Origin: Squalus acanthias
Lineage: Eukaryota
NCBI GenBank assembly: GCA_030390025.1
Contig: CM059448.1
Location: 8,742,001 to 8,806,000 of the forward strand
Direction: 5' to 3'
DNA length: 64,000 bases
In this document: positions 1-64,000 of the stretch, one piece after another
Numbering within the stretch: the first letter of the stretch is position 1
Layout of the letters: each line of letters opens with the position of its first letter
Made by a program: the position numbers and the translations under genes
Notes under the pieces: generated by a model
Told to the model about the DNA's origin: nothing
The model's input: only the letters and a program-made list of their open reading frames with translations
Databases searched by the model: none

Positions 1-560
1 ACCATCGGACTCCCCAAAGACTTTCCACCATCTACAAGGCACAAGTAAGGAGTGTGATGGAATACACTCCACTTGCCTGGATGAGTGCAGCTCCAACAAC
101 ACTCGACACCATCCAGGACAAAGCAACCCATTTGATTGGCACCCCATCCACCACCTTAAACAGTCACTCCCTCCACCACCGGCGTACCGTGGCTGCAGTG
201 TGTACCATCTACAAGATGCACTGCAGCAACTCGCCAAGGCTTCTTCGGCAGCACCTCCCAAACCCGCGACCTCTTCCACCTAGAAGGACAAGGGCAGTAG
301 GCGTATGGGAACACCACCACCTCCAAGTTCCCCTCCAAATCACACCATCCTGACTTAGAAGTATATCGCCGAGCCTTCCTCGTCGCTGGGTCAAAATCCT
401 GGAACTCCCTCCCTAACAGCATTGTGGGAGTACCATCACCACACGGACTGCAGCGATTCAAGAAGGCGGCTCACCACCACCTTCTCAAGGGCAACTAGGG
501 ATGGGCAATAAATGCTGGCCTTGCCAGCGACGCCCAGATCCCGTAAGCGAATAAAAAAAC
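1..560 (+). mobile_element. 3' end of a non-LTR retrotransposon (CR1/L2-group RT C-terminus, 3' UTR, A-rich tail)
   Basis: STIYKAQVRSVMEYTPLAW...LDTIQDKA...LHHRRTVAA..IYK RT C-terminal peptide; ends gaataaaaaaa. Confidence 0.8.
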
Positions 561-1396
561 AAACTGTAAAATTAGAAATTGGTTGAGTTAGGTCAATATC
601 ACCAGTTTATTGTGGCAGCATATGAATTGTTGTCTGTATGATGCCTGCCACTGAGAGTTGTCTTTTTAAACTGCTGCAATGTTTCCTTGTAGCTAGTATT
701 TTCAGATTGCTGAGGTATTTCCAATCGAATCCATCTCAACATCAGTGTGAATGGGGCTTTGCGTTAAGCAACCTTCTGTGTCCTAATCTGATACCATAAT
801 AAAACCAGTATAGATGAAAGGAATTTAGTTACTCAGTATTTGGACAGTTCTGTAAACTAATGAACAAGCTGTACTAATAATGTCCAGTTCAAATACATAT
901 GAGCTTTATATTCATCAGAGTTACTGTTTACAGATTTAATGCTTTTCTGGTGGTTAACCATCCTTTTCTGCAGTACTTTGCCAGAACACTTTTTTAATAA
1001 TTTAGAACCTAATTATTCATCAATTTAATACAGGCATTAAGTATTATAATAAATTTCTACGCTAATGTTTTAAATTAGTCCTACTTAAAAACCTAATCCA
1101 TTGTTGTTATGCAGTTACACAATAGTTATTGTTTACTTCATGATCAGTAGAATGAATCTTTTGATCTTTGCTGGCTGAATAAAATATCTTACTGATTAAT
1201 ATAGCCGCTCCTATTCAATTGCACACTACTCAGCCATTAATTACAGGGAAAAATCATTCCAGTACATTCCAAAAATATCTTATCTTTACAGTATTCATTG
1301 GTGTACTTAAACTTAAAACATGAGACGAATATTCTTCCCATTCCCACCCCCCCTCCATTTTCTTGGCTTGTTTGAAGGTGCAGATTCATGCTGGCA

Positions 1397-1512
1397 TATA
1401 GAAACATAGAAACTAGGAGCAGGAGTAGGCCATTCGGCCCGTCGAGCCTGCTCCACCATTCAATATGATCATGGCTGATCATCCAAATCCAGCACCCTGT
1501 CCCTGCTCTCTC
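1397..1512 (-). mobile_element. CR1/HER1-type LINE 3' tail
   Basis: Reverse strand: gcaggctcgacgggccgaatggcctactcctgctcct + (ttctatgt)n tail, as in the LINEs at 17045 and 40702. Confidence 0.85.
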
Positions 1513-1840
1513 ACACAGTATCCCCATCGAGCCTGCACCGACACATATCCCACCCTATCCCCGTAACCCCACGTATTTAATTCCCCCTAACATATCCCAT
1601 CCTATCCCCGTAACCCCACATATTTAATCCCCCCCCTAACACTAAGGGTCAATTTATCATAGCCAAATCAACCTAACCCGCACATTTTTGGACTGTGGGA
1701 GGAAACCGGAGCACCCGGAGGAAACCCATGCAGACACGGGGAGAATGTGCAAACTCCACACAGACAGTCACCCGAGGTCAGATTCGAACCCGGGTCCCTG
1801 GTGCTGTGAGGCACCAGTGCTAACCACTATGCCACCGTGT
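1513..1840 (-). mobile_element. HE1/V-SINE (tRNA-derived) with internal ~45-bp duplication
   Basis: A/B boxes (gcatagtggttagc, gggttcgaatc) and V-domain GGGTTTCCTCCGGGTGCTCCGGTTTCCTCCCACAGTCCAAA on the minus strand; near-identical to the copy at 42472. Confidence 0.9.
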
Positions 1841-1854
1841 TCCAAGAACTTTGC

Positions 1855-2100
1855 TGGCCATCTAGCATCTCATTTAAATAGGAATCCTATATTTGCAAGC
1901 CTAGGCAGAGTATGGGCAGGCAGTTTGACCAAGTGACCAGTTCTCACGGCCAACGCCAAGCCAGACTTCACCTGATACTCCAGCACATGCACTTCCCATC
2001 AAGGGTTATTGGGTAGTTAACAGGAGAGAGGGTTTTTTTTGCACCTTCCTAATCTTGGGATTATGAGGCCAACTGTAACACACTCACTTCTGCCTTGTTA
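1855..2100 (-). mobile_element. Old tRNA-headed SINE family X, partial copy
   Basis: Shared blocks (cacatgcacttcc, gaggccaactgtaac) with copies at 9125, 22745, 31790. Confidence 0.55.
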
Positions 2101-2664
2101 GGCCCTGATTTTTTTTAAATGATATCTGCTTGTCATTTTTTAAAGTATGAATAGTTAGCTGTAGGTCTAGTCAGGAATCTGTGAAAATATCCCCCATTTG
2201 CCACCCCTCTCCAAAAAAAAAACATTTTTGGAACTGGTTTATTCTATCACTTTTTTTGAATAACCTGAAAAGATAGAGAATCACTCTTATTGTAGAATGA
2301 AAGGTGTACATAAATACCATTCACTGAGCTAATGAAATATGGTACTTGAGTAGAGTCAAAAGTAAATACTCCAAGATAAAGTTTCTCATGAAATATTTGA
2401 AAGATATTAGTCAAGGAATTAAAAACATTGAGAAATACCATAAAATGTGCACAAGCCACTTGTTTATACTTAGAACATAAAATGTAACTTATTTAAATTT
2501 TGGTTGGTTTGTACGTGCCTGATTAACTTTTAGCTTATGTTCCCAACCAAGGATATATTTTTGAGGGGAGAAATCCCTCTCCTGCTCTCTCCTCTCTTTT
2601 TTCCCCTCCACCTCCTTCCAAAAAAAGTTTCCACCGCCCCCAAATTTCCAGTCCATGAATCAAC

Positions 2665-2790
2665 ACACAGAGCGCTCCTCTGATTCTCTTCAAATAGTAC
2701 ATAGAAACTTCTATGCCCACCTGAGAAGGCAGACAGGATCTTGGTTTAACATCTCATTTGACAGAAGGCACCTCTAACTAATGCACTACC
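2665..2790 (-). mobile_element. Deu-domain (SacSINE1-like) SINE fragment
   Basis: cccacctgagaaggcagacaggatcttggtttaacatctca is the reverse complement of the 14726 SINE body. Confidence 0.65.
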
Positions 2791-5129
2791 TTTTTAAGTT
2801 TAATTGCAGGAGTTAAAATATCATAGTTTTCGGGATAGACCTGTGTCAAGGAAGAAATCTAAGTCTTAGTCAAATCTCCACTGTATGGTATTGACATAGA
2901 GTATGTTGTGATGGATTTTAAAGTTCAAGTCTTCATAATCTCCAAATATGCTTGTTATAATACTTTACAGTGATTGTGTTTAATCTTGATGAATGGATGT
3001 TCTTGAAAGGTTATTTAAATGGACAGAACATGTGGCCCCTGAGAATAGTAACATTGTTCAGTATTCCCCAAACACACAAAGTGCTGGAAATGATAAATGA
3101 ACAGGGGAGTTTCTCAAAATGGCCAGTAGTAGGTGTGTATAAATTGGTACAACAACAAACCCAACACATGCTAGCATTCCATTGTTGAGATTAAGAGCTC
3201 CTGTGAGTATGTTAAAGCCTTTTCCCTTCAATGTGCAGTATATAGTTTAAGAAAACTATTGTTGGTATTCTCCCTACCATCAATTGCTGCAAGAGGTATT
3301 AACCTGAATTGATATCGGGCTTCAGAAACTGGACAAAATAAAAAGCTAGGTAATTTATATCAAGATACTTGCACTTGCAACTAGAATACAAATGTTTTGT
3401 TACTATAGTTGGAAACAATCATTAGCATTAAAATAGAAACTTGAATTTATAACTTCAGAGTGATGGAAGTGTTGTTCCTTGTTTCTTGCAAGTTTTTAAA
3501 TAGTTAATTTTTAGGGGATTTTCTGCCTGTTATTTTGTGTTCTTTACTCTCCCTTTCCACATGCTGCGTCACCTTTAACAAGAGGTAGGCAGGCAACCTG
3601 TTTCAGTCCTCTGCATGTATTGCTAGCATCTATTAGATGATGTGCAACACTTTGCTCACCGGTTTCACTCCTCTTTCTCTCCCCCTCCCCCAAAGGCTAC
3701 GGGAAAGAGTGTAGTGTAATCTGCTGTGTAGAAATAGATGTTGCACTTGTTTTGAAAATGAGACCAGTGTCTATGTTACAGAAACATTAAAATATATGGT
3801 GTAGAGTGGAATACAAACAGGCGGTTATTGACACCCAGAGCCACTAATAACTTAATTATTGTCACTAGTGTTTCTATGAAAAATAGAAAAGATTTTGATT
3901 GTGAACTACTTTAAAATTGTGTAAATAAAATAGCATAGCATAAGATGTGAGTAAGCTAAATCTCCCGGAATTGTTTTTAAAATCAAACATTTGTAAAATA
4001 TTCTCATAAATTTGTTGGAATAGTTTTATCAACTGGAACAGAGTGGGGAGGATAAATTAACATTAGTGGAGTATGAAGGCATTAATTCAGTGCTTAGCAA
4101 TTGTCATTGCAGCTGTGTCAATTCAAGTTCCTTAGTGTTGGCTCCAAGCCAGTTCCTGATGTCCTCAGCACTCACTTAGCAAAAATATTTGTTTAACAAA
4201 TCAACAAAAATACATGCAAAAATCTAAAGACAATGATTACAAATGTATTAATTTTCTTTAAACCTGTACTGATGCTGATTATCCTCCTAATATACTCTAG
4301 CAGTGTTTTCTGAATCTAAAAAATATCCAACTACTAGTAGAACTTTGTGCAATTATCTTAGTAATGGACATTGACAGCTGGTGATGAATCTACAGGGATG
4401 AAATTTAGTGACTTTGGATCATAGGAATAGAAAACATTAAGATTTAGTTTTGAGTCTATGGGGACATTAATAAGGGGTTGACTTTTAACTGGTTATCAGA
4501 CTGGAAACTGCTCCAGGACTACAGTGAAGGTTGACAATGTGAAGAGCATAATTACATTCCGCACACTGCTTTGTGCCTGCTTGTTTCTGTTTTTAAACCA
4601 GTTTTTTTGTTTTTTACGATGGAAAGCATTACACCTTAAAATGCTTAATGGCAAGTCATACCATTTTCCAGGTGTGCAGCAATATTCATATGTATGGCTA
4701 TTGTAGTAAAATAGCACAAAAACAATGAGGATGAAGGAGGAGTGGGGGGTGGGGTGGGGTGGGGGGGAGGTGGAGATCTATTAATGGACAGCCAGCATGA
4801 TTTCTCTGCACGTTTACAATTTATTTCCATTTAACCAAATTATGGGCTAGAATAGCTGACTAAGCACGTGAAAGATGCTTAATTAATAGGGTCATTTATT
4901 CTAAATTGTGGGGGAAGGGGCATTGGAATTTTGAGCTTGTGACACAAGTCGCCAATGCTATAGTTTTGAAATTTGCCCCATTTTCTTGCTCCTATGGTTT
5001 TCACTTTCACTTTGTATCTCAAATTTCTGTTGCTGTACAGTTGTGATTTTTGCATATCATATTTGATGTATTTGTATATTTTACATCTTGGTCTCCTTTT
5101 CTTCATGATCTTTGATGCTTGCACAGCTC

Positions 5130-5582
5130 ATGTCATGTCATCTGCACAAAAATTCCACCCAGCCATCGCCCCATTCTTTCTGAGCTCCACTGACTTCATA
5201 TTTCCAGCAAATTAACTTCAAGATCTTCATCTTTAAGTCCCTCCACAGCCTTAATAGCCTATATACCCAATCTTCTACAGCCATGAGTCCCTATCCATAG
5301 TCTCTCTTCTGTCTTCGGATTACTGCCTGTTCTCTGCCCCATTGGCTATTCAGTCATGGTGCCTGTACCTGCTGGAATTCTCTTCCTAAATCATTTGTCT
5401 TGCTATCCTCCCTCCTTGCCTTCAAAAGCCTCCTAAAAATCTATTTCTTTCATAATGCCTTTAGCATCTCTTCGTTCCCTCTTTTGCCCTATTCCACCCT
5501 GAAAATTTCGTCCTTTCTTGTGCTTGGTCTCAACCTTACACTCGGTTGTTTTTGTAAGGGAGTGCCATATAAAAGTAAGTTA
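5130..5582 (+). mobile_element. Degenerate L2 LINE 3' end
   Basis: Similar to 34850-35265 (aagtccctccacagcctt, ctggaattc, ccatataaaagtaagtt tail). Confidence 0.6.
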
Positions 5583-6379
5583 ATTGAATAGAGCCAGGAA
5601 ATTATACAAAAGACCGAGCTTATTTTCTCACCTACCAGCAGTTCTCACTCTAGCAGCTATATGTTTTGAAGTTCTATTGATATTTTCTATGAAATTTCAG
5701 AAATTTTATACCAAAGATCCAAAAAAGCTAAAGCCCTACCTTTACAGCTCTAAAGAAATACTCTAGAATAAGGTTTAACCCTGTAATTTCCTTACTGAAA
5801 ATGGCTCATAGACTGCTTCAAAAGAGCATACCTGTGACTGGGTAGACTGTCTGGCCAGGATGACTTTTCAATTTCTTTTTCTTAGAAACCTAATTGTGGT
5901 TGGGACTTTTATGAAACTAGCGAGGTGGGGGATTCATTGTGGAGGTTAAAAATATTGAAGCTACAACTTTGTTAAAAACAGGATTTTTATCAGTAAAAAT
6001 TGTTACTGGTAGCAGTTTGATTTTTGATGCTATCTATCACTGTCCTATATTTTACTCATCCCCAAAAAGGAAGAATGATTGGAGGGTTGATGCCCTTTTA
6101 GTTGCTCTAAGCAACCAATTCAAATCGGAGCTACTGCTAGATACCTAAGCACTTGCTGAGTATAGTGTGCAAGTATTGACCACTTGGTTGGATATTTAAA
6201 TACACAATTGTGATTTTCATGTTGTTTGAACAGTATTGTTCGGCTACTCTGGTGTTGGCATTATGTTGAACAGATTTTTTTCATCATATTAGTACAATGG
6301 TTATAAACTGGGTAATTTTGAGTTTAATAATTCTTTTCATATATATCGAAATTAAATTAAGTTTTTCTTTGTGTTTACA

Positions 6380-6675
6380 GGGTATAGTGGTTATGATACT
6401 GGATTAGTAACCCAGAGGTTCAGTGTTCAAATCCCACCATGGCAAATTGTGAAATTGAATGGAATAAATCTGGTAAAGTAAGGACTAGCGCCTGAAAAAT
6501 GACCATGAAAACTGTCGGCTTGTTAAAAACTCAGCTGATTTACAGGTCCATCAGGGAAGGGAGCCTGCCACCCCAACCTGGTCTGACCTATATGTGACAA
6601 GTCCCACAGGGTTGATTCTTAATGCCCTTGGGGGCTGCATTGCCAGCATAGCCCACATCCTTAGAACAAAAAAAA
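6380..6675 (+). mobile_element. tRNA-derived SINE family Y (tail related to the LINE at 1-560)
   Basis: gtatagtggttatg / gttcaaatccc boxes; ends ttgccagcatagcccacatcc + A-run. Confidence 0.7.
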
Positions 6676-9124
6676 AGACTTGTTGGCAGCAGATTTGTGC
6701 TTAGTGACCTGTTTGCTGGAATGTTGAATTAGGATATGACGACATTGATGCTTCAGTGTTTGTTACAGATTTGAATGCTTCTTACACTGATCTATTGCAT
6801 CGTGAGCTTGTCTGCTTTGCACATCTTAGTTTATTGTAAACCTGCACTGATTGCAGGTGGATTAGTGAATTTTTGACAAGGTGGCATCTACGTATCTTAC
6901 CAGAAACTTTAATTGTTTTAAGAATGTATTCATCAATGTTCATTTGGGAATCAGGTACTTGTATTGGTACTTGTATAGTTCAGTGGCACTAGTTCTAAAA
7001 CCACTGAGCAATCTGACCAATCGTTTTTTGTTAGATGATCATTAACTATAGATCATTTTGCTAGTTTAATAAAGTGTATATTGAAAAGATTTAATTCAGT
7101 CTGATGGAAAACTTTACTGGATATAATTACGCTTTTTAGCTGGTGGAAATACTGAGAGTTAACATTTCTTTCTCCCCTCGCTAGTTAGAGGATCATTTAA
7201 CCAGAACAAAAAAAAATCAGAAAATGCTTCTGCTCTTAAAGTATTGCTCAGCATTTCTGTGATTAGATTTTAATCTAAAAATGAGTCAGTGTCTAGTTTT
7301 ATGCTTTGTAGTAGGTTTTTGGAATGCAAGTGGGTCAAACCCCAATAGAATGCAGGAAGAAAATCTCCCCCTCAGTTTGAAGTGTTGAAAACTACTGAAG
7401 CCAGGCCTAGTCAGTCTCATTATTAAACTACAGAAGCATAAAAAAAGAATGGACCCTGTCAGACACCATCTGTTCAAGGCTGGTGAATTCAAACACAGGG
7501 AAATTGGGAGCACTAGACAAACACTGGTTCTTATTCCAAGCTCCAACCCCTCATTAAATTATCTAGAGACAGTAATCAGATATCTGCTGTTCAAATTAAT
7601 GGCACCTTAGAGCTCATGTCAAGAGTTTGTTAATGTGTAGCAGTTTCATGTTTAGACCACGAGTAGTGCAGGTGTCTTTCAGCTCTCATTTAATTTAAGC
7701 AGCTTTGTTGTCATGACAATTAGTTGAGACATCAGGGATATGTTATGTCAGGGATGCAAATTTTTAGAATTTTCAATCGATGTATAAAGCAACGGCCAAT
7801 TGAAGTTTCCATTAGTGCATTTTTTAAATGAATAAATTCTAGATGAATGCTTTGAGGTTTGGAGTCACTTAATATCGTGCCCATGTATAACTGTTTCAAA
7901 AATGTGATTGCTAAATTCAGTACAGATATTGTCTGAAAGGATTTCTAATTTGTTCAAACATACAACATGCTACAAGTGTATATAAAGGATTACATTTATA
8001 GAACAGATGTGAACATGTGCAACTGGGCTACTATACATAAGAGCCTGCCTCTTAACCAAGTTGTGCATTTAGAATGCCACGACTGCCTACTATTCCAGTT
8101 TAGCAGCTGGACCATTGGGTCAAACACTACGTTATGGTGGGCTTCTTCATTTGGAAGACCAAAAGCATCATAGTTTTTTGTTCATGCGGAAATGGCCCAG
8201 CAGCATTGACAGCAATCAAATCGTCCAGAAGTATAATATTGACTTATGACTGAAGGAGCCTTCAGAACTAATGGTCTGCTTTAACACTTGATAATGAAAA
8301 TTGTGTGTTTATAATGAATTTATATTGCTCTTTCATGGACTTTGCAGTTAACTAAGTTAAAACCTGGATTAGCACATGGCAAGCTCCACAGCAGCATTAA
8401 GCTGATTTACTATTGCGCCAGCTGTCCCATTCATGAAGTAAAAGCAAATGACCTGGATATCTGAAGTTGGGCATCTAAATATCTTAATATCTAAAATGAA
8501 GGTAGGTTTGTATGAAAATACTGCATTGGTAAGGTTGAAAAGGACCTTATATTAAGTGACTTGTATGGTTTCCTTTTTCAGCCATTTATAGCATTGCACA
8601 TGGTTTTCTTTTAGCCTGAAGTTATCTGTTTAAACAAAATTCCACATGCTTTGCTTTGACATTGAAAAAGAGCTTGCACGCAACGAGGCAAACCACCTTG
8701 CGTCATGCGTATTAATCCATATTAGCTTGTGTGTATATATAAACACTTGTTTCCAAAAGTGTTTCCTCTTCCCTCTTCTAAGCAGCCTTCCCATTGGTAA
8801 ATAAAAACTGGTGGATCTGCTTCTTTTGACACCAATCACACTCGGGAAGCAGATTTTTTTGGTACTGATCCGCGTTTGATCCTGTTTAATGCTACCAATT
8901 ATTGAGTTCTGTAGATAAAGTCTGTAAACTCAAATTTAGGCGCACATATTGTACCTATTGTCATATGGTTTGATTAGAAGGATTCTAATTATATTCCACT
9001 GAAGTTTCTCCCTAGACAATGTACTTCCAAGCAAAATGACTCCTTAGATAATTTGATTTTTGTTTCATAGACCCTAGTTGCCATGGGATACAATTTGTTA
9101 CTTGTTGCACTTTTTTAAATAGTT

Positions 9125-9478
9125 TAACTCCTCACTTGCAGGTGCTGATTCATGCTGGCCTTCAGTTTGCCCATATGGCCATTATGTCAGCCTAGATATG
9201 AATGTTGAGGTGTTTGACCATGAAAGGTATCACAGCCAACCTCCATTCCCATCCTCGATTGACTTCCAGCAGCAGTCTCTAGATAGGAAACAGCAGGAAT
9301 CCTGTTTCTCCCCCATCCCCACTCCTACTCCTGAGTCCAGGGTGCTGAAGCCAATTATACAATCCCTGTATTAGTTTGGCTAAAATGAGAACTCCTCAGA
9401 GATTGGGGATCAAACCTGGAAGCTTTGTTTGCTGATTAGCACACCAGATGGTGCATTTACTCATTGAACCATTGGGGA
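9125..9478 (-). mobile_element. Old tRNA-headed SINE family X copy
   Basis: gggatcaaacctgg (B box, reverse) and gcatttactcattgaacc (A box, reverse); body shared with other copies. Confidence 0.65.
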
Positions 9479-9807
9479 ACTTTCAACTGCTTCCTCTAGA
9501 GTCCTAATAAAAATGTAATTAAAGATTAGAACTTTTTCCTAAATATCTTTTCAGAAGAATTGTTGGAGTTGCTATAAAACTCAAGCCACTGCTGAAGTAA
9601 AATAAGGTTACTGAAAGGGGCTGTTGGTTTAACTAAAGAAATTTCACCTGTTTAATGACCTAATTTTTCCCTAAATTTTTCTTAATAGGTGATTTAAAAG
9701 TTACATGTTTACAAACATTTGCATCAAAATGATAAATAATCTGAAAGTCAGAATTTAAATGAAAAATAAAATGAAGCAGATTATCAGAGCCTCCTAGAGC
9801 TTTGTAT

Positions 9808-9885
9808 TGTACTTCATTGGCTGTAAAGCGCTTTGGAGTGTCCTGCGGTCATGAAAGGCGCTATATAAAGGCAAGTCCTTTTCTT
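9808..9885 (+). mobile_element. Deu-SINE/L2-type 3' tail
   Basis: gtacttcattggctgtaaagcgctttgg...gaaaggcgctatataaaggcaagtc, same as 26440-26515. Confidence 0.8.
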
Positions 9886-9984
9886 TGTATCTGTCTTCAT
9901 TCCAGCTTAGTCTGCTAAATGTTCAGCTCCAGTAACAGAAGCTAAAGTGTTCTAATGTTAATGGTTGCAGCTTCAAAATCGTAG

Positions 9985-10446
<462 letters not shown>

Positions 10447-10449
10447 AGC

Positions 10450-10810
10450 ATGTGTTGATTGCAAAGGTAAAACACAGTGAGGCCATGGAGGCATTTAAAA
10501 GCGAGGATGAAAATGTTTAAATTGACTCGCTGGGGTCTGGTGGACCTTGGAAAGGATGGGGGTAATAGGATTTGTGGGACTTTGTGGGTGAGATGTGGGC
10601 TGTGGTGTTGCGGATGAGTTGAAGCTTGCAGAGAGTTCAGGCAGGCAGGCTAGCTGAGAGCCTGGGAGAAGGTGGTGATGGCTTGGACTAGGATTCTAGT
10701 GGCAGAGGGAGGAGTGAAGGTGGCTCAAGTTACTGAGGTGGAAGAATGTAACCTCAGATGTAGTTATTGGCCAAGCAGTGCACCAAGGTTCTGCACCTCC
10801 TGAGGCAACA
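10450..10810 (-). mobile_element. Degenerate L2 fragment
   Basis: gtgaggccatggaggcatttaaaagcgaggatgaaaat matches the reverse complement of the L2 at 34890-34930 and the copy at 53200. Confidence 0.55.
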
Positions 10811-10869
10811 ATTAAGAAAATTGATCAAATCTAGACTGTGGGTGCCCTGTTGTATCAAAATATTAATGT

Positions 10870-11790
10870 TTGCTTTCTGTATCCTGTCAAGTATCTTGTA
10901 TACTTTCATAAGATTTCCTAATGAACTCTAGCTTATCGAGCAATTCCACACAGCTCATTTTTCGAACACTGGGGATTGTCTTTGCACTCATTTGCACGGT
11001 CTCTAGGACCTGATGTACTTTATATGTTGCAACCAGAACTGTGTGCCATTCCCCAGGTGCAGCCTGACCAGAGTGCTGTATAACTCAAGTACAGCTTCCA
11101 AGTATTAAAAGTCAACTGCTTTAACAAAATAACCTAGCATCTTGTTCATTTTATTGTTTCTTCACACTGGTCTTTTAACTTAACTTGCCCTTGCTGAGTT
11201 CTGTTCCACCCATAGAGTACACATAATCTCCTATTTACCATTTGGACATCTTGGCACATCCATCCAGAAAGATACCACAGTTTCCTCCCCCCCCCATCTT
11301 TTGTTAGCAACTCCAGGATTTTTGTCTCCATTGCTCTACCCTTCCATGTGTTGGTGACTTTGTTTGACAAACCTTATCCCATCAGTCCTTAATTTGCCTT
11401 TTACTCGTTTGAACCCATGTCCCTTGATATACTCTCTTTAGTTTGAAGTAAATTTTTGCATCTACCATTTACTATCTTCAGACTCTTAGGACTGATGCCT
11501 CCTTTTCAAGCTGAAAATCTCCAAATCTTTTCAATTTCTCCTTCTACCATAGTCCTCTAACACTATAGGTTAGCCTCAGGCTTTTCACTGAATTGCTTTC
11601 AGGCCTAGAATCTGTCCCTTGTGTCTTGAAAACCAGAAATGGAGACACCACTCAAGGTGTGATCTGACCAATGCTCTATATAGTTTTGAGTATGACTTCC
11701 TCTGACTTGTACTACTATTTTCGCTATGTAGTTCACCATTCTATTTGCTTTGTTAATTGCTGCTCTGCAGTAGTTGGTTTGACAGTAAAT
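10870..11790 (-). mobile_element. Two or more highly degenerate CR1 3' fragments
   Basis: accagaactgtgtgccattccccaggtgcagcctgaccagag and aaccagaaatggagacaccactcaaggtgtgatctgaccaatgc match the CR1 'LVRPHLEYCVQFW' region in reverse. Confidence 0.55.
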
Positions 11791-12556
11791 ACAGCATTAT
11801 GGAAGATCTGTGAAGGAGGACAGGAAATTTTAGCAGTGTTTGCTAAAAGGCAGAAATCTGTAAGATGCTGTCTGACAGGCTGTTAAACATTTGGAAGATT
11901 CCCTGAAGACAGGAATTTCATTCAAGAGTTTCCTTTTTCAACTTTGATTGCAGCCTTTGTCATTTCCAGAACCTATACTTTTTTGTAAAATAATTGCTGT
12001 TTTTTTTTTAAATGCCTTAAATAGTACTTTTGTATCACAAACTAATGCACTACATTAGTCTTTTCCATTTCTGGTTATCAATTAGCAGTTTGAGATTTAC
12101 ATAGCTATTTTTGTGATGTGCAAAGTGTACATTTTTAAAGCTTCCATTGCATTGAAGAACATGAATTGCTAAGTGATCGAGGGATTTGAAAATTGACCAA
12201 AATCACTTCTTCAGTGTAACCGATTCATATTACCTATTTGATTTTTTACATTTTCTGCCGTTCATCGCAAGGCAGTTTTACAGAAACTATCTCCATCTAT
12301 GGTATTCAGACAGAAAAACTTTTCACCAGTTTTAAATCTGAACGATGGCCATCAGGCTTGGTTATTCGTGGATCTCCTGTTAATTTATCCATTTATTTGT
12401 TAACCAAACAGATTCTCTCTTTAAAATTATAGTAATTTTTTGAACTTTACCAAAGCATTTTACAACATTTTTTCACATTTTCCATGAGATGCGAAAGATC
12501 AGAACTCTATAATGCAGTATTTCTTAAAATGGTGGAACCATTTCTGAAGACTCTAG

Positions 12557-12600
12557 AATACTATATTTTCAAACCTAAAATACTATATTTTCAAACCTAA
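12557..12600. repeat. Perfect 22-bp tandem duplication (aatactatattttcaaacctaa x2)
   Basis: Read directly. Confidence 0.95.
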
Positions 12601-14725
12601 CATTTGTTCACTGTTCTTCCTCATCAGTGCGAGCACATTATGTAGGAGTATTCTAGCTAGTATACCTGTGAAGTTTTAACATCAATTTAAAAAGTAGAAG
12701 TGAAGGATATATTTGCATAATTTCCCAATGGAAATTATGATACTGTATTGTAGGGGAGGATCCATAAAAGAAATAGTTTTCAGGTCTATTAATGCGTTTC
12801 TCAATGTAATCCTTGTCCATTCTGCTCTCCCTAACTCATACATGCTCCAACTTGCATAGGATGGGATCAGAGCAAGGCTCTCTGGTCTACAGCAGTGCCT
12901 GCAACTGGCTATTGCAAGGTGCACCAGAGAGGTTGAATTATGCGCCTCTTCACCTGGTTAACTACCCTGTTTCTCTCAATGAGGGCAATGCAGATAGAAA
13001 TCGCAAATACCTGCATCCAACCATCCCTGCAATCCAAATGATAAACCTATCTCCATGCAGAGGCAATGGAAAAGTAATGGCAGCTGTAACTTTCTGGTGG
13101 TCCTGTTTTTTCCTATAAATATGCAAATATGTTTAGATTTTGTTTAAATGGTGCCCTGATCATTTTCCTTTTTTGTGTATCAAATTTACAACATGGCTAT
13201 CTTCATAAATAAAGGTTTTAAGTTCAGCTTATATGTTAATACTAAAATTTCATTTTTTTAAATTTGGTGTCATTCTTTCAGTCCTCTGTGCCACAGGTGC
13301 AAATATCTCCTTTTCTGCCTACAGTTTGTTTTATAATGGTTACATCTAACATCTTATAGCAGAAATAAGTATAGCAAAAAATTATACCTCTATCTAGTGT
13401 GTATCGTTTTATGTCCTCTCTTAAATTTCAACTGAGTGGCAGATGCTACCCATTTATTATTTCACACTCTGCTCCTCTGTAAACAGCCACCAGAAGATGT
13501 GCAAGAGCAGACCTGGGTTATTCCTGTTTTGACTTGTAAGGAATTTTCCAGGGAATGGATTTGTCCCTGTCTTGACCGTGTTGTTACCAAGCCATTTTGG
13601 TTAGAGTTTACCGTGCTATTAGTAAAACATGTTTCTTATTGAAAGTGAGGCTCAACAATTTAGGCCAGTAGAGGTGCCACTTTGCTATGAGTACATCTTT
13701 CAAACAAGCATGAAGTAGCGGAGCAAAGCATGACCTAAACCATCCCTTTCCCTATAAGCATACTGAGTACAGGTACTCGGTTCCTAGCTTGGCTACTGGA
13801 GGGAAAATATATTTGCATCCTGTTATTTTATTATGCTCTATTCCCATCCTGAGTGCAAATCACTCTTGGCAGAATTGCTTGGAGTGTAATTGCATGGCTT
13901 AATTTAAACTGACTGCTTTACACATCTAAGTTACAATTTAAGGCACAGGAGGAATGTTTGAAGTAATACATTTATATATTTGGTATTGAGAAAATAAATA
14001 GTTTAAAACTTTAATTTGGTTCTTTCTTTGGAACTTATTTTTGGCAGGAGGAAGCCATGAACAATGTATACAGTGCCTTTGTGACAGCTGTCAACCAACC
14101 AAAGTGCTATTTTTTAATACAGATGTAGCAAACCAATGAACACATTCAGTATAATCAAACTTTGCTAATTCGATGTATGAAGAGGAAAAGTTCAAATGTT
14201 CACGTTTCCTTTGGCCAAGTTTCCAACTGTAATAGGAGTAGTTTTGAATGATTGATTATTGGGAACAAAAATACTGTATTAACAGAAATTGTGTAATTGA
14301 TCAGATTTACAAGAACTAGACAGGACAGAAGCACTCGTAAATCTGTGTGAATTCAAATTAAATTTTGATTTATAAAATTACTAGAAAAATAATTTGTTAC
14401 AATGGTAGGGCTTTTTGGAAAGTCATTCTCTCAATTTTTATACAATGATTGCAGATGGCCTTAAATGTTAACTTCAAGGAACTTTTCAACAAAATAATTA
14501 TAAGGTACTAATACTTTCACCCTGATTCCTCTGTGAATATTAAGTTCATGTCTACTACTTAGACTAATTCAGCTCTGTCCTTTCTCCTCCCCCTGCCTCC
14601 ACCCCAGAGAAGAAAACTTTGTGTAGTGAAGCTTGGTTCATAATTGTCACTCTATCTTGTTTAAATTAGATAATAACACAATGCTTTGGATTGCACTTGT
14701 GGGTTTGTATCTATCTAAGTTCTTT

Positions 14726-15150
14726 GCTCAGTGGCAGCACTGTTATCTGAGTCAGAAGGTTTAAGACCCATTTTAGAGACTTGAACACATAGTTCAGGCT
14801 GACACTTCAGTGCAGTACTGAGGGAGTGCTGCACTGTTAGAGATGCCGTCTTATAGATGAGATATTAAACGTCTGTTAAGTGCCTCCGTCTGTTCTCAGG
14901 TGGGCGTAAAGGACCTCATGGTACTATTCGAAGAACAGTAGGGGAGTCTTGTCCAATATTTATCCCTCAACCAACATCACTAAAAACAGAATATCCAGTT
15001 ACTTATCTCATTGCTGTTTGTGGGACTTGCTGTGCACAAATTGGTGCATTTCCCTACAACAGTGACTATACTTCAAAAATACTTAATTGGCTGTGACGCG
15101 CTTTGGGATGTCCTGAGGGTATGAAAAGTGCTATATAAATGCAATTTCTT
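14726..15150 (+). mobile_element. Full-length Deu-domain (SacSINE1-like) SINE with L2-type tail
   Basis: tRNA head, central gtgcagtactgagggagtgctgcactg...tttatccctcaaccaacatcactaaaaacag, tail gtgctatataaatgcaa. Confidence 0.85.
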
Positions 15151-15576
15151 TTTTTATCTCAACCATACTGTTACAGGGCGTGTAGATACCAGGTGGTACT
15201 TCACAAGGAAGAAGGGAATCAGCACATGATGCACTTGCACATCTCTTAGCAGTCAGAGCATAAAGAATGAGAAATGGGGATATATTTTAGTATGCAACAC
15301 ATGATTAACTTTTTTAGGGGTATATACTTAAATTTCTAACTCTATTTTGCGCATTAAAAGGGCAGCAACCGAGTAAAGCCAGCTTACTAAATTTTCCTGC
15401 AACCTTTGGATGAAACTATGATATTTTGTTTTAGAGAAGTTGATTAGAGATGGAAATTGATTTTGAATGTGTTTAAGTTGTAGTGTTCATGTTGCCAACT
15501 TCTGGAAACTGACTTCAGTTGACTAAAGTAAAAACCAGGAGAGAATGTTGTAGATTTATTCTTTTGTTAAATTTAG

Positions 15577-15864
<288 letters not shown>

Positions 15865-16020
15865 TGATAGGTAATGAAAATAAGTATTCTATTTCTGCTT
15901 TATATGGCAAAGTATACGCTCTTTTCTGTGCATCCCAAAAATGGCTACTTATTGTAGGACTGCTAAATTACTGAATGGAATTTTCAGAAAAGTTAAATGC
16001 ACAACTTACTGGAAAATATT

Positions 16021-16766
16021 GGCCCAGATTTTGCCGTCAGCGGCAAAGTGACTGCGCTCGATGCTGACCTTTTAAGAAAGCTGCCCACAAAGATCTAGTG
16101 ATCTCTGGTGTGGATTTCATCTTTCCAGCATTAATTTAATTCCGGCGCCATCTATAGGGGCTCTCTGGTGTCCAGCAACAGTGATGTCATCAAGCAGGCT
16201 AAGCAGCCAATCACATTGAAGAATCTCTCAGCCAGCAAACCAGGAAGTAAAAAGCACTGATTATCTGTCACTTTTTAATCATTTTACAGAGAACGAAATA
16301 AAGATTGGGACATACACATGGGATTCAGATAGAAGCTGAAATATCATCATTTTTTTTTAAAAGGTTATTTTAAACATTTATGGGAATTTTTATCATGGAG
16401 AAATTTGACATTCCACAAATATAAAATTAGTTTTTCAGGGCCAGAGAGGTTGTTGAACAGTAATTATAACTTGGTACGCTGCCAGTTACACCTCATTCAG
16501 CAAGGCTTATCTTTTTCAGGGTTTTTTACAGCGAGATTAGAGCGTAAAAAGTGGAGGTTAACATCAATTCAAGTGATTTGTAAGATTTCCACCTGCGAGG
16601 ACTTCCAACAGCACATCCTGTGGAGGAGCAGGGTATTACTGACAGCAACTTTTGGATTTGCGCATTTAAATGCGCATGTACAGAAGCCAGAAGTTGCTGT
16701 CTGTTTCAGAGTAATGATGGCGAACGCTGACAATTTTGCCATCATTACAACTGCAAATTCTGGGCC
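16021..16766. mobile_element. Non-autonomous PIF/Harbinger-like (PHIS) element, family A
   Basis: TIRs ggcccagattttgc / gcaaattctgggcc; ATT on both flanks; internal similarity to 28420 and 37676. Confidence 0.8.
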
Positions 16767-17044
16767 ATTACATTATGCTACAGCATAGTTGATGCACAAA
16801 GGAACACTAAACATTTTATTAAGTTTACTCTAGAAAATCATTGTTAATACTACTTAATGCTATGTTTTTGTTTTACAAAGAAATGCTGTTTCTCTTAGTT
16901 ATCATACATTTTATAGAACAATACCAATCAAAATTGCAAACCTTGCAACCTCATTTTATTTGGTAGTAAGGTGCTCTGCATGCACAAATCAGAGTTATTC
17001 TCAAGAATTTATTTTACACAAACTCCTAAAACAATCGTTGGCTT

Positions 17045-18495
17045 ACATAAGAACATAAGAAATAGGAGCAGGAGTAGGCCATTCGGCCCTTCGAGCCTGC
17101 TCCGCCATTCAATGAGATCATGGCTGATCTTCTGCCTCAACTCCATTCACCGGCCCTATCGCCATATCCCTTGATGCCCTTACTAGTTAGAAACCTATCG
17201 ACTTCTGTTTTGAATAGACCCAATGACTGAACCTCCACAGCCCTCTGGGGTAGAGAATTCCAAAGATTCACCACCCTCTGTGAAGAAATTTCTTCTCATC
17301 TCAGTCCTGAATGGCCTACCCTTTATCCTGAGGCTGTGGCCCCTGGTTCTAGACTCCCCAGCCAAGGGAAACATTCTCCCAGCATCCACCCGATCAAGCC
17401 CTGTAATAATTTTGTATGCTTCAATGAGATCCCCTCTCATTCTTCTGAATTCAAGAGAATACAGGCCTAGTTTACTCAATCTCTTCTCATACAACAGTCC
17501 CGCCATCCCAGGAATCAATCTCGTGAACCTTCGTTGCACTCCCTCTATGGCAAGTATATCCTTCCTTAGGCAAGGAGACCAAAATTGTACACACTACTCC
17601 AGGTGTGGTCTCACCAAGGCCCTATATAATTGGAGTAAGACATCTTTACTCCTGTACTCAAATCCTCTTGTAATGAAGGCCAGCATACCATTTGCCTTCC
17701 TAATGGCTTGCTGCACCTGCATATTCACTTTCAGTGACTCATGAACAAGGACACCCAGGACCCTTTGAGCATCTGCATTCCCCAATCTTTCACCATTTAG
17801 GAAATACTCTGCCTTTCTGTTTTTTCTACCAAAGTGGATAACTTCACATTTATCCACATTATATTCCATCTGCCATGTTCTCGCCCACTCACTGAGCCTG
17901 TCGAGATCCCCTTTAAGCCTCTTCACATCCTCTTCGCAACTGACACTGCCACCTAGCTTTGTATCATCAGCAAGTTTGGAAATGTTACATTTAGTCCCCT
18001 CATCCAAATCATTGATATAGATTGTGAATAGCTGGGGCCCAAGCACCGATCCTTGCGGTACCCCACTAGTCACAGCCTGCCATCCTGAAAAAGACTTGTT
18101 TATCCCTACTCTTTGTTTTCTGTCTGTTAACCAATTCTCAATCCATGCTAGTATATTACCCCCAATTCCATGTGCCCTAATTTTGTTCACCAACCTCTTG
18201 TGGTGGGACCTTATCGAAGGCCTTCTGAAAATCCAGATACACCACATCTACCGGTTCTCCTTTGTCCACTCCACTAGTTACATCCTCAAAGAACTCCAAT
18301 AGGTTTGTTAAACAGGATTTCCCTTTCATAAATCCATGTTGACTCTGCCCAATCTTACTGCTAGTTTCTAAGTGCCCAGTTATTGCAACCTTTAATAGAT
18401 TCCAGCATTTTCCCAACTACTGATGTGAGGCTAACAGGTCTGTAGTTCCCCGTTTTCTCTCTCCCTCCTTTCTTAAATAGCGGGGTTACATTTGC
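17045..18495 (-). mobile_element. 5'-truncated CR1/HER1 LINE, RT domain with frameshifts
   Basis: QHGFMKGKSCLTNL, VYLDFQKAFDKV, SGVPQGSVLGP, LADD in three ORF pieces; (ttcttatg)n tail. Confidence 0.95.
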
Positions 18496-18502
18496 GTTCT
18501 TA

Positions 18503-18640
18503 ACATGAGTTCAAATCCCACCACGGCAGCTGTGGGAATTTAAATTCAGTTAATTAAATAAATCTGGAATAAAAAGCTAGTGACCATGTAACTATCGGAT
18601 TGTTGTAAAATCCCATCTGGTTCACTGATATCCTTTCCTA
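18503..18640 (+). mobile_element. SINE family Y fragment
   Basis: gagttcaaatcccaccacggcag...aataaatctggaat...gaccatg as in the 6380 copy. Confidence 0.65.
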
Positions 18641-18667
18641 AGGCTTGGTTTTAAAAACTCTTGGAAC

Positions 18668-18793
18668 AAGCTCCCTGATAGTTCAGTGGGTTTGGCCTGT
18701 ATGTAGCTGAGCCACTCACCAACCAACCCCAATCAATGTATCTCGCTGTCCAACGAGGATAAGATTAGACTTGGCTCTGATGCTTTCTTCCAC

Positions 18794-18828
<35 letters not shown>

Positions 18829-18955
18829 ACCCACCTCCCAAGCAATTGATAGCCTGCTGCCAATCTGTATCAAGGCTCACTTATTAATAATGACCACTTG
18901 GGCAAGATACTGGAAGGTGCCTGGTACCATGCTTCAGGAAGGAGAGAAAATTGGA
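18668..18955 (+). mobile_element. SINE family X copy containing a C34 homopolymer (18795-18828)
   Basis: agttcagtgggt head; gatagcctgctgcc...ggctcac...gaccacttgggcaagatactggaagg body. Confidence 0.6.
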
Positions 18956-20779
18956 AAGGGTACTTTTTTTTTCCCCACGGGGGAACAAAAACTAAGATAT
19001 GTATGCCTTTTAAGTTTAAACAAAGGAGTTTATCTTTAAGTGGCACCCAGGCAGAATGTTTACATAGGGCAGTATAGATGACAATTAGATTCAAATATGT
19101 ATGAGGAGACTTTGCCAGCTACAACATTGATCCAGGTCTCAGTGCTGTATGTGTTTTGCTAAACACAACCTGTCAATCGATGAACTCACCTGTCAAGTTT
19201 GCAAAGAATTCTTTGACTTTTGAAAGAATGCTGGTGAGTGGTAGAATATGAAACTCAACTGGTGCAGCATGTTCTTCAATTTCAACTCTGACCTATTTAG
19301 GTGAGTTTCATCAAGTTTTCAGTTGTGTATAAAGTATGCATCTCTGGTCAGTCTCATTCAACAACATAAGTAGGGTGGCACCAAGAAGCAGCAGTGGGTA
19401 ACCTCAAAGAAAGCTAGAAATTATGTATTTTAAAATAGCTTGGCTATAACTTTCTGGTCAAAATTGCAACAAAGTTGTACAAAAAAAAAATTATTGCGAC
19501 TCAAATTAGCTTGACCTCTTGTTTTATAGTGACGGACCATTATCTCACTCAAAATAAATATTTGCATGAAATCCAATTGAAAAGGCAGAACAATTTCTTG
19601 ATCCCTACTAAAAATAAATCATTTGTAATAGGTTTTGGTGTTTGACAACAACAATGACATTAATTGCACATCCAATGAAATGAGTGGAAACTGGAGTTTT
19701 GTTTAACGGGGAAATGCCTGCTTTGCGTAAACTAAACATCTGTGCAATTGTTACTGGAAATGAAACATGATCTGTTTAATGCAAAATAGATCTCAGATTG
19801 CATATATTTTTATATATTCACAGCAATTTCTTCCAGTTCATTTACGTGAGTTGGGATTTGGTGGAATTGGTTTAATGGACGTAAGCAGTCATAGATGTGG
19901 CTATGGGCTATTCTTTTCTGCTTTGAGGGTATGCAGCTTTGCATCATAATCTACACAAGCTAGTTCTTTTTCAAATTGTGTACATTTTTTTAAAAGTCAG
20001 GTTTGACCTCTGCTTTCACCCTTAATGGAGATTCAGTTAGGGTTTGGTAAAATGTTTGTAATAAGATATAAAAATGGACACTGTGATCTACTGTGACGGT
20101 CATGCTGTGATTCTTTCTAATCTGTTGTCCTGTCTAGGAGCTGAAGTATGGCATTGGATATAAAATTGACATAAAAATAAGAAACCTGCTGCTGCCACTT
20201 GCAGCTGTGATACCCCAGGTCACTGCTGGAAGTATGCTGGAGAGGCACTGCTACACTTTTGGGAAGTGAAGGAAATTGATTATTCTCCACTCCCCATCTC
20301 ACTGTTTCATCATGCTGCTCAGAGAACATATGCAGTCTCTTTTTTATTCTCCCCCCTGCTCCTTCCAATGCCCACTCCTGCCCTCTTTCTGCCCCCCCCC
20401 CTTCCCCCACCATACTGTGTAGTCCAAATATATTGTTACTTGGGATAAAAGAGCATATCCTACAGATCGCAATGAGCAGTGCCACAGGCGATCCAGTTTC
20501 TTAAAAAAAATGTTCTACCACACCTGCACAAGATGGCTCAAATATATTAATAAAATAACATCACAACTGGATTGTCTTAACTTCTCTCAGCAACAACACT
20601 TGGCCTCTAATTGGTTTTGGGATGTGTTTCAGATTTACAACTAGCTGCCAATCTAGACACGCGTTTCCCTCGACAAAAGAAAATGACCTCAGCATGTACA
20701 TATTTAGAGCATTTGATCGCAGAGTATATTCTTTATGGCTTTAAAGGAATAGACCAAATAAAATGCAGCTCCACAATAA

Positions 20780-21220
20780 TGTATTAAAAAAAATCTTGCA
20801 TCTGTGCACACATCTTGTCTATAAAACCTTACTTATGCTGTCACATTTTGGTCACACTTCTGTCAACTATTCCACTATAAATTCCTGTGTCCACACTTCT
20901 AATGGAACTGCCTATGTAAACTGATGCACCCTTCCACCAGTGGTGGCACTGTAAGTACTAATTTTACATCTCCCAGCTCCTCTGCTTGTACTCCTGAGAA
21001 ACTCCTGTTCCAACTCTGCTTCCCAAATTTTATTAAGTTTTGTGATTTCACTATAAAGTAAAACCAAAGTATTATATAAAAGAGGGAATGTATGACTTTA
21101 AAAACGGGACTGAATAAGTCTGCGTGCTCAAGCCCAATTATCCACTAACCCTGCTTCACCTGAAGACTCTACTTGGCCTTGACTACTTGTGCAATGCCAC
21201 AGGAAGTCAACTAGTAATGC
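20780..21220 (+). repeat. Unclassified old dispersed repeat, copy 1 (copy 2 at 51480-51830)
   Basis: Colinear shared blocks: aaaaatcttg, cacttctg..caac, taatggaa..ctatgtaaact, ctgcttcacctgaagact, tgcaatgccacagga, actagta. Confidence 0.7.
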
Positions 21221-21419
21221 ATTGTATGTGACATGGTATAATGCACAAAATACTATATAATAAAAAGGGAGTATTTACATCATGATGGAACTTTTCTAAT
21301 AGGTGTTAATGGACTGTCTTGAGGAAACCAGTTTTAAGATATTGTATGCTCTTAAGCAATGCCATAGGAGATCTTCCAGTATGAGTTGGACAAGAATATA
21401 GAGAGCAAAATCTCATATT

Positions 21420-22170
21420 TTTACCAAAATGGGAGACGTAGCAAATAATGAGCAACAGTGTAGCCAGATTTGGAAGGAATTACATTTTTAGGCCATTGAT
21501 TGACATGGTGACAGATGTAATTTGGTGTAGAAAATGTGTAAAAATAATAAGTATAGAAAGAAAATGAGGGAGAAATGTAAATGGAACAGTAGTGCAGCGG
21601 CTGATCATGAGAAAGATCTTTGGGATTATAGTGGATGATCAGCACAGCATGAGCTGCAGTAAATGGTGAACGAGATGCTAAATTGCATTAGTAGAGGGAT
21701 GAAGTACTAATTGTATTGCTTTATAAAGCATTGGTCAAACCTCAGCTTGATGTATTGTGTGCAGTTCTGGCTGTCTAATTTATAAGATATTGCCCTTGAG
21801 AGGGTACTCTATGAGCAACAAAGACAATTCTGGATATTGGGAATTTAAGTTTGAGGAAAGGTTATGGATGTTGGGCTTTTATTTTGAGAAGAGCAGACTT
21901 CGAGGTTATTAAATTGAACTTTTCAATATTATAAAAGAAATTAACATTTTCCAGACAAGTATTTCATTATGGTAAGGGGTTCAAATGTTGGCAATCACCA
22001 GTTTAAAACGTTTGGGCAGGAAAGGACCATGGCAGCCCATAAGGAGATAATTGGATGCATTTCAGGAAAGAGAATGGATTGAGGAATATAGTATGTAGGT
22101 GAGGTTGATCAATTTTTTTTTTAAGGGACTTTTGTTTTGGTTTAATGCTTTTTCCCCTGTTCTGAAAGTT
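21420..22170 (+). mobile_element. Degenerate CR1 3' portion
   Basis: ttataaagcattggtcaaacctcagcttgatgtattgtgtgcagttctgg corresponds to YKALVRPHLEYCVQFW. Confidence 0.7.
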
Positions 22171-22744
22171 GTTAAAATTCAGGCACTGAATTTGTGATTA
22201 TGCTGCTAGCCAGTGATAAGTGACACTTTTTAAAAGTTCTGCCTTTCTGTTTCTTATTACACTCACCATGTTGGATTCTTAACAATGTAGTTTTTTTCTT
22301 TTTTTTTCTACCCCCCACCCCCAATGTTTCCCTGACTTTACATAGTGTGGCACAAAGGAAATGTCTTGACCCAGAAAAGCATGCAATGCCTTTTCTTCAT
22401 CATCTCCCTCTTTGGCTGGAATCCTTTACTTTCTATCTTGAAATGCTGCCACCATCTCCTTGCGCTCTGCAGTCTGTCACCAGTACATATTTGATAGGGA
22501 ACGGTCAAATACTATGACCTTACCACATTTATCACTGTGGCTGGCCCATGATTAATTTAGAGTGCGGTTATAACCCAACTAATTGAGGTTCAACTACCAT
22601 AGAAACTTCACGGAGTCTCTGATTCGACAAATCAAAACTTGCACTTAAATATACAGAGTAAAGCCCTTAAATGGTCTGGGTAAGGATGGAAAACCAAATG
22701 TGGTGCAGTTGGGCCAAATTACAATGTAAGATTTTCTTTTTCCT

Positions 22745-23122
22745 TTTCTTCTGTCAATTTTCTTCCTCTCTCCTGAAGGCGGACACACACAGCTCCATGA
22801 GCATCCCCTACTACCTTGCCCAATTGAGCATTCCTTATGGGTGAACCTAAGCAGTGAGTCTTGGCAGGCTGTTCATCTACAGGAAACATCTCAACCCAGC
22901 TGAGCTGGAACCTGTCCTTGCCCAACAGCACAAGTACACACTTCAGGGATCATTGAATAGCAATCAGGAGTGGAAAGCTTAAAATTTCCTCCCTGACCAA
23001 GGGGTGAAGAGTCTAATTATAGTGCCTAGCTACTTCCCCCAAGATCAGCCAATTCAGCACAGACTGGCCATTGAACTTGAGCTCTTCTGGGTCTATATAG
23101 CACTTCACCAGCTGAGCCAGTG
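22745..23122 (-). mobile_element. SINE family X copy
   Basis: ctctctcctgaagg 3' end; ttcagcacagactgg..attgaactt; caccagctgagcc head in reverse. Confidence 0.7.
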
Positions 23123-23568
23123 AAGCAAAATGTCAGCATTTTATGCCTCCTGAATGTATATTCCATTTTTGTTCACCTGAAGTTGTTCAATATTAATGTA
23201 ATGTTTTCAATATATTCTGCAAAGAGTGTTGATTCATATTTCGGTAACTCTTAACCATTTTTTTGTACCTGTAGACTGTTCAGCTGGGTGTGCCATTCCT
23301 TTGTAATCCAATATAAAGTGCATTATTCAGGTCAATTTGTTGCTCGTCAGCAAGTTTATTAAAATAGTGTTTTGGTTTTTATAGTACCTCTGACCTTAAA
23401 CTGCAAAACTCATTGCATGGTGAGGTCAGTTGCTTTTTTTTAAATCCCCTTTGAGCTTGATGAACATCATTCATATGTAGAAAGTAAGTATTTTAACCAT
23501 TCTTGCTTTGAGATTTTATGTTGAAGAAATTTATTGCAGGCATCCCAAACCATTTTGTTTTCTTGCAG

Positions 23569-23778
23569 ATCTGTGACTTTGGTCTTGCCAGAGTAGAAGA
23601 ACTTGATGAGTCCCGTCACATGACCCAGGAAGTTGTCACTCAGTATTACCGAGCACCAGAGATTCTGATGGGCAGTCGCCATTATACTAATGCCATTGAT
23701 ATCTGGTCTGTAGGGTGCATCTTTGCAGAGCTTTTAGGACGTAGAATCTTATTCCAGGCTCAAAGTCCCATTCAGCAG
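23569..23778 (+). CDS. NLK: NLK internal exon (210 bp): ICDFGLARVEELDESRHMTQEVVTQYYRAPE...FQAQSPIQQ
   Basis: tgcAG 23567-68, GTaatc 23779; DFG, APE and the NLK-diagnostic TQE activation loop (instead of TxY). Confidence 0.98.
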
Positions 23779-24204
23779 GTAATCCAGCTGACTGAAGTAT
23801 ATTTTTGTCGCAGTAAAGGTGCCTTGTGTTTTAAAGGCATGGAATTCATGTGTACTGAATTGTATGCTCCACTGTTTTGTTGATAGCCGCACTTTTAGAC
23901 AGTCATTGCAAAACATTCATCTACCATTTCTTCTCGTAAGCCCCAAATGTGTAGCAGGTTTTAAGTTTAGATTAGACATGGTATTGATTCATCCCAATAG
24001 TAATTAGATTTGAACCTTTATTTGTAAACCACCTATCCGTAAAAACACTTAAGTCAATCCTACAGGTGATAATAGATGGGTGAGAGATAAAAAGAAAAAC
24101 TGGAAATGCACAGCAGGATCATCAACTTTTTTCAAAAAATAATGATTGAAACCAGTACTGTACTGAGATCTTACAAATTTGTTTGTAAATCTTACCAATG
24201 CAGT

Positions 24205-24870
24205 CATAGGAAGAAGGAACAGGATTATGCCATTCAGCCCGTCGAGCTTGTTCTGCCATTCAATCAGATCATAACTGATCTGTACTTCAACTCAATTTAC
24301 CTGCCTTACTCTGTATCCTTTGATACCCCTACTTAACAACAATCTATCAATCTCAATCTTGAAAATTTCAATTGACCCAGCATCCACAAAGTTTTGAGGA
24401 ATTGTTCCAGATTTTCACTACCCATTGCATCAAAGTGCTTCCTGATTTTTCTCCTAAATGGCTTCGTTCTAATTTTAAGATTATGTCCCCTTGTTCTGGA
24501 TTCCCCCACCAAAGTAAATAGTTTCTCTGTATCTACCCTACTGAATCCCTTTACCATTTCAAAAGACTTTGATTAGATTATCCCTCAACCTTCTAAACTC
24601 AAGGGAATACAATTACATTTTTGTACCTGTGTATCCGCTTTTAGTGATTTGTGTACATGGGCACGTAAATCGCTTTGCTCTTCCACAGCTCCTAGTGTCT
24701 CACTACTAAGAAAATATTCTGATTTGGCTTTCTCTGATCCAGAGTGGATGACTTCACACTTCCCCACATTGGACTCTTATCTGCCATAGTTTTTCCCCAC
24801 TCAATTGGTCTGTCTATGTCTCTTTGTAACTTCCTGCTCCCATCTACGCAATTTACTGTGCCTCCTAACT
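24205..24870 (-). mobile_element. CR1 LINE 3' fragment with internal deletion
   Basis: GKCEVIH and LVGESRTRGHNLKIR peptides; CR1-type tail. Confidence 0.85.
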
Positions 24871-26267
24871 AATGAAACGGTTATTGAACAAAACTTTTGA
24901 TCCATGGGTTTTGTACTGACTTCAGCTGGCAAGAGTAAATTGTTGAGCAGCATGAAACTGGTTTTGATATTGCACCAACCATTCAGTCATTCAATTTGCA
25001 TAGGATACACAAGTCATGATGCAAATTTTGCAGTCCATGTTTTTGTACATGAATGTATTCTGAGGAGGGTGAAGTTGCCTCACTGTGAAATGCATTGCAA
25101 ACAGGAACCGCTTTCATTGCACTACTTCTGTGAAGAAAGTGGTATATTAATCACACGGTAAATAAGCTGAAGGGTAGTTCATTGCACCCAAAAGGAAATT
25201 GTTTAGAAAGCTAAACCTATAGATTTCATAGCTGGAATGGGCACTTGTCTAAATACATTATTTATTTTAGACCACTTTCCAAAGCCCTGTATCTATATAA
25301 AGAATCTGACTCTATGTATGCAATGTTGTATGTCAGTTCAATTTTATGTCTAATACACTTGTGATCCTCTAATGTTAATTGACCTATGCTAGGTTATACC
25401 ACAGACCAATCATCCCATTTGGTCTGTACTAGTGACACCATTTTTTATTTCATGTACTTTTATTCGTAGCTTTCTTATTTAGCTTGTTGAATCGGAAATC
25501 TGTCACAATTCAAATTGTAAAGTTTAGATGTTAATATCCAAGATGTAATGGGTCACTTGAAATTTAAGTAGTCCTTGCTTGCTTTCCCCAGACTAGTTAT
25601 ACAGTGGTATGCAAAATATCACTTGAGAGGCATTATTCCTATGCAAATACAGTTTGATTGCAAAGCAAGGAAATATTACAACACCGACTGCTTGCTTTGT
25701 TCTGAAATCAATCAAATGAAGTTGGTGCTTTGTAGCACATGCAGGTGGACTGGGTCTTGCACGTGGTGGTTCAATAAACCATTGCGTTGATGAATTGGGT
25801 TCAACTATGGGAGGTGCCTTTTGTCCTATAGCCCGGTTTCCAACTTCAAAAGATATGAAGTGTATCCCAGGCAGTGGGCTCCCAGTTTGCTACTTCTATT
25901 GATCACTGTGCCACATCTCACATGGAGGTGTTCTCATGGAACTCTGAGCAAATGCATGGGTAGTCATGGGTTACAAAACAGCTGCTAGTATGTGTTCTCA
26001 CTTTCTGAAGTCAAGGAGATCATGAGATGGCTCGTGATAGTGACCTTACTGGAGTGTTCTAAGGTACATAGCACAAAAGAAATATTTAGGTAACCCCAAA
26101 AAAGAAATGGTCTCGTCCCTTTTTAAAAAAAAAATTTCATTCTCCCGCTCAGCCTTGGCTTCCCTGCTCAGCCAGGCCTGAATCTGCAGTCCCCCCTCCG
26201 AACATGTCCAATGCCGGTGTCCCAGTCCACTCTACCTCCATGTCTGACCTCGTCCTCTCTGCCCTCA

Positions 26268-26515
26268 ATTTCGAAGAAGAGCAGGAGAGTTATCCCCGGT
26301 GTCCTGGCCAATATTTCTCCCTCAACCAACATAACAAAAACAGATGATCTGGTCATTTTCACATTGCTGTTTGTGGGAGCTTGCTGTGTGCAAATTGGCT
26401 GCCACGTTTCCCACATTACAACAGTGACTCCACTTCAAAAGTACTTCATTGGTTGTAAAGCACTTTGAGACGTCCGGTGGTCGTGAAAGGCGCTATATAA
26501 ATGCAAGTCTTTCTT
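26268..26515 (+). mobile_element. Deu-domain SINE 3' half (relatively young)
   Basis: tttcgaagaagagcaggagagttatccccggtgtcctggcc...ggcgctatataaatgcaagtctttcttt. Confidence 0.85.
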
Positions 26516-27917
26516 TCAACCCAATTGTCGACCAGACAGGATACTCGGTCAGCTACAGAACCGATTCCCGGGAAGAAACCAATCTCTCTGTCCAATAAAA
26601 ATGCTGCCAGATCAGCTGCTCCTGTATCAGCTGATTTTTGCCAGATGTCCCTTATTTAAGTTCCTGCTTGAAGGCGGAATTGGGTGCAGAATCAAAAGCT
26701 CTTGTGTATTTAAAAAAATTATCACCAGTAAAGAGGTAACTGTGGGTAAATGTCCATGGCTGCAACGGTGCTTGACTTATGGGTGGATCATAGATATTTG
26801 CTGGAAAATGGGGTGGTCACATTATATGTAAATATGTACAGTAATCAAACAATACAAATTGAAGGAGAAATGACGGCAAGCAAAATAGACTAATGTAAAT
26901 TAAGTTTACATATAGTAGAAGAATGCAATTATGATGGATTTCAGACAAAAATCTTATTGGTGCATCTAATTTAAATATAAATCTAAATATTATACAAAAT
27001 GAAAATTATATGTAGTTGATATTACAATTGTATGTATTGCTAACTGTTGCATATGTAAAACTTGCACTCCTGTACAATGGTGCCTCCAATGTAGGAAAAG
27101 GTAATTATTTCTGGTAGTTACATTCAATCTGGTACAGTTTCAGTTGCTTGTCTATTCAATTAATAATTATATATCCTAGCGGAGTCAAGTGAGCAATTGA
27201 TTTATGTAAGTAGCTGGCATGGGTATCTGGACCAGATTTATTTATGTAGCTGGTGTGGATAACAGGCACATTTTATTTTGTAAGCGCCTTAGGCTGTTTT
27301 CCTATGTTAAAGGTATATATCACGTTTTTAAAAAGAATCCAGCAATATCACCATAATAGATCAACTGGTAATCATTAGTTTCTCAGCAGCAGCGAATAAA
27401 TATGAGCACATTCCTGTGGGCAGTTTCTAGAAATCCTAGCATAGAACCCAGCACAATTCTATACTATTACCAAAAGATCTCCAGTCTATGTTCTCTTAAC
27501 AAAATGAACGTTGTGGATAAATTTCAGGACCCTTTTTATAATTCAAACATTTATGATTAGAGTCACTGGTGTGCAAGAAGAGACATCTTTGGTTTTAATT
27601 ATAAATCAGGAAAATGAAGTTTATTATTAAAAATTAATACATAGCGGTTTAAAAAATGCTAGAGTTGGACAATGTAATTTTTATTTTACAATTCAGAAAC
27701 CTCTTAATTCTAACTAGCCCTATGTACAGGTGAATTATCCAGGTTTCTTTCACTTGAAATAAAAGGTAAATTGCTGCATCAACGATTCATGTAGCTCTCC
27801 TTGCAGTGATTTATACCCAATTTGATTTCTAGTCATATTTTTTCAAAAGAAACTAACACTGATTTCAAAAGCTCAGTTTCCATGACTCCTAAACAGTTAA
27901 TTATTTATCTGTGGCAG

Positions 27918-28019
27918 TTGGACTTAATCACAGACCTATTGGGAACTCCATCACTAGAAGCCATGCGGACAGCATGTGAAGGTGCCAAGGCTCACATACT
28001 CAGGGGTCCTCATAAGCAG
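27918..28019 (+). CDS. NLK: NLK internal exon (102 bp): LDLITDLLGTPSLEAMRTACEGAKAHILRGPHKQ
   Basis: ggcAG 27916-17, GTaaga 28020; phase 0/0. Confidence 0.96.
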
Positions 28020-28284
28020 GTAAGATTCCTTGCATCAGATTTTGCAAACACTAAGCTCCTTGGTTTGCCTGTAAGCAGCACTGCTGAGTGAAAGAAAGTC
28101 ACCAAGCAGATCATAAGTTTATGGGTTGTATGTATATACTTGGCAAAAAGTTTTAAACGACAGTTCTTGTTGCTGTTTGTATGTTATCTTTATTATACAA
28201 CATAATCACTTTCATGAAAGGAATCCCAGTTTAAAAATTGTTGAAATAGCTGTTTATGCCAGTAACATTACTTTTTAGAATGTC

Positions 28285-29300
28285 AGTTTCCTCTGCACTC
28301 ACTCATAATTGGGATATAGTTCCTCAGATATTGGCACTCCCTCCAGAATCTCATCCCAGAAGCCATTTATCTGTGAGCTGAGATGATGTGTCAATAAGTT
28401 ATTCAACCATGAAGACACTGGCCCAGATTTTGTGGTCAGCAGCAAATGAGCGGCGTTAGCCTTACACTTGCCCACAGACTTTCTATGGGCTTTTGCACTG
28501 GAACTTGTGATTAGAAATACAAAACAGTGCGATGCCCTCTACAGGGGATCTGGGACCTGGGTGAACAGGACAAGCAAATGTGTATCTCCTTAACCAATCA
28601 GATTGAAGAAACCTTACTGAAGTTAGAATAGTTAATTAATGCCAAATCATGTACAGAAAGCAAAATAGAGAGGAACGAAAGATAGGATGGAGAGAGATGA
28701 GACAAAGAAAAAGTTTATAAAAAAATATATTTAAAAAAATCTCCCAACAATTTAAAATCTGAAGGAATGAGACTCCATACTTGTAAAAGTTAATTTTCAG
28801 TGAGAGGTTGTTTGGCAATAATTAAGACTTACTTCACTTCCACTTGAATGGACAAACTCAATTTTTCTGCCGAGTTTAGTGGGTATCTAGTGGGTAAGTA
28901 CCATAACTTCACGCCTTTCATGTATTTAAATGGCGAGTCTCTTCAGGAGATACAGATAGTGAAGCTTGTGGAGGAGCAGGGCAACTCTGACAGCAACTTC
29001 CTGATTTCTGCGTTTAACTGCGCATGTGCTGATGCTGGAAGTTGCTATCCGATTTACTACCTGAGGCTAGCCTCACCGTTATTTCTACTGTAAAGTCCGG
29101 TCTATTACAACCAAGCATAATCTGTCATCACCTGATAATGTGCACTTTTCCAGCCAGTGTCACTGGATAATGATCAAATTGGAAACCTTGGAAGGCCTTG
29201 CTCACCAAGCCAGGGGACACTGAGATTAGCACAACTTATATTTACAACACTGCAATAGCTGAATCTTAACTAATTCCGCACTCACCACAACTTGAATAAG
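28285..29300 (-). mobile_element. SINE family X copy split by the Harbinger-like element
   Basis: Left part 28285-28419 and right part 29104-29300 rejoin as a family X body. Confidence 0.55.
28420..29103. mobile_element. Non-autonomous PIF/Harbinger-like element, family A
   Basis: ggcccagattttgtggtc left TIR, decayed right TIR actgtaaagtccggtct; flanks ACT/ATT; high similarity to the 37676 copy. Confidence 0.8.
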
Positions 29301-29787
29301 GACTTTTTTTAAATGTCTAATTCTACAGGAAATAAAATTTGTTTGTGTTATGGCTGTTGCATGCTATGTTTGGATTTATGAATTTGTGCCTCAGTCCACA
29401 AAAACAGTATAAATAACATGGAGTTGCTCCATTTTATAAAGGCCTGAGCTGCAAAATTGTTAGGCTCATTATAAATTGCTGCAAATCACCTGTCATTTTC
29501 TGCAGGAATGGAAATCTCCATGTTTCGATGATTGATTTAATGCTATCCAGTTAACTGACCAAATTTAGCGAGCTATAACTTTAAGCCCTGGGAGATTGCA
29601 TTCAACTTGGATCGTGCCCATTCGAACAATGTGTTTTCTGCAGGGGCTGTAGTACAAACGGCTTTAGATGATGCACTTTTGAAAGCATTGACTTTCTCGC
29701 ATTATCACTGTACAATTGCTGGATCACTATTCCTTAACCTTTGCAAAGGCACTTTTACCTTTATTGATGAAGACAAGAATTTATTAT

Positions 29788-30015
29788 AAAAGCAAAATAC
29801 TGCGGATGCTGGAAATCTGAAATAAAAACAGAAAATGCTGGAAATACTCAGCAGGTCAGGCAGCATCTGTGGAGAGAGAAACAGCGTTAACGTTTCAGGT
29901 CGAACTGGAAAAAAAAAAGTTCTGACGAAGGGTCATTGACCTGAAACATTAACTCTGTTTCTCTCTCCACAGATGCTGCCTGACCTGAGTATTTCCAGCA
30001 TTTTCTGTTTTTATT
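29788..30015. mobile_element. Penelope-like element terminal repeat in inverted arrangement, 15-bp TSD
   Basis: TSD acaagaatttattat at 29773-29787 and 30016-30030; ~80-bp inverted arms (29821-29900 vs 29938-30015); hammerhead core inside. Confidence 0.8.
29918..29954 (+). ncRNA. Minimal type I hammerhead ribozyme motif (probably carrying one helix III mutation)
   Basis: AGTT-CTGACGA-agggtcattgacct-GAAA-catt-AACT: conserved core boxes, helix II ggtc/gacc, helix I AGTT/AACT; the inverted arm preserves GAAACGTTAAC. Confidence 0.65.
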
Positions 30016-31055
30016 ACAAGAATTTATTATGATCTATTAGTCTTCCTGTAGGACCATTTATGGTAGACAGACTTGCTTTTCTGCACACACACAGATGTCT
30101 TCATCAGTTGCAAACTATAAACTTTCAAAAAACATTATATAAAATGACCACTCCTAGTGACCTAATGAAGGTATGAACTCAGACATCCTCTTCAAAAAAA
30201 AAATACATGAGAGTGGGCAATCTGGGAGTATGCAGGACAAGTCCAGGAATTGCTCCTGTGTATTTGAGGCAAGCAAGCAAATGCATAGACTTGTTTTTTC
30301 CAAGTGTAGCAGAACAGAGGACATCTAATCCAATGACATCACAAGACTGATGTCAATCTATGTCTGCAGTGCTGTTGGAGCACCAGAGATTGGATCATTG
30401 AGATTTGGGAGTGCTGTAGACAGCACACCCTCCAAATAGTGCCCTTACTCTCCCTATGCCTTTAAATGTACCTTGCTTTCTCTTTTCACGAGTTTAAAAT
30501 TTCAACATAGTTATATGCTGACCCTAAGGTTGCCTCTTTTTGCTTTATGTACTTTTGTGCTTGGTTAAGCATTGTGGCTGGAGAGATGCAGAATATCATT
30601 GATTCTGGCTTCTTTGTTCTGTGCCTTCCAAGTGCCTTAGTAACTTCAAGGTTACTGCAGACAGACCTTCATTCAGCTACTTAGCAAATTAATTCTGCCA
30701 GCGACTTTCTCGGCCCTTAGACTTAAATTGACTTGTTGCTTATTTATTGTGACATTCAGCTGACCTCATGAGCTGCCAGTAGTATAAGAAGGTGGCATAA
30801 ATTATTGATTTGCAAATTCATCTCATCTGAATTCAAAGTTTCCAATTTCATGATTGAGTTTTTGCTACTAGAAAATCAAAGTGGCCAAATTAAAATAAGT
30901 ATTTCAAATAATTAAATATCTACTGTAGTTTTCACTGATTTATCAAATAGTTTTGGAAACTGGCATTTAATCAGAATACTAGTTACATTTAATATCCGTA
31001 TTTGTATATCCTATTATTTTGTATTTGTTTTGTAGCAGCTATATTGAACAAAGTA

Positions 31056-31460
31056 CAGGAAACTTTCGTTTATCCGGCATCGACGGGACCGGCGTGGTGC
31101 CGGTTTATCGAAAGTACCGGATAACAGAGAGTTATATCTACCGAGGCTATTTTTAACAAAGAGACTCCAAGCAGCACGGGAGAATCTACTCATGCTACTG
31201 CAATGTTTCGGACTTGCGACAGCGCCAGGAGGCCGAGTAGTGGCACTTTTGAAAAGTACCCCTCCTGACTAAATCGGCGTTCGCGGACTCGGGATCGGCA
31301 ACATTGCCGGTTATTTGAGAGGATTTTTCGGAGCACTCGGCGTTCGCGGAGACTCGACTGCGACTCGGCAACATTGCCGGTTATTTGAGAGGAGTTTTCG
31401 GAGGATGATTTTTGCCGGTTAAGCGAGATATTTGGGTGCCGGATAAACGAAAGTTTCCTG
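31056..31460. mobile_element. Tc1/mariner-pogo (Tigger-like) MITE, 405 bp
   Basis: Perfect 24-bp TIR CAGGAAACTTTCGTTTATCCGGCA; TA TSD at 31054-55 and 31461-62; CpG-rich. Confidence 0.93.
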
Positions 31461-31789
31461 TACTATGCAGCTTTAGAACTGATTTTCAAGTGCTTCCAGT
31501 TAAACCAGTCTGTAATCACCACAGTGGCAGCTGATCTAATGCTGTTCAAATCTGATCTTTCAACTTGTTGAAACTGAAATTAAAATGGTCTCTGACCAAT
31601 TTCACTATCCTTGATAAAAGTAAGCGTCGTTCATACTTTTTAAGCAAATACACTTTTTTAGCAATAATGAAATGCAAGTGTTTTACGATACAAACTGGAC
31701 TTGAAATTTCTACTAGTGCTCTAACCCCCCAAATTTGAATTGATGAAAAATTAAAATTATAAATGCCTTTTTAAAAATTTGTTTCAAGT

Positions 31790-32150
31790 ATTTTCCCCTT
31801 GACTACTGAAGACACTGATCATGCTGCACATCAAGGTACTGGCCATTTTCTTGCAAATCAGTTGGTCCTCCTTTATTTGACAATCTGTTTGTCAGGCTAT
31901 TTCACATGGAGGTCTTCACAATTGAGCCCATTACTATTCTCACCTGATGACCACCAATGCACACTCTAGATCAGGAGTTAATGGATAGGAGTCAGGAGTG
32001 GGAGCCTTGGCTTATTTTCCTGTCTCTCTAGCCCAAGGGTGCTGAAGGTAATTGTAGCATTCCTACTGCCACCCTGGCTGAGATCAGCTAACTCAATACA
32101 GACTGGGAATTGAACTTATGATCTTCCAGATCTCTCTGACTTAATTTCAC
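31790..32150 (-). mobile_element. SINE family X copy
   Basis: ctgagatcagctaactcaatacagactgggaattgaac and other shared blocks. Confidence 0.7.
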
Positions 32151-32751
32151 AATGGCAGTTCCTTGCTTCCTCTAAAAGGAGCTGGTGTACCTTTCTTCAA
32201 GACATTCTTTTTGGAAGGCACACCTATTTATTTTCTTCAATTTTCACCCTTCTAATGAGTTGGAGTGATTTGTTGCCCCATAACATCTGCCTCTGTAGCA
32301 AACACAGTGAGGGAAATAAGCTTGGGGAAAGAATGTGGCTGCAGTTATACATAGAAATACATAAAAGTTACAACACAGAAACAGGCCATTCAGCCCCAAC
32401 TGGTCGGTGTTGCTATTTATCTTCCATGCTAGCAAATAGTTCAAATCACATTTATCCACCTTATTCCCATATCCCTTCAACCCCTTTTCCTTCATCCACC
32501 TATTGAGTATAATCTTGAATGTTGACATAATTTCTGCCTGGACCACTAACCCTGTAACTGAATTCCACAGCATCACAACAACGTGTAAAGACGTTTCCCT
32601 TGCTCTTTGTTTTAAATCTTACATTTAATCTTGTATCTATGGCCCCTCAACTACTAGAAACTGTCTGCTTCCATTTATCATGTCTCATCCTTGCATAATT
32701 TAAACACCTCGATCTGCATTGTTCTAATGAAAAAAACACCAATTTTTCAAA

Positions 32752-33381
32752 GGACGCGACTGCCGCCAACAACATAAAGCAGTTGTGCATGTGCAGTTCC
32801 AGTGGTTTTTTTTGGTTGTTCTCGCCGGACTTCCACAGATTGGTGAGAGAAAGGTGAGGGGTGGAAAATGAAGGTATTGAGGTCTGTAATGTGACTTGAA
32901 GGTGATATTAGGATGTTGTCAGCTTGAGAGTTTTATTGTAATCTTGCGGAGTGTTATCACTATCGGGTCCTCTCTCTGTTGTGGTTTGAACACTCGGCTG
33001 GTGAACAGAATGCAGGCGTAGGATGTTAGGATTTAATCGGCTGGGAAAAGGATCATTGAGAAATAGAGTAGACACACTGCCGAGAGATAGAGAGGAGCGC
33101 TAGACAAAGAGACTGGGGAGAGCGGAGAAGGAACGCGAAATGAGAGAGAGTGGCAGAGGTGTGATTAATTCATCAGAATGAACTGCTAAGACTTCCAGTA
33201 CAATTTAACAAGGAAATGTGACTTGAAGGTGATATTAGGATGTTGTCAGATTGAGAGTTTTATTTTCGCCATCAGCTCCTCTGTCTGTTGTGGTGAACGT
33301 TACTTTTTCAAATTTGGGACCTGACATTTATGCGCAGAATGCTTCTGCGCAGCTTCCGGTTCGTTAGCAGCAGTCACTCTG
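32752..33381. mobile_element. Non-autonomous DNA transposon with 9-bp TSD (Mutator/MULE-like)
   Basis: tttttcaaa at 32743-51 and 33382-90; imperfect in-register TIRs (gcgactgccgccaac vs gtgactgctgctaac); interrupts the CR1. Confidence 0.65.
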
Positions 33382-34055
33382 TTTTTCAAATCTGTCTTCA
33401 CATTTGTATTTCCGGCTACCAGGCAGCATCCTAGTGAATCTGCATTGTACCCTCTAAAGCCTCATAATCCTTCCTATAGTTTGAAGCCCAGTACTGCGGC
33501 GCATAGTGCTCTTAAGTGATCTTAAGGTTCTATGTAGGCGTGTCATTGCCTCTTGGCTTTTATATTCTACACCGCCAGAGATAAAACCTAGAATTCTTTT
33601 AGCTCTTTTTATAACCTTATCAACCTGAGGTGCTACATTTAATGTCCCGTGAACCTGTACCCCGAAGTCTCTGTTCTTCCACATCACCGAGCCTACTTCC
33701 ATTGAGTTTAAATACTGTTTTTTTTTTAACCAAATGGTGTCACCTCACTATTACGGACATTAAATTCCATCTTTTTAGCCAATTCCTTCACCTTATCGAT
33801 ATTGTTTTGCAGCTTCCTTTGATCTTCTAAAGAATTAACTCTCACTTTAGTATCGTCTTCATATTCTGACACCACTCTCTTTCGACCTATATCCAAATCA
33901 TTGATGAACACTGTGAGCAAAAGTGGCCCCAGAACTGAACCCTATGGGACACCATTACCCACTTCCAACCACTCTGGGAAAAACTGCCCTTAACTCTTTC
34001 AAACCAATTTTATTCCAGTTTGCTATCCTCCCCCTAATTTCACACCACTTAATGT

Positions 34056-35265
34056 TGCCTCCCAAATCCGTGCCCATCTTTCACGCAACTCCATGTTTGA
34101 ACCATCTCCAATCAGGTTTCCGCCTCTACCACAGCACTGAAATGGTCCTAATCTAAGTCACAAATGACATCCTCTGTGACTGTGATCATGGTTCACCAAC
34201 CCTCCTCATCCATATCCACTTGTCTGCAGCCTTTGGCATGGCTGCCCACGCCATCCTCTTCCAATGCCTCTTCTCCATTGTCCAGCTGAGTGGGTTTGCC
34301 CTTGCCTGGTTCCACACTCTCTTCATTCTCGGGATGTGGGTGCCGCTGGCAAGGTTGGCATTTATTGCCTATACCTAGTTGCCCTTGAGTTTGTGGTGGG
34401 TGCCTTCTTGAACAGCTGTAGTCCCTGTGGTTTAGGTGCTCCCACAATGCTGTTAGGCAGGGAGTTCCAGGATTTGGCCAAGTGTCAATAAAGTAATGGC
34501 GATATATCATATGTCCAAGTTAGGATAGTGTGTGACTTGGAAGTGATGGTGTTCCCATACACCTGAGGCACTTGTTCTTCTAGGTGGTGTAGGTCGCTGG
34601 TTTAGGTGGCGCTACCGAATAAGCCTTGGCGCGTTGAGGAACTTGCTGCCCCTCTGCAACAACGTCAGTAATATCGCCTGCCTCTGCTGCTGCCTCAGCT
34701 TACCTACTGCTGAATCCCTCATCCATGCTTTTGTTACCTCCAGAGTCAAGTATTCCAATGCTCTCCTGGCCAGCCTCTCTCTCCCAGCCTCCATAAATTT
34801 GAGCTCTGCTGTCCATATCCTAACCGCACCAGTTCCTGTTCGACCATCACCCCTGTGCTTGTTCAATTGGCTCTTGGTCCACCAATGCATCAATTTCATC
34901 CTAGTGTTCAAATCCCTCCATGGCCTCACCCCTCCCTCTCTTTGTAAGCTTCTATGGCTCTATTGCCCTCCAAGAACTCAGCATGCCTCCAACTCTGGCC
35001 ACTTGTGCATTCCCCACTCCCTTCGCCCGAGGATTGGTCGGCGTGCCTTCAACCGTCCAGGCCCTAAGCTCTGGAATTCACTTCCTAAACTTCTCCACCT
35101 CTCTCTCCTCCTTTTAAGACACTTCTTAAAACATCTCTTTGACCAAGCTTTTAGTCACCTGATCTAATATTGCCTCCTTTGACTCGGTATCAATTTTTAT
35201 TTGATTATGCTCCTGATATGCCTTGATGTTTTACCGTGTTTAAGGTGCTATATAAATGCAAGTTG
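34056..35265 (+). mobile_element. L2 LINE 3' portion (internally deleted)
   Basis: LQSGFRLYHSTE, AESLIHAFVTSRVKYSNALLA, GRRAF..GPKLWNSLP peptides; tail gtgctatataaatgcaagttgtt. Confidence 0.88.
34320..34632 (-). mobile_element. 3' fragment of the same LINE family as 1-560, nested in the L2
   Basis: Reverse complement of 230-550 (catttattgcc, agttgcccttgag, gccttcttgaa, gggagttccaggattt, agccttggcg). Confidence 0.8.
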
Positions 35266-36225
35266 TTAATCTTCTCTAGTAATTTCCCATGTGGTCCCTT
35301 GTGAAAAGCTTTCCTAAAGTCCGTGTACACTGCATCCACTAGATTTTCTCCCTCTGTCATATCTGTTAGCTCTTCAAAATATTCTGAGGATTGTAGTGCA
35401 CGATTGACCCTTTTGAAATCCATGCTGGCTACTTCTAACTAATTTCTCTAAGGATGAAATTAGATTAAGATTTTACATTTTCTTTCCTCAACAAGTATTC
35501 AATCTCCCTTTTTAAAAATGGGTACTACATTGGCCCCCCTCCTGTTCTCCGGCAGCACATCCACACTCTGGAGCACTGAAATATAATTTCTAGGGCTGTT
35601 GCGATTGTGTCTCTCTCATCTCCCTCAGGATCCGTGGATGTACCCCATCAGGCCCTGGCAATTTGTTTTCCTTTAGAATAACTAAATTATCTTAAACATT
35701 TTTTTTTTAAATTCCTTTTATTGATCATAAGTGAACTCTGTTGAAAATGGCTCTGGCAAGGAAGCAGGCGTGCTTCTCCTTTATAAAAATTCACGTATTA
35801 ATGGAACAATTGTAACAATTATAATCCATTCGTACCATTTGAGGAAAACACCTCATTTTGAACTTATAATGAAGATGCTATTGCTGTTGGTAGTTAATGT
35901 TTGATTCATACCTGGGCCTTTCTTCCATGTCTGGTAATAGTTGATGAATTGAATGGACAACGCACTTCAGAGGTGGTGGAAATGGTGCTACTATTTTCCA
36001 TCTGGGACACAAGTGCTGGATGTGGAGGAAATTTTTTTTTTTTTTTTTTAAAGTCATTGCCAAAGCTTAAATGAAATGCAGTGGGCAAGTATAGAAAATA
36101 ATTGTACAAGAATTATGAATTTAAAATGAACTATGCCTGAGAGTGTTGTACCTCCCCATCTATACTTCCACCTCTAACTTTCAGTTTTTATAATAACAGA
36201 CTTTGCAGCTGGGATTGTGCACCTT

Positions 36226-36585
36226 TAGAGCAGAGAAGATTTGATAGAGGGGTTCAAAATTATGCAAGGTTTTGATAGAGTAGATGGGGAGAAACTGTTT
36301 TCACTGGGAGGAGGGTCAGTAACCGGATAATTGGCAAAATATCCAGGGGGAAATGAGGAAAAAAAATTACGCAGTGAATTATGATCTGGAATGCACTACC
36401 TGAAAAGGTGGTGGAAGCAGATTGAACAATAACTTTCAAAAGTAAATTGAATGTATACTTGAAAGGAGAAATTTGCAGCACTCTGGGCAAAGAACAGGGG
36501 GAGTATGATTATTTGGATAGCTCTTTCAAAGAGCCGGCACAAACGATGGGCCGAATGACCTCCTATACTGTATGATTCTGTGATA
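36226..36585 (+). mobile_element. CR1 3' end
   Basis: gatttgatagagg..ttcaaaattatg, atctggaatgcactacc, gatgggccgaatgacctcctatactgtatgattctgtga tail. Confidence 0.8.
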
Positions 36586-37675
36586 AACTCAAGACCTTTC
36601 CTTTCAGACTGGATTATTTTCTGTTTTATAGAGCCAATTGTTCAACCTGGTGTGATTGGAGGACATTTCCTCAGAGTAGCATGAATTCCCTTGTGAATCT
36701 TGCAGTAATTAAGCTGAATTGTCTGGGAGAGAAGCTGACTGATGAAATGCTAATATAAACTTTGCTACACTGTAGTGATGCCTAGAAATTCATTTCTTGG
36801 GCAGGTGGAGGGAATCTCTCTCTGTTGCAGTTTGAAATTATATCACTGTCAGATCAGGTTATGTCTGCTGTGACCTCTTCCAGATGGAAACCGCTATCTG
36901 ATATTGACAGCCGCAACCTAAGTGGGGAAGGACCTTTTGCTTTTTGACCCTTGGTCCAGCATGACTGCAGGAGATTATTTTGTTCTGCCGGCCATACATT
37001 GGTGTGTTTAAATCAAGAAGGGACTCTTGTTTGAATAAATCTGAAAACAAGAACATAGTTAAGGTATAAATGCGCTTCAGTACCGTTATTTGTTTTAATC
37101 AATATTTGAACTGAAAATATTTGACCCCTGGCCTTTTTGAAGTTATCAGACATCTTGTCCGAAGGCACACTGTTTCAAGAGTGTGTTTCTGGAGCAGAGC
37201 TGATTGTGTAGTTTAGCCCGTGCATGAGTGGCTTGAAGTTAGCAAAATATGACCGGTTATGGTAACTAGGTTAGCAAACGCAGGAAATGGGATTGGTGAG
37301 GTCTCTTCCTGCCAACAAATTGCTGCCCTCCCATTGTACTAAAATTCTATTGAGCAGTTCAACTTTCAAATGTTCTGTATGTAAAAACTGGAACTTGCAA
37401 CAGTGCTATCTCTATGAATACACTTGGTCAAGTAGATCTATTGTGTACAAATTTTGTGTTACTGTACTTAGTACAGTCAAATTCTAATACAAGAATCTGC
37501 TGAATTACAGTTTGAGAGCTTCAGTTGAATAGAAATAGTGCATCAGAATTCTGTATGTTGGCCATCTTTGTACAGCATGGTAGTGAACATTTTAAGATTC
37601 ATAATTCCAGAATTTTAAATGTATGTGTATTCATGTGTCATACCTTTTGGAATTAACAAGTTTTATAGATATATT

Positions 37676-38418
37676 GGTCTGGATTTTGCGGTCAGTGGCA
37701 ACCTAACAACGGTAGCTGTTCATTACACGTACACTTGCCCACAGATTTTCTATGGGCTTTTGTACTGGAATTTGTGGTGATTAGAAATCCAAAATAGCTG
37801 ATGGCTTCTACAGGGGATCTGGAACCTGTGTGACTAGGGCAAGCAACTGTATATCTCCTTAACCAATCAGATTGAAGAAACCTTACTGAGACATGCAGAG
37901 TCTGAACCAGGAAGTGTAAGTTAGAATAGATAATTCAATGCCAAATCATGTACAGAAAGCGAAGTAGAGAGATGGGATAAAGCGACAGATGAGACAAAAA
38001 AGTTTTTTTTTTAAAAACATTTTTTTTAAATCTCCAACAATAATTAAAATCTGAAGGAATTAGACTCCACATTTGTAAAAGTTAATTTTCAGTGACAGAG
38101 AGGTTGTTTGGCAGTAATTAAGACTTACCATGCTGTTAAAAATGTACTTATACTTAAATGGACAAGCCCTAACATTTTCTGACGAATTTAGTGGGCAAGT
38201 ACCCCATCGTCACACCCTTCATGTATTTGAATGCCGAGTCTCTCGGCGAGATACTGTTTTATAGCGCAGCTTCTGGAGGAGCAGGGCAACTCGGACAACA
38301 ACTTCCTGATTTCTGCGTTCAACTGCGCATGTGCGGCCGCTGGAAGTTGCTGTCCGATTTACTCCTTAACGGTGAGCGCTGATAGCCTCGCTGTTACTTT
38401 TACTGCAAAATCCAGGCC
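37676..38418. mobile_element. Non-autonomous PIF/Harbinger-like element, family A
   Basis: TIRs ggtctggattttgcggt / actgcaaaatccaggcc; ATT on both flanks. Confidence 0.82.
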
Positions 38419-40579
38419 ATTATATCAAAATTCCACGGCATGGCACGATAGGATGTGTGAATCCACACATGGTGAATTTCTGATCTCATTCATATTGCTA
38501 GAATGAGGTGCCAAGTAGTGGGCAGGTGTTCTCCTGAAGGGCAAATTGAAGTGCAACACTTGGTAGCCAAATACTGAACAGCACTGATGGGGCCTGAAGT
38601 GCAAGTTACCTGGGGAATGAGGGTTGCCCTAGGAAGAGTAGAGAACCTAAGAATTATTTTTAGTTCTTGAAGCTTTCAGTCTCAAGTGCAAATATTTAAA
38701 TTTCTATGCAAACGAACTGTGCTGCCTGAACTTGCTTGGCTGCATTTCCAGATCCTGGAATGAGAAAAAAATACGTGGTGTAAATCACATTGTAAAGGTG
38801 CAAATTCCTTTGCTGCAGAACATCTTTTAGATTGTGGAAATTGGAGCATTTTCCATTCTGGAGTGGTCCCTGGGAGATCTGCTCCACACATTCGCCACCC
38901 TATGCATAAAGTGGTTACATCTCATGTTGAAGTACCAACACACAAGTGTAATTCCCTACTCCATTGAGTTGGATGATATAATGCTAAGTGGAGCAAATAG
39001 TGTAGGAAGATAGAAGGGAGAATTGGATAGATATTTGAGGGAGTATGCAGTTGAATTATATTAGATTTTGGGACTGATCAGATGGACTGCAGAGTCTTTT
39101 CCAGCCCTAGATGTTCCTATGTTGCTACTTTCCTATTACACGAAGATGTGGCAAATCTGTAGTCATGTGGTGTCAGAGCACTTGAGCCCCATCACAGAAC
39201 AGCACAGAATAGTGGGACATGAGATTAAAAATCTTGTCTAACTCTGGCTGTTCTGTATTGAAAACTGCATGTTCTCTGGAAAGTAATTACATTTTTGAAA
39301 CTGTTTAGAGAGAATTAGAATAAATATAATGGACTTTGTCAGCTTTAGTAATGTATATTAAAATATTGAAAATGCTTAAAGAATTTTGGGTACTTGAAAG
39401 CTGTTGCAACATTTTTTTTGAAGTACAACAGACATATAGCATACTGACTCCAAAACACAACAGCTTTCCTTCCACTGTAACAATCTGGATAATATCTAAT
39501 GTCATATCGGTAGCCCTTGGGACTAAAAATTGATCAGTCAGCCTAAACATTCACAGTACAGTATTGACTATCTTACAGCAGAATATAGAGAGTCATCTTT
39601 GTTTTTGCTGCACTTCCGCTTAAGCTGGCAAACTTCTGTCCATTGGATCAAGTTGCAGTTTTTTCTGTTTCTGTCTTGGAGCCCCAGTCTTAATCATCCC
39701 GGCGACCTCTGCAACTGAGAAATAGCAGCTAATGTCATGAACTCATTATCTGAGGATTATCATAGCCTTTTAGCAACTTTTTGGAAAAACTAGCGCTATT
39801 TCTCCAATTAAGTTTTAGTAGGAAGATGTGATAGAAAAATCTCACAGGTATGCATTGAATTAGAATCCTATTCAATTTTGTAGGGCTTGTTTCAAATCTG
39901 CCTCAAATCTCCTACTTTTAAATTTTTTACAATTGGAATAGGCATGTTTTGACACACTGCTTCTCTACTGGGTACCATCTTGAAAATTAACCTTGTAATC
40001 TGGTATCTAGCGAACACTAGATTTCCAAGAAATTTTAAACATTAGTCTCGGACTTGAATTGCAATCGTCACGCTGAAGTGCTGGTTCAGTCCTTTACATG
40101 ACGTTTCCTGGATGAATATCTGCATTCTCCACTTACTTTACCTAGTCAAGTTTTTAGTTAACTAAAATCACAAACTACAGGTAAGGTGTGATTACTTTAT
40201 TTCCAGATTACAAACAAGAATAAAGTCTTAAATTATAATTCACCTAGTGGTTGACATTTAATTGGGGGCTGGGGTGAATGGAATATGTACAGCAGAGTAT
40301 GGTAAAGGACTTTTGAACCTGTAGCTGCATAAGAACATTCCTTGGGTTCTTATGAATAATAAATACCATTGAAAGTTTTCTGCAGTGGGCTATGTCTGAC
40401 ATTTAATAAGCATAGATGGACCCCGTCTTGGGCAAAAAATGTCATGACTTTCACAGTTGCCCCTTCTCAAGAGCACAGCAAATTGATAAATTATATTTAA
40501 ATTAATAAATACTTTGTGTAAAGTGTTAAGCCCCTACTCGCAGAGTAATCTTGTGAAAATGTTAATTATGAATGGACTC

Positions 40580-40690
40580 TCAGCAGATGAAGGAAATTTG
40601 GTTGATACTGCAGATCCTGACTTTCAGACGCTAGTTGACATGGTTTGCTCACAGAAGAATTTATAGCAAAATTAAAGGCTCATGGTGAAG
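40580..40690 (+). mobile_element. Decayed CR1 RT remnant next to the young LINE
   Basis: gactttcag..gctagttgacatggt...atagcaaaattaaaggctcatggt resembles DFQKAFDKV...IAKLKAHG. Confidence 0.45.
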
Positions 40691-40701
40691 TGTTCATGTT
40701 G

Positions 40702-43700
40702 ATTCATAGAATCATAGAAGATAGGAGCAGGAGTAGGCCATTCGGCCCCTCTAGCCTGCTCCGCCATTCAATGCGATCATGGCTGATCATCCAAATTCAG
40801 TACCCTGTCCCTGCTTTCTCCCCATATCCCTTGATCCCTTTAGCCTTAAGAAATATATCCAACTCCTTCTTGAATCTATATAATGAATTGGCCTCTACTG
40901 CCTTCTGTGGCAGAGAATTCCACAGGTTCACCACTCTCTGAGTGAAGAAATTCCTCCTCATTTCTGTCCTAAATGGCTTACCCCTTATCCTTAGACTGTG
41001 ACCCCTGGTTCTGGACTCCCCAACCATCGGGAACATCCTTCCTGCATCTAGTTTGTCCTGTCCTGTCAGAATTTTATAAGTTTCAATGAGATCCCCCCTC
41101 ATTCTTCTAAACTCCAGCGAGTATAAGCCCAATCGACCCAATCTCTCTTCTTACGTCATTCCTGCCATCCCAGGTATCAGCCTTGTGAATCTTCGCTGAA
41201 CTCCTTCCATGGCAAGAACATTCTTCCTCAGATAAGGCGACCAAAACTGCACACAGTACTCAAGGTGTGGTCTCACCAAGGCCCTGTACAACTGCAGCAA
41301 GACATCCTTGTTCCTGTACTCAAACCCTCTCGCTATGAAGGCCAACATACCATTTGCCTTCTTAACCGCCTGCTGCACCTGCATGCTTACCTTCAGCGAC
41401 TGGTGCACAAGGACACCCAGGTCTCGTTGCACTTCCCCTTCTCCCAATCTATTGCCATTCAGATAATCTGCCTTTCTGTTTTTGACACCAGAGTGGATAA
41501 CCTCACATTTATCCACGTTATATTGCATCTGCCACGCTTCTGCCCAATCACCCAACCTGTCCAAATCATCCTGGAGTTTCTCGGCATCCTCCTCGCAGCA
41601 CACACGCCCACCCAGTTTTGTGTCGTCTGCAAACTTGGAGATATTACATCTAGTTCCCTTGTCTAGATCATTAATATATATTGTGAATAGCTGGGGTCCA
41701 AGGACCGATCCCTGCGGTACCCCACTAGTCACTGCCTGCCACTCGGAAAAAGACCCGTTTATTGCAACTCTTTGCTTTCTGTCTGCCAACCAGTTCTCTA
41801 TCCAAGTCAATACCTTACCCCCAATCCCATGTGCGTTAACTTTACACGCTAATCTCTTATGCGGGACCTTATCAAAAGCCTTTTGGAAGTCCAAATACAC
41901 CACATCCACTGGTTCTCCCTTATCTATTTTACCAGTTACATCCTCAAAAAATTCCAATAGATTAGTCAAGCATGATTTACCTTTTGTAAATCCATGTTGA
42001 CTTTGTCCGATCCTGTCACTGTTTTTCAAGTGCTCAGCTATTACATCTTTTATAATGGACTCTAGCATTTTCCCCACTACCGATGTCAGGCTTACCGGTC
42101 TGTAATTCACCGATTTCTCTCTACCACCCTTTTTGAATAGTGGGGTAACATTAGCTACCCTCCAATCCATGGGTACTGTTCCAGATTCCATCGAATGTTG
42201 GAAGATGATCAGCAATGCATCTACTATTTCTAGGGCCACTTCCTTAAGTACCCTAGGATGTAGATTATCAGGCCCTGGGGATTTATCGGCCTTCAATCCC
42301 TTCAATTTCCCTAACACCATTTCCCTACAAATACTGATTTCTTTCAGTTCCTCCCTTTCATCAGACCCTATGTTCCCCAACATCTCTGGGAGGTTATTTG
42401 TGTCCTCCTTTGTGAAGACAGAACCAAAATATGTATTTAATTGGCCTGACATTTCTTTGTTCCCCATTATATTTAGGCAACACGGTGGCATAGTGGTTAG
42501 CACTGTTGCCTCACAGCGCCAGGGACCCGGATTCGAATCCGGCCTCGGGTGACTGTCTGTGTGGAGTTTGCACATTCTCCCTGTGTCTGCGTGGGTTTCC
42601 TCCGGGTGCTCCGGTTTCCTCCCACAGTCCAAAGATGTGCGGGTTAGGTTGATTTGGCTATGATAAATTGACCCTTAGTGTTAGGGGGGATTAAATATGT
42701 GGGGTTACGGGGATAGGGTGGGATATGTGTCGGTGCAGGCTCGATGAGCCGAAATGGCCTCTATCTGCACTGTGGGGATTCTGTGATTCTATAAGTTCCC
42801 CTGATTCTGACTGCAAGGGACCTATGCTTGATTTCACTAATCTTTTTCTCTCCACATATCTATAAAAGCTTTTACAGTCAGTTTTTATGTTCCCTGCAAG
42901 CTTACTCTCGTATTCTATTTTCCCCTTCTTAATTAATCCCTTTGTCCTCCTTTGTTGAATCTTAAACTGCTCCCAATCCACAGGGTTACTGCTTTTTCTG
43001 GCCAATTTATATGCCCTCTCCTTGGATCTTATGCTATCCCTAATTTCCCTTGTTAGCCATGGTTGAGTCACCCTTTTTGCTTTATTCTTATGCCAAACTG
43101 GGATGAACAAATTCTGTAGTTCATCCATGCGGTCTTTGAATGTTTGCCATTGCCTCTCCACCGTCAACCCTTTGAGTGACATTCCCCAATCAATCCTACC
43201 CAACTCGCACCTCATACCATCGTAGTTTCCTTTATTTAAATTCAGGACCCTAGTCTGAGTCAACTACTTCACTCTCCATCCTAATGAAGAATTCTATCAT
43301 ATTATGATCGCTCCGACCCAAGGGGCCTCGCACAACAAGATTGCTAATTAATCCTTTCTCATTGCATAATACCCAGTCTAAGATGGCCTGATCTCTGGTT
43401 GGTTCCTCGACATACTGGTCCAGGAAACCATCCCGTAAACACTCCAGGAATAATTCCTCCATAGTATTGTTACTAATTTGGTTAGCCCAATCTATATGTA
43501 GATTAAAGTCACCCATGATGACTGCTGTGCCCTTATTGCACGCTTCTCTAATTTCCCTTTTAATGCCATCCCCAGCCTCCGCATTACTGTTTGGAGGTCT
43601 ATATATCACTCCCACTAACGTTTTCTGCCCCTTGTTATTTCTCAGTTCAACCCATACAGATTCCACATCATCAGAGCTAATATCCTTCCTTTCAATTGTG

Positions 43701-44075
43701 TTAATCCCCTCTTTAACCAGCAATGCTACCCCACCTCCCTTTCCTTTTTACCTCCCTTTCCTTTTTGCCTATCTTTCCTGAATATTGAGTACCCCTGGAT
43801 ATTAAGTTCCCAGCCTTGGCCACCCTGGAGCCATGTTTCGGTAATCCCAATCAAATCATATTCGTTTACCTCTATTTGCGCAGCTAATTCGTCCACCTTG
43901 TTCCGAATGCTCCTTGCATTAAGACACAAAGCCTTCAGGCTTGTTTTTTTAACGCTCTTAGACCTATTAGAATTAGTATTTACTGTGGCCATGTTTGATT
44001 TAAACCGTTGTTTTCTCTGACTGCAACTTTTGTTTTTCTCCTTCCTATCTTTTGCTTTTATCCTTGATTCCCAAT
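40702..44075 (-). mobile_element. CR1/HER1 LINE with essentially complete but disrupted ORF2 (APE endonuclease + RT)
   Basis: CLNARSIRNK, GITETW, YRPP, GDFN, SDH (EN); SGVPQGSVLGP, FADD (RT); lesions: 17-bp duplication 43733-66, frameshift ~43260, SINE insertion, in-frame TAA at 41151-53. Confidence 0.97.
42472..42789 (+). mobile_element. Full-length HE1/V-SINE inserted antisense into the CR1
   Basis: A/B boxes, V domain, CR1-like tail ggctcgatgagccgaaatggcct...gattctgtgattc; TATA duplicated at 42468-71 and 42790-93. Confidence 0.93.
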
Positions 44076-45904
44076 TTTAATAAAATAATTGCAGCATAGA
44101 TTTCTCTAAAATAATCCGGTCTAATCACTATTTGTGAATTTGCTGTTGACCTCGAATACAAGTTGTTTGATTCGTTAAATTAATATTGTACTATGTTTAA
44201 TATTCCATGTTCAGGTACAATCTAAAGAAATGTAGAATAGTCTCTTCACTGTTCTGAAATGCTACATTTAGAAAGATCATTCCAATTATACCACCAAGGC
44301 TATATATTTGTATTTAAGTACTAAGTTCCCACAAATGTTTAAGCAGACTGTACATGTATATCGCTTCCTGTTGGCAGGATAAGTACTTACAAATCCATCC
44401 TTTAGTTTCTGTCACCCTTGGAAGAATCTGGGGTCCACATAATATGACGACTCAATGTTGCCAAAACACACACAAACTAGAATTCATCATGAATGGTGTG
44501 TGTTAAAGTCCCTCAAATTGAAATGATTCTAACTCCAATTACTGCTGAAGAGTATTTCTTTTTAATATTTTGCAAAAGTTCCACCATTCTAACTGCAGCG
44601 ATAGGATGACTTTCTCATGGGGTTGGGGTGGAAAATGAGCTCCCCCCCCCCCCCCCATTGGCACTACATGGCAACTGAACCTCAGCCATTGTAATAACTG
44701 ATGGTACCACAAGAGCTGTAAACTAAACATTATTTTTAGAACTAGTAACTAACCAGCAAAAAAAAATTACATTTATTCTGATTGGTCATATGTTGTATAT
44801 ACTAGTTTTCATGTTAAAGCTTTATTTTACATTCTCTGTTTTCTTGCCAAGCATTTGTATCCGTTTTGAGATTTTAGTTCTGTAAAAGAAAAATTGTAAA
44901 ATGTGCATAGCTACCTCGGAAGTCCTCGTGCATGACTTGTTCGTTCAGCTTCGTCGTAAAATCCACTTGTCTGAACCTTAGATGGATGACAGTGAAAATA
45001 ATGCGCAGACCTAATGGCATCATCACTAATGTAAAGGGCAGGGTAGAACAATTGCAAATCAATACTGTACAACGTCTGCAAAGCTGCAGCTGAGGTTTTG
45101 GATTTCTTTCAGTCTGAAAAATCTTTACCCAGTGCTGATGAGAAATACAGTATTGGGAAAAAGCTGGTCTAATGTGTTGAATGATTCACTAAAACTAAAA
45201 TATCTTGAGGGCAACTAGAGAAGTCTAAGGCAATGCATTAAACAATTGGGATGTGCACTGTTGGCCTAATGTTTCCTTTTAAACACAAATTTTAATGTCT
45301 TGGCAGGGGATGGGAATATGGACAAGAGGGAGAAAAACAACACCTAAGGCTTCAGATGAGTTGGCTGGATCTTTTGTCTAATATTCCTGTACTGCTTCTG
45401 TTTTTAATAAAAACCATGCACTAGTTGGAGGTAAAATCGACTGAGTCATACAGGCTTTGTCAGCATCCAGCTGCTAAAAGTGACCTAGTTTTTACACTCT
45501 TGCATCTTCAGTAATTTTACTTCCCCCCCCCCCCCCCCCCAGGTTGTTTTAGCCCTATCTGTGCTGGAAAAGCATTTGCATTCCTAGTCACTGCAATTGA
45601 TTGGTTCAGGATGTTTTCAATATCGAAAGCTCTGAGTGAACAAATTGGAATGCTGGCAGTCCAGTTCTACTTGGAATACAAATGTGTCTGAAAGAATCCA
45701 GTCTGACATTCCTGTTTACTTTGAAACTCCAATAAGTCACTTTTGGATACAAAACCAAATTTTGTAAGAGTATAATGCATCTCTCTAGTAGCAATCTATC
45801 ATTTTTATTATAAACATCATGAGATTATAATTATATTTCACCTAATATAATTTAATTGCTTTGCAGTTTGCTCGGCTCCTATAATCCTTGAAGTTGTGGT
45901 TGTT

Positions 45905-46700
45905 CAATTAATAGTCAGAGCTTGTAGGTCAGGACTTTATCTAAGCTTGCACTTCAGTATAGTACTGAGGGTTTGTTGCACTGTTGAAAGTGCTGTTCAC
46001 TGGGAGGAAATTTTAAAACCAAGGATCTTTTTGCCTATTTCACTGGTTCCGGTGGACATTTAAAGATGCTTTTATATTGTGACCCATATAGTGTCACTGT
46101 CTCCCAACCATTTGCAACCCAAACGTAAACTTGTCATGATTCATCAAGGCCAAGGACGGGAAGACTCGGGGTTGTTATAGCCACTGGTCTTGGCGAACCC
46201 TGGCAAGTTTATGTCTGGGTTGTAGCTGGTTGCATGAGCAGTATTATCCAGGCTGGTTCCTAGCCACTGACCGTAGCAAATCTGCTAAGTTTGCTTTGGC
46301 ATTGCAGCTATCTGCATGATCAGTATTATCCAGGAACCCCTGACTGATTATGCACATTTGGATGATATGCACATTTGGATGTTAAGTGGGAAAAGGATCA
46401 AACTTGGCTGTGATGACCCTGCAATCAAATAAACTAGCATACTCATTATGCAAGCTCATGTAATGAATGGCTACTAGAGTAATATACCAGCGAGCACCTG
46501 CTGGGAGTCAAAGCACAGTTCTTACTGCAATATGAAAGCAGCTAATGATCTCGTGGCACTATTTGAAGAGCAGGGAGTTCTCCTGTCCGACATTCCTCCA
46601 TCAACCAATACCACCAAAAACAGGTTAGCTAGCCATTCAACTCGTGATGGGATTTTGCTGTGCACAAAATGGCTCATCACTTAATTTAAAGTAATTCTTT
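45905..46700 (+). mobile_element. Degenerate Deu-SINE (45905-46068, 46545-46700) interrupted by sequence including a family X copy (~46230-46520)
   Basis: cacttcagtatagtactgaggg and gatctcgtggcactatttgaagagcagggagttctcc blocks flank family X blocks. Confidence 0.55.
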
Positions 46701-48871
46701 GCATCTGAATCAATTACTTTTTTTCACTTGGGAATTTGAAGCACCTGCCCACCTTCACCTGAGTTATCTCATTGCTAAGGAGGGACTCTTATTCAGTAAA
46801 GTTTTACAAGCCCCTCTCAGCAGCTGGTCTGTGCAGCATAACCAGAGACTGCAGAAGTTGCATGGCTTTGGGCAGAGAAGGTATTGTACTAAACAAAAAA
46901 TAATCTTAAATTAGTTATTGCTCCAGTTTTTGCCGTACTGGTGTTGGGGGTCCCCTACCATTAATTACAATAGTTGAAATTGGGGTTGCTGCTATTACTG
47001 GGAGAGTAATCTCCACATGTACAGTAAAACGCAGCATATCCTTCTTCATGGAGTAAATTTCAATTCCCAGATACCTAAACTGTTTCATATGAAGAATGAA
47101 TCTTACTAGTTTTTCTTCTCTTTCCTCTCCTGAAGGTATTAACTTTGTGGTATAGTTCCACAGCTTTCCTCTGGCTACAAATGCAGAATAGGAAGGAAAG
47201 GAAAAGCACTCGATTTATATTCTTCTAAAATGACAATCAATTGTTTTACAGACAAATGTCCAGTGTGCTCTGTAAGGCTCCTGACAATCTGAGAACGCTA
47301 GGAGATTCAGACAGGTTTATCCCAGCTGTACGGTTACAATAAAAACTTCTTAAAAACATCATCAGACTCCAGAAATTGAATCGTTTCTAATGTGCACTAT
47401 AGGGAGGACCTTTTCGTCACCCTTGAATGCACTGATTGTATGGTAGATGGATTGGGGGCAGGTAGACGCTATATTGTTCCACTCCATTAAAGGATGTTTT
47501 AGTAGCTTTGAATTTAAATTAGAGCCTTTTTAATGAACATATTTGGCCTCTGTGCAATTTCTCATATTCTGAAATGTAGCAAAGTTATATAAATACCATT
47601 TGTTGTTGCAGCTTATTCACTATCCTAATCAGTTTTTTCCCCACATACTTGTATCCATAGTAATGTTTGAATGACATTTCCTTCTAAAACTATTTAGTTT
47701 GGGTGATGTCATAGAGTGGTCATATGCGTGTTCAACCCCAGCTCTGAATTATAGACCTGCTTTGGTATGATACCAAGCAGAGACCTGGTGCATTCCAACA
47801 GGGGGAAATCTAGGAGTCTTATTCGACTGCTTTTGTACGCCACCTAGCACTGGTTCAGATGGTATGGAGGGGGCCTGGATGTATGTCACTGCCCCCCTCG
47901 CGTGACTGTATAATTGATGACCTGAGGAGGGGGAAAAGGATGAGAAAATTTATAGGATCATTATTTTCAAGTGTTAGGCAGATTTTTTTGAGAGATTAAG
48001 GCGAAATGTATATTTTGTCATACTCAAGTGATTCAATGATGTATGCCAATTATGTTTGACAAACTTTTCTCTTTGCATGCAGTGCCATTTTAAAGTGACT
48101 GGCGCTGAATTGTACAGAATTCATCCAAATATAATTTCCTATTACTGGACATTTTTAAATGTGAGGAACGTATTTAGTCTGCATATACCAGTATTGTATA
48201 AATGCTTTCAAATGGTTGGATTCCAAAGTCCCTTGACTGAACATGTGATCATTTGGTCTTATTAATGCTATCTGTATGACTCGGCAAACATTAATGGTTA
48301 AACTATAACACTAAAGGTCACTTGCATGGATTCATTATTGATCTTTTCCTGGTAATTGTGATACTGACTTAAAGAGCAATGCTAGTAGAATCATGAGCCA
48401 ATGAAAATTATGGGATTACCATTTTTTTAATACAAGAAAATGAATGTTTCAGAATGGAACAATGTTTCAGATGTGCAGTAAAGATTATCGCCATGTGTAA
48501 ACCATGTATTTTATTGTGGAAAGAACAATTATTCCAGATCAAGAAAATCAGTTAAGACAACCGTATACATTGCTGTTTATTGGATAGTGATGATTACATT
48601 TCCATAAATGCCACCAAGATAATTGGTGTTCTGCAGAACCAAGATTTTAGCTTTTTTATTTACTTATAACACATGTGGCACATCTAGTTTGAATCTATAT
48701 TAAAAATTATTCTACATAGAATAAGCATGAGCAGTTCAGTTAAGATGCACTTGGGAGCAAGTCCAGGGCTGTACATTTGATATAGGCAATATGCAAGAAT
48801 TATGCTCACTTTGAAATGTATCCTGTTCATTAAAGTAAATAGGCTAGAAATTTCTGGGAAGTCACACCAGT

Positions 48872-48985
48872 ACATAGAATTACATAGAATCTACAGCACA
48901 GAAACTGGCCATTTGGCCCAACTGGTCCATGTCAGTGTTTATGCACCACATGAGCCTCCACCCACCCTAGTTCATCTAACTATTA
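48872..48985 (-). mobile_element. CR1 3' tail
   Basis: acatagaattacatagaatctacagcacagaaactggccatttggccc. Confidence 0.75.
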
Positions 48986-50881
48986 GAATAAAGCATTAAT
49001 GTCTTGCGCCATTATTAATTCATAATTCCAGCAGTTTGTTGTGTAACTGAGATATGCCATGAGTGCCGAACCTCCGCAAATTGCTGGACGATTTGCGCCA
49101 CTCCTCAGTTAGCCTCACCAAAGCTGATAAGTCTGTTCTCGCTCTGAGGCTCCTATTGTAGTTAATGACTATCATGAAATTGCTGGATTTACGACATTAT
49201 TGCGACCTAATCATGACACGGTCATTTGGGGCTGGAAATCTATGATGATGAGATTTATGGTCCTCGCATGACCCCTCAACATGGGAGGTCCATGAAAGGT
49301 CCAGTATAACACGAGTCACTCTGGCAATTAGTGAATTGTTTCTGGAGATTTTTAATTCTTTTTGGCAGCCTTTTTGTCAGTCTTGCCATCCACACTCCTG
49401 TTGGTGTCGGAAGGCAATCATTTTCAAGACACAAAGCTGTTTCGACACTTGGAAGAGGGTGAAATCAGTGCAATTACATACCCGCTGGGTGTTCCACTGT
49501 TCCTGATCACGATTGGACAACCTAGAAGAGGAGTTGAGAGCAGGCCGTTTAGTGAGAAAGTCACCCGCTGTGATGGACAGTAAAAGTTCCAAATAATGGA
49601 TCTTATTTACAACTGAATTTTGTAAAGTTAGTGCCAAGTTACTACTTTTACATTCATTTTTAAACCTACACATAGGAATGTAGTTTAAAGGAACTTGGTG
49701 TTCTGTGAGAAGGTAAATTTCTACTAATCACAAAAATAATTTTGTTACCAGCTAGCGCCAGTTGTGAATATGATGCTTCATTTTTTAAAGAAATGGTCAT
49801 TTCATGTAACTGTCAGTAATGAAGTTTTTCTATTATGCATTTCAAATCATTTTGTGGAAGCCAGTGAGGAACATGTCATTACAGCATTCTTACACAACCA
49901 TTTAGTAATGATGTAACCAGAAATTTGATGATTAAGCACAGTAAGAGACAAAATAAAGTTTATCTTCCATCTCATTAAAAAAAAATGTTTTTATTATTCT
50001 GGTTGTACAAATAGATGTCCTTGTAATAAGCTATCTGGGAACACTGGTAATCAATGAGGATTCTGCTCCGCTTTGGAATCTATTGTAACAAAACTATTCC
50101 TCCTCTTACTCCTATATTACTATTGAAGTTTAAAATGTATTCATTAAATCATGTTGGAAATGGAAATTGCCAGTCTTTGTATAGCATTATCCACACCCAG
50201 TATTTTCCAACAGGTTTTTTTATATTTATAGTAATGTATAACAAACAATGAGGCAGGTTTTAAGCGATTTCCTTTACATTACTGTACCTACTGTGTTTAT
50301 GCAATTTTTCTTAAGTAATTCTGTATTTCTTTTAGATTACTGACACAAAGAATACAGCTTCTATATTAATTGAAAAAGAAGTTGTTGGTTTTGTATGTTT
50401 TTTAAGGTGCTTAGTGTAGGCATTGTTGGATAATTGATCTATTGCCAAAATTAAACCAGGTGAGGGTAAAGTAATTTCCAACGTTATAACATGGGCACAA
50501 GGTACTGAATAGAGTCTGTTAGCATTTCAGCTCCTAAATGGCATTGCAAGTTATGTATATGCATGAGAAAATCTCTTGTGTCTCAGCTTTGTTCATAACC
50601 TTTTTGTAGCATAGAGGTTGGACTTGTTATATTCACTTGAATACAGCTAATTAACATCAGGCTTTGAAGATAGATTGCAAACACTGGGATGATATGAATC
50701 ATTGTTTACACTGATGCTAATATCAACACTATTAGCAAAAGTAATAGGACCTTAATTAAATACTTCCTAATCTTACATGAGTAAAATTGTTTTTTTTAAC
50801 AATGTCCTTTTATAACTTTCTGTAGTTTTGTGTTGTCTTAATTTATACTTGTAAACCTCACATTACACAAGTTTGCAATCT

Positions 50882-50906
50882 CCCCCCCCCCCCCCCCCCC
50901 CCCCCC
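50882..50906. repeat. C25 homopolymer (others: C34 18795-18828, C15 44642-44656, C18 45523-45540)
   Basis: Read directly. Confidence 0.9.
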
Positions 50907-51254
50907 ACCCCCACCTATTTTCACTGATCTAATCCCCAAAATTCCATGGACTAGATTGTGATGCAGTGAAATCTGATGATCGGGTTATTATTTTTTTATT
51001 TTATATTTTGCTTTAAGTCCCCATTGCTGCTTTGTAGCACCAGCCCTGCCTCTCAGGCAGGCAAATGAAACCATCTGTGAACTCCAGTAACCCAAAAATC
51101 AACCATTGACAAAGTCTGAAGCAAATACTGTGCTTTTGACCCTTCCAAGGTATATTCCATTTCTAGGGTGTCAGAGGTGCAGTTTACATTTTATATAGAA
51201 GCCCCCATACAATTTATCCACGGCTTTTGTGGTCTCCGAAACTGCTAGAATATA

Positions 51255-51432
51255 TAAGAACATAAGACGCAGGAGTAGGTCATTTGGCCCCTCGAGCCTG
51301 CTTCGCCATTCAATAAGATCATGGCTGATCTGATCTTGGCCTCAACTCCACTTCCCTGCCTGCTCCCCATAACCCTTGACTCCCTTATCGTTCAAAAATC
51401 TGTCTATCTCCACCTTCAATATATTCAATGAA
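51255..51432 (-). mobile_element. Young CR1/HER1 3' tail
   Basis: taagaacataagacgcaggagtaggtcatttggcccctcgagcctg, similar to 17045-17225. Confidence 0.88.
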
Positions 51433-51479
51433 TGAAATTCGTGAGGTATCTATTGTCGCTAGATGCACTGTTATCTACA

Positions 51480-51830
51480 ATATATTAAAAATCTTGTGTC
51501 TGCAAGCACTTCTGGTCAACATTCCCATAATTAATTCCCATGTCCATATTTATAATGGAAACTCTATGTAAACTTGTCACTGTAATTACACTTTCCTGCC
51601 AGTAGCAGCACTGCATTGACACAAGGGTGGTTGCAGCATCGCAAGTTTACATAGGGAGTTTTCATTAAAATTTAGACCTAGGAATTTATAATGAAAATAA
51701 GACCGTATATACAACTTGGCAATTAGTAAATTACATATGCGTGACCTAGTCCTCTAACTCTGCTTCACCTGAAGACTTAAGTTGGTCATGACTCTTCATC
51801 TGCAATGCCACAGGATATAGACTAGTATTT
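51480..51830 (+). repeat. Unclassified old dispersed repeat, copy 2
   Basis: Same colinear blocks as 20780-21220. Confidence 0.7.
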
Positions 51831-52079
51831 TTTTTTCCATTCTTGATAGAACCTTGGACCCTGATTGATGCAGCTAGTTTTTCTCTCAAACATTAGCTTT
51901 GTGATTTAATTTGACCTCTGCCCTTGTACAAATCAGTACTATTTACTGACTAGAGCTGCTGCCTTTTCGTAAATCCAAAACCAAACTAGTAGCATGATAG
52001 GGGCATGAAAGCTGGACCATGCCTTGAATTATGAGTTCTTGGTGACAAATAATTGAAAACCTTAAGGCTTCTACATCAC

Positions 52080-52495
52080 AAAAATAAATACAACAGGGTG
52101 GCCATTTGCTCCATCTTGTTCATTCTTCCATAGAAACGATTATCCCATCATAGCATCTAACTCTCTCTTCAAGGTCTCCAGAGTTTTTGCCTCCATTACC
52201 TTACCTGGAAGACCATACGAGGTATCACTTTGTGTGAAGAAGTGCTTTCTGACCTCCGTCCCGAACGTGCCTTTTACCAGTGTGTGCTTATTGACCTGCA
52301 CTTGTGATTATAGTGCTCAGGATTAACTCTTTCTATTCCACTTGTATAGCTGTATAAAGTACGTTCACATTCACCTTTCAAGACTGAAAATCCAAGTTTT
52401 TCTAACCTTTCCTCATAAATCAGTCCTCTAGCATCAGGAATTAGCCTTGTGACCCTTCACTGGCACCGCTTCAAGGGTTTGAATGTTTAAGGCGC
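52080..52495 (-). mobile_element. Degenerate CR1 3' end
   Basis: gtggccatttgctccatc, gtgtgaagaagtgctttct, tcaggaattagccttgtgacccttc. Confidence 0.6.
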
Positions 52496-52531
52496 TAACC
52501 TGCCGTGAGCACTATGCAGCTTCAGTACAAT

Positions 52532-52885
52532 GGCCTCAGTTGGTAGTACTCTCTCGACAACAGTTAGAAAGTTGTGGGTTTAAGGCCCACTTGAGCTCGT
52601 AATTTAGGCTAAGGGAGGAACAGCTTTCAGATGAAACATTAAAGTTGTTCAGGGAGGTAAATGATCCAAGGCATTATTTTCAGAGCAGGGAATTTAGTGT
52701 TCTGGCCAACATTCCTCCCTCAACCAAGATCAAATGAATTGTCATTTATCCTATTGCAGTTTGTAGATAAACTGGCTACCGTGTTCTCCTGCCTCATAAC
52801 AGTGACTACATTTTAAGAGTAATTGGCTGGGAAGCATTTAAGGATATCCTGAGGACATGAAAAGCATTATATAAATTATTTTCTT
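52532..52885 (+). mobile_element. Degenerate Deu-SINE
   Basis: cctcagttggtagtactc head; ctggccaacattcctccctcaacc; gcattatataaat tail. Confidence 0.7.
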
Positions 52886-52899
52886 ACATGAAAGCCATC

Positions 52900-54010
52900 A
52901 ACAACTTTTATTTATATAGCACCTTTAATGTAAAAGAACATACCAAGGTACTTCAGAGGTATAATCAAAAATGGGCACTCAGCCAAAGGAGGAGATATTA
53001 GGAGGGATGACCAAAAGCTTGGTCAAAGGGTCGTAAAGGAAGAGAGGAAGGTGGAGATGGGGTTTAGGGAGTGAGGTCCAGAGCATGGGGCCGAGGTGGC
53101 CAAGGGTGGGGTGAAGGGAATCAAAGGAACAAAGAGTTCGTGGGGGTGGGGGGGGGGAAGAATTGTAGGGCTGCAGGAGGTTACGGAGAATGGGGAGGGT
53201 GAGGCTATGAAGGAATTTAAACAGGCGAGAATTTTAAATTGGGGGACAAAGCCAGTGTAGATCATTAAGATCAGGAATTATGGGTGAGCGGGACTTAGTG
53301 CAGGATTGGATGCAGGCAGCAGAGTTGGATGAACTGCCATTTAGAGCATGGAGGACGGGAGACCAACCAGGAGAGCATTGGAATAGTGGAGTCTGGAGGT
53401 GACAAATGCATGAACAAGAGTTTCAGCAGCAGATCAGCTGAGGCAGAAGCAAAGGTAGAGCTGGGTGATGTTATGAAGGTGGAAGTAGGCTGCCTTTTGT
53501 AATGGAGAGGTTATGGGGTCGGAAGCTCAGCTTGGGATCAAATAGGAACCCGCGGTTGTGAGCAGTCTGATTCAATCCAAGACGGTGGTTGGGAAAGGAG
53601 ATGGAATTAGTGGCAAGGGTATGGAGTTTCTGGCTGGAGGCTAAGAGGATGTCGTTGGTCTTCACATTGTTTACCTGGAGTAAATTATGACTCGTTCAAG
53701 ACCTAATTTCAGACAAGCAGTCGGACAGCACAGGCGTTGGAGAAGCAGAGCTGGGTGTCATCAATGTACATGTAGAAACTGATCCTATGACTTCGATGGA
53801 TGTCACCAAGGGGCAACATATGACGTCTGTTTTGAAAGGGAGGTGGACATTACCCGAGGGTCAGTTAGCATGGGGGCCAGGAAGGGAAGTTTGGTGACCA
53901 TTAGTGGGAATGGGGTCAAGGGAGCAGGAGGTGGGTTTCATGGACCAGATGTGCTCAGTGAGGGCATGAGTGAAGATAGAACGGAAACCAGTGAAAGGCA
54001 TGGGATCAGG
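52900..54010 (-). mobile_element. L2 LINE 3' portion, fragmented
   Basis: tatttatatagcacctttaatgtaaa tail in reverse; GFLFDPKLSFRPH peptide; gagctgggtgtcatcaatgtacatgtag corresponds to the YxDDTQL motif. Confidence 0.8.
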
Positions 54011-54043
54011 CTCTTTCTGATTCGGTTATTAATTTACAACGAA

Positions 54044-54440
54044 CTTTTTTTTTACTCATCCTCGGGACGTGGGCATTGCTGACGGGCTGCCATTTATTGC
54101 CCATCCATAGTTGCCCTTGAGAAGATAGTGGTAGGCTGCCTTCTTGAGTGGTTTGATACAACTCAATGGCTTGGTAGGCCACTTTAGAGGGCAGTTAAGA
54201 ATCAACCATGTGTTGTGTATATATAGGGCAGTAAGAATGGCAGGTTTCCTTCCCTAAAGGACATTAATGAACTAGTTGGGGTTTTACGACAATTCAACAG
54301 CTTCATGGTTACTTTTACTGTTATCAGCTTTTTTATTTCCAGATTTTTTTTCTTAAACTGAATTCAAATTCTCCAACTGCTATGAACTCTCATTCTCTGA
54401 ATTACTAGTCCAGTAATATAACCAATATGCTACTGTACCC
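54044..54440 (-). mobile_element. Full-length SINE family Y; 3' ~100 nt match the tail of the LINE at 1-560
   Basis: Head gggtacagtagcatattggttatattactggactag; tail tcaagaaggcagcctaccactatcttctcaagggcaactatggatgggcaataaatgg. Confidence 0.8.
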
Positions 54441-54905
54441 ACAGCAGTAGTATTTCCAATGTTCTTTTAGCTGTTCGATTCCTTTGAAACATATCAAACT
54501 GTATACATGCAAAATGTAACCACACGAACAATACATATGAGAATATTTACATCTTATGCAAACATATTTGCCCACTGCTGACACATCCTTCCAGACAAGC
54601 TGGCTGGGTGTAACTAGAGATGCAGCATGATCAACAAACCCCTCTTGAAATGTAAGAATGGTTGCTGTTTACACCGAATGCTCTAACACAGCAACCTAAT
54701 TCAATTGCAGGATCAATGGAAGCCCCTTTTTGGTGCTCAAGACCAGCTGGCTCGAGATTCCATCTTAAATTTTATAACCCCATGAAATGAAAGAGATTTT
54801 CTCATTTGTTACAGGTTTCAGTACAGGATTCAAATACTGGGTGGATGGTTTTAATTCCGCAATTTAAGCATAGATGGGTTTCTCCATCACAAATATTTAA
54901 TCCAA

Positions 54906-54964
54906 AGGCAAAATACTGCGGATGCTGGAAATCTGAAATATAAACAGAAAATGCTTGAAATACT
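54906..54964 (-). mobile_element. Penelope-like terminal fragment (same family as 29788)
   Basis: gcaaaatactgcggatgctggaaatctgaaatataaacagaaaatgcttgaaatact nearly identical to 29792-29848. Confidence 0.8.
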
Positions 54965-55444
54965 TCATATTTAACCATAGTTTACTAGGTAGTGCATGTC
55001 ATCAGTGCATGCATGTTTTTGACCATCTGCACCAAAAGAAATCGAGTTGTCAACAATTCTTAATACATTTTATAACAGAATTTTGTCCTACGTTTATAAT
55101 TCATAGTACAAATCTACTATGACTCCGATCATGTGGAAACTTAATCAGACATGATAAGGTAACTCCAGTACTGATCTGCAAGTTAGTTCATGTCCTCACT
55201 CATCCGATCATTTGAACTGAATGTGTGAAAAAATTGATTTCAGGATTTGATTGTGATGTAGCTGTCAGCCTGTTTTGTGCATCTCTCCAATCTATGGAAC
55301 AACAGTTTGATGGAAGAGTTATATTTTGCAACTTGCACAAGCAAAACTCTTCAGTATGTTGTTTTGTGGATTTGATTAAGGTTACAGTATTGGTGTGCTG
55401 GCACATTATTAGTGCGTGTATTGAAATCCATAAAATTGTCCCTG

Positions 55445-55800
55445 ATGGCTCTGCAGGTAAATGCACTGTGGTGTACTATTGAATTATATCAACGAATAAA
55501 CAGCCCTGGTCTGTGGTATTAGCTATTGCCAACCTTAGTTTGCTAACAGTGGGAGATACCATACTCATTATAGGGTAGGAAAATTTAAGATTGGTTAACA
55601 TCCCTGTTTGCTGTTCAGTGACTTCTGGTAGTGTGTGTTTCTGGACACCAGGTGACATAGGGTCAGGCTGTGTGATGGCCCCGACAGTTAAGTAGGCTGG
55701 TGTGAAGAATGGCTACTTGGATGAAATACAAATGGGCTGCTACCATCTGTAGAGTTGTGTTCCAGCGTGAGTTGCTGCACTTGGGAGTAAAAGATGAGAT
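55445..55800 (+). mobile_element. SINE family X copy
   Basis: ggctctgcaggtaaatgcactg head; ggctgtgtgatggcccc; gtgaagaatggctacttgg. Confidence 0.6.
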
Positions 55801-56199
55801 TGAGAGCAAGCGGGGAAGTAAAGGAGAATGATGGTAAATCGTATGGTTTTTATGTAAATTTTAAACTTAAAAAATTCAGGCATTAAGAAGTTATTTACCT
55901 TTCATGTGCATTTATACTGTAGTTTTAAAAGGCTGTTGCTGCAGTTCATTGTAATATTTGATACTTGGCATAAAATGTACAAAAAGCCAAAGTTTAATAT
56001 TGGACACTGAGCAGTGAAATATTAAACTGGGGGAGTGTGGGGAACAAAAGAAACACACATGATTACTGTTTTTCTGGTGAACACTCATAATCAGTAAGTT
56101 AGCTCAGTACTGTTACCTCAGTAAACTGAAGCTAACAGGCTGTGGGTAGCTTCTTTTCTGCTACAATACCACCACAACGAAAGCTCCAAGACTGCAGTA

Positions 56200-56580
56200 T
56201 GATTGCCTCACTAACTCAGTGGATAAATGCATTGCATGGCGTACTAAATCATATTGTCTTGGGCTTGATCTCTGGTAATGAATTAGCTGATCTCATCTCA
56301 GCTGGAGAATCCATTGGATGCTACAATTGGTCTCGTTGTCCCTGAGCTGAGAAGAGGAAATTGCGGCCAAGTTCTTGAACCTGATCTCTATCCATTGATC
56401 ACTGTTGCAGCATTGGATGTCAAGTAAGGAAAGGATTGGTTTTGGTTGTGATGCCCTCAATTGAAACGCCTGCTCATACTCAGTAGAGGCTCACAAATGA
56501 AGATTAACCACTTAGCTGGGGCACTAGAAGTTACCAGCATTTCGGGAATTAAAGTAAACCATTTTGGGAGGAAAAGGAAG
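56200..56580 (+). mobile_element. SINE family X copy
   Basis: actcagtggataaatgcattgc; ttagctgatctca; gctacaattggtctc; ggttgtgatgccc. Confidence 0.7.
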
Positions 56581-57351
56581 AAATTACAATTCATTCAGTT
56601 TCATACGCAGTCTTTTATAATTAAAAAAAATCAGTTTTTCAGTCTTTAATATTTATTTTAAAACTTAATTGTCAACCAATTTGTTGCTAAGTGAAATGAC
56701 CTGTGCTTCTAATCAAACCTTTCTGTGGTTTGAACATTTTTTTTTTTTTAAAATGTAATATAGTTAGGATTTCAGTTTTGTAAGTGAGGTAAGAGATCCA
56801 AGGAGAAGAGACAACAAGACAATTATAGAAGGACTGGAAGTGCAGATGTGTCTTGCAGATGCAAACAGTCTACAACAAAGGGAAATTCACTTGGGTGTCA
56901 GTTTGTGCTCTTGGAAGTTCCCTGTTTTCTATTTGAATGCTTCAGACACATGGAAATAGTACAGGTAGTCTGCTGCTAACCGAGGTTTTCCCATCAAAGG
57001 CAACAGTGAATTATGGCATTGAAGTAGAAATATCTGACCATTATTGCATTACCAACTTACCAAGTACAAATTTCTCAAATTACTGTAGACCATTAAATGT
57101 TCACACACAATTATTTTAACACATCTGTCCTGTGGGTAGTGACTATTATCTTTGGGTGAAGTATAACAGAATTCTGCTAGATGGAATCTATAAATAGCTG
57201 AAGTATCCCAACCTTATAATTTAATGTCCCATTAACTGCAGAAATTTAAAATCAACCAGTCTGTGTACTTAGACTAATTAGAAGCAAGTCTGTGGGCAAC
57301 TAGATTATAGCAATAAATAAAATATAAATGCCTGTACAATTATAAATGAAG

Positions 57352-57620
57352 CAGCTTTCTTGATGGTTCAGTTAGTACATGTATTGTATGATGTAATGAG
57401 CTGCAAACCAGGAAAGGCCTGAAATTCTGTCCCTGTTCTCTAAGTTAGTTAATCAGCCTAGCTAGCAGCTAGGGAAATGACTGCTTTCCTTGGTGCCTAC
57501 AGTGCAAGTAAGGAAAAAAATCAGCCAGGGTTCCAGTTCCTGAAGGCTATTTGGAGACCCCTGCTGGAACGTATCCATGTGGTTGTTCGTCGCATCCAAT
57601 TTCCATATCTGGTTTAAGAG
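57352..57620 (+). mobile_element. SINE family X copy, 5' part
   Basis: ggttcagttagta head; accaggaaaggcc; aaaaaaatcagccagggttcc; gacccctgctggaa. Confidence 0.6.
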
Positions 57621-59146
57621 CTGCTTGTGTGGTAATACCTGTTTTAAATGCTTAACTGGTTTTGAGAGCAATTTAGTGAAATAACAAACGACTTTTTTTA
57701 AAGCCCACTGTGCCTATAGCTCTTGGCATAAAGTGGATAAATTGCTAAAGAGGCACATGCTCAGGGATCTGTGGTTTGCAGGGTGCTCTGCTGCTGTCTA
57801 AAATGTACTGCCCATGACATGTTGAAACTAATGGTACAGGTAGACTGGCTTTACATAAGAACGGAGATGTTTTACCTTAACCCATGATTTTTGGCAGGAT
57901 TTTTTCACAGCAAACCATAGCCTAAAGGAGTGAGCAGAGAGTACCTTAATCAAAGGAATAACGTAGATAAGGCCTAGCGAGGTTTACTTCTCTTCTTACT
58001 TCCTCTCTTGTGCCCCATTAATTATTCCCTGACAGAGGATGGGCAAAGCACCTGATCATAGGCCTTGCCTACATCAATCCTGAAGCAGCACGGAGTTATG
58101 AGAAGGCTGGCTCACCCTTTGACTATACCTCCTCCTCTTCCATGGCTAAACATCTCACCTGTGTACTTATCGCAGAGAATCTGATGTTGAGCTCACTTCA
58201 TGAGGAATTGTAGACCTAATACTGACTGGTACAGCAATCTGTATTGATGCTTTTCAAGCTAGACAAATTCCTATTTGTATAATCACTTTCCTCTACAAAA
58301 ATGTGTAAGCTAATATTTAAATTTGCACCATATTGCCATTAGTCCATTCAACTACGTGTCACAGAAGCATGATATTTATAAATATCATGAGGTTAATAAC
58401 GACTTTAAAGTGCTATGTAGATTGTCTTGCCTTTAAATAATGTATTGTGATGGCATCACATTGGTTTGCAACAAGGTTTCACATAAGTTTGAGTTTTGCG
58501 AGCTTGCCAAATTACATTTTATAAATGGCAACAATCATTAAATCTGCAAAATAAGTGTCAGTAAATTTGTGTTGCTTTCACACTCCACAAGTTTTGCATT
58601 GGTATGAAGCAGTTTAACTTGGAATGTAAATTGGGTGTGAAGGCAAGGACTGACTCCAAAGCAAGAGTGAGACTCCCTCCTCCAAGAGTTTTCATTCTAC
58701 TTCAGCCTGGCCTCAGGTCAGGCTCTGACACCAGGTTCAAGCTGCATTTAAAATATAAACTAATAAGTCAAACCGCATGGCACCAATGCTGCAGTTATAG
58801 AGTAAATGCAGCTTTAGTTTCATTTGCATACCTTGCAAGTGGATTGGATGATTTAAAAGGAATTAACTGTTTTAAAAACTGCTTAAACTCTTCTGGGGAT
58901 CATGGAAGTATCCCAGTGGCCACAGGATGACACATGACTTTAAAGAGGACTTTTTTTTTGATCAATCAAATGATTAGAACAGAACACAAGACTAAATTGA
59001 GAATATTTCGGTGAAGTTATTATCCTAGTAACTTGTGTTTACCCCATTATTATCTCTGCAGTATTTGCCAAAAGGTTAAGTGACCTGTTTCACACACTAC
59101 TGGTAATCATTGAAGTCTTCAAGGTTTTTTTTTCCTCTCCCTGCAG

Positions 59147-59233
59147 CCATCACTTCCTGTCCTTTACACGCTATCCAGCCAGGCTACCCATGAAGCTGTC
59201 CACCTCCTCTGCAGGATGTTAGTTTTTGATCCT
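59147..59233 (+). CDS. NLK: NLK internal exon (87 bp): PSLPVLYTLSSQATHEAVHLLCRMLVFDP
   Basis: Polypyrimidine tract + ctgcAG 59145-46, GTaagt 59234; translated by hand (absent from ORF track); in frame with neighbours. Confidence 0.96.
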
Positions 59234-59792
59234 GTAAGTATGCAGACTATTTTTCAAGTTGTACTGTAAAGCCCCTCTCAGTATATGAAAACAGAGCCAG
59301 TCTGTAGTAACACTATTCTCCATTACCCATAGCACTGATTTTATAATCTCAATCAGAAAAATGTCCACAATAACTGTTACTGAATTCTTGTATAATGGTG
59401 CTTGGTTACTGATCCTTGAGATTATTGTTCCTGAGCGCCTCTCTTGCATTGAAATGAGATACAATAATGTTGGGAATTTCTGCAGTTGTCTTCTGATCAT
59501 TTTTCATTTAATAGTTCTGGAGTCATTTCAGCAATTTTATTTTAATAATGACCTCGTTAATACATCTGGCCCCATATAAACCCATTTCAACGCTTTTTCA
59601 TGGAAAATAATGTATTAGACTGAGCAACTTTATAATCGTAGTAAAGATTTAAACTGAAATTAATTAGTGATTTTTTTGCTTACAGTTTTGTATAACAATG
59701 TATGCAATGTTTTACAGAATTCTCAGGTCAAATCATTATAAAATTATCAAGTTGGTATTTGTATTTAAAGCTTTTGTTCCCTTATACCATAG

Positions 59793-59991
59793 TCAAAAAG
59801 AATCTCTGCAAAGGACGCCCTGGCTCATCCATACTTGGATGAAGGACGGCTCCGGTACCACACTTGTATGTGCAAATGCTGTTATACCACCTCTACGGGA
59901 CGAGTTTACACCAATGATTTTGAGCCCATCACCAATCCCAAATTTGATGACAGCTTTGAAAAAAACCTGACATCTGTTCGGCAGGTTAAAG
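59793..59991 (+). CDS. NLK: NLK internal exon (199 bp): SKRISAKDALAHPYLDEGRLRYHTCMCKCCYTTSTGRVYTNDFEPITNPKFDDSFEKNLTSVRQVK(E)
   Basis: catAG 59791-92, GTcagt 59992; subdomain XI and Cys-rich NLK C-terminal segment. Confidence 0.97.
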
Positions 59992-60139
59992 GTCAGTGCA
60001 ATTTTGAATACTGTTGCTTATAGTTACAGCTTTTTGTTCTGAAGCCTAAGAAACCGTATACTCGTTAATATATTTAACCAAAATCATTTTGCAGGTGAAG
60101 TGACGCTTTATATACTGCTCTTGATGACCTTACTTTAGG

Positions 60140-60510
60140 ATTGACAGCGGGGTACATATATCATTGTTTTGTTATACTGTATAATACAAACCAGAAAGGT
60201 CCCAGGTTCAGCGCCTAGTCTCTGCTAAATTTGGGTGGTGGTAGCAGTTGGGGCTCGACAATCGGTCAGTGTTTCCACCCCAATCCCAGTAACTCCTGCT
60301 GGAAATGCTTGCTTGTGAGTACTGGTTGATAACAGGATCAGGTTCAGTGTTGCCCCCCACAAGCTTAATAAACTCTGTCCAAACTTACCTGAAGAATAGC
60401 TGCATCAGCAAACCACTGGGGTGGGGGGGGGGGGCGTTGCTATCACTACCTGTGTAACTAACTGCACTGTGGCATTAGCATGAGTTATCACCTTCAGCAA
60501 AGAAAGGGTT
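60140..60510 (+). mobile_element. SINE family X copy
   Basis: accagaaaggtcccaggttca; ctcctgctggaaatg; acaggatcaggttcag; caccttcagc. Confidence 0.6.
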
Positions 60511-61194
60511 AATGACAGAAACTTAGAGATGGGGGAAGACTGTTCAGTTGCACTCATTTAGTGTATGGAACTAAGTCATTTTTTTTCATTCCTCCTATAA
60601 CTTTAATTCATGAAAAAGGAAACCATCTTGATCGAGTACTAGATGTTCAGTAATTCACTAAAATGTTTGGTTAAAGATGCATTGGTACATTCCAGTTGGT
60701 TTTAAGTCATGCCACTGATGTAATAATTCTAAAACATTCAAGTGGATTAATCTCTACCTCAAGATAGTTAAGGGTTATTGGTATACAAATAGCTTTTGTT
60801 AAAGATAAAATTCCTTTCACAAAATACCAAACATTCTGTCTGGATTGTAAACCTTAATTGTAGAAAGCAAATTACTTACTTTTATGATGTGAATTATTAG
60901 AGTATCTTTTTCCTCTTGGTAAGGTATTGTTTTCTTTTGATGATCCTGAGCCATGCACAATCTCTGGCTGAGAAGGGTTCCTAGCACCCTACTCCCAACA
61001 CTTCCAGTATTACTCTAAATCTGTCACTGGGAAGTGTATAAAAGCAGCTTGACGTGCGCATATCTTCAGTTTTTCAAATACACTCCCAATCTGTGAAAGA
61101 AATGCCTGGCCTTCCTTCAGTGCTTACGCATAATGACACAACTGAGATTGAAACACTTCCAGTTGAACATAGGGAAGAACAAACCCATTGCTTT

Positions 61195-61965
61195 TGATCA
61201 CCAACCATAATTTTGCTCCCTTATCACTAACTCCATCCTCCTCCCTTGCCATTTACTAAGGCTGAACCAGTCTTTGCAAATCCTTGGCATCCTGCTCAAC
61301 CCAGACTGGCTTTCAAACCACCCATCTTTTCCATCACCAAAACCACTTGCTTCCACCTCTGCAGCATTTCCCACTTCTGCCCCACCTCATCTTCTCCACA
61401 GCTGAAACCATTTTCTTTACTTTTGTTAGCACCTCTAAAAAGTCTCTCCAATGTCCTCCTTGCTGACCTCCCATTCTCCATAAACTTCCAAATTTCCGCT
61501 GCCAGTATCCTGTCCTGCTTTCAAGTCTTACTTTCCCATCACCCCTATCCTGGCTGATCTGGTTCCCTGTCCACCAGCACATTAAATTTAAAATCATCTT
61601 CAAATCACTGTGGCCTTGCTGCACCCTACATCTGCACCGTTCTCCAGCCTAAAGCTCCTCATGAACCCTTCAGTCTTCTGACTCTGGCTATTTGTGCATG
61701 TCCCCTCCCTTCATCCCACCATTGGTGGCAGTCATTGACTACCTCTAACCCACTCTCTGAACAACCCCCTCAAAACCTCTTCACCTGTCTACTTCTTCCT
61801 CCACCTTCAAAAAGCCTTCTAAAAATCCATCCTTGTAACCAAGCTCTCTGCACCCTTCTTAATCTCTTCCCCCATGGCTTGGCACGTGTTCCCTTTTTCT
61901 GTTTTTTGTCTCCCCTCTGTAAAGCGATCTGGGACATTCTCTACATTAAGACACTTGATAAATTG
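61195..61965 (+). mobile_element. Degenerate L2 3' portion
   Basis: Parallels 34630-35265 (catcacccct, ggttccc.gtccaccagcacattaaatttaaaatc, accaagct, gtaaagcg tail). Confidence 0.75.
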
Positions 61966-62256
61966 TGTGTTTATGTGTGAGGAAATTGCAGACATAAACC
62001 CTTATCCCATCATGTTGAAGTTCTAGTGCACTGTTGCTATTTAGGAGTATTAACGCTGCAGAATTTTACATGCGCACGCAGGTATATGGGTCAATCATTC
62101 ACATCTTCAACTGGTTTCCACCTGCCCCAAAAAAACCTCTTAATGTGGGAAATTGTAAAATAACACCAGATCAAAATTATGCAGAACTTGACGACGACTT
62201 AAACAGCAGGAAGCTGTAATGTTATGACTGAATATAATTCATTTTCTGTCCTGCAG

Positions 62257-62350
62257 AGCTTATTCATCAATTCATTCTGGAACAGCAGAAAGGAAACAGG
62301 GTTCCACTATGCATCAACCCACAGTCTGCTGCATTTAAAAGCTTTATCAG
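62257..62350 (+). CDS. NLK: NLK penultimate coding exon (94 bp): (E)LIHQFILEQQKGNRVPLCINPQSAAFKSFI(S)
   Basis: ctgcAG 62255-56, GTatgc 62351; phase 1 in, phase 2 out; conserved NLK C-terminal motif. Confidence 0.96.
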
Positions 62351-62805
62351 GTATGCTGTTGCAGACATTTTGTCAAAGCATTTTTGATTCTACAGTATTA
62401 ACAGGTTATTATATCAGTTTTGGTGTGGAATAATCACCGTAAAAGGCAGAAAACCTCTAGATGAGTGGTCCCGAGAGGAACAGAGTATGTATGCTTAAAG
62501 GTTGAGCAAATTAATCAGGAAGTTAATGTTCCCAAAACTTTCTGAATAATGTATTTATCTTCGTCTACAACAATGGAACTTGTACATTCTTGTGAAATGA
62601 AATCATTCATGTAGACTTTAATTTTTTTATAACTTTCAGAAAGGATGTTTTCAAATCTTGTTAACTATATACAGGCTTTAGACAAATTTGCCAAACAAGA
62701 TCTGAATTGATATTGTATACCACATCTAATAACTAAAGTGACTTGGACTCCTGCTGGAAAACTGACCTTTTAATTTGTTTCCGTTTTTGAATTATCAAAG
62801 TAATT

Positions 62806-63532
62806 GGCCCAAAAATTAGTGCCGCTACGCGAGAGTACGCACTGTGTACTCTCGCGTATTCTGTCTCCAATTGCCGGTTTTCTGCATGCGCTGAAAACCG
62901 GCACTTGGTGAATTCAAAAGGGGGCGGTTCCTAGGTGAACCGCGTGCGCGCTACAGGCTGCGCGCACGCAGTGCACTTAGTGCTTTGAACGTGCAGGTAA
63001 GCATGGAACATTTTAGACATAAAGGAGGCATAAGACCCTCTTTTAACAAGGTAAGTAGTTAATTAAGTATTATTTTGATTTTTTTTTAACAGGTATATCT
63101 TTTTTAGAGACTTTAAAGACAGGTAAGTTTATTTTTATAACTTTTTAAAAGATTTTAAATTTTTTCAAAAATTTATTTTTTGTTTAAAATGGTTAATTTA
63201 TTTAACTACACTTATTTTATTAATGTGATGGGTTTTTTTTTTAATTTAATTGAGGTTTAGCTTTTCTTTTGGGGGGGTATAGATTCATAGCTTTCACAGC
63301 ACTTATGTGAAAGCTATGAATGAAAGATGGTGTGCTGCCATTGGCTCTAACTGAGTCACGTGATCCCACAGCTCGCACGAATTAACTACGCCTGTGGGAT
63401 ACGGAAGCCCTGCACAGCTGCTGTCCAGAACATCAAGTTCGTGCGAGCTCGGACTGAAAATGTCAGCGCGCAGTGAGAGATCGCGGGGAAGCCTTACCCT
63501 CGCACGAAGGCTCCCTCACGAATTTTTGGGCC
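62806..63532. mobile_element. Non-autonomous PIF/Harbinger-like element, family B (young, CpG- and hairpin-rich)
   Basis: TIRs ggcccaaaaattagtg / cacgaatttttgggcc (15/16 match); ATT at 62803-05 and 63533-35. Confidence 0.85.
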
Positions 63533-63744
63533 ATTGTGTTTAGAAGATAATTTTCAAATCTTTGTAGTAAAAATATGAATGTCAGAGCAGTCATTTTTTG
63601 CCACCTCTACCTTTTTTGTGGAGGGGAGCAGAATAGAAAATACACTGAAGTGTACATTGATAAGTTTAGGTAATAAATGTTCAAGATACGTATTCAGATC
63701 TGTTCCTTTGTAGAAATTCCACTCTCGGGAGGAGAAAGTTACTT

Positions 63745-64000
63745 TTTTAACTCCTTGCTGGGTTGTGATTCCACATGTACCAGGCACTCTCTGGTACCTG
63801 CCCCAGTGACTATTATTTATATCTGAGCCTTGAGCATGAGTGTTGACAAGCTGTGGAAGGCATCACATTCAAGCTCTGGCCTTTCCTCGCCCAATCTTCT
63901 CAAATGTACACTTCCGATTAGCGTCTGTGAATAGTGACCAAGAGCAGGAACCCTTCCCAACGCACACAACTGAGGCCAATTATGTGCTTACCACACATCC
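63745..64000 (-). mobile_element. SINE family X copy (runs off window)
   Basis: gagcctt..gagtgttgacaagct; ggcatcaca; gagcaggaaccct; ctgaggccaatt. Confidence 0.6.

Follow-up and report, generated by a model that had tools for sequence, protein, structure and literature searches.

Parts of the published accounts of EN+ Penelope-like elements (PLEs) describe an inverted 5'-truncated copy together with a one-sided tail of 30-40 bp (PMC8557442; Pen2a_Av in PMC3846280). How these inverted repeats and their one-sided tails arise is called an unsolved question in a section of PMC8557442. According to the main text portion of PMC4209133, minimal hammerhead ribozymes of PLEs are of type I, with a helix I of 4 bp, an extra base at position 9.1, no real helix III and palindromic positions 15.2-16.2, and form pairs on opposite strands 100-700 bp apart. 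Families of the type found here in a shark are not named in that portion; the supplements may list shark motifs. For PAc, a Poseidon element of Anolis, an excerpt of PMC11167929 reports that the PLE protein, predicted to be dimeric, cuts and extends both strands in vitro, that extension starts at two internal sites bounding the tail and that uncut RNA serves as template. A survey of non-LTR retrozymes had sampled one chondrichthyan, as given in part of its text (bioRxiv 10.64898/2026.07.22.740005). Our literature search, with subscription journals and Repbase outside its scope, yielded no paper on twin priming by PLEs, on run-off stubs or on these shark families. The layout of inverted repeats and one-sided tail is already known; an explanation by the transcript start and evidence for two templates were not found in print. 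In twin priming of LINE-1, both target nicks prime cDNA synthesis, which leads to an inversion within one target-site duplication (TSD). PLE hammerheads are said to cleave as dimers.

The window analyzed here is a stretch of 64,000 nucleotides from Squalus acanthias (contig CM059448.1). An insert of 228 bp at 29788-30015 is flanked by a perfect 15-bp direct repeat, with the left copy of the TSD at 29773..29787 and the right copy at 30016..30030. The insert consists of inverted arms with an outer pair of 34 nt (29818-29851/29985-30018, 97% identity) and an inner pair of 50 nt (29852-29901/29938-29987, 96%). Direct repeat and inverted arms had been pointed out in an initial annotation, and both were confirmed, the arms spanning 84 bp at 96-97%. 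Three substitutions and one 3-nt deletion distinguish the two arms, and the fold predicted for the insert has -141.9 kcal/mol (z = -21).

Alignment of the arms located a 33-nt tail of the Penelope-like terminal repeat on one arm only (29788..29820, minus strand). Loose-end peaks were found at 29788 and 29820/21, the two edges of this tail; we infer that its outer end marks the distal start of reverse transcription. The body of the tailed arm (29821..29903, minus strand) has kept the 3' half of a hammerhead, namely the 3' strand of helix II, GAAA, CG and TT, and has lost about 15 nt including the CTGAnGA box. The arms are joined head to head by a junction at 29904..29917 (minus strand), which, by comparison with untruncated family copies, was read as a run of A together with what is left of the sequence immediately 5' of helix I. 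The tailless arm (29918..30015, plus strand) starts with helix I, the predicted 5' end of the RNA, and ends at the proximal start site; the outer ends of the two arms lie 33 nt apart. The beginning of the parent ORF falls within this arm. Translated arms of the window match the N-terminus of the parent protein at 74-82%. An AACG variant of the left arm was rejected as a subfamily mark, as it occurred only in four loci chosen for likeness, one of them this locus, and in 0 of 222 others.

The insert is likely common to another organism with about 5% divergence in the flanks, and hence old, because contigs of that organism run from both flanks into the element. They enter it by 23-27 letters; with 31 letters set as the criterion for bridging an insertion edge, 27 and 23 letters fall short. 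An empty site was not seen in four sequence runs. Kinase exons on the plus strand (~23602-23778, 27918-28019, ~59800 and ~62300, that at 27918..28019 lying upstream of the host intron) flank the insert, which is therefore intronic. The kinase intron of the initial annotation was thus upheld; for the gene, a PDB search gave a CMGC kinase and no finer assignment, and NLK is a tentative name based on NLK-like motifs. The locus looks ordinary and the intron placement incidental. A second fragment annotated at 54906 does exist (54904..54964, minus strand); it is a separate 5'-truncated tail-end copy of 61 bp with 95% identity, an imperfect flanking repeat of 11-12 bp and no hammerhead. Weak short arm matches at 24084-24117, 7209-7228 and 3070-3091 (E 0.01-0.14) are possibly old fragments or chance.

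The minimal type I hammerhead motif is located at 29918..29954 on the plus strand and reads AGTT/AACT in helix I, followed through the motif by CTGACGA, helix II, GAAA, CA and TT, with a predicted cut site after 29950. A descriptor search confirmed the core boxes, the helix I pairing and helix II that had been noted before; it gave 14 matches in the window, and only this one formed 4 of 4 helix I pairs. At 29948 the family letter is G and this copy has A, in agreement with the CpG-type change proposed before. Among 52 positionally sampled arms, CG and TT stood at helix III in 37, CA in 5 and TG in 4. An ancestral palindromic helix III had been postulated as well, and it was found, although the relevant palindrome is ACGU at positions 15.1-16.1 and not AACGTT. 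This dimer helix III feature is broken in the present copy, which has ACAU in the place of ACGU; the computed self-duplex amounts to +2.8 kcal/mol here as compared to -3.5 kcal/mol for the intact form. Furthermore, forcing the hammerhead fold within the hairpin was computed to cost 18.8 kcal/mol. On these model values the ribozyme copy, with its helix III broken and buried in the hairpin, is probably inactive; the initial annotation had supposed it weak or inactive. Its helix III shows neutral-looking CpG decay, and its cut triplet is GUU, which is found in older copies, while the youngest subfamily has GUC. A search of Rfam with the insert did not match a hammerhead at gathering score; at E<=10 it gave no hammerhead and only generic hairpin families far under their cut-offs.

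The description of the motif as sense to the pre-mRNA proved weightless. Whichever strand is read, a head-to-head hairpin presents a sense arm; in this insert the CTGAnGA box is kept only on the plus arm. Whichever strand is transcribed, the antisense arm also comes first in the RNA, and it is predicted to mask the ribozyme. No sign of selection on the ribozyme was seen, and the motif appears to be a passenger. Directly behind the cut site and just ahead of an in-frame ATG, at 29945-29972 (plus strand), TTAAC resembles a branch point and is accompanied by a pyrimidine tract and CAG. The acceptor-like site formed by pyrimidine tract and CAG lies at ~29950-29972, and another one opens the tail; judged from these motifs, the sense repeat could act as a cryptic acceptor in host introns. 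Intronic inverted repeats can be edited by ADAR, and the hairpin here could be edited likewise.

The origin of the insert was traced through its relatives. The intact 37-mer hammerhead motif occurs 4,744 times in exact form in the genome (reversed control, 0) and a 20-nt motif of the repeat body 37,521 times. Most of the first 30 loci with the intact motif extend upstream, several by >1 kb, and there enter a reading frame that closes with a GIY-YIG domain. In a protein search 133 of 20,544 candidates were scored, many of them with an open frame of 1004 codons, the first codons of which overlap the hammerhead. Examination of 16 regions revealed units of ~3.2 kb in which pseudo-LTRs (pLTRs) with a hammerhead in each repeat enclose the ORF; the units are tandem and inverted, the tandem period is ~3.2 kb, and the repeats come with tail and TSD. 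Pfam gave RVT_1 (E=5e-5) and GIY-YIG (E=4e-4) for the parent, both under curated cut-offs, and no match for two partial ORF pieces. The parent ORF contains DKG/YTSIP/YIDD, VYCIRCSRC..YIGET and a later His pair, and its C-terminal GIY-YIG domain has the CCHH feature. At E<=1e-30 the protein has 1,607 homologues with RVT_1; no exact entry was present in the protein collection looked up.

Since the same terminal repeat flanks the 1004-codon RT and GIY-YIG frame, the insert is, by sequence comparison, a truncated product of an autonomous EN+ Penelope-like family, and the Penelope-like origin suggested earlier is borne out. The linker in front of the endonuclease reads CTRRRCNTC, i.e. CX4CxxC, and fits CX2-5CxxC, which a section of PMC8557442 gives as a Neptune feature common to Nematis. 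This motif marks the parent as a candidate of the Neptune/Nematis type rather than of the Penelope/Poseidon type. The youngest family-1 subfamily was seen at L168 (G000:C4:15.716-15.726 Mb) and L175; it has the GUC triplet and an ATG within the CUGAUGA box, its 1004-codon frames are open, three units may follow one another head to tail, and it was likely active recently. L041-L043 are three near-identical 5'-truncated copies ~70 kb apart, each followed by a ~34-bp tandem repeat, and probably form a segmental array.

A hammerhead descriptor run over 243 loci returned this family, termed family 1, in which only the hammerhead loop varies, and a second one. Family 2 has every helix swapped around the same cores (TCAC/GTGA, GGAGC/GCTCC and the palindrome AGCT). 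With identical cores and a different sequence in helix I, helix II and the palindrome alike, the comparison provides good evidence for a conserved hammerhead fold across the two families. The minimal type I hammerhead of the initial annotation is thereby substantiated, with intact cores and helices that covary between the families; a link to Penelope ORFs and covarying helices, which that annotation had set as its own test, were both found. One family-2 copy sits behind a GIY-YIG frame 37% identical to that of family 1. The genome contains at least 2,814 head-to-head hairpins of family 2, with a tail of ~35 nt and a TSD mode of 12 bp. Representative family-2 loci are L031 2896 (plus strand), L145, L068, L117 and L179, and the hairpins L244-L293.

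The initial annotation had regarded the family as non-autonomous and retrozyme-like. A retrozyme-like or MITE-like unit propagating in hairpin form, with a possible effect on the kinase pre-mRNA through self-cleavage or ADAR editing, would explain the high copy number, the stub without ORF, the core boxes intact on the strand of the gene and the strong dsRNA, and would suit an insert likely common to species ~5% diverged in the flanks. Against this stand the RT and GIY-YIG frame of 1004 codons in 3.2-kb units, stub subfamily letters that follow the autonomous subfamilies, junctions that vary with no joint common to the copies, and the absence of tandem stub arrays among the 30 + 86 + 62 copies inspected; in addition, transcription always reaches the antisense arm first, which is predicted to bury the ribozyme, and the CpG decay in helix III looks neutral. 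We therefore judge this reading very improbable, and propagation as a non-autonomous family is largely refuted by these comparisons.

An inverted terminal-repeat insertion, as named in the initial annotation, is confirmed by the TSD and the head-to-head arms of the parent's repeat. We favor, as the probable explanation, that the insert is a TSD-flanked head-to-head pair of short terminal-repeat copies which arose in a single event when both nicks primed on uncut RNA and both cDNAs ran off its 5' end. Transcription of the element would start at helix I, ~30 nt behind a TATA-like box, and the RT-endonuclease would cut the target with a stagger of ~14 nt. Priming would occur at the distal site (+135, tail included) from one nick and at the proximal site (+100) from its counterpart. 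Where the 5' copy of the internal sites is used, just 100-135 nt of template lie ahead, and both cDNAs would run off like strong-stop DNA; their ends would be trimmed and joined by microhomology or filler. The two cDNAs may sometimes be templated by two different RNA molecules, and full-length copies would require the 3' sites of a read-through or tandem RNA.

Arm ends were analyzed with the first base of helix I as coordinate 0, and all arm and hairpin samples were taken from the start of contig C1. The first 100 matches of a 20-mer yielded 90 arms after two near-duplicates, three partner arms and the last five had been left out; four further partner arms were then dropped (n=86; L166 and L167 in this sample are probably one duplicated insertion). 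The 5' ends fell at -10..+9 in 26 arms, at -60..-11 in 6 with none at -20..-11, beyond -60 in 38 and at +10..+52 in 16, and the pile-up at -10..+9 differs from a uniform distribution (26 vs 6 at -60..-11; p=9e-10). The 3' ends of the 86 copies are bimodal, near +100 and +135, and single copies end at either site. An inverted partner adjoins 28 of the 86 arms. The 18 single stubs ending near 0 have no element-like upstream sequence in common, and 8 of them show a flanking repeat of 9-14 nt. Of 60 sampled arms that by their score extend at least to helix I, only 22 keep the full motif.

The wall is accompanied by promoter-like motifs. In family 1, 94 arms have a TTAAA box at -29..-32, and the sequence at 0 fits an initiator consensus. 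In family 2, all 5 of 5 long copies show TATATA at -33..-35; of the arms from the first 50 hairpins (the pattern limits the spacer to 35), 98 of 100 stop at or inside -3. These motifs and the wall in the DNA together suggest an RNA start at helix I. A TATA box and an Inr-like TCACT are described for rotifer pLTRs in part of PMC3846280; a universal start at the hammerhead is contradicted by the Penelope promoter of D. virilis, which lacks a TATA box and is followed by an intron 46 nt downstream of the start. Other observations also weigh against the run-off model. In family 1 the wall has a width of 20 nt, and the ends of 7 of 86 arms fall at -6..-10, before the Inr-like A is reached; 38 of 86 extend beyond -60, which means that longer read-through RNAs are copied too; and 3 of 86 end at +31..+35, where a few cut templates are possible.

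Two primings with inner ends set by a block or template switch of the RT at a folded, dimerised or protein-bound hammerhead, the palindrome perhaps holding two RNAs, would place joints inside the hammerhead, where they are seen in both families, and an RNA dimer would suit arms with mixed variants. The RT, however, would meet the 3' side of the helix first (+24 to +37), whereas the ends peak at the 5' side with zero just upstream, and in both families the wall lies ~30 nt behind the TATA-like box; we regard this reading as quite unlikely. Cutting by the ribozyme was rejected as the cause of truncation. Exact family-1 hairpins with spacers of 10-40, 41-70 and 71-100 number 2,421, 471 and 120 genome-wide, many of the listed 41-70 spacers being filler and not longer arms; hairpins joined 3' of helix II number only 361, found with shorter anchors. 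Among the first 50 of these, none had a blunt join at the cut site and a few had one arm ending there. At L196 (~830-900) and G000:C5:7276682, the sequence just behind the tail, i.e. the ORF start, is fused to the start of helix I; such a fusion would be expected from a small circle or from a jump of the RT to the 5' end of a template RNA.

Hairpins were selected by patterns with limited spacer length; for family 1 the first 50 and the first 15 of two listings (65) were used and three complex ones dropped (n=62). A tailed arm faced a tailless arm in 60 of 62 hairpins of family 1 and in 49 of 50 of family 2. The TSD mode in family 1 is 14 bp, and no TSD was found in 9 of the 62. Joints differ from copy to copy. 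At the joint the tailless arm reached further 5' in 32 hairpins of family 1, the tailed arm in 22, with 8 ties; the respective numbers for family 2 were 33, 16 and 1 (n=50). Differences between partner arms (n=61) affected 8.2% of the diagnostic cells compared (38 of 465), as against 19.4% at diagnostic columns for random pairs within a subfamily and a background of 3.3%; because of this difference, most arm pairs appear to come from one source. Helix II loops of family-2 partners differed in 8 of 32 readable pairs (55% expected), in six by non-CpG changes (L246, L247, L255, L257, L273 and L278), mostly variants present in other copies. Family-1 loops differed in 5 of 36 pairs, two by known variants (L074, L076). 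A hairpin with arms of clearly different subfamilies and an extra internal copy was met twice, ~41 kb apart (L123, L124).

Self-priming by a single cDNA, which stalls or arrives at the end of the RNA, folds back on a small palindrome in the hammerhead and copies itself, with later centre deletions and arm-to-arm conversion producing diversity, has already been proposed for PLEs in a part of PMC3846280. In favor of this fold-back, the arms are mostly concordant, and some joints lie on palindromes, five of the first 50 of the 361 joins being centred exactly on AACGTT; the likeness of partners is predicted by fold-back and also by a model with one RNA. It does not readily account for a tailless arm that is often longer at the joint and ends where single copies also end, or for partner arms with different segregating variants. 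Self-copied cDNA cannot yield mixed-variant arms at birth; later conversion could, and if palindrome centres suffered deletions afterwards, arms of unequal length could result. On balance we consider fold-back unlikely, although less so than an RT block at the hammerhead.

Extended to PLE integration at large, priming at both nicks would be an obligatory two-ended process in which a protein dimer makes one cDNA per nick from fixed RNA sites, sometimes on two RNAs, and uncut transcripts starting at the hammerhead give joined run-off hairpins; to this generalization we assign an even chance. If it is true, thousands of stubs in two families map the transcription start of the element and record an integration intermediate. 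The stubs would link the published in vitro result of two internal starts, extension of both strands and uncut RNA to genomic insertions, and they point to intact young copies of the element. Genomic hammerhead counts in such genomes would mostly represent truncated stubs in which an antisense arm lies upstream and masks the ribozyme.

The second primer in LINE-1 twin priming anneals randomly in the RNA; here, in contrast, the starts are fixed and both copies span the same 5' segment. Non-LTR retrozymes, as covered by part of the survey (bioRxiv 10.64898/2026.07.22.740005), are likewise non-coding, hammerhead-bearing and PLE-derived but consist of tandem hammerhead units, whereas the shark insert is one inverted pair, flanked by a TSD of its own and joined in a way specific to the copy. 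The hammerhead agrees with the minimal form in the main text portion of PMC4209133 in its type I, 4-bp helix I, extra base at 9.1 and lack of a real helix III, and differs in that the palindrome is lost in this copy. As with PAc, the hammerhead overlaps the ORF start and two putative start sites bound the tail, and in the favored model uncut RNA is likewise copied and both strands are cut and extended; PAc is a Poseidon element and the shark family is Neptune-type by its linker, and the excerpt of PMC11167929 is silent on inverted insertions and on run-off at the RNA 5' end. The closest match is the EN+ PLE layout, with which the shark insert shares head-to-head terminal repeats, a one-sided tail (33 nt here), a TSD, the pLTR hammerhead and a parent with RT and C-terminal GIY-YIG behind a CX2-5CxxC linker. 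Unlike that layout, the shark stubs have no ORF between the arms, consist of arms of 100-135 nt, occur in thousands of copies and have inner ends that pile up at the first bases of the hammerhead.
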